From IMG/VR virus record IMGVR_UViG_3300025018_000391, positions 1-31,491 of that record: 31,491 nucleotides of DNA; one strand, written 5' to 3'. The stretch comes from a virus. Lineage: Duplodnaviria > Caudoviricetes. Under the pieces are notes generated by a model, which ran no database searches, was not told the DNA's origin, and worked only from the letters and a program-made list of their open reading frames with translations. This document shows positions 1 to 31,491 of this stretch, piece by piece (the first letter of the stretch is position 1; each line of letters opens with the position of its first letter). A program made the position numbers and the translations under genes.

Positions 1-171
1 ATTATCAACTTTTAATATAAGCGTATTATGATTTTCAGCAGATATGGTATTCTGTGTTGAAAGAGTTACTTTAATCTCATTCACACTCAAAAGAAGCTGA
101 TCTATAAGAACTTCTGTTTTAATACGATTTTCTGAATTTACTTGCAATTGTGCTTTTTCCTCTGGTGTCAT
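1..171 (-). CDS. Partial ORF running off the window edge; coiled-coil-like protein downstream of the endolysin, possibly holin or lysis-associated
   Basis: Hand translation from ATG 171: MTPEEKAQLQVNSENRIKTEVLIDQLLLSVNEIKVTL..., open to position 1. Function guessed from position only. Confidence 0.55.
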   Translation of the reverse strand, partial: MTPEEKAQLQVNSENRIKTEVLIDQLLLSVNEIKVTLSTQNTISAENHNTLILKVDN

Positions 172-172
172 T

Positions 173-328
173 TTAAGTTTTTCGTAAAATTTTTTCAATA
201 AATAATATTACATCAAGAATCTTTATACCCAAAGGGGTGGTTGGTATTCTATTTTGTACTTTAGTTTTTAATCTTTTAGCAAGACGTATTCGTATTTTTT
301 TCTCAGTTTTCGTTAATAGTTTTTTCAT
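173..328 (-). CDS. Small basic hypothetical protein (51 aa)
   Basis: Hand translation MKKLLTKTEKKIRIRLAKRLKTKVQNRIPTTPLGIKILDVILFIEKILRKT. ATGA overlap with the amidase stop; ends 1 nt before the next ATG. Confidence 0.6.
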   Translation of the reverse strand: MKKLLTKTEKKIRIRLAKRLKTKVQNRIPTTPLGIKILDVILFIEKILRKT

Positions 329-1167
329 ATATTCTTAGATAAATCTTTTGCTAGTTTTTCAATAAGTAAATTTATTTGATTGAGTAAATGCTTTTTTGAG
401 GATAAGCAGTTGAATGACGAATCTGATAATAATTTGTCTTTCTCTGTTTGGAAACCGTCTATCCTCACCTGCTGTGACTTTAGCTTGTCATTGAGCCCTG
501 TGATGATAGTGTCCTTTTCAGCTACTATTCCATCTTTTTCTTCTTTAAGTCTTTCTTCTGTTGCTTTTAGTTTTGTTACTTCATCTTTAAGTAAAGTTAC
601 TTCTTCAACAAGCGTTTTGTGTTGTGCTAAACATTCAGCGAGGGGGTCAAGAACAACACCCCATGTAACATTCCCTAACTTATTTCTATAATCAGTAACA
701 TAGGGAAAGAGTTCATTTCCTGGGCATGCAGTTGATGATCTTTCACGGTGTCCATATACGTTTGCATGGCTTGCGGGGAATTGGGGATTCTCTGTACAGA
801 GCCAATCTAGTAATTCTTTCAAAGATTTTAGTTGTTCTTGAGTTGGCTTCTCGTTTATGTCTGGGTGAAAATATCCATCCAAACATACGCCGATACTGTC
901 ATAGTTTCTGGTGTCATGCCACGAGACATCTTCAAATGCATTAACCTGATAGATGTTTCCTGACTTGGCAATAAAAAAGTGATATGCAAATCCTGGCCAA
1001 CCATTATTGACATGGGCCCTATAAACATTGTTAAGCGCCGTAGCGTCATCGTCTACTTGTCTACTGGCGGTGTGATGTATGGTAATTACTGAGATGGTAT
1101 TTACTTGGCGCTGATACCATGATCTACCTGCTTGCCTATACTGGCCTATTTTATTTATGATATTCAT
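325..1167 (-). CDS. Endolysin: N-acetylmuramoyl-L-alanine amidase (Amidase_2/PGRP-like) with C-terminal coiled coil
   Basis: ITIHHTA, AYHFFIAKSGNIYQ, SIGVCLDG, VYGHRE..STACPG Zn-amidase motifs. Heptad-rich C-terminal ~100 aa. Confidence 0.92.
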   Translation of the reverse strand: MNIINKIGQYRQAGRSWYQRQVNTISVITIHHTASRQVDDDATALNNVYRAHVNNGWPGFAYHFFIAKSGNIYQVNAFEDVSWHDTRNYDSIGVCLDGYFHPDINEKPTQEQLKSLKELLDWLCTENPQFPASHANVYGHRERSSTACPGNELFPYVTDYRNKLGNVTWGVVLDPLAECLAQHKTLVEEVTLLKDEVTKLKATEERLKEEKDGIVAEKDTIITGLNDKLKSQQVRIDGFQTEKDKLLSDSSFNCLSSKKHLLNQINLLIEKLAKDLSKNI

Positions 1168-1343
1168 ATCATAGAATCTCGCATAGCTTCTAGTTCTTCT
1201 TTGCTATACAACTTGTCATTTATGATTTTTTTATTAAGGATAATTGCAGGATCAATACTTGCTAGAATATCTTCACTAACAATACTGTATGCGTTTGTAA
1301 GTTCTCCAAGTTCTAGTTTGAATACTAAAAAATAGGTGTTCAT
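1164..1343 (-). CDS. Hypothetical protein (59 aa)
   Basis: Hand translation MNTYFLVFKLELGELTNAYSIV...EAMRDSMI. Fills the gap exactly, with an ATGA overlap onto the amidase start. Confidence 0.65.
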   Translation of the reverse strand: MNTYFLVFKLELGELTNAYSIVSEDILASIDPAIILNKKIINDKLYSKEELEAMRDSMI

Positions 1344-1346
1344 ATA

Positions 1347-1856
1347 TTATCTGAAATATCTAATTAACATTGTTAATGTTGCTGCCGGTGAACCGATTTT
1401 AGTCCATGTCAAAGTTATTCCATCTGCATCATAACTTGTAACTACTGCCGATTGTGCTGAATTACTTGCTACCTCACTATAAATTATTGTGTTAGACGAT
1501 TTCTCTTTTGAAGTTTCTGTATAGCTCCAGTACATTGCCATCGAAGTTTTTCCTGAATCTGAAAATCCTTGCCCTGAACCTGTTAAATAACCTGAAATAA
1601 AATAAATTATTTCTACGGATGTTGGTCTAAATCCTGCTCCTGTATATGAAACTGCTCCTGAATCTTCAACTAATTCTCTTGTTTCTTCAGTAACTTTTGA
1701 GGATAAAATACCCGAAACCAAATTTAATTTTGTTACTTTTTTAGTAGTCCCATCAGCTCCTTGAGTTGTATCTGAAACATCAACAATTGGGACAAAATCT
1801 CCTGTTGCAGGGGCTTCTGCAAGTTCTGTTAGTCCTGTTATTTTTAAATTTGTCAT
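1347..1856 (-). CDS. Putative virion fiber/adaptor protein
   Basis: N-terminus LKITGLTELAEAPATGDFVPIVDVSD..TTKKVT resembles a common phage fiber N-terminal module; beta-rich C-terminus. Confidence 0.6.
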   Translation of the reverse strand: MTNLKITGLTELAEAPATGDFVPIVDVSDTTQGADGTTKKVTKLNLVSGILSSKVTEETRELVEDSGAVSYTGAGFRPTSVEIIYFISGYLTGSGQGFSDSGKTSMAMYWSYTETSKEKSSNTIIYSEVASNSAQSAVVTSYDADGITLTWTKIGSPAATLTMLIRYFR

Positions 1857-1863
1857 AAGCTAA

Positions 1864-2538
1864 TTATAACTGATTGTAATAGTTATATTCTGGCGTGCTC
1901 ATAATAAAATCAGAGTAATCAGGTCTACTTGCATATCCAAGTTCTTGAATCATTTTAAGCATCGCCATAGGATCATTTCTCAGTGTATAAGCAGGAAGAT
2001 ATGTTGTATCAAATCTGCCACTCCCTTTTTGACCAAGTTCATATTTTCCAGATAATAATTTAGCGTATGCTTCGATTCCTTCTCCAGGCGTTTCATAATC
2101 AAAAGCTTGATTAGGATCACTATCTATTGCATTTATATTATAAAAATTATTGCGCGCTGCACCAAGTCCACCCAGTCGTCCTTCTCCTGCAAACATACCA
2201 GCAGCTACAGCGTCAGGGATACCATACTGACGAGTAATAGGTAAGATAGTTTCAAGAATAAAACGATCAGTGTCTTGATTACGAGCATTTGACCCCATAC
2301 CAGGAATAGGAGTCACTGTAGGAGTAGGTGTTGGTGTTATATATTCCTTCTTTATCTGTTTCTCATAAGGATTCATATTAGAAAATGTAGCACCTTCCTT
2401 TATGTAATCCTGTCTTTTAAGTTGCCTGACATTTTCTTTGTCTGCAACAGGAGATATAGGAGAGACTGTGAGTTGATTTCCCTGTATTCTTTGAACCGTA
2501 TCTTGATATTTTTTTATAATGTTATTAAAAAATTCCAT
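1864..2538 (-). CDS. GH73/FlgJ-like glucosaminidase or muramidase, probably a virion-associated or ejected peptidoglycan hydrolase
   Basis: AAGMFAGEG (catalytic E), NNFYNI, YETPGEGIEAYAKLL and GYASRPDY motifs. PT-rich linker. Follows the ejection-protein genes. Confidence 0.8.
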   Translation of the reverse strand: MEFFNNIIKKYQDTVQRIQGNQLTVSPISPVADKENVRQLKRQDYIKEGATFSNMNPYEKQIKKEYITPTPTPTVTPIPGMGSNARNQDTDRFILETILPITRQYGIPDAVAAGMFAGEGRLGGLGAARNNFYNINAIDSDPNQAFDYETPGEGIEAYAKLLSGKYELGQKGSGRFDTTYLPAYTLRNDPMAMLKMIQELGYASRPDYSDFIMSTPEYNYYNQL

Positions 2539-4121
2539 TATTGTATTGTTTGGTTAATTTCTGAAGTTGCACCACGTCTCAAGAAATCAGCAAGTTTCCC
2601 TGGAGTTGCCCCTGTAAAACGATCTCCTGACTTATAAAGTATCTGTTGACCTTTTGGATTACCAAAAAGTGATGCCGCACCAAGTGCTGTTGCACCAAGT
2701 ATTCCCGCTCCAGAAACGGCAGGATTATTTGTAGCTGCTCCCCCTGCCGCAATAGCTCCTGAAAATCCTGCTCCAAGTTGAAGAAATGGGATAATTTGAT
2801 ACCACGATAAACCAGCCTTTCCGCTAACTTTACGATATGCCGTATCTGAGAGGGCCTTTAAGGTTAGCGCATAATGTTGTGCATCAAGCATTTTTGAAAC
2901 TTCTTTGGAAATGTTTGGATTATTTCTTAATTCATCCAAAAATAATGAGTGAACAGTTGCTCGTGCTCCTTTTTTTACACTATCACTTTGTGAGATATTT
3001 TCACCAAATGTAGATTTTATGGTATCTGCCAATACCTTTTTTATTGTATTCATTTCCCTGGATGAGATGGGTTGATCTGCTGTAAGCTTGTTATACGCTT
3101 CTTCATAAATTTTGACATTTTTAGCGGCTGATCCTTTTGGTCTATATTCAGTTCCCATTACGTAAATATCATTTAAAACACCTCCTAATTGCTCAAGAAT
3201 ATATTGTTTTTTCCTAAAATCCATATTCTTAGATAATGAAAATTCAGGAGCATCAGATAATCCTTGTTGAAGTTTTTGCTCTGCCGATGTTGCAAATCCT
3301 TCAGCCCATTCGTACATCTTTTTATAATCTTGAGGCACACCTTCTTGAAGTGATTTCTCAGATACTGATTCTGCTTCTTTAAGACTTAATCTTTGCAAAT
3401 CTTTACCTAAAAAATTACTAAATCTCAATTTTTTAGCAATATTTTTAAGTTGACCAAAAGTAGATTTTATTACTTTTCCTGTTGCGGCTTGTCCACCACC
3501 AAGCGCCGTACCAATGAGAAATGTGGTCGGAGCATTTCTTATAAAATTAGGATCATCCAAATTCATAGCAAGTGCCTCGCCCCCACCTTGCACTGCCTTT
3601 GATACAACAGCTCCTGCTTTTGGTATTTTTACCAAATTACTAGGAGTCATCCATGCCGCAAGTTGAGCAGCTCCCCCTGCTGTCCCCCTTGCATATTGTC
3701 CTGGATCAAATTGATTTTCCCCTGTTTGGCTAAATCCAAATTCTTTTAAAGCGTCTGATCCCATTTGTCTTTTCTGATTGTATTCTACGAGTTGTTTTTG
3801 TTTTTCTTCTGGAGTTTGTGCCCCTTTATATTCAATAAAGTCTTTGAGCATTCCAATAGGAGCTGCTCCTGCTTTTACTGCTGATGTTGCCTTTGGAGAT
3901 ATAAAGTTACCTGCCCCCGTTAAAAATCTCATCATAGTATTTGAAGGATCAGACCCACCTGCATCCTGCCTATCGGAATAAAGATCAGTTTGAGGTTGAG
4001 CAGAAGGTTGAGCCATAGGTGGTTCTTGAGTAGGTGAGGTGCTTAACCCATAAGAGGATGCCTGTGATTCGTCTATCACCTTAATTTCACCCGTTTGTTT
4101 GTTTCGTATTTTTATAGCCAT
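2538..4121 (-). CDS. Putative internal virion/DNA ejection protein
   Basis: 527 aa, Ala/Gly-rich, helical, hydrophobic GA-rich C-terminal segments. Position after tail genes as in podoviruses. Confidence 0.6.
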   Translation of the reverse strand: MAIKIRNKQTGEIKVIDESQASSYGLSTSPTQEPPMAQPSAQPQTDLYSDRQDAGGSDPSNTMMRFLTGAGNFISPKATSAVKAGAAPIGMLKDFIEYKGAQTPEEKQKQLVEYNQKRQMGSDALKEFGFSQTGENQFDPGQYARGTAGGAAQLAAWMTPSNLVKIPKAGAVVSKAVQGGGEALAMNLDDPNFIRNAPTTFLIGTALGGGQAATGKVIKSTFGQLKNIAKKLRFSNFLGKDLQRLSLKEAESVSEKSLQEGVPQDYKKMYEWAEGFATSAEQKLQQGLSDAPEFSLSKNMDFRKKQYILEQLGGVLNDIYVMGTEYRPKGSAAKNVKIYEEAYNKLTADQPISSREMNTIKKVLADTIKSTFGENISQSDSVKKGARATVHSLFLDELRNNPNISKEVSKMLDAQHYALTLKALSDTAYRKVSGKAGLSWYQIIPFLQLGAGFSGAIAAGGAATNNPAVSGAGILGATALGAASLFGNPKGQQILYKSGDRFTGATPGKLADFLRRGATSEINQTIQ

Positions 4122-4122
4122 A

Positions 4123-5169
4123 TTACTCTATAATTTCCCATTGACTTGAACTGGTAAGCCCAGCTCCTTTTAATGCGTTAATTTCTCGCTTTAATTCTGA
4201 AAATTTCTCTACCGACTGATCATAGCTATCTCCTGTATTTGGAATTAAATTACTCAATCTCGTTATGTCCTGATCAGTAAGTCTTCCAACTTCCCCTCCT
4301 AGCTCTTTGAATGCACCTACTAATGCCTTCTTTTTATCAAGATATAGCTGTCTTCTTTCCCCTTTAGGAGTTTTAAATGCCGACCCAATAGCAGTTCCTA
4401 TACGTTCAAATATATTTGCGCCAGCTGCAAGATCTTGTGTGTCTGCTGTAGAAGAGCCCGCAAAACCCTTATCGTTTCCATAGTAATATTTTTCAAGAAC
4501 ATCAACAGTATTTAAAAGTTTATTTGCTGGAGAATACCCCATGTTTTGAAGTCCTGATGACACTTGTCCCCTAAGAGTTGCAGGAACATCTTTTATGTCT
4601 AAAAGTCCATTTGCCACACCTTGTACATATTGATCAATTTCATCAGTTTCTTTTCCATATTTTTGTTGTTCTGACCATTTATCAAGTGCCATTTTTTCCT
4701 CTGATTGTTTTAATGTAATAAGAGACATTAAATTATCTGCCTCTTCATTTGCCTGATCTGCCTCTGCTTTTTTCATCATGGCAGCAGCCTCAAGCGATCC
4801 TACACCACCTTTTACTACATCCTGAATAGTTCCCGTAGCCTGTTCCTGATAATTACCAAGAGATGTAAGAGTGTTCATAAGTTGCCCACGTCTTGAAGAT
4901 GTGAGAGCGTCAACAGAAAGCGGATTTACATCTGTTCCCATGCGGTCTCTTATTGCAGGATTTTCAGATACGAGTTGTCCTGATACATTTCCAATATCCT
5001 GTGATATTTTATCAACACCACGATTTATACGAGCTTCACGAACCCGTTGCATTACTCGATCTTCAAATGTTTTAGATCCTGCGGCAAGTCCCGCATACTG
5101 CGTATTTGCTGTCTTTGCACGATTCATGGATGCTCGTACTTCGTCGTAATCTTGTGAATAAGTTGCCAT
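4123..5169 (-). CDS. Putative internal virion/DNA ejection protein
   Basis: 348 aa, helical, Q/A/G-rich. Middle gene of the three-gene ejection-like block. Confidence 0.55.
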   Translation of the reverse strand: MATYSQDYDEVRASMNRAKTANTQYAGLAAGSKTFEDRVMQRVREARINRGVDKISQDIGNVSGQLVSENPAIRDRMGTDVNPLSVDALTSSRRGQLMNTLTSLGNYQEQATGTIQDVVKGGVGSLEAAAMMKKAEADQANEEADNLMSLITLKQSEEKMALDKWSEQQKYGKETDEIDQYVQGVANGLLDIKDVPATLRGQVSSGLQNMGYSPANKLLNTVDVLEKYYYGNDKGFAGSSTADTQDLAAGANIFERIGTAIGSAFKTPKGERRQLYLDKKKALVGAFKELGGEVGRLTDQDITRLSNLIPNTGDSYDQSVEKFSELKREINALKGAGLTSSSQWEIIE

Positions 5170-5188
5170 AACTTAATTATATAATTTT

Positions 5189-6415
5189 CTAATAAGAACC
5201 TCCTGCTACGTTATAAAATTCCCGTTGTTTTTGAGCAAGTTGTGAGCCATAGCTTTGACGTTGTCCCTCATATTGCCTTTTTTTTGCTTGTTCCTCATCC
5301 AAAAGCAATTGTTGTCGTCTTGACTCCTCTGCCTGTTTTTGCTGTTCTGTGAGATCGGTTAAAGCTGTTGGCTTATAAACTGTTTGATTTCTTTGTGCCC
5401 TCAATCTTTCTATTTCAGCATCAGATGGCAATGGATCATCAGGAGAAAGCCCAAGTTCAGATCGAAGCGCAGTAGTTGTTGCTGTAGCTTGCTCTGGTGT
5501 TCCAATTCTTCGCACTCGGTCTTCTTCTACTTGTTTTCTGGCAAGCGCTATTTCTTTTAAGTTATATCCTGTCGTAGTTTCTGCCGTAGTTGCTTTACGA
5601 GATGCACGATCTACCACTTGTTGCTCGGTCATTTGTTGAGTATTAAGAAGATCAGATATTTGTTTACGCCCTATACCTGATGTCAAAACATCTGATTGAA
5701 CCTGATTTTGTTTTGTCTGATCTAGTTTATATTTCCATTCATCCCGTTTTACTGCCAAGTCTTCATCCCGTGATGATGTTATATCTGCCAGAGTATTTAC
5801 CAATTCTTCTTCATTTCTGGCTTTTGACAAATCGTATCTTTCAAGAAGTTGCGTTGTATCAAGGTCGACCGCTCGTATCTTTATAAGCAAATCTTCCGCA
5901 CTTTGTATTTTACCCTCTTTTATACCAGACTCAATTTCAGATCGTTTTTTATCATAATATGGTTTTACCTGATCTATTGCTTTTTGAGTAAAAGTATCAA
6001 GTTCTTGTTGTGAAAATGATATACCAGGAATTGAGTTTAATTTATTCTCAAGCTCAATTATTGAGTTTGCTATAGAGTCTTCAAGTTGTTGTTGATATGA
6101 GCCTTGAAGTTGCTGTTGCTGATAGCTACTTGTATTTGCAGAAGATACCTGACCTGTAGGACTACCTGTTGTTTTAGCATTTTTTATGGTATCCATTTTA
6201 TTCATTGCCTGCTGTGCAAATGATTGAGATGTAGTTGACTTTGCTTTTGTAGAGCTACCTCCACCACTACCAGGAGCTGGCAATACAGTTCCTACAGCAA
6301 GTTTTTTCGGATCGCCAGTGTAGCCTGATGCCTGCTTCCAATTTGAACCATAGATACTATATAAGGTATCTCCTGACTCTATTTTGATCTTTCCATTGCC
6401 TAAGTTTTTTGCCAT
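5189..6415 (-). CDS. Putative ejection protein with N-terminal LysM-like domain and long coiled coil
   Basis: IKIESGDTLYSI...GDPKKLAVGTVL matches the LysM pattern; Ser/Gln-rich linker, then coiled coil. Confidence 0.65.
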   Translation of the reverse strand: MAKNLGNGKIKIESGDTLYSIYGSNWKQASGYTGDPKKLAVGTVLPAPGSGGGSSTKAKSTTSQSFAQQAMNKMDTIKNAKTTGSPTGQVSSANTSSYQQQQLQGSYQQQLEDSIANSIIELENKLNSIPGISFSQQELDTFTQKAIDQVKPYYDKKRSEIESGIKEGKIQSAEDLLIKIRAVDLDTTQLLERYDLSKARNEEELVNTLADITSSRDEDLAVKRDEWKYKLDQTKQNQVQSDVLTSGIGRKQISDLLNTQQMTEQQVVDRASRKATTAETTTGYNLKEIALARKQVEEDRVRRIGTPEQATATTTALRSELGLSPDDPLPSDAEIERLRAQRNQTVYKPTALTDLTEQQKQAEESRRQQLLLDEEQAKKRQYEGQRQSYGSQLAQKQREFYNVAGGSY

Positions 6416-6433
6416 ATTATAATTATAACTTTT

Positions 6434-7510
6434 TTATGTACCTAATAACATATAACTAATCTGTCTTTGTTGAACCTCTAGGCTACCTGTTGTTGCAACT
6501 TTCCATTGCATTTTTATTGTATATGAAACAGGAGGCGCTCCTGTAACTGGTAGTTGCCTCAAAAGATATGTTGTGAAAGTTGACTTTACATTATCTGGTG
6601 GTACTCTAATACGTACTTGTTGAGTGTCATTTACTTCTCCACCTACATGGATTACAGCTTCTGATCCTGCTCCCCCACCAAATGATTCTAACACCATGGT
6701 TACCAACACTAAAATCCCCGTTGTTCTTGTTAAATTAAACGCTGAAAGAGTCATATTTGGAACATCTAAGTAACTTGTTGACGAAGTACTACTTGTAGAT
6801 GTATCATAACTTCCCACTTGATCTGTAATAAAACTTGTTGTACTGACCAATCCACTACTATCAAATACAGTATCTCCATCTGTGTTTTCTACACTAATTT
6901 TTCCGCCTGTCACTGCCACACCATCCGAGTTAATAAGCACTTTTTCCACATCCGATGAGTCTTTTACCGATATAGTTCCATCCCCATTTGCCGATCCTCC
7001 AACAGTTACATCGCCCAAGTTAGCAGTTATCGCAGAAAGCTCATCTACATTTAGACTACTTGCCGTGATATTAGTTACTGTCAACCCTGCCGCTATAGTT
7101 GGCGTTATTTTACAATCCTTTCCTGCAGCTCCAGATTCGACTATTGCAATAAGCATTTTACTTATCCCACTTGCCTTTTCTACATCTGTAGTAGTTTGCA
7201 AAGCCCCCAGCTCTTCACGGTCATAGTAGACATAAGTCGTTGCCGCAATATCACCCGTATTTCCCGCATCCATCGTACCACTGTTTGTCCCATTGGCAAA
7301 ATAGATAGTCCCGCTTGTCCACTCTGCCGTATCATTATCTGTACTTGAGAATGTAATATCGGTTGTCGCATTCATCGGAGGGATGATGCTTTGAGCACTG
7401 ATTGAGCCTGATGGATTATTTTGTCTTGCATCAAGGCTTGACATTTGTTCTCTGGGTCTTAAACCTATTCTTTGTAAGAAAGAATTAAATCCCATATCTA
7501 AATAGTTCAT
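6434..7510 (-). CDS. Putative tail spike/needle or fiber protein
   Basis: Thr/Ser/Gly beta-rich; LNVDELSAITANLG resembles a motif seen in phage tail-tip proteins; follows the nozzle-like gene. Confidence 0.55.
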   Translation of the reverse strand: MNYLDMGFNSFLQRIGLRPREQMSSLDARQNNPSGSISAQSIIPPMNATTDITFSSTDNDTAEWTSGTIYFANGTNSGTMDAGNTGDIAATTYVYYDREELGALQTTTDVEKASGISKMLIAIVESGAAGKDCKITPTIAAGLTVTNITASSLNVDELSAITANLGDVTVGGSANGDGTISVKDSSDVEKVLINSDGVAVTGGKISVENTDGDTVFDSSGLVSTTSFITDQVGSYDTSTSSTSSTSYLDVPNMTLSAFNLTRTTGILVLVTMVLESFGGGAGSEAVIHVGGEVNDTQQVRIRVPPDNVKSTFTTYLLRQLPVTGAPPVSYTIKMQWKVATTGSLEVQQRQISYMLLGT

Positions 7511-8916
7511 TTTTGTGTATCCTCCTGTTTTTCCCCTTTTGGTATATAGCCAACTTCTATTCGATAAAACTCAAACATATTACTTTTACTACTTTCGGTA
7601 AGAAGTATCTTTATTCGGTATCCCTGTGCCTTAAACTGAACAAAATCTGTTGAGCCCTCAAGTTCCCCTGCTGGTTTCCAATCAGAGCTGTCATCTACCC
7701 GATAAAAAACCTTCAGACCAGATAGTTGATCTCCAAAGCCCCATACAGATATCCAATCATTTATTACTTTTGGATCATCTCCATAAATCCAATCAGTTTC
7801 AAGAGATGTGGCATAGGAAGCTGTTGCTTGAGCCCCAGAGGTGAGCATCTGATACACTTTCCCATCATCATCCCCTGCATACAAAGCTTTTACAGATGAG
7901 CTTGTGAATGTATGTAGATTCATCATGTTAAATCCAGTCTTCATCCGGTGCCAATTATTTTTCAATATATCATAGCGAAACCAGACATTAGTAAGTGTTT
8001 CGGGGCTTGTTATATCCCCAAACCATACATAATAATATGGCCCAAGACATTTCCCTAAAATTGACGGCTTATTGGCTTGTGGTATACCATCGAAGTATTC
8101 CTGAATAGGAAGTGAGATTTTATCAGGCTCTTTTCCTGTTGTCACATATATTCCATCATCTGACGGGTAAAATGTCCATTCCTTATATGTTGATATTCCC
8201 TCAAGTGAAACACACCCGATATTTGATATCTTATATTTCTGATCAGATAGTGTAAATCCATATATGCCATTTTGTCCAAATACAATCATCAAGTCTCCAT
8301 TCTTTTCAGCACCAAGCAATATATCATCAAATGTGACCCAATCGTTTGTTGTGTCCCATGTGATTGATCCACTATCGACTAAAGATGATCTATAACCTCG
8401 ATCTACATAAGTCGTTGAAGATACAACTGCATGTAATATATAAATTCTTCGTCCAAAGCTTATGATGTCTTTTCCTTTTGGTGCAGACGTCACATCTGTT
8501 GTAGTTGACCAAGATGAACCATTGTAGCTTCGAGTAGCATCTGCAAAGTTTACGGCAAACAAAGTATCAAGTGTTGGAGAATAAGCAAATCGTACCTTAT
8601 TGCCGGCTGTCAAAGATTGTGATTGTGTAGTCCATGTTCCCGTTACATCTTTATAAATTCCAGCGTTTGATGCTCCATCTATTGCCACAAAATGCTCATG
8701 AGTTCCTGCTGCTCTAAAAAAGTCTATACCCCCCAATATATCTTGAGATGCGGTTATTTGAGCGTTTTTCAAGCTGTAATCACCCGTTTTCTTAAGCACT
8801 CCTATTCTTTCAGTATAGAAATTCTGACTATCTGCAAACTCTCCTGTTGCAAGAAGAAACGGTGACGTATTCCTATTTATTGTAGTAAAACCTTCGATTG
8901 TTTTGTAACGTATCAT
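7507..8916 (-). CDS. Tail nozzle/hub protein (P22 gp10 or T7 gp12-like, beta-propeller)
   Basis: 469 aa beta-repeat pattern with W/Y-D motifs; conserved position after the adaptor gene. Confidence 0.65.
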   Translation of the reverse strand: MIRYKTIEGFTTINRNTSPFLLATGEFADSQNFYTERIGVLKKTGDYSLKNAQITASQDILGGIDFFRAAGTHEHFVAIDGASNAGIYKDVTGTWTTQSQSLTAGNKVRFAYSPTLDTLFAVNFADATRSYNGSSWSTTTDVTSAPKGKDIISFGRRIYILHAVVSSTTYVDRGYRSSLVDSGSITWDTTNDWVTFDDILLGAEKNGDLMIVFGQNGIYGFTLSDQKYKISNIGCVSLEGISTYKEWTFYPSDDGIYVTTGKEPDKISLPIQEYFDGIPQANKPSILGKCLGPYYYVWFGDITSPETLTNVWFRYDILKNNWHRMKTGFNMMNLHTFTSSSVKALYAGDDDGKVYQMLTSGAQATASYATSLETDWIYGDDPKVINDWISVWGFGDQLSGLKVFYRVDDSSDWKPAGELEGSTDFVQFKAQGYRIKILLTESSKSNMFEFYRIEVGYIPKGEKQEDTQK

Positions 8917-8921
8917 AATAT

Positions 8922-10052
8922 CTAGTTATCATATAAATCTGAACCAAAATTTACCTTTACCTGTCTATTATCAAAAGCTTGCATAGATTGACCTACAAAT
9001 TCAAGATAGTCAGTTAAATCATCACGGTAACTTATCCTATATGCAACAGATGTATCCTTGTCTTTTGGAATCCATAGCTTATAAAGAGCACGTGTCACCA
9101 AAAGATCACGTGCGCCATGTGGCAAACCATGTTCATCGGTTTCATCCGTCATAGTGGCAGGATAATCCCAATACCACAAAAAGGCGTAACCGCTTGAGCT
9201 ATTCGGAGTTGGCTTAAATCCATACTGTAAAGCTCGAATATATAAGTAAGGGTCTTGCTGAGAATAGGTTACTTCAGGGCTCAAATCTGCCTCACTTCTG
9301 AAGTTATATACTTTGTAAGCATCAGAAGCGGCTGATCCGCTATAGTTTATATCAACTCGTACAAAGGATAAAAATCGTGTTGGTAAATCATATCTTTCAG
9401 TTCCCGATGTCAAAGCCTGTGTGGTGTAGTTTTTTCGGTAATCAGGATACATCCGTATTATTTTTATGGTTAGATCCCGTACTGCACCACGCAGAGCCCT
9501 ATATACTCTATTTCTGTTTATTTCTGCCGCAAACTCATCTCCCATCTCATCGAGTATTTCCTCAGCCATTGAAAATAAGGAGTCGTCCGTATATCCCGTT
9601 GCCTGCACTTCTTCAGAGTATGCGGAATATGTGCCTGTAGTTGAGTTTTTGTATCGTGCCTTGTACCAATCAGTAGTAGAGCCTGTTGAATCATCATAAA
9701 GTGTCAAATCCTCATCAGGAGTTATTGCTATTGTGTCAAGCACGCTATATGACCCGCCTTCAGATGAGGCTCTTGATACCTCTATTTGATTAAATTTAAT
9801 TTCTGCCAGTTGAGTACGTGCAGGATGATCGAAGTTAGAAGCTCCTGTAAAATTGACTGTTGTATCGCCCGAAACAGATGTTATGAGTATAATCTCAGCT
9901 TTTTCTTCTCGCAAACCTCCAAGAACAATATAATCATTTAATATTAAATTACTGTTATTTTCAACTTCTACTGTAGTTGCCGCAGCTGCCATATCTGCTG
10001 TCGTTCTTGTGAGTTCGTGCAGGTCAGGATGGGGGATTTTAATAAATGACAT
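8922..10052 (-). CDS. Head-tail adaptor (tail tubular A-like) with N-terminal beta/Ig-like extension
   Basis: C-terminal half LTSGTERYDLPTRF...KPTPNS...DEHGLP..RDLLVTRAL resembles adaptor proteins. N-terminal FN3-like WYKARYKNSTTG.YS. Confidence 0.6.
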   Translation of the reverse strand: MSFIKIPHPDLHELTRTTADMAAAATTVEVENNSNLILNDYIVLGGLREEKAEIILITSVSGDTTVNFTGASNFDHPARTQLAEIKFNQIEVSRASSEGGSYSVLDTIAITPDEDLTLYDDSTGSTTDWYKARYKNSTTGTYSAYSEEVQATGYTDDSLFSMAEEILDEMGDEFAAEINRNRVYRALRGAVRDLTIKIIRMYPDYRKNYTTQALTSGTERYDLPTRFLSFVRVDINYSGSAASDAYKVYNFRSEADLSPEVTYSQQDPYLYIRALQYGFKPTPNSSSGYAFLWYWDYPATMTDETDEHGLPHGARDLLVTRALYKLWIPKDKDTSVAYRISYRDDLTDYLEFVGQSMQAFDNRQVKVNFGSDLYDN

Positions 10053-10064
10053 ATATATATTATA

Positions 10065-11111
10065 TCAAGTAACGATTTCTAATACAGGCTTTTCTGAATT
10101 AATACTCTCAATTCTAGGTTTTTTAGAGTAAATTTCAAGTCTAGGTTTTTCACTTTCCACTATTATTTTCATCTTTTTAGGTACAACATTAATAAATATT
10201 TGACTTTCTTCAACTTCTATTGTGGGTTTTCCAAAAGGAACATACGGGTATAAAGATATACTTTCTGTGACAGTTGCCGTGTCTGAGGTTGAGGCAAAAA
10301 GTTCTGGAAGTAAGACGGATACACCTTGTCCTATGATTATTCTTCCTCCATCTTCCTGTACAAGATATGCCCCATTTTCAGCAAGTAAATAAAAATTAGT
10401 TCCTGATTCGGTAACTTCAATTGAGTCAGATACAGAGATTGAAGAAATAAGATTTGTTTTTACATTTTCATTTAAAGTTACTGATTCAGATTTGTTTATA
10501 TAAGACTCTAAAAGTATTTCTATTGATTCACTTACCGTTATATTTTCAGTTACATCTACAGATTGTGGAATCAAAGCAGATAGTTGATCTGCAATACTTA
10601 TAGATTCGGCTACAGAGATATAGCTTTCAAGAAGTTCTTTTGTTGATTCGCTTATCTCTATCGAATCTGACACACCAAGATAAAGCTCTGGTATAAGAAG
10701 TGAAACATTTTCAGATATTGAGACATTTTCAGTTACGAAAATATTAGAAGGAAAGTCAATACCTACTGTTTCTGATATTGAAATATTGTCTGTTACGGAT
10801 ATGTTTGATTCGAGTAAGACATTTACTGATTCAGCCAATGAGATATTATCAGATACCAAGATATAGCTTTCAAGTTCTAGCTTTACAGACTCAGATACTG
10901 TTATTGAGTCGTTGACATTTATCTCCTGATCAACACCCTCCATTCCCACATTTATAAGCTCACTTACTGTAATATTATCTGAGACTGAGAGGGGAAGCTC
11001 TATAAGAAGTGAAACATTTTCAGATACAGCTACACTATCAGAGACCGTTATGGATAATGTATCAAGAAGAATCGTACCTGAATATTCCAAACCATATTGA
11101 TTTCCATACAT
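10065..11111 (-). CDS. Acidic repeat protein (~12 x 20-aa I-x-V-x-D/E-x-I-x-V-S-E repeats), probably a virion appendage component
   Basis: Repeats visible in the translation. DNA repeat TATAAGAAGTGAAACATTTTCAGATA at ~10692 and ~11001. Confidence 0.65.
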   Translation of the reverse strand: MYGNQYGLEYSGTILLDTLSITVSDSVAVSENVSLLIELPLSVSDNITVSELINVGMEGVDQEINVNDSITVSESVKLELESYILVSDNISLAESVNVLLESNISVTDNISISETVGIDFPSNIFVTENVSISENVSLLIPELYLGVSDSIEISESTKELLESYISVAESISIADQLSALIPQSVDVTENITVSESIEILLESYINKSESVTLNENVKTNLISSISVSDSIEVTESGTNFYLLAENGAYLVQEDGGRIIIGQGVSVLLPELFASTSDTATVTESISLYPYVPFGKPTIEVEESQIFINVVPKKMKIIVESEKPRLEIYSKKPRIESINSEKPVLEIVT

Positions 11112-11131
11112 ACATATTTATTTATTTATTA

Positions 11132-11857
11132 TTAAAATGATCCTGCATATCTATTTGAGATTAAACCTAACTGTCTTGACCTTCTTTGCGCTTTTAAATA
11201 TTGTTCTGCTTTATATCCATTATTATAGAGTTCTTTTACTTGTGCTGGATTCAATGCGATATTAAATACCGAAAGTTCATCTATCTTTCCATCAAAATAA
11301 TAAGCATTATAAGCGCCAGCTCGACCTATCGCTGTTTCATTTGTTATATTATTATTCCAAGCTGGACCATTTGTTTTTCCAGCTAAATATACACCATTTT
11401 TATAAACATCAACATTGTTGGTTGCGGTAGTAGTAAAAACAAAAGTATAAAATGCTCCATTTGTAACTGCCGCATAAGTTTCAACTGCGCCTGGGTCACC
11501 AAGTCCTCCTACTTTTAGTCCGCCATACATCAATATAAAAATATTTGCCCATTGATCAGCAGCAGGATTTCTTGCCCAAAGATAACGGACACTATCAGTC
11601 CCCTTATCTACCATACAAAAACTAATAGTAAAATTTAAGAAATCAAATTTACTTGTTCCTAAACTAATTCTTCCAGTCGATCCATTAAAAACAGCGTGTT
11701 GATTAAAAGAATTAGCTCCATACGCATAAGACATTGCAGTATCTGATCCATTTACATTACCTTTTGAATCCAGCGAATTACCATTCATCGGATAATAGGC
11801 ATACAGATTAGGATGATTATATAAAAATGAATTGAGCAGTTCTATTTTTGCTGGCAT
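11132..11857 (-). CDS. LamG/concanavalin A-like lectin domain protein (putative receptor-binding)
   Basis: LYAYYPMNGNSLDS, VYKNG, AIGRAG..YFDGKIDELSVFNIALNPAQVKELYN. Start moved to ATG 11857, just after the upstream stop. Confidence 0.85.
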   Translation of the reverse strand: MPAKIELLNSFLYNHPNLYAYYPMNGNSLDSKGNVNGSDTAMSYAYGANSFNQHAVFNGSTGRISLGTSKFDFLNFTISFCMVDKGTDSVRYLWARNPAADQWANIFILMYGGLKVGGLGDPGAVETYAAVTNGAFYTFVFTTTATNNVDVYKNGVYLAGKTNGPAWNNNITNETAIGRAGAYNAYYFDGKIDELSVFNIALNPAQVKELYNNGYKAEQYLKAQRRSRQLGLISNRYAGSF

Positions 11858-11858
11858 A

Positions 11859-12218
11859 TTAGTCGGTGATACTATTAACAAATCCATTTATCATTATCAC
11901 GTTGGCTGTAGCTGCAAAAGCCTTTACTACTAATCCATTTTGAAGAATGGCGCCAAAAGTAATTTGAATATACCCACTTTCTGCTGGTATAGTCACTTCA
12001 ATGTTTCCATCAGGTGCAGTTGCCTCTCCCCATTCAAGAGTTAGCTTAACGTCAGAAGTTGAAGAATTAACAGCCCAAAGCCATATCTCATCAAATGTTC
12101 CAGCAGTAGTTCCCGCAACCGCAGTATGAATAGTCGTACCTGCTGTTGCCGTTGCAACAACTTTTATTTGTTTACCATCTGTTGATCCTGAAAGTTTTCG
12201 TTTTACAATATACGACAT
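11859..12218 (-). CDS. Small virion structural/adaptor protein
   Basis: LSGSTDGKQIKVVATATAGTTIHTA...DEIWLWAVN...INGFVN beta-sandwich pattern typical of phage structural proteins. Confidence 0.65.
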   Translation of the reverse strand: MSYIVKRKLSGSTDGKQIKVVATATAGTTIHTAVAGTTAGTFDEIWLWAVNSSTSDVKLTLEWGEATAPDGNIEVTIPAESGYIQITFGAILQNGLVVKAFAATANVIMINGFVNSITD

Positions 12219-12236
12219 ATACTTTTATAATAATTT

Positions 12237-12593
12237 TTAACTAAAAACTTGATTTTCTAATACGTTCGATTTATTTTCTATTTCTGCTGAATTTGCATCA
12301 TATATATCAAAATCTGTTGTTACTGTTTGTGCTGTGGTTACTGGGATTCCCTGTGCTCTTACTATGGTGAGAGTTGTTGTGCCAGCAGCAGATGAGCCAC
12401 CCGTTACTTTTACTATCTCACTATTTGCACGTGTTGGAGCAGTATCTACTGGTACAAGAACTGCCCAATAAGGGTATGCATCTGGTAAATAAGCGGCATT
12501 AGAATCTGTTACACCAAGTGAAGTACCACTGGTTGCAGGATCGGGAGCTACGGATATAGCTACCCGTGATAGGTCTGTATGTACTCGTGTCAT
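12237..12593 (-). CDS. Small virion structural protein (fiber N-terminal-like module)
   Basis: SEIVKVTG...TLTIVRAQG motif seen in phage fiber anchor modules; ends NQVFS. Confidence 0.6.
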   Translation of the reverse strand: MTRVHTDLSRVAISVAPDPATSGTSLGVTDSNAAYLPDAYPYWAVLVPVDTAPTRANSEIVKVTGGSSAAGTTTLTIVRAQGIPVTTAQTVTTDFDIYDANSAEIENKSNVLENQVFS

Positions 12594-12641
12594 AATAATA
12601 AAAAATTAAATTCTAACTATAATTATAAACTAAATTGTCAT

Positions 12642-12672
12642 AAAAAAACTCTGGGCTTTATCCACCCAGAGT
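12642..12672 (-). terminator. Rho-independent terminator closing the methyltransferase-GT2 cassette
   Basis: Minus strand ACTCTGGG-tggataaag-CCCAGAGT followed by a T-run. Confidence 0.8.
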
Positions 12673-12873
12673 CTCTGAAATATTCATTTCATCTTTTACA
12701 GATATACTAAGCACAGGAGGCCCACGCCCTTCTTCCTTTATAATCGTTATAATCAATGGCTCTCTGTCGTCAGACATAACATAATCGTCAATGATCCGAT
12801 TGATCTCTCTTTTGAGATCATCTACGGTATCAAAGACTCTGATTGTTTCTTTTACTTGTATTTTTAGTGTCAT
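12658..12873 (-). CDS. Hypothetical protein (71 aa)
   Basis: ATGA overlap with the GT2 stop. Both ends resemble the repeat unit of 10065-11111. Confidence 0.6.
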   Translation of the reverse strand: MTLKIQVKETIRVFDTVDDLKREINRIIDDYVMSDDREPLIITIIKEEGRGPPVLSISVKDEMNISETLGG

Positions 12874-13658
12874 GCCCATTTTGGAAATTGTTCACCACGA
12901 GCGTTTATATGCTTGCAAAAAATTCTTGTATCTACTAAGAATGGATTTTTTTTCTTCGCGATATCCTTCCATCCCGCCTTTTCAAGATACTTACCTTCTA
13001 TCACTCTTGTACACCAGTCAAGATCAGATGTTCCGCTTGTCGAGCTATACTCCCTCTCCTGCGGATCAAACCAAAGCTTTCTTGGCGTATCAAATACTCT
13101 TCTTGTCTTTACGTCATTTGCCATATATTCAGGGCTGTCTTTCCACATCTCTTTTAAAATTGAGGTGTGTATTAACAAACATCCAGTCGGCACTCCATCA
13201 GCCCAAACTTGATCTCCTATCTTAAACTTTGTATAGCAAGACGTTCCCCGTCCCCGAAATACCAATGGCTCGCTTGGCTCGCTTTTGGTGTAATAAAGCC
13301 CCGATATAACAGGTACTTCTGCACGCCTGATATGCTCATTAAAAAGCACTACCGCATTTTCAGGAAGTACATTATCCTGCTCAACAAGCCAAAGCCATTC
13401 AAACTTCTTTTCAATCGCTTCTTTAATTATAACATTTTGTGCATCAGCAACCAAGTACCCTTGTGGGGCATATGGATTTAAAAATTGTACATATTGCACC
13501 TGTGACCAATTTATGGGGATTATCTGTCCGTAGCGTGCCATTACCCATTCCATCCGTACCTCGCCAGTTGTTGGCGTTGCAATAAGTAGACGATTTACAT
13601 GGCCACCGCCTGCATTCTTTTTAACAGTTCTATATTTTATTGTTGGTCTATTTTTCAT
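12870..13658 (-). CDS. GT-A fold (GT2-like) glycosyltransferase with atypical EQD in place of DxD
   Basis: LLIATPT, VADAQNVII, WLWLVEQDNVLP, VISGLYYTK, ADGVPTGCLLIHTSIL, SDLDWC, VDTRIFCKHI. Start taken at ATG 13658. Confidence 0.8.
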   Translation of the reverse strand: MKNRPTIKYRTVKKNAGGGHVNRLLIATPTTGEVRMEWVMARYGQIIPINWSQVQYVQFLNPYAPQGYLVADAQNVIIKEAIEKKFEWLWLVEQDNVLPENAVVLFNEHIRRAEVPVISGLYYTKSEPSEPLVFRGRGTSCYTKFKIGDQVWADGVPTGCLLIHTSILKEMWKDSPEYMANDVKTRRVFDTPRKLWFDPQEREYSSTSGTSDLDWCTRVIEGKYLEKAGWKDIAKKKNPFLVDTRIFCKHINARGEQFPKWA

Positions 13659-14154
13659 AAGAAGGATCAATTCTACGCTTTTCTAAAATTATTTCCATAT
13701 TTCCATACGAACGCCATAAACTATGTTTTATTTTCCAGGGTCTAGGGCGGTAAAAACGGTATAAACCCGATGGATCAAGAGGATCAAAATAAGTCCATGT
13801 AGTTTCATTACAAGGATTGCAATGTGTAGGGTCTTGCCAGTAGCCATGAGAACCCGCATACGGAGTTGCGATCATAAACTCTCCCCCATATTTAAGTATC
13901 CGCCAAACCTCATCCATAAACCGTAAAAATACCCCACCATGAGGGTCTATATGTTCAACCAAGTGAGAAGCGAGTGCCATGTGGAAAGATTCTGAAGGAA
14001 GTGGCCAAGGAGTTTTTTCTACATTCCAGACTAAATCTACGCCTTTATATTTTGTGTAGTCAATGCCAAAAAAATGTTCTTGCTTACCTTCACCGCAACC
14101 GATATCGATTCCTTTATAATCCGCAAGGCTTTCTTTGGTAAATTTTGACTTCAT
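13648..14154 (-). CDS. Class I SAM-dependent methyltransferase (Methyltransf_11-like)
   Basis: IDIGCG, ASHLVEHI, DEVWRILKYGG, WQDPTH motifs. Confidence 0.88.
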   Translation of the reverse strand: MKSKFTKESLADYKGIDIGCGEGKQEHFFGIDYTKYKGVDLVWNVEKTPWPLPSESFHMALASHLVEHIDPHGGVFLRFMDEVWRILKYGGEFMIATPYAGSHGYWQDPTHCNPCNETTWTYFDPLDPSGLYRFYRPRPWKIKHSLWRSYGNMEIILEKRRIDPSYEK

Positions 14155-14160
14155 GTAGTA

Positions 14161-14188
14161 ATTATAACATCATGTCATGTCGTGTCAA
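14161..14188 (-). promoter_or_regulatory. Sigma70-type promoter, leaderless, for the SAM methyltransferase
   Basis: TTGACA-16-TATAAT with extended TG; ATG 6 nt downstream. Confidence 0.75.
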
Positions 14189-14242
14189 TATGAAATGTTA
14201 TGTTGATCTAGGGGGTAGTGTTTTATTTAGAGCCTTGTGACG

Positions 14243-14722
14243 CTACGAAAAGACTATATCGTAGCTGGCATTAACATTTTGATTTGTGGCGCAAGCTGAG
14301 CTAGCGTATGTGTTTCCCGCAAATAACGTTCCAACTGCAGCCTCAGATGTATTAAACAAACCAATATTTGAAATATTCTTACTTGCTGTTACAAACGCAT
14401 CAGAACTGGCAAATGTAGCCGTAAATCGTACTGTTTTTGATCCAGATGACGTTGCCGCTGTTACTGCCGCACGCACCGATTGTTCGCCTGCAAGAGCTGT
14501 ATCACCTGCCGCTGGTGCTCCACCCGTTCCAATTGCCGCATGAGATACATATTTGGAACCTGCAATTGAACCAAGTGCTGATACCAAATATTGATTGAAA
14601 CCAAGATTGGTTACCTGATTTTCATGCCAACCAGAATCGCCCACAATCTTAGTATCGTCGCCTTGTGCTGTCAGTTGAACCCGAAACATTCCTTTTACTT
14701 TTATTCCATCTGATTTTTTCAT
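14243..14722 (-). CDS. Virion structural protein (tail-fiber N-terminal/collar-like)
   Basis: ENQVTNLG...AIGTGGAPAAGDTALAGE...ISNIGLFN...GTLFA pattern common in phage fiber-base proteins. Confidence 0.7.
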   Translation of the reverse strand: MKKSDGIKVKGMFRVQLTAQGDDTKIVGDSGWHENQVTNLGFNQYLVSALGSIAGSKYVSHAAIGTGGAPAAGDTALAGEQSVRAAVTAATSSGSKTVRFTATFASSDAFVTASKNISNIGLFNTSEAAVGTLFAGNTYASSACATNQNVNASYDIVFS

Positions 14723-14731
14723 ATAAGTATT

Positions 14732-15079
14732 TTAACTTTCGTAATAAATATTAATAACAAAGTCTCTTGCAGCAGCTTGCGCTCCCGATGCGGTAATTGT
14801 TACCTGCGGATTGTGAAGGGGCTGATTAAAATAATTGTTATTTGCATCAATATATTTTGCGACTACTGAATTTTCTGCCAAAGTCGCAAACGTTTGGATT
14901 GTAGCACCTTCCTCATCAATAAGTGTTACGGTATATGTATCACTATCATCCAAGTCCGGAGCGTCAACAACAATTCCTCGTAAAAGACCGTTTATAGGCA
15001 CAACACCCGAAGTCTTTGTCGTCCCGCTTGAAGCAATAGTTACAGGGACTGCATACTTTTTTATTCTGTTATATGACAT
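14732..15079 (-). CDS. Small beta-rich putative structural protein
   Basis: 115 aa ORF inside the morphogenesis module, preceded by TATAAT-N6-ATG. Confidence 0.55.
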   Translation of the reverse strand: MSYNRIKKYAVPVTIASSGTTKTSGVVPINGLLRGIVVDAPDLDDSDTYTVTLIDEEGATIQTFATLAENSVVAKYIDANNNYFNQPLHNPQVTITASGAQAAARDFVINIYYES

Positions 15080-15086
15080 ATATATA

Positions 15087-15338
15087 TTATACTAAAATAG
15101 AAGAAGATTTGTAACTCTCATTTTTATGACCTGACTTTAGCGCATCAACTTTGAACATAAACAGCTTCAAGAAATAGTTATTACGGGCGTTTATCTCTCC
15201 CAAAAAGTTACTTTCTCGTTTCTTTTTCTCCATGTCGTTGTAAAAATCAATGGTTTTTCCCACATGCTTTCCACCTAAAATCCCGTCAATCTTTCCTGTT
15301 TTTTTCAGTCTTTCCTGTTCTTCAAGTACCGATGGCAT
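15087..15338 (-). CDS. Hypothetical protein
   Basis: 83 aa ORF tightly packed with its neighbours. Confidence 0.55.
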   Translation of the reverse strand: MPSVLEEQERLKKTGKIDGILGGKHVGKTIDFYNDMEKKKRESNFLGEINARNNYFLKLFMFKVDALKSGHKNESYKSSSILV

Positions 15339-15341
15339 AAG

Positions 15342-16091
15342 CTAATTTGGTAATTTATTATTTAAAAATCCAGCTTCTTGTAATTCTTTAAGAGATATTT
15401 TTTTTATATCAACTCCCTTAGATTGCTTCATTCCATCAGTTCGTGCCCTATAAATAAACGCACTCATTTGAAGCAAGTCCACCGTCTTGTAATGAGAGCA
15501 TACATAGTCATAATGTGTCCAGATTTCAAAACCTGCATCTTTACATTTAAGACAAAACGCCAGATCATCATTTGTGATAAGAATGCCTTCCTCATCATAC
15601 AAATCTTCAAACGGCTTTTTTACTTTTTCCAAAACCTCACGTTTGATTATAATGCAACAAGTCCCTGCCGCATCTATTTTTACCAGTCCTTTTCTCTTTT
15701 CAGGAGGAACTTGTACAAAGTCTATGTTATCTTTAGAGTGATTTTTTCCAAACATATAAGTATGAATATGCACCCCATTATCATCCCGTCCTGGAGTTGG
15801 AACTGATATTACATCTTTTTCATATTTCAAAAGTTCGAAGATATTCTGTACAGGAGGATTGTCGTCATCTATCATAATTAAGTAATCCTGATCTGAATTG
15901 AGAAAATCTTTCACAATACGATTCCTGTTGTTTGCTATTGGTCTGAAGGCATAACGAGCAGGGAAGAAAGCAAAGCTATATTGATCCCGCATATCCATTT
16001 GCCACTGGATAAGCTGTGTTTCCATACCAGCCGAAGTCGTACCCTGATTTAGTATACAAACCATCACTTTTTTTCGTTTATCTTCTGACAT
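15342..16091 (-). CDS. GT-A fold (GT2-like) glycosyltransferase
   Basis: IANNRNRIVKDFL, YLIMIDDD (DxD), IDAAGTCCIIIKREVLEK, DDLAFCLKCKDAGFEIW, CSH. Confidence 0.85.
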   Translation of the reverse strand: MSEDKRKKVMVCILNQGTTSAGMETQLIQWQMDMRDQYSFAFFPARYAFRPIANNRNRIVKDFLNSDQDYLIMIDDDNPPVQNIFELLKYEKDVISVPTPGRDDNGVHIHTYMFGKNHSKDNIDFVQVPPEKRKGLVKIDAAGTCCIIIKREVLEKVKKPFEDLYDEEGILITNDDLAFCLKCKDAGFEIWTHYDYVCSHYKTVDLLQMSAFIYRARTDGMKQSKGVDIKKISLKELQEAGFLNNKLPN

Positions 16092-16097
16092 GACATT

Positions 16098-16106
16098 ATT
16101 ATACCA
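16098..16106 (-). promoter_or_regulatory. Extended -10 leaderless promoter for GT2
   Basis: TGGTATAAT-aatgtc-ATG immediately after a terminator. Confidence 0.65.
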
Positions 16107-16137
16107 AAAAAAACCAGCCCCGAGTGATCGGAGCTGG
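16106..16137 (-). terminator. Rho-independent terminator ending the head operon
   Basis: Minus strand CCAGCTCCGA-tcac-TCGGGGCTGG followed by T8. Confidence 0.85.
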
Positions 16138-16190
16138 AAAATCTATCATATACTTTGAATACGACTAGGATATTGAATATTATTGTGTAG

Positions 16191-16442
16191 TCAATTTCCC
16201 TTTGCGCTATTTTTAGCGGTTTTAGATTTAATTAATTCACTTTTAGATTGATCAGCTTTTGGATCGAGTATTTTTTTGAATACTCTATACTCACCCTGTA
16301 AACGGAGCTGTTCCTCTCTAATTTCGGCTAAATGTTGATCAATTTTACGTCGCTCTTGGATTTTACTCTGACGAGCAGACTCTAAATTGTTGAACCCCTG
16401 TTCAATAGCTTTTAGCTGACTTTCGATATTAACGTTCTCCAT
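16191..16442 (-). CDS. Small coiled-coil protein, possibly a fiber chaperone
   Basis: Heptad pattern ...EEQLRLQGEYRVF; preceded by an SD-like GGGGGGGTGA. Confidence 0.65.
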   Translation of the reverse strand: MENVNIESQLKAIEQGFNNLESARQSKIQERRKIDQHLAEIREEQLRLQGEYRVFKKILDPKADQSKSELIKSKTAKNSAKGN

Positions 16443-16484
16443 AGGTCTTAATTCACCCCCCCCGAATCATAAATTACTAATCTA

Positions 16485-18239
16485 TTAAGCAAGCACTGTG
16501 CCTACCCAACTGGTTCCATCATACACCCACAGCTTCTTAGCGTCTACTTCAAAGAAAATAGAGCCTTGAGTTGTACCTGATGGTGAAGCAGTGGCATGGA
16601 AAGGTATAACCAATCCATCACCAGCTCCATCGCCTATTGCTGTCAAAACTGCTGTTGCACTTGCCGTTATAGTATCTGCTCCGTGGTCTACGGTAAGCGC
16701 CGCGCCTGATGCTGTATTAAAGATCACATTAGTATCAACGTCTGATCCAAACTTGATATTATCATTTGCCGTTACCGCATCAATATCAAGGTCTGCGCCG
16801 TCAAAGTCCATGGTTACGCCATCTGGGGTCTCAGTTCCCCCAATACGCAAAACCGTACTATCTGTGAGGAATAGAGAGTCTGCTGATTCGTCCCATTCTA
16901 CATACTTACCTGCTGTTGCGCCAAATGCCTTGAAGTCTGCTCCAGTATCATTAACTCCCAGAGTTAACGCCTCATCAAATTGAACCTTACCCGTATCTAC
17001 AAACAAGCCTTCATTACTTGTTGAGGCAATATAAACAGTATAAGAAGTTGCCGCAGCAGCACCCGTATCTTCAAAATATCCCGCAATACCGTTTGTAGCC
17101 CCAGCTTGGGCTCCTGTAGATGAAGCATAGATAAGTTGTCCAGTTGTGGCATTTGCCCCTGTAGAATCAACTCTTATAGCATTTCCAGCCAATACTCCAG
17201 TAACATCAACATGGATTATACCTTCTCCATTTGTTCCTGTAGCAGCTCCCGTTATATCAAGAGCCGTCTGACCAAGCATATTTGCCATTGGGATATTTAT
17301 GACATTTCCAGTTCTGGTTGCATCAGCCGCAATGTTAATTGAGGCCAAATCCCCATTGTGGATAATATCAATACCCTTAGCATTACCCGTCCCATTATGG
17401 TCAATAAGTAATGCTGGCCCAGTATCACCTGTATGAGTTGCTTCAATTTCAACTACTGCTGATGTCGCTCCTGATAAATTTCTCTTGAAATAAGACGTTT
17501 CATCAGTTGTAGTATCTATCTCTAGCTTACCCTCATCCATATCCACATTTCCATCGGTCATCTGAAATGACCCTGCTGTGATAATTAGGTAATCAGTTGC
17601 AGCGGTCGTACCAGCTATGGTAAATGTCTTTGTTGAAGATAATGCAGTATCATCTCCAAGAGTAATGTCTCCTGATCCAATCGTGCTTATACTTACTCCA
17701 CCAGTACCATTACCATCAAGTGTCAAATCCCCATTGGTCGTTGCCGCAGATAGAGCATCCATAGCAATAGATCCAATATTAGCTGTTCCTGTAACGGTTA
17801 AATTGGTATCAACTACCAAATTTCCCGAAACATCCATATTTCCAACAACTTCTACTTTTCCTGCCGTTGTACCATCCAGATAAGCGGTCGCATTTACATA
17901 CATTCTATCAATGTAAGAATTTGCCCAGAAGATAGAAGATGATCCTAAATCGTCTGTTGAATCAGTATCAGAAGTAACATCTGTGTTAACTGCAACCGCA
18001 GCAAGATTATCAAGAGCTAAAGAAGCTCCAGAACCTCCTGCCGTATCGAGTGCCGCCCATGAAGAACCATCGGAAAAGTACACTTTGTTGTTGGTTGCAT
18101 CATAGACAATTCCTCCTTCATTTGCAGCTGCCGCTGTTGGAAGCGAAGCATTTGCAATTTCAGGAAGTTGAAAAAATTTATGGTCATCAGGGCTTGAATT
18201 TCCAGCCTTTGTAAAGACCAAGTTTCTATTTTTAATCAT
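16485..18239 (-). CDS. Long Gly/Ala/Thr-rich virion fiber (possible head fiber/decoration)
   Basis: 584 aa directly after the capsid gene. Related G-x-I-x-[YF]-[DE]...K..[YV]..DG.SW modules at both termini, beta-repeat middle. Confidence 0.7.
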   Translation of the reverse strand: MIKNRNLVFTKAGNSSPDDHKFFQLPEIANASLPTAAAANEGGIVYDATNNKVYFSDGSSWAALDTAGGSGASLALDNLAAVAVNTDVTSDTDSTDDLGSSSIFWANSYIDRMYVNATAYLDGTTAGKVEVVGNMDVSGNLVVDTNLTVTGTANIGSIAMDALSAATTNGDLTLDGNGTGGVSISTIGSGDITLGDDTALSSTKTFTIAGTTAATDYLIITAGSFQMTDGNVDMDEGKLEIDTTTDETSYFKRNLSGATSAVVEIEATHTGDTGPALLIDHNGTGNAKGIDIIHNGDLASINIAADATRTGNVINIPMANMLGQTALDITGAATGTNGEGIIHVDVTGVLAGNAIRVDSTGANATTGQLIYASSTGAQAGATNGIAGYFEDTGAAAATSYTVYIASTSNEGLFVDTGKVQFDEALTLGVNDTGADFKAFGATAGKYVEWDESADSLFLTDSTVLRIGGTETPDGVTMDFDGADLDIDAVTANDNIKFGSDVDTNVIFNTASGAALTVDHGADTITASATAVLTAIGDGAGDGLVIPFHATASPSGTTQGSIFFEVDAKKLWVYDGTSWVGTVLA

Positions 18240-18264
18240 GAAAGTAAATTGAATTTATAATAGT

Positions 18265-18297
18265 TATCCCCCCTCTGACTCATCGCCAGAGGGGATA
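18265..18297 (-). other. Stem-loop after the major capsid gene (weak terminator or mRNA stabiliser)
   Basis: CCCCTCTG...CAGAGGGG stem with no strong U-tract. Confidence 0.5.
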
Positions 18298-18311
18298 CTT
18301 CATTAACTAAC

Positions 18312-19535
18312 CTATTGTACATCTCTAAGAAATGAAAATGATCGTGGTCGATCAGTCGCAAGATCCTGGTAAATGTACATGACAGCTTCATACGCATCTG
18401 ATCCAGATACGCGAGATAAGATTGCTCCATCCTTATCCATCCAGTTAAAGTCTGCCATTTGCATCAAGTACAGGTGTTCCATATCCATGAAAAACACCGT
18501 ATTTGGCTGCATATCAACATCCGCTACCCAAGGCATTCCAGAATAGTCCAGAGCTTTAAATCCTCCATCAAGATCAAGAGTATTTATAAAACGCTTATCT
18601 GCAACAACAAGTGCTGCATAGGCATCTCGCATATCGTGATCCGAAAGAATTAAGCTTACTTTGCCACCATTCTTCTCTACTGCCGTAATTGACGCCTGAA
18701 TGAGAGTAAGAGTCATATCTCTGTTAGTCCCACTATTGTCGTCATTGGTGTGAGTAGAACACTTCCACCAAGCATAGGTACTTCTTGAGAGATTATGAAG
18801 AGTCGTGACGTAGGTCGCATCGTCTATAATGCCTTTCAAGCCCATCATTTCGTATGATGGATTTGCAGCAAGAGACCCTCCGCCAAGTGCACGAGCCCCA
18901 GATCTCACAACCCAGTCATTATCTGCTACATCAGCATTTGCCGCCGCAGAGATGGTTACTTCAGTTGAGGAATCTACTGTGCTTACCGTAAGTTCAGTAC
19001 CAGAGGTTGTTACATCTCCAGTTGCAGGATCTAATATATCAATAAGCATCCCGTCAGAGAAGTAATTAGTGCCAGGGGCATCAAGGGTGAGTGTCGTTCC
19101 TGTACTAGGGTCACCATTTATGAGTGCCCTTACAGCCGTTCCGTCATTCATGAGCTGATAATTCAGATCTTTTTCAAGATCAGTCGTTGCCCCTTTAATC
19201 TCAGCATCAAGCGCGCGGACGATTGCTCCCTTATCATTTTTAGAAGCTTCAATTGTCGGGCCTGATACCTGAATACGAGCACGGTTGTATTTCACAACTC
19301 CATACGGATTTTCATACTGTTGGTTGCCTGCTGTTGGAAGCCCAGTTTCCGAACCTGCTCCAATCCCACTATTTCTTTTAAAGTGTGCCGTGAGCTGCCA
19401 CTGTTTACCGACAACATCTCTTTGATTTTTTTGAGTTTTCTTCAAAAGGATGGTGTTGTTGTTGAGTTGCTGTCTGACTACAGGAAGGTAATCAATACGC
19501 AGCGCCTCATCAAAGTTTGTTAAATTCTGTGCCAT
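18312..19535 (-). CDS. Major capsid protein (HK97 fold)
   Basis: 407 aa after portal and scaffold. LDAEIKGATTDLEKDLNYQLMNDG, MMGLKGII, GGFKALDYSGMPWVAD patterns. Confidence 0.88.
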   Translation of the reverse strand: MAQNLTNFDEALRIDYLPVVRQQLNNNTILLKKTQKNQRDVVGKQWQLTAHFKRNSGIGAGSETGLPTAGNQQYENPYGVVKYNRARIQVSGPTIEASKNDKGAIVRALDAEIKGATTDLEKDLNYQLMNDGTAVRALINGDPSTGTTLTLDAPGTNYFSDGMLIDILDPATGDVTTSGTELTVSTVDSSTEVTISAAANADVADNDWVVRSGARALGGGSLAANPSYEMMGLKGIIDDATYVTTLHNLSRSTYAWWKCSTHTNDDNSGTNRDMTLTLIQASITAVEKNGGKVSLILSDHDMRDAYAALVVADKRFINTLDLDGGFKALDYSGMPWVADVDMQPNTVFFMDMEHLYLMQMADFNWMDKDGAILSRVSGSDAYEAVMYIYQDLATDRPRSFSFLRDVQ

Positions 19536-19588
19536 GAAAATAAATTAAATAATAATGTAAGAGTATAAGGAGATACAAAAGAAGTTTG

Positions 19589-20368
19589 TTAGAACCTGCT
19601 TGCAGCACGTGTTGCAGCTTCAGCCCACGTTTTAGGAGTTTTTCCGTCTGGCTTACGTTCACCGTCAGATGTACCCGTGTCCTCCGTGTCGTTTCCGCCA
19701 CGTTGTTTTTTCAGAGCTTCCTTTATCATATTATCGGAAAACTCCTTATCGTACATCTGTCTAAATTTTATTTCAGGATCAAATATTTTATTACTTGGAT
19801 CCTTCATCGCATTAAGAACTCTATTGCGATCAAACTTAGGTAAACCATTTCCTCCTTTAAATTGTCCCTCTAATCTTTTTAGGTCTGACTCAAACGCTTC
19901 ATCTTGCTTTGCTTGAGTAGACTTTTGCTCTCTTTCATCGAAAGAGGCTTTGATTAAAGGTGAAACAATAGCTGCAATTGCCGCCTTAACATCAGGCGCA
20001 ACATTCTTCAAATACTCGTTTTTATCAATTTGATCACGAGCCTCTGTATCAGCATCACCTCTTTTTGCTTCCTGAGCTTTTTCAAACTCTGAAAGCTTTT
20101 GAGACTTTCGGGTATAGTCAGGATAAAAATTCTCTTTCCATTCCTTAGACAACGTTTTGCCATCCACCTTACGTCCGTCTGGAAGATCATAGAGCTCCTG
20201 TTCCCCATCTTGGTTTCCTTCGTTTGACTCCTTGTTGTCCTGATCTCCCTGATTGTCCTCTACTTTCGCATCGGATTCAGTTCCTTCAGAACCATTTGGT
20301 TGGTCAACCTCTGGTTTTTCTTCTTTATCCATAATAATTTGACTGCCTTTATAACAAGGCTTGGTCAT
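19589..20368 (-). CDS. Capsid scaffolding protein (alternative start at 20332)
   Basis: Acidic N-terminus, DYTRKSQKLSE motif, coiled coil, C-terminal PKTWAEA; lies between portal and capsid. Confidence 0.8.
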   Translation of the reverse strand: MTKPCYKGSQIIMDKEEKPEVDQPNGSEGTESDAKVEDNQGDQDNKESNEGNQDGEQELYDLPDGRKVDGKTLSKEWKENFYPDYTRKSQKLSEFEKAQEAKRGDADTEARDQIDKNEYLKNVAPDVKAAIAAIVSPLIKASFDEREQKSTQAKQDEAFESDLKRLEGQFKGGNGLPKFDRNRVLNAMKDPSNKIFDPEIKFRQMYDKEFSDNMIKEALKKQRGGNDTEDTGTSDGERKPDGKTPKTWAEAATRAASRF

Positions 20369-20398
20369 TCCCCTTATTATAACATATTTTTACTTTTG

Positions 20399-20503
20399 TC
20401 AATGCTTCATCATTCTTTTCTTTTTCATCATCATTTTAGCTTTCTTTGCGGCGGCTTTTCCTTTTTTTGTATATTTGTAGTGCTTACCATTAACTATGGG
20501 CAT
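20399..20503 (-). CDS. Tiny Lys/Met-rich basic peptide (34 aa)
   Basis: Hand translation MPIVNGKHYKYTKKGKAAAKKAKMMMKKKRMMKH fills the portal-scaffold gap. Confidence 0.7.
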   Translation of the reverse strand: MPIVNGKHYKYTKKGKAAAKKAKMMMKKKRMMKH

Positions 20504-20522
20504 AATAGAAAATAATTTATAA

Positions 20523-22469
20523 TTACATCATAGCTTGTTCTTGACCCCCAACACCCTGTTCTTGTAATTCTCCTTGAATATGTGCTTCAAATATTTGTTG
20601 TGTTTGAGGATTGGTGCGCTGCGTATAAAATGACGAGCTTGTAAAATCAATATGCCCCTGTGTATGATCTGGTGTTGCTCCTGCTGTCGGGTTTAGTGGT
20701 TCACCATTCATCATCCGCATATTTTCCTGATCAGAAAGATCTTTCATCGGATCTTCGGCGGCTTGCCCACCCTGCCCTTGCCCTTGTCCCTGATTGCGAC
20801 CTGCAATTTCAGCTTCAATTTTTGCTTTTTCTAGTCTCTCATCCCGTGCTTTTTTAGATAGTTCTTCAATATTTGGAAATTCAAGCTGTCGTAATACTTC
20901 CTCACCAGGAAGGACTCCAAGCTCAACCAACCCCTTTAAGTTATCAATTTGTGCTTCTTTTGTATGACCAAGCCAAGATCCGATAGTTACAATAAGCTCA
21001 TTTTCTTTCTTTATAACAAGAGCCTTTTCTTGTTTTGCCTCATCTGGCGCCCCTTCTCCAATAATACGAAGATGTGCCTGTTTTTGACCTGATTCATCTG
21101 TTTCAGGATCTGCAATTTCTGTAATTCTTGAGGTTACGTATTTTTCAGCAACAATCTCCAAAATTCGTTCACCAATAACAGTCAAAAATGTCTCTAAAGA
21201 TAGCCTTATACCCGCTAAATTATTAGAATCTGCGGCTTGTAAAGATTCAAGTGTCTTTCCACTCCGAGCGCCCGCTGGCATACGACCAAGTGCCGCCTCA
21301 TGTGCGCCCCCTATGTCTTCTATATATACATTTATTTCGTTATCTAGACTGTCTATGGCAGATGGAAGTGGCCGCATCCCCCATTGTTCAAACTTGCGAC
21401 CCGCATTTATCTCTAAAAATTCTCCCTGCTCATTGCTTATACTATTTACTCCGTGTCCCTTTTCCGCGATTATGCGAAATACAAGAGCCTGATTTACATA
21501 CATTATTTTTTGAGATACCGTTCGATTGAGAGCTTTATTAAGAGGAACAATATCTGAAGTCCACGCTCTATGATATATTTTTTTAGGGTCTTGTGGTATT
21601 TGTAAACAATAAATTGGGTATTCCTTATCCTTCATCTCCTTATCCCGTAGAACTTGATCTCCCGCATAAGTAAAAAGCTGTATATGTCCACCTTTTTCGT
21701 TTCCCTCATAATCCCAAAGCATAAATTCCTTAACCATTGCTTCTTTTTCAGAATCATTTGTTGTTCCTGTTTCTCGCTCAATAATCCTCGTTTTCATAGT
21801 AGAGACAGCCGTTTCCTTGTCAGATTGCACTAGCTTTCTGGTCTTTTCGTTATATCTTTTGTCATTTTTAATCTCATCCAATGACTTCCGTATCGTTTTT
21901 GCCATAAATCCACCCTTTACTCGTCCATTATAAATGGTTGCATTTTTATCAACCCAGACATCAAATGTATCATGAAGTTTTACTTTTACTTGCCCCAATC
22001 CCTTTTCTGCATCAGAATCCCAATCAAGCTCAACCCATCCAACAGAAGTATTTAACCCAGATTCAGTCACCCCCTGTACCATAACCTCAAGATGAAGTTT
22101 TCTGAAAATATAATCAAGTACTTTTCCCGTACGCCTTGCATCTTTTACCGTATCTTCATCCTCATCTCCTGGTATGATGTCCCATTTTGGTCTGAACCGA
22201 GTTGAATAGTTTTGAACCGCACGGATCATTGACTTGACCTTGTTTACAATCATCCGCACTTCACCTCGTTTCCGTGGCAATTTCTCTAGTGTATTTGTTA
22301 CTTTATTGTAGTAAACGTAGTGATCCCCCTCCATAAACCTCTGATTCATATACCACTCAAAGTCTCGCTTTTCCCGTGCAGTTTTTGTTGAAGTAAGAAG
22401 TTTCTCGCAGTGTGCGATTTTTTCTGCAGCCTCAAGTTTTTCCCAATTTGTATCGTTTATTATAATCAT
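20523..22469 (-). CDS. Portal protein (P22-like)
   Basis: 648 aa downstream of TerL. VNKVKSMI, DIVPLNKALNR, ALGRMPAGARSGKTLESLQ, Q-rich C-terminal tail. Confidence 0.88.
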   Translation of the reverse strand: MIIINDTNWEKLEAAEKIAHCEKLLTSTKTAREKRDFEWYMNQRFMEGDHYVYYNKVTNTLEKLPRKRGEVRMIVNKVKSMIRAVQNYSTRFRPKWDIIPGDEDEDTVKDARRTGKVLDYIFRKLHLEVMVQGVTESGLNTSVGWVELDWDSDAEKGLGQVKVKLHDTFDVWVDKNATIYNGRVKGGFMAKTIRKSLDEIKNDKRYNEKTRKLVQSDKETAVSTMKTRIIERETGTTNDSEKEAMVKEFMLWDYEGNEKGGHIQLFTYAGDQVLRDKEMKDKEYPIYCLQIPQDPKKIYHRAWTSDIVPLNKALNRTVSQKIMYVNQALVFRIIAEKGHGVNSISNEQGEFLEINAGRKFEQWGMRPLPSAIDSLDNEINVYIEDIGGAHEAALGRMPAGARSGKTLESLQAADSNNLAGIRLSLETFLTVIGERILEIVAEKYVTSRITEIADPETDESGQKQAHLRIIGEGAPDEAKQEKALVIKKENELIVTIGSWLGHTKEAQIDNLKGLVELGVLPGEEVLRQLEFPNIEELSKKARDERLEKAKIEAEIAGRNQGQGQGQGGQAAEDPMKDLSDQENMRMMNGEPLNPTAGATPDHTQGHIDFTSSSFYTQRTNPQTQQIFEAHIQGELQEQGVGGQEQAMM

Positions 22470-22702
22470 GTGTTGTCTTTAGCTTTTAATAATGTATCAA
22501 TAGAAACGTCCTCAACTTCTTCATAAGGACTATCTTCTTGTTTAGTATCTTTTGGAGGTTTTTCAACAATATCTTTATATTCCTTGACATCACGCACCAT
22601 GAGTTTAAGCTGTAGTTTTTCACGCTCTATTCTTGTCATGTAATCATAATACACAAGAAACCCAATAAGAAGAATAATTATTACTAAAAGAATGATCTCC
22701 AT
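22466..22702 (-). CDS. Small membrane-anchored protein
   Basis: N-terminal hydrophobic helix IILLVIIILLIGFLVYY followed by a charged tail. Confidence 0.7.
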   Translation of the reverse strand: MEIILLVIIILLIGFLVYYDYMTRIEREKLQLKLMVRDVKEYKDIVEKPPKDTKQEDSPYEEVEDVSIDTLLKAKDNT

Positions 22703-22726
22703 ATAGATAATTATATCAAACTTCCA

Positions 22727-24229
22727 TTAGTAAAATTCTCCAAGTTCAGGATCAACCATCTCAAACTCAAACGGTTTTATAATTCCTGCTGTTTTGTCCT
22801 CAAAATAACTTCCTGTGCTCGTCTTTACTGCATCTTTGCGGTCTGGAGCAAAACCAATAGTTTCAATATCAGTCAAAGGATCTATAATATCATCATGCTT
22901 TGCTTTTGGAAAACGTAAAATCTCATCTTTAAGATCAACCATATCTTCTTTTATAAATATCTTTCCCCGCTCAAATCTAGGCTGTAATACCGACCTAATT
23001 CTGATTTGTTTTGTATATTCATTTCGTACTTTAATCTCAAATAAATTCAAATACTCATTTCTTCGCTCTTCCTCATTATGAATAGGATCAAGAAGTCCTT
23101 GCGCCTGACTGACAAGTTCGATACTTGTTGTTATGGGATTCCACTCGTGTTTGACATCAAACAAGCGATTTATAAAATCATTTGTCAGTAATTTTTCCCT
23201 ATAGTATTTCAAAATGTACCAATTATTCTCCCAATCTATACCAACAACGGTGATTGTTGAAAAATCAGAATCCGCACCCTGAGACATTGCAGGATCCGAA
23301 ACTGCAAACACGTTTAAAACTCCTGGAGGCTTCACATAATATCTGAGGTGAGATTCTTTGATTATTGCTTTGTCATCATCTATCGGATCATTCAGATAAA
23401 ATGCGGAAAAGGAATAACTCCCGTGAAGCATTTTGAGTTCCTCAACCTTTGCATCATCAAACCTTTCGGGAAAGTACATTGACCCATCTTCGTTATAAAT
23501 CGATTTTATAAACATATCCACCTCATTTTTGAGTTGTGGATGATCTTGGATATACGAATACAGCTCATAATAGCTCCACCTCGTTCCCAGAATAAGCATT
23601 TCCCCATCGGGGTTCAAAAGTGAGTGCGATTTTTTCCACCAGTCAATGACTTTATTTGCCTGAAGTTTTGTTGAAGAATTTTCAAGATTGACCAAATCAT
23701 CATTTATTATCTTGTCATAATGCTGAGAAACAAGATTTCCCCCAACTCCAATCGCAGTTACCGTTGGCGTTTGCGAATTGATAGTACGACCACCAACAAT
23801 TATTTCATCTTCATTCCACTTGAGCTTTGGATCATAAAAAGGAGTTTTCCCCTCATAAAGAAGCTGATATGTTTTGTTCTTTCTCAAATGTTCTTTAATT
23901 TCTGAAAGAAAGTTTTGTGCATTTTTGAGAGTAGCATTTGAAATTAAGATTTTTGAATTTCTGTCTGCCGCAATTTCCTGAAGAGTCTGACCAACCGTAA
24001 AAAATGTTGTTTTAAAGCAGTTTCTTGGAACAAGAATCATCTTGATACGCTTTTTTGAGTTTTTGTGCCAATCCGACCACTCACGATGTACATGAGGAAC
24101 TAAATATTTTCTTCTTTCCTTATCCCCTTCAAGAACATACTTGTTGAAAAAATAAAGATTTTCGAGTCCCTTATCACGTTTTTTCCCAAGAAGCTCTATA
24201 TATTTTCGCTTCATCTCTTCTGGAGTCAT
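22727..24229 (-). CDS. terL: Terminase large subunit
   Basis: Walker A variant PRNCFKTT, Walker B KIINDDL, LGTRW coupling motif, nuclease SDPA...DFS...HDDIIDPL. Start at 24229 is supported by TATAAT-N6-ATG. Confidence 0.93.
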   Translation of the reverse strand: MTPEEMKRKYIELLGKKRDKGLENLYFFNKYVLEGDKERRKYLVPHVHREWSDWHKNSKKRIKMILVPRNCFKTTFFTVGQTLQEIAADRNSKILISNATLKNAQNFLSEIKEHLRKNKTYQLLYEGKTPFYDPKLKWNEDEIIVGGRTINSQTPTVTAIGVGGNLVSQHYDKIINDDLVNLENSSTKLQANKVIDWWKKSHSLLNPDGEMLILGTRWSYYELYSYIQDHPQLKNEVDMFIKSIYNEDGSMYFPERFDDAKVEELKMLHGSYSFSAFYLNDPIDDDKAIIKESHLRYYVKPPGVLNVFAVSDPAMSQGADSDFSTITVVGIDWENNWYILKYYREKLLTNDFINRLFDVKHEWNPITTSIELVSQAQGLLDPIHNEEERRNEYLNLFEIKVRNEYTKQIRIRSVLQPRFERGKIFIKEDMVDLKDEILRFPKAKHDDIIDPLTDIETIGFAPDRKDAVKTSTGSYFEDKTAGIIKPFEFEMVDPELGEFY

Positions 24230-24236
24230 GAGATTA

Positions 24237-24614
24237 TTATACTGCAATTCCTTCTTCTGGAACTCCCTCTACTTTTGAATTTTCTATTAAAGCCGTTATA
24301 AGATCTTTTTTCTTCATAGAAAGCTTAAAAATCCCCTTTTCAACAGCTATACGTCGAAGTTCAAGCCAACTCATTTCAGAAAATGCCTTAGTCTTTTCTC
24401 GTTTATCTATTTCTTGAATCTTCTCGTCCTCTTTCTTACTGTCTTCGCCCTTATATTCTTCAAGAGGAGAATTTTGATGAGTCAAGATTTGATACGCTTC
24501 AAAGCCATTCAATAACTTCTTCTCCTGTGGCTGAAAGATAAAATGTTCATTGCCGGAAACAACTTCGACAACATGACCTGTTGGATTCCAGACTTCTTTT
24601 GGTTGATATTGCAT
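24237..24614 (-). CDS. Hypothetical protein with C-terminal Rho-N/HeH-like helical motif
   Basis: FSEMSWLELRRIAVEKGI...MKKKDLITAL. Confidence 0.6.
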   Translation of the reverse strand: MQYQPKEVWNPTGHVVEVVSGNEHFIFQPQEKKLLNGFEAYQILTHQNSPLEEYKGEDSKKEDEKIQEIDKREKTKAFSEMSWLELRRIAVEKGIFKLSMKKKDLITALIENSKVEGVPEEGIAV

Positions 24615-24702
24615 AAAAATATAAAATTTATAATTTTTTAAAGCCCTCGTATTTTGACATTTAAGACCATTCTCATTTTAAAGTAAAGGAATGATACCTT
24701 TT

Positions 24703-24927
24703 TTACCTTGACCCCTCTAGTTTGACAGATTTTACCCCAGACTTAGGGGTTCTAATCTTAGGTAATACACCCCTTTTTTCCATTATATCGAAATATTCTT
24801 TAGAAATGACATAAAATGCAATCTCTCCTGTTCTAAAATTTTTCACAAGGAGAGGCAAACTTTTAAGATAGTTCCACATCTTCGCATTAAATTCTCGCAT
24901 GGAAATGATTTTAATTTCAGATTTCAT
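24703..24927 (-). CDS. Small protein with Phd/YefM-antitoxin-like N-terminus
   Basis: IKIISMREFNAKM..YLKSLPLLVKN...AFYVISKEYF pattern. Confidence 0.5.
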   Translation of the reverse strand: MKSEIKIISMREFNAKMWNYLKSLPLLVKNFRTGEIAFYVISKEYFDIMEKRGVLPKIRTPKSGVKSVKLEGSR

Positions 24928-25091
24928 AGTTCATATAAATTAGGATTATAAGGCCCTTCACCCTCAAACGGAGCCCATTCTGGAAATTCTTTTTTACATC
25001 TGGGACAGATATACCAAGATGTAGAACCATGAGGGCATCTCTTACCTTCTAAAAATAGTTTTTTTATAATTCGTTTTAAAATATTTGTCAT
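24924..25091 (-). CDS. Small Zn-binding hypothetical protein (start at 25091 or 25118)
   Basis: CPH...CPRC. A TTGACA-17-TAAAAT promoter lies just upstream of ATG 25091. Confidence 0.55.
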   Translation of the reverse strand: MTNILKRIIKKLFLEGKRCPHGSTSWYICPRCKKEFPEWAPFEGEGPYNPNLYEL

Positions 25092-25099
25092 GAAACCCA

Positions 25100-25128
25100 A
25101 TTTTATATCAAATATCATGTCATGTCAA
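25100..25128 (-). promoter_or_regulatory. Sigma70-type promoter
   Basis: TTGACA-tgacatgatatttgata(17)-TAAAAT. Confidence 0.6.
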
Positions 25129-25348
25129 ATTGTTTTAATTCTTCCTTCAAATCATTGGCTTTTTGGATTATTTTGTTGCGCTTTTCCACATCCTCGGTTC
25201 CTTTGTAGTCCATGCGTAAAAAGACTAATTGCTCGTTTATTTTGTGAATTTTTCGGGCTTTGTACTTCTCGTAAATAATAGGGGCTTTCTCTTTAAGCTC
25301 TGCAAGGAGGTTTGAGCGGTTGTTGAGTGAAAATAGGGTGTCTGTCAT
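25115..25348 (-). CDS. Hypothetical helical protein
   Basis: 77 aa, overlapping the methyltransferase stop. Confidence 0.6.
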   Translation of the reverse strand: MTDTLFSLNNRSNLLAELKEKAPIIYEKYKARKIHKINEQLVFLRMDYKGTEDVEKRNKIIQKANDLKEELKQFDMT

Positions 25349-27099
25349 AGTCTTTTCATAATTTCATAAACTACATTAACTGTTACCGCATTTCCCATCA
25401 TCTTGTACCGTTGAGTATCCGAGAAATCGTAAGTCCAACCAACAGAAGTTTTAATTCCTATCGTAAAGGTATTTTGATTTTGTATTTCTTTTGGAATGTA
25501 TCCATTTATGGCACGGATTACAAACGAGGATAAGATTGTTAATTTTTGTTCTAAATTCTTTATGTCTAAAAGGTTTGATGTGGTGGACTTCAAAAGTTCT
25601 TTGAGTATGATTAAATCGTTCCCTACATCTTCTACAGGTAGCATTATCTCTTTTCCAAATAACCTTACGAGCTTCTTTCCATTCGGTTGAACTATCAAAC
25701 ATTCCTCTTTCTTTAGTGATTCCACCTCTCCAGAATTTATTATTTTCTCCAGAATTGAAATCATAATAACAGCGAGGTGAACAAAATCTTCTTTCTTTAT
25801 AAGCGGGTGAAACTTTTTTAATTCTTCCACAGAGTTTACATAACAAATTGATTTTCCTTGACTGACTATCTCCACTTTTGATTCCTCGCAATTTATAAGC
25901 ACATCTGGGAGAACAAGTTTGTCTGTTAGTTGATTTTTTATATTCAAATTGTTTTCCACAGATAATACAATTTCTTTTAATCCGCTTTTTTCTACACTCC
26001 CAACAGGTTTTAGCGACTTGTGATTTTGGTTTTCCACATTTACAAGGTTCTTTTGATTGTCTAAACATACCTTAATTATAACATATTTTTCTATTTCAGG
26101 AAATCCCTGTAACCGTTCACATTCAAGGGGTGTCAATCTCCGAATAGCCATTTCATTCACCATCACTCCATGTATATCTTGACCAGTCAGAGTAAATGCC
26201 GGCTCTCCATCTGTTTTGAATCTACGCCCATTCTGGCGCTTTTCTGGTCTGTCAGGCGTTAAGACGGGAATTGCTACTTTCGGTTGCCTTCTTCCTCCTT
26301 GCATGGTATTTAATGTCGGACTTATCCCTTCCTCACCGTACACCCTGTCGTTTGAGTGGGCGGGTTGATTGATTTGTTTAATTTCTTGTGCATTGAGTTT
26401 ACTTTCACCAATGTACGTTCCGACTGCTCCTGCTCCTCCGTATCTTGCGGTAAGGGTGTTTGTGATATGTCTCTGTAACTCATCAATCGCTTGACCATCT
26501 TCTCCGACAGGAAATACTTTTGATCTGGGGACTCCTCCAAGATATCCGATAACGAACACTCTTTCCCTATTCTGGGGGACACCAAAGTTTTTGCTGTTAA
26601 GTACCTGCCACTCAACGAAATACCCCAAGTCGGTGAGAACCCCAATGATTGTCTGGAAAGTTTGCCCCCCATCGTGAGATAGTAAACCTTTAACATTTTC
26701 AAGTAATATATTCCGTGGTTTTTTGTGAGAGAGAATCCGTGCGATGTCAAAAAAGAGTGTTCCTCTTGTGTCGTCAAATCCGTGTCTTTTTCCAGCAATA
26801 CTGAAAGACTGGCAAGGAAATCCTCCAACCAGGAGGTCAAAGTCGGGGAGTTGTCGTTCATCAATTTTAGTTGCGTCTCCATAGTTTTTTGTTTCGGGGA
26901 ATTTTGTTGATAATAATTGGTTTGCATATTTATCGATTTCGGAGAAACCAACACAAAGTGGACGTCCCATGTGTTGTGATGGCTTGCTCTTACTGTCGGT
27001 GCTATTTTTGGATTTAATTTTAAATTGTGATAAGTCATACGCTTGTTGTATTCCTAATTCAAAACCGCCCACACCTGTGAACATAGAAAAATATTTCAT
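25345..27099 (-). CDS. C5-cytosine DNA methyltransferase with a 218-codon in-frame insert between motifs IX and X
   Basis: Motif I FTGVGG, IV GGFPCQSFS, VI LLENVKGL, VIII PQNRERVF, IX RRLTPLECERLQGFP, X QRYKMMGNAV. Confidence 0.92.
   Translation of the reverse strand: MKYFSMFTGVGGFELGIQQAYDLSQFKIKSKNSTDSKSKPSQHMGRPLCVGFSEIDKYANQLLSTKFPETKNYGDATKIDERQLPDFDLLVGGFPCQSFSIAGKRHGFDDTRGTLFFDIARILSHKKPRNILLENVKGLLSHDGGQTFQTIIGVLTDLGYFVEWQVLNSKNFGVPQNRERVFVIGYLGGVPRSKVFPVGEDGQAIDELQRHITNTLTARYGGAGAVGTYIGESKLNAQEIKQINQPAHSNDRVYGEEGISPTLNTMQGGRRQPKVAIPVLTPDRPEKRQNGRRFKTDGEPAFTLTGQDIHGVMVNEMAIRRLTPLECERLQGFPEIEKYVIIKVCLDNQKNLVNVENQNHKSLKPVGSVEKSGLKEIVLSVENNLNIKNQLTDKLVLPDVLINCEESKVEIVSQGKSICYVNSVEELKKFHPLIKKEDFVHLAVIMISILEKIINSGEVESLKKEECLIVQPNGKKLVRLFGKEIMLPVEDVGNDLIILKELLKSTTSNLLDIKNLEQKLTILSSFVIRAINGYIPKEIQNQNTFTIGIKTSVGWTYDFSDTQRYKMMGNAVTVNVVYEIMKRL
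25441..26094 (-). mobile_element. Putative mobile HNH insertion within the methyltransferase
   Basis: Interrupts GFP(E/D)-GWT, normally contiguous in C5-MTases. Consists of a promoter, the HNH ORF and 10 nt of downstream sequence. Confidence 0.75.
25451..26068 (-). CDS. Zn-finger/NUMOD3-like HNH homing endonuclease, nested in the +2 frame of the methyltransferase
   Basis: Repeated CxxC...CSPRC units, GENNKFWRGG, RDNATCRRC, EVHHIKP...NLILVCNPCHKWIH. TGTTATAAT-taaggt-ATG promoter. Confidence 0.9.
   Translation of the reverse strand: MFRQSKEPCKCGKPKSQVAKTCWECRKKRIKRNCIICGKQFEYKKSTNRQTCSPRCAYKLRGIKSGDSQSRKINLLCKLCGRIKKVSPAYKERRFCSPRCYYDFNSGENNKFWRGGITKERGMFDSSTEWKEARKVIWKRDNATCRRCRERFNHTQRTFEVHHIKPFRHKEFRTKINNLILVCNPCHKWIHSKRNTKSKYLYDRN
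26322..27038 (-). CDS. Overprinted ORF in the +1 frame of the methyltransferase, resembling the M.EcoHK31I beta-type polypeptide
   Basis: 238 open codons; contains TSWLEDFLASLS and ECSLSDILEESPDQKYFLSEK. True start uncertain. Confidence 0.65.
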   Translation of the reverse strand: MTYHNLKLNPKIAPTVRASHHNTWDVHFVLVSPKSINMQTNYYQQNSPKQKTMETQLKLMNDNSPTLTSWLEDFLASLSVLLEKDTDLTTQEEHSFLTSHGFSLTKNHGIYYLKMLKVYYLTMGGKLSRQSLGFSPTWGISLSGRYLTAKTLVSPRIGKECSLSDILEESPDQKYFLSEKMVKRLMSYRDISQTPLPQDTEEQEQSERTLVKVNSMHKKLNKSINPPTQTTGCTVRKG

Positions 27100-27114
27100 A
27101 ATTTCCGACCGAAT

Positions 27115-27642
27115 TTATAAATCATCAGGAATAGAATCAGGATCAACATCTTCATTCATAGGGTGACCACCCCCCTGACCACTAGGTGACTCTATTACCA
27201 TTACCATTACCATTACCATGTCCTTTTTCCATTTGATGATAAAATCTTTTCCTTTATTAAAAGAAAGCATAGGTTTGAGCTTAAAATCGGCGAAAAAATG
27301 TTTTTTTATATCAATAGGAATAGCATCAAATTCTTTTTTTACTGATTGGGCTATGTGAATAGTTGGGGAAAAGGAATTATGTTTATAAAAGTTATTTACG
27401 TATATCCAATCTTTGAAGAAAAAATATTTTCGGTCGCTTTCAAATTTCTTTTTTATTTCTTGAAGTTTGGGCAAATCTATATTGGAGTAAGGCAAAATGT
27501 ATTTGTCGGGTAATTCATAAATACCGCATTTTGTTACGTAACTGTTGCTGAAAAGAAATAAGAATAAATTTCTCTCGTCATTGTCAAGATGTGATATGTA
27601 GCTGTCATTCCAGTAATTAGTGTTGAGGTATCTATGTTTCAT
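27115..27642 (-). CDS. Phage replication initiator/replisome organizer-like protein (N-terminal winged helix)
   Basis: RYLNTNYWNDSYI..LD..ERNLFLFLFSN....CGIYEL...WIYVNNFYKHN pattern. Confidence 0.7.
   Translation of the reverse strand: MKHRYLNTNYWNDSYISHLDNDERNLFLFLFSNSYVTKCGIYELPDKYILPYSNIDLPKLQEIKKKFESDRKYFFFKDWIYVNNFYKHNSFSPTIHIAQSVKKEFDAIPIDIKKHFFADFKLKPMLSFNKGKDFIIKWKKDMVMVMVMVIESPSGQGGGHPMNEDVDPDSIPDDL
27194..27217 (+). repeat. (ATTACC)x4 tandem repeat within the replication gene
   Basis: Seen directly; encodes MVMVMVMV on the minus strand. Confidence 0.9.
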
Positions 27643-27821
27643 TTATTACCCTCCTTTGGATCGTGGATTTCTCCTGTCTCTTGATTGATAATGAGGGTGC
27701 CCGTTCCATTGCAGGTATGGCATTTAATTTTTTTATACGTCACAGTACCCCAGCCATTGCAGTTGGTACAGCGAAATGGTACAAATTTGGTTTTTACGTC
27801 GTTTATTTGGTCTTTGGGCAT
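27639..27821 (-). CDS. Small DnaJ-type Zn-finger protein
   Basis: CTNCNGWG and CHTCNGTG motifs. Confidence 0.75.
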   Translation of the reverse strand: MPKDQINDVKTKFVPFRCTNCNGWGTVTYKKIKCHTCNGTGTLIINQETGEIHDPKEGNK

Positions 27822-27901
27822 ATCTTCACTAAATTCAATTATTCATTATTAACTATCAAAGCACCTGAACCGTACTACACGTCATTCCCCTTACACCATT
27901 C

Positions 27902-27930
27902 ACTGTAACAGGATATTTGGAGAATGTCAA
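27902..27930 (-). promoter_or_regulatory. Sigma70-type promoter for the Zn-finger/replication/MTase operon
   Basis: TTGACA-17-TACAGT with extended TG. Confidence 0.65.
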
Positions 27931-28089
27931 ATGAATTTGGATTGTTCAAGAAATGTGAACCCTATTGGGGAAAAATGGTGTACGATTTGGGATGTGGTAT
28001 AACCTGAATCTGAACTTATAAAAGCCCATCGGCTGCCCACCCCCCCCACTCACGTTCGTATATAGTTTACGTTCGTATGGGCTGAATAA

Positions 28090-28133
28090 TATACGAGACG
28101 TCGTAAATTGTATATTATACGACGTGGCGTATA
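28090..28133. repeat. 16-bp imperfect inverted repeat
   Basis: TATACGagACGTCGTA / TACGACGTggCGTATA with a 12-nt AT-rich loop. Confidence 0.85.
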
Positions 28134-28236
28134 GTAGATATAGAGTATCACAACAGTGTATGTTGATTGTTGCCATGTCAATACCAGATTATAGGCTATG
28201 TACTATGGGATATTATTATTTTACGGTTTTAGATAA

Positions 28237-28282
28237 TTCCCGCAGATTTCCCGCATGATATATTTACCGCATAATTACCGCA
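28237..28282 (+). repeat. Four TT(C/A)CCGCA direct repeats
   Basis: At 28237, 28248, 28264 and 28275 (spacing 11/16/11). Confidence 0.85.
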
Positions 28283-28358
28283 AAAGGGAAAGGGGCGAGT
28301 TACTTTCTACCTCATATCAGCATGCTGTCGTGTTAACATATTAACGCATTGATACGTT

Positions 28359-28814
28359 TCACTCTTCCAGCTCCTCCTCGATCAACTGTAGTTCCTTCTG
28401 TAGGTCTTCTGATGTCAGACTCACTGTAGCGTTCAAGCTCTTGCGTTCGATCTTACTAGGTGCATTCAAGCCAATAATTTTAGCTAGTGAATTAGCGTAG
28501 TCTAGTATTAGCTTTCTGTCTAACTGTCCCTTCTCATCTTTTGCGTCCAGTCCTTCAATATATCTGCCTTCTATTTTTTTGTCGATTCCCTCTTCTCTGA
28601 TTCGTTCCAAAAAAGCCTGGCGAAAATTGATCTTATTAGTGTTTTGCCTTGCTAAATCTGCACCCGTTCCATTAGTGTTATATATTCGCTTGTGTATTTT
28701 TGCCATATCAAGCGGCGTATGTTTCTGGACATCACGTACGGCGAGTTCAATAACAGTAGCTTGCTTCGTTGAGAGCCCGTGGGGATTGGCTAGGCTAGGC
28801 TTAATCAGTGGCAT
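28359..28814 (-). CDS. Probable terminase small subunit
   Basis: GLSTKQ N-terminal HTH-like region, GADLARQN, EGLDAK...LAKIIGL..PSKIE and a C-terminal helix, as in TerS proteins. TGGTATAAT-N6-ATG. Confidence 0.65.
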   Translation of the reverse strand: MPLIKPSLANPHGLSTKQATVIELAVRDVQKHTPLDMAKIHKRIYNTNGTGADLARQNTNKINFRQAFLERIREEGIDKKIEGRYIEGLDAKDEKGQLDRKLILDYANSLAKIIGLNAPSKIERKSLNATVSLTSEDLQKELQLIEEELEE

Positions 28815-28915
28815 ATTCAGATTATACCATAATTCAACACATGATCACATTGATACACTTTGATATATCACTAATTTGACCTACAAGGGGCTTCTCAGAC
28901 TTTTAAGCTATATTT

Positions 28916-28932
28916 AATCAGCCTATGGCTGA
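28916..28932. promoter_or_regulatory. Palindromic putative operator AATCAGCCTATGGCTGA (copy 1)
   Basis: Near-identical copy at 30475-30491. Confidence 0.55.
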
Positions 28933-29024
28933 TAATGTACTCTTGTTTATATTGTTCTATTGTCCCAATCTTCACACTCTTACACATCCAATACACAATA
29001 TGACGATAAACTATCGATTATCTG

Positions 29025-29053
29025 TTGACAATAGATAATATTTATGGTAACTT
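29025..29053 (+). promoter_or_regulatory. Early rightward promoter
   Basis: TTGACA-17-TAACTT with extended TG. Confidence 0.65.
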
Positions 29054-29175
29054 TAGAGTAGATCAAATAAAAGCACGTTAACAAACAGTAGTAGTAGTAA
29101 GACCAGGTACCATCTAGTACCTAGTAAGACACAAGGCACAGAGCAAGATTTAAAAATTACCTTGAACAAAAACCT

Positions 29176-29466
29176 ATGACAATAATTCAGCAAATCAATC
29201 CAGTCTCTGGGACATTATACAGCGGGCGCAACTTAGTAGAACTTGCAACGGTAGCAGAAAAAAGACAATACAAGAGCAATAAGTGGGTCACATTCTTACA
29301 GGCTCGACAATTAAAAAGAATGATAAAAAAAGGGGAAAAATCACTGTCAGTTTTTAGAGGTTACGCAAGAGAAGAGCGAAAGAATCAGGAAGGAAAGATC
29401 AGAGTAGAAAGCTATCCACTAGGCTGGGCGAAAGTTTTCAATCTCGATCAAACAATTGCAATATGA
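29176..29466 (+). CDS. ArdC-like N-terminal ssDNA-binding domain protein (antirestriction-associated)
   Basis: NPVSGTLYSGRNLVEL...YKSNKWVTFLQARQL...IKKGEK...VFNLDQT. Confidence 0.85.
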   Translation: MTIIQQINPVSGTLYSGRNLVELATVAEKRQYKSNKWVTFLQARQLKRMIKKGEKSLSVFRGYAREERKNQEGKIRVESYPLGWAKVFNLDQTIAI

Positions 29467-29510
29467 AAAATCTTGCTTGCTTTGTGTTTTACTCATTATT
29501 AATTACAAAT

Positions 29511-29690
29511 ATGACTATGACAAACAAAGAAAAAGAAACAATAGCCCTGGCCTCTGATATAGATACGCTGCCTTATGGAGTAGTAGGAATGGCAAAGGAA
29601 CGAGAAGAGATAGAGACAAGGGAACAAGAGAACAAAAGGGAAATAAGTATTTATGAAGCGTTACATTATCAATTTATATCAACTACATGA
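29511..29690 (+). CDS. Small early hypothetical protein (longer start at 29463 possible)
   Basis: MTMTNKEKETIALASD...; AT-rich leader; ATGA overlap with the next ORF. Confidence 0.55.
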   Translation: MTMTNKEKETIALASDIDTLPYGVVGMAKEREEIETREQENKREISIYEALHYQFISTT

Positions 29691-29809
29691 CTAAAGAACT
29701 AGCAAAGAAGGTCTATAAACATCTCATAGACCATAACATGGGATTTTGTTTTCTTGAGAATGGGGAACTGATAGACCGTGAATATTGTTTAAGTATTATT
29801 AATTCTTAA
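29687..29809 (+). CDS. Micro-ORF (40 aa)
   Basis: Hand translation MTKELAKKVYKHLIDHNMGFCFLENGELIDREYCLSIINS. Confidence 0.55.
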   Translation: MTKELAKKVYKHLIDHNMGFCFLENGELIDREYCLSIINS

Positions 29810-29817
29810 TTAAATAT

Positions 29818-29982
29818 ATGAGCGACAAACAAAAGATAGAAGCAATACTATCACTTCTAACTGATAAAAACGTCGGAAAGTTGGAGAAAGCAAAGCAACT
29901 CATAAGCGACGATGAGAAGTTCGGAGCCCTGGTATTTGCTTCTCATACGTTCCAAAAGGCGTACAAGATAGCACGGGGATGA
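29818..29982 (+). CDS. Micro-ORF (54 aa)
   Basis: Hand translation MSDKQKIEAILSLLTDKNVGKLEKAKQLISDDEKFGALVFASHTFQKAYKIARG. Confidence 0.6.
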   Translation: MSDKQKIEAILSLLTDKNVGKLEKAKQLISDDEKFGALVFASHTFQKAYKIARG

Positions 29983-30019
29983 TTTTACAAAGTGAGTACA
30001 TTAATAATTAATATTAAAT

Positions 30020-30139
30020 ATGAAATACAAAACAAAGGAAGAAGCGATAAGAGCAGCAGATATGGAGAATATGGGTAGAGATTATAGTACAGCATACGTT
30101 TTGGCAGAGGGTGATCACTATATAGTCGTGATCAAATAA
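30020..30139 (+). CDS. Micro-ORF (39 aa)
   Basis: Hand translation MKYKTKEEAIRAADMENMGRDYSTAYVLAEGDHYIVVIK. Confidence 0.55.
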   Translation: MKYKTKEEAIRAADMENMGRDYSTAYVLAEGDHYIVVIK

Positions 30140-30166
30140 GTGAATAATTATTAATTATTTAATTTT

Positions 30167-30373
30167 ATGAATACATATCTAGTAATATCAGCCCTCGATC
30201 ATCAAATCATAGAAGCTGAGACTGAACAAAAAGCCCTGGTTGAATCTCTAACAAGAGAATCTGATTTATCGCATATTGGAGCAAGTAAAGAGAACATCAG
30301 ACAAGAGCTGATATTCAATGGCTTTAAGTCAATGAAAGGAACAAGTATTATAAATATTTATCAATTAATCTAA
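30167..30373 (+). CDS. Small early hypothetical protein
   Basis: 68 aa ORF in the tandem early array. Confidence 0.6.
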   Translation: MNTYLVISALDHQIIEAETEQKALVESLTRESDLSHIGASKENIRQELIFNGFKSMKGTSIINIYQLI

Positions 30374-30377
30374 TCCT

Positions 30378-30491
30378 ATGAACATCAAAGAACTACGAAG
30401 ACAATTAGGATGGTACAAGGGTATGACAGTGCGAGAGGTGATCGAGTTTTGGGATCGGATTTTAGCCATAAGCCAATCAGCCTTTGGCTGA
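30378..30491 (+). CDS. Micro-ORF (37 aa)
   Basis: Hand translation MNIKELRRQLGWYKGMTVREVIEFWDRILAISQSAFG. Confidence 0.5.
   Translation: MNIKELRRQLGWYKGMTVREVIEFWDRILAISQSAFG
30475..30491. promoter_or_regulatory. Palindromic putative operator AATCAGCCTTTGGCTGA (copy 2)
   Basis: Lies in the -35 region upstream of the HTH gene's TACAAT. Confidence 0.55.
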
Positions 30492-30516
30492 AATATTATT
30501 AATTTACAATAAATAT

Positions 30517-30696
30517 ATGAAAATAGACAAACGATTTAAACTATCACGTAATTTAAACATTTACCGTGATATGAAAGAAAAGAAGCTACATATTTGGCAA
30601 ATAGCCCATAAGTACAAAATAACTAGCACCAGACTCTATGCAATTTTTAATCAAGTAAAAAGATTAGATCAAGAATTTATAGATTCTCAAAAATGA
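30517..30696 (+). CDS. Small HTH DNA-binding protein (Mor/sigma-region-4-like)
   Basis: RNLNIYRDM..KLHIWQIAHKYKITSTRLYAIF. TACAAT-N6-ATG at 30517. Confidence 0.7.
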   Translation: MKIDKRFKLSRNLNIYRDMKEKKLHIWQIAHKYKITSTRLYAIFNQVKRLDQEFIDSQK

Positions 30697-30768
30697 TCAA
30701 AAAATCATAAAAGGGAAAGGGGAGCCTCGCGCGCGGGAAGCGTAAAAGGGAAAGCAAATCAATACCTA

Positions 30769-30797
30769 TTGACATGACATGTTGTTTATGATACCAT
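30769..30797 (+). promoter_or_regulatory. Sigma70-type promoter
   Basis: TTGACA-tgacatgttgtttatga(17)-TACCAT. Confidence 0.6.
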
Positions 30798-30808
30798 CAA
30801 ATATATAT

Positions 30809-31054
30809 ATGAAAACAAAAAAAGACAAACGAAAACAACCTAGATGGTGGCAACATTTTAAAGCTTGGATTGGTGGTTATTTTTGGATTCCTTGTCCTAT
30901 ATGCAAAGAATATTTCGGAGGAAATGATGAACCGTGGGGAACATTATATACAAGCTATAACGGCTATAACGGCGGGGAGTTTCCTTCGCGATTCGGAAAA
31001 AAAGTTTGTGCAAATTGTGAAGCTGAAGCTGAGAAAATAAACCAAAACCATTGA
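30809..31054 (+). CDS. Small Zn-ribbon hypothetical protein
   Basis: GYFWIPCPICKEYFGG...VCANC. Confidence 0.65.
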   Translation: MKTKKDKRKQPRWWQHFKAWIGGYFWIPCPICKEYFGGNDEPWGTLYTSYNGYNGGEFPSRFGKKVCANCEAEAEKINQNH

Positions 31055-31079
31055 CAACCAAATTATAAAAATATACAGT
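31051..31079 (+). promoter_or_regulatory. Sigma70-type promoter for the recombination genes
   Basis: TTGACA-17-TACAGT; ATG 5 nt downstream. Confidence 0.6.
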
Positions 31080-31084
31080 AAATT

Positions 31085-31282
31085 ATGATCATAAACAAAA
31101 ATACAGAATACAGTCTCAACGGATATATTGTAGCTGTAGATGAGAGTGATACCAAAAAAACGTATACCATATTTGATAACAATATGATCATTTGTGAAAT
31201 TGACGGAGTACACGCAGAAAAGGTAGCAGATACGTTACTAGAGGTTATTTATGATTTGGAGAAGGATCAAATTAATTATTAA
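31085..31282 (+). CDS. Hypothetical acidic protein
   Basis: 65 aa ORF directly after the promoter. Confidence 0.6.
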   Translation: MIINKNTEYSLNGYIVAVDESDTKKTYTIFDNNMIICEIDGVHAEKVADTLLEVIYDLEKDQINY

Positions 31283-31294
31283 TTATTTATATAT

Positions 31295-31491
31295 ATGAAC
31301 AATGCACTTACAGTACAACAGTTCGTCAAGTCGCCAGCAGTCAAGGACAGAATCCAAGAATTGTTAAAAGACAGAGCTTCACAATTTATTGTGTCTCTTC
31401 TATCAACGGTTAATGCAAGTGATGCACTGCTATCGTGCGAACCTAAGTCGGTACTCAATGCCGCCATGACAGCCGCATCACTTGACTTACC
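31295..31491 (+). CDS. recT: RecT-family ssDNA annealing recombinase (5' part only)
   Basis: Hand translation MNNALTVQQFVKSPAVKDRIQELLKDRASQFIVSLLSTVNASDALLSCEPKSVLNAAMTAASLDL. Confidence 0.8.
   Translation, partial: MNNALTVQQFVKSPAVKDRIQELLKDRASQFIVSLLSTVNASDALLSCEPKSVLNAAMTAASLDL

Follow-up and report, generated by a model that had tools for sequence, protein, structure and literature searches.

A C5 cytosine DNA methyltransferase (MTase) gene of a tailed phage carries, between its motifs IX and X, an insertion in which a Zn-finger/HNH endonuclease gene is nested in another reading frame. Our analysis suggests that the nested gene is likely a homing element, that the MTase is likely read straight through it and that the two ends of the insert are predicted to pair as a beta-stem, a combination that we hold to be probable. 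The stretch of DNA analysed (31,491 nucleotides; hereafter the window) is a tailed-phage genome fragment with terminase, P22-like portal and capsid genes, from a virus record with a completeness of 71%. The MTase gene is spanned without differences by one contig of sequencing run X1, which may be the source, and exact pieces of the locus are found in further sequencing runs; the nested locus is thus not an assembly artefact.

The MTase gene (25345..27099, minus strand; PF00145, E 1.6e-77) encodes an alpha chain of 584 residues and is open through the insert. All of the tested motifs are present on the minus strand: motif I (27081-27064), the PCQ of motif IV (26817-26809), the ENV of motif VI (26700-26692), motif VIII (26574-26560), motif IX (26142-26098) and motif X (25413-25384). 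Over residues 1-584, the predicted model can be superimposed on M.HhaI (Z 30.0, rmsd 2.2 Å, 232 aligned residues), and its motif X is accordingly docked against the core. Both the motifs and the HhaI fold identify the protein as a C5 DNA methyltransferase. Nearby, a short repeat of ACCATT units (window 27186-27230) lies in a replisome-organiser-like gene and reads MVMVMVMV.

The insertion element (654 bp; 25441..26094, minus strand) can be delimited by comparison with empty alleles, which read LQGFPD[G/K]WT at the site (for example, L024 and L027). Between motif IX and the GN of motif X, empty alleles have 25 residues and the window has 243, so the insert comprises 218 host-frame codons. Its borders in the host protein are E335 and G554, with an uncertainty of 1-3 codons; ahead of [W/Y]T, 82 of 87 invaded rows have G, whereas empty alleles have N, G or D. 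The insert has a GC content of 31%, versus 43% in the upstream part of the MTase, and consists of 26 nt, the Zn-finger/HNH open reading frame (ORF; 25451..26068, minus strand; 205 aa, frame +2 relative to the MTase; PF01844, E 2.2e-9) and a final 10 nt. The host frame has no stop within it, while the third frame is stopped at the first insert codon. An earlier sequence-only reading of the window had proposed an insert of this length and position, this layout, and a host frame open for 218 codons beside a third frame that stops immediately. The 218-residue excess over empty alleles bears out the first point, and the sequence itself confirms the other two. The uninserted MTase homologs that it had called for do exist, and are among the closest host relatives. 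It had also observed that NTA and NTG codons in the HNH ORF avoid positions where they would create host-frame stops, and six of six such codons (the start codon included) indeed precede a pyrimidine.

The element belongs to a large family. A search with the HNH protein returned 23 viral loci: 13 long matches, all of which are nested in C5 MTases, and 10 free-standing genes that match mainly the C-terminal half of the HNH protein. From a metagenome scan, the best 80 of 420 relatives were used, minus one that proved to be the contig of the window itself. Frequent host-frame stops in homologous inserts would, according to the sequence-only reading, have spoken against its proposal; over the length of the HNH match, such stops occur in none of the 92 nested loci (13 viral and 79 metagenomic), in a sample that, being the best 80 of 420 metagenome relatives, under-represents decayed copies. 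Both flanking motifs were recognised in 81 elements (window included), of which 67 were left after removal of copies with 95% identity or more. The family comprises at least 67 distinct elements, with HNH identities down to about 42-46%. A separate protein search added 25 other MTases with the same insert (host-frame identity 42-60%). Three genome-contig loci also have the same layout, two of them apparently being copies of loci already found. A Saccharibacteria assembly contains one relative of the element. Among annotated phage records, only distant HNH relatives were found (27 records, below 40% identity), and a scan of viral contigs with the host-frame insert alone confirmed 0 relatives among 25 pattern matches.

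The family makes it possible to ask how often such an open frame would arise by chance. For the single gene in the window, the synonymous-codon shuffling suggested by the sequence-only reading gives a divided answer: permuting the gene's own codons leaves the host frame free of stops with P = 0.093, which is not significant, whereas P falls to 0.00075 (mean of 5.8 stops) when codons are resampled with phage usage and to 0.00015 when the third-base frequencies of the gene itself are used for resampling. The longest open run at the +1 offset in 23 other window genes is 92 codons. Across the 67 non-redundant elements (13,555 codons), about 394 host-frame stops are expected and none is seen. Ahead of a purine, NTA codons for Ile, Leu and Val are used in 0 of 748 cases, compared with 240 of 893 ahead of a pyrimidine; NTG is used before A in 0 of 415. 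Free-standing relatives, by contrast, use NTA ahead of a purine in 66 of 178 cases, and each of the nine tested contains 1-14 of these stops. Variants in insert length preserve both reading frames. One sub-lineage (L008, L057, L058, L061, L063, L065, L066 and L099; P0018-P0020, P0022 and P0024) lacks the first zinc finger and is about 28-32 codons shorter, with both frames intact. Host-frame stop avoidance is under selection, and the family-level codon test is decisive.

The insert also appears to bring its own promoter. An extended -10 promoter-like motif, TGTTATAAT (26075..26083, minus strand), lies 6 nt before the HNH ATG, and its bases also encode the Y-V-I-I of the 5' flank strand described below. 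Within the window, 11 of the 34 minus-strand starts that were listed by hand have TATAAT at a distance of 6-7 nt upstream, where about 0.2 would be expected, so the element appears to use the phage's own promoter style; the claim of the sequence-only reading that the insert holds a leaderless promoter agrees with this match to the phage's typical -10. A Shine-Dalgarno-like motif is present at two of the same 34 starts. TATAAT, often as TGnTATAAT, precedes the minus-strand starts at 28814, 22702, 20368, 16091, 15079, 14154, 10052, 6415, 5169 and 1856. From these motifs, the window phage appears to use many internal leaderless promoters, the virion region included, and the HNH protein is likely made from a leaderless transcript. 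A sigma-70 two-hexamer scan, which needs a -35 box, did not report the insert promoter. Of 67 elements in the family, 35 have a -10-like hexamer at a spacing of exactly 6 nt upstream of an in-frame ATG; several other element lineages are without the -10 motif, and some of them have a Shine-Dalgarno-like motif instead.

Of particular interest are the two ends of the insert. The 5' flank (host residues 336-345, IEKYVIIKVC; 26065..26094, minus strand) and the 3' flank (residues 544-553, TFTIGIKTSV; 25441..25470, minus strand), the latter overlapping the HNH stop, are both predicted beta-strands. AlphaFold2, run on a 141-sequence alignment (mean pLDDT 69.7), places 10-residue strands exactly at the insert ends, with block pLDDT of 92/68 for residues 336-345 and 76/93 for residues 544-553, and gives motif X a pLDDT of 93-97. 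In the alignment columns (88 partly redundant rows), a hydrophobic residue occupies positions 342, 547 and 549 in 99-100% of cases, and positions 343, 546 and 548 in 10-13%. Position 342 is hydrophobic in 32 of 32 rows from elements without the promoter motif. The alternating hydrophobic pattern that the sequence-only reading had seen in both flanks is therefore conserved as well as predicted to form strands, and it supports a putative pairing of the two strands as a beta-stem. Parts of the passenger between them are predicted to fold, with moderate confidence: a beta-meander (399-422) and two helices (436-460 and 513-534). An ESM Atlas search with the insert assigned no fold (scores up to 0.80, TM up to 0.34 by query).

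The MTase gene in fact uses all three frames: for the alpha chain, for the HNH protein and for a homolog of the C5 methyltransferase beta subunit. The last is an ORF of up to 238 aa in frame +1 (26322..27038, minus strand; phrog_16143, E 3e-26) that matches the annotated beta subunit of Streptococcus phage MM1 (49% over 116 aa, E 2e-29) and whose true start probably lies further in. It is outside the insert, is also found in empty alleles and had been overlooked by the sequence-only reading. A beta chain in another frame within the alpha gene is likewise a feature of phage MM1 and of M.EcoHK31I, where it is overprinted inside the alpha gene (PMC2836561, available in part). As that source describes it, the M.EcoHK31I beta chain carries motif IX, whereas motif IX of the window is in the alpha frame. 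In methyltransferases of the FDGIS type, for example L010, the L.DILE...KY.LS segment of the beta ORF is part of the main frame.

Removal of the insert before the enzyme acts, whether by an RNA that splices itself in an unrecognised way, by a protein domain with a novel splicing or autoproteolytic activity or by ribosome bypassing, would be compatible with a passenger that is partly predicted to fold and with the Cys conserved at host position 345 (71 of 85 rows), although this conservation is accounted for by overlap with the HNH ATG. The signatures of such removal were looked for at both levels. At the RNA level, the insert has no Rfam match at E 1, its fold is no better than that of shuffled sequences (z +0.98), and no catalytic intron core was found, the 26 and 10 nt being all that lies outside the HNH ORF. 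At the protein level, there is no Pfam or NCBIfam match to a Hint domain, and intein termini were not found: the insert begins with I and ends with V before G, where C or S at the start and (H)N at the end before C, S or T are required. The claim that neither an intron nor an intein is involved thus holds in these searches. Moreover, RNA splicing or bypassing would make an open host frame unneeded, so the absence of stops, against the roughly 394 expected, speaks against both, and we regard removal of the insert as very unlikely. Still less probable is that the MTase is dispensable or dead and that the open frame is a by-product of the low Ile/Leu/Val content of the HNH protein. The window's HNH protein has only 24 such residues; the permutation of its own codons is not significant; among the free-standing relatives, L021 has just one off-frame stop; and for two hosts (L013 and L048), no catalytic half was found in the upstream sequence checked (up to 1.5 kb). 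Against it stand the avoidance that is specific to the codon context and the frames that are open in 92 of 92 loci. Motif X and the catalytic motifs are also conserved around the insert: each catalytic motif is found in 42 of 51 untruncated host ORFs, and the nine exceptions include four with the catalytic half in a separate upstream ORF, two near contig ends and one apparently interrupted at PC by an intein-like insert. In L097:129-3251, the host MTase carries both this element and an intein-like interruption at the catalytic PC motif. Two database matches of the HNH protein, to IscB (NCBIfam, 37 bits versus a cutoff of 175) and to a maturase in the PDB, reflect the common HNH domain only and were set aside.

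The distribution of the element bears on whether it is mobile or whether it entered the MTase once, long ago, and has since been inherited with it as a functional pair, for instance as a phage restriction-modification-like or competitor-cutting unit, its patchiness then being due to replacement by empty alleles. HNH and host identities correlate (Spearman 0.63), as such a domesticated pair would predict, and two host clades tested on the HNH tree are not rejected (AU p 0.31 and 0.53). At depth, the HNH phylogeny tracks that of the hosts without significant discordance, and homing over a long range is therefore not shown. The HNH residues H162, H163, N178 and H187, invariant in 67 of 67 non-redundant elements, likewise agree with a domesticated pair. 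On the other hand, only four of 119 close MTase homologs have this element, the others being empty or having different inserts, and the 21 host cores nearest to the window's are all empty alleles (up to 88% identical), a result biased by the retrieval of empty alleles with the window's own variable region. On a host tree of 41 invaded cores and 54 of 108 empty ones (quick trees were used), the grouping of invaded alleles in one clade is rejected (AU p 5.9e-6), empty alleles are interspersed among invaded ones, and the distribution is disjunct, with 18 changes versus 31 when shuffled, three of them forced by starred branches. Further, in pairs with more than 65% HNH identity, four-fold sites of the HNH gene that are free of stop avoidance are unsaturated (0.64 versus 0.40 expected), whereas adjacent MTase four-fold sites in the same pairs are saturated (0.31 versus 0.33 expected). 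An element younger than its hosts would be expected to show such less diverged HNH synonymous sites, and the excess can be explained by recent spread, by selection acting on the peptide in the host frame, or by the two together. Unrelated hidden HNH genes at other sites of the same MTase family also look like repeated invasion. On balance, we consider a domesticated module unlikely and a homing element the better reading, the putative capacity of the HNH protein to cut empty alleles being suggested by the distribution of the element. A clean empty allele of this phage was not found in contigs of eight DNA runs; a joint in run X5 that skips 701 nt was set aside because of low support, 85% likeness and a side of 26 nt.

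Several of the related MTases contain nuclease arrangements that differ from that of the window. A different hidden HNH gene (L026:2750-3193, plus strand; also in P0031), of 147 codons in frame +1 with the host frame open, lies just after WT, in the same IX-X loop but a few codons beyond the site of this element. Two hidden nucleases per MTase occur in L006, L037, L084, L106 and probably P0120, the second ORF being in frame +2 upstream of motif IX with the host frame open; in L006 (1543-2226, plus strand), it is an HNH_3 ORF after motif VIII. In L004:1515-3769 and L040:811-3230, a nuclease-like insert of about 185-190 aa near motif VIII seems to have reorganised the enzyme, whose catalytic part continues into the beta-subunit frame while its TRD-IX-X part is a separate ORF, in which this element is still open.

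The design itself is already known. The ShiLan domain is a hidden, out-of-frame HNH gene in a mycobacteriophage DNA methylase (ShiLan gp65, Pacc40 gp60; PMC11855218), and is also treated in PMC9957025, a source available in part. The 2025 ShiLan paper proposes read-through, a looped-out insert and leaderless HNH translation, from about 10 phages and without a selection test (PMC11855218). The read-through 'third route' that the sequence-only reading had implied to be new was thus already proposed. The window shares with ShiLan an insert of about 200 codons, an open host frame, a lack of intron or intein signatures, a patchy distribution, and a Zn-finger/HNH ORF in a third frame that starts 18-26 nt in and ends at the 3' edge of the insert (PMC11855218). 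All four ShiLan-type features (insertion in a methylase, an open host frame, a complete and confined HNH ORF, and a disjunct distribution) are found here. Membership of the same sequence family fails, however, on HNH homology, host class and site: the ShiLan host is an N6/N4 methylase (PF01555) with a PF13392 HNH, whereas the window has a C5 MTase (PF00145) with a PF01844 HNH; a pairwise alignment of the two HNH proteins is not significant (E 0.30); and the IX-X loop is not the ShiLan site. Given these differences, the sequences place the window element in a separate, widespread lineage at a different site. A stop-avoidance test, an internal -10 promoter and conserved flank strands are absent from the ShiLan paper (PMC11855218). 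No paper on the C5 IX-X version was found in a search that covered few subscription journals and in which the only relevant papers were those of the Gogarten lab, and the ShiLan external repository may list C5 examples.

Other known systems share parts of this design. Aeh1 mobE in nrdA and T4 mobA in gene 60 are free-standing homing endonucleases that, like the window's HNH gene, lie inside a coding region without an intron or intein; as that source presents them in the part available, their hosts are split into separate coding regions, whereas the window host is one open frame (PMC2988022). Inteins with out-of-frame or antisense endonucleases also have an endonuclease overprinted on an open host frame, but carry splicing domains, of which none is detected in the window insert (bioRxiv 10.1101/2025.01.02.630785, available in part).

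Taken as a homing element that is read through, the insert suggests the following mechanism. A separate leaderless transcript, beginning at the HNH ATG or close to it, would yield the HNH protein, which would nick or cut empty alleles near the motif IX coding sequence during co-infection, after which repair would copy the insert into the empty allele. Neither the RNA nor the protein would be spliced. Instead, the two insert ends would pair as a beta-stem by which motif IX is held next to motif X while the 200-residue passenger is extruded, and the full-length 584-aa enzyme would remain active, probably in an alpha/beta heterodimer whose beta chain comes from the frame +1 ORF. More speculatively, the element may be a splicing-free 'structural intein', in which the end strands are a selected beta-stem adaptor suited to any C5 MTase, one strand doubles as a promoter, and the passenger is a new, overprinted folded domain under long-standing amino-acid selection; we put this forward tentatively, as a possibility that we think somewhat improbable.

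The family provides population-level evidence that selection keeps the host frame open, and this points to read-through as a genuine third way for homing endonucleases to exist within genes. The beta-stem, together with an internal -10 promoter that doubles as coding sequence, offers a testable mechanism, and the passenger may illustrate how a protein can arise de novo in nature by overprinting. Gene callers that allow one frame miss such HNH genes, and the host-frame products enter databases as methyltransferase 'domains'.
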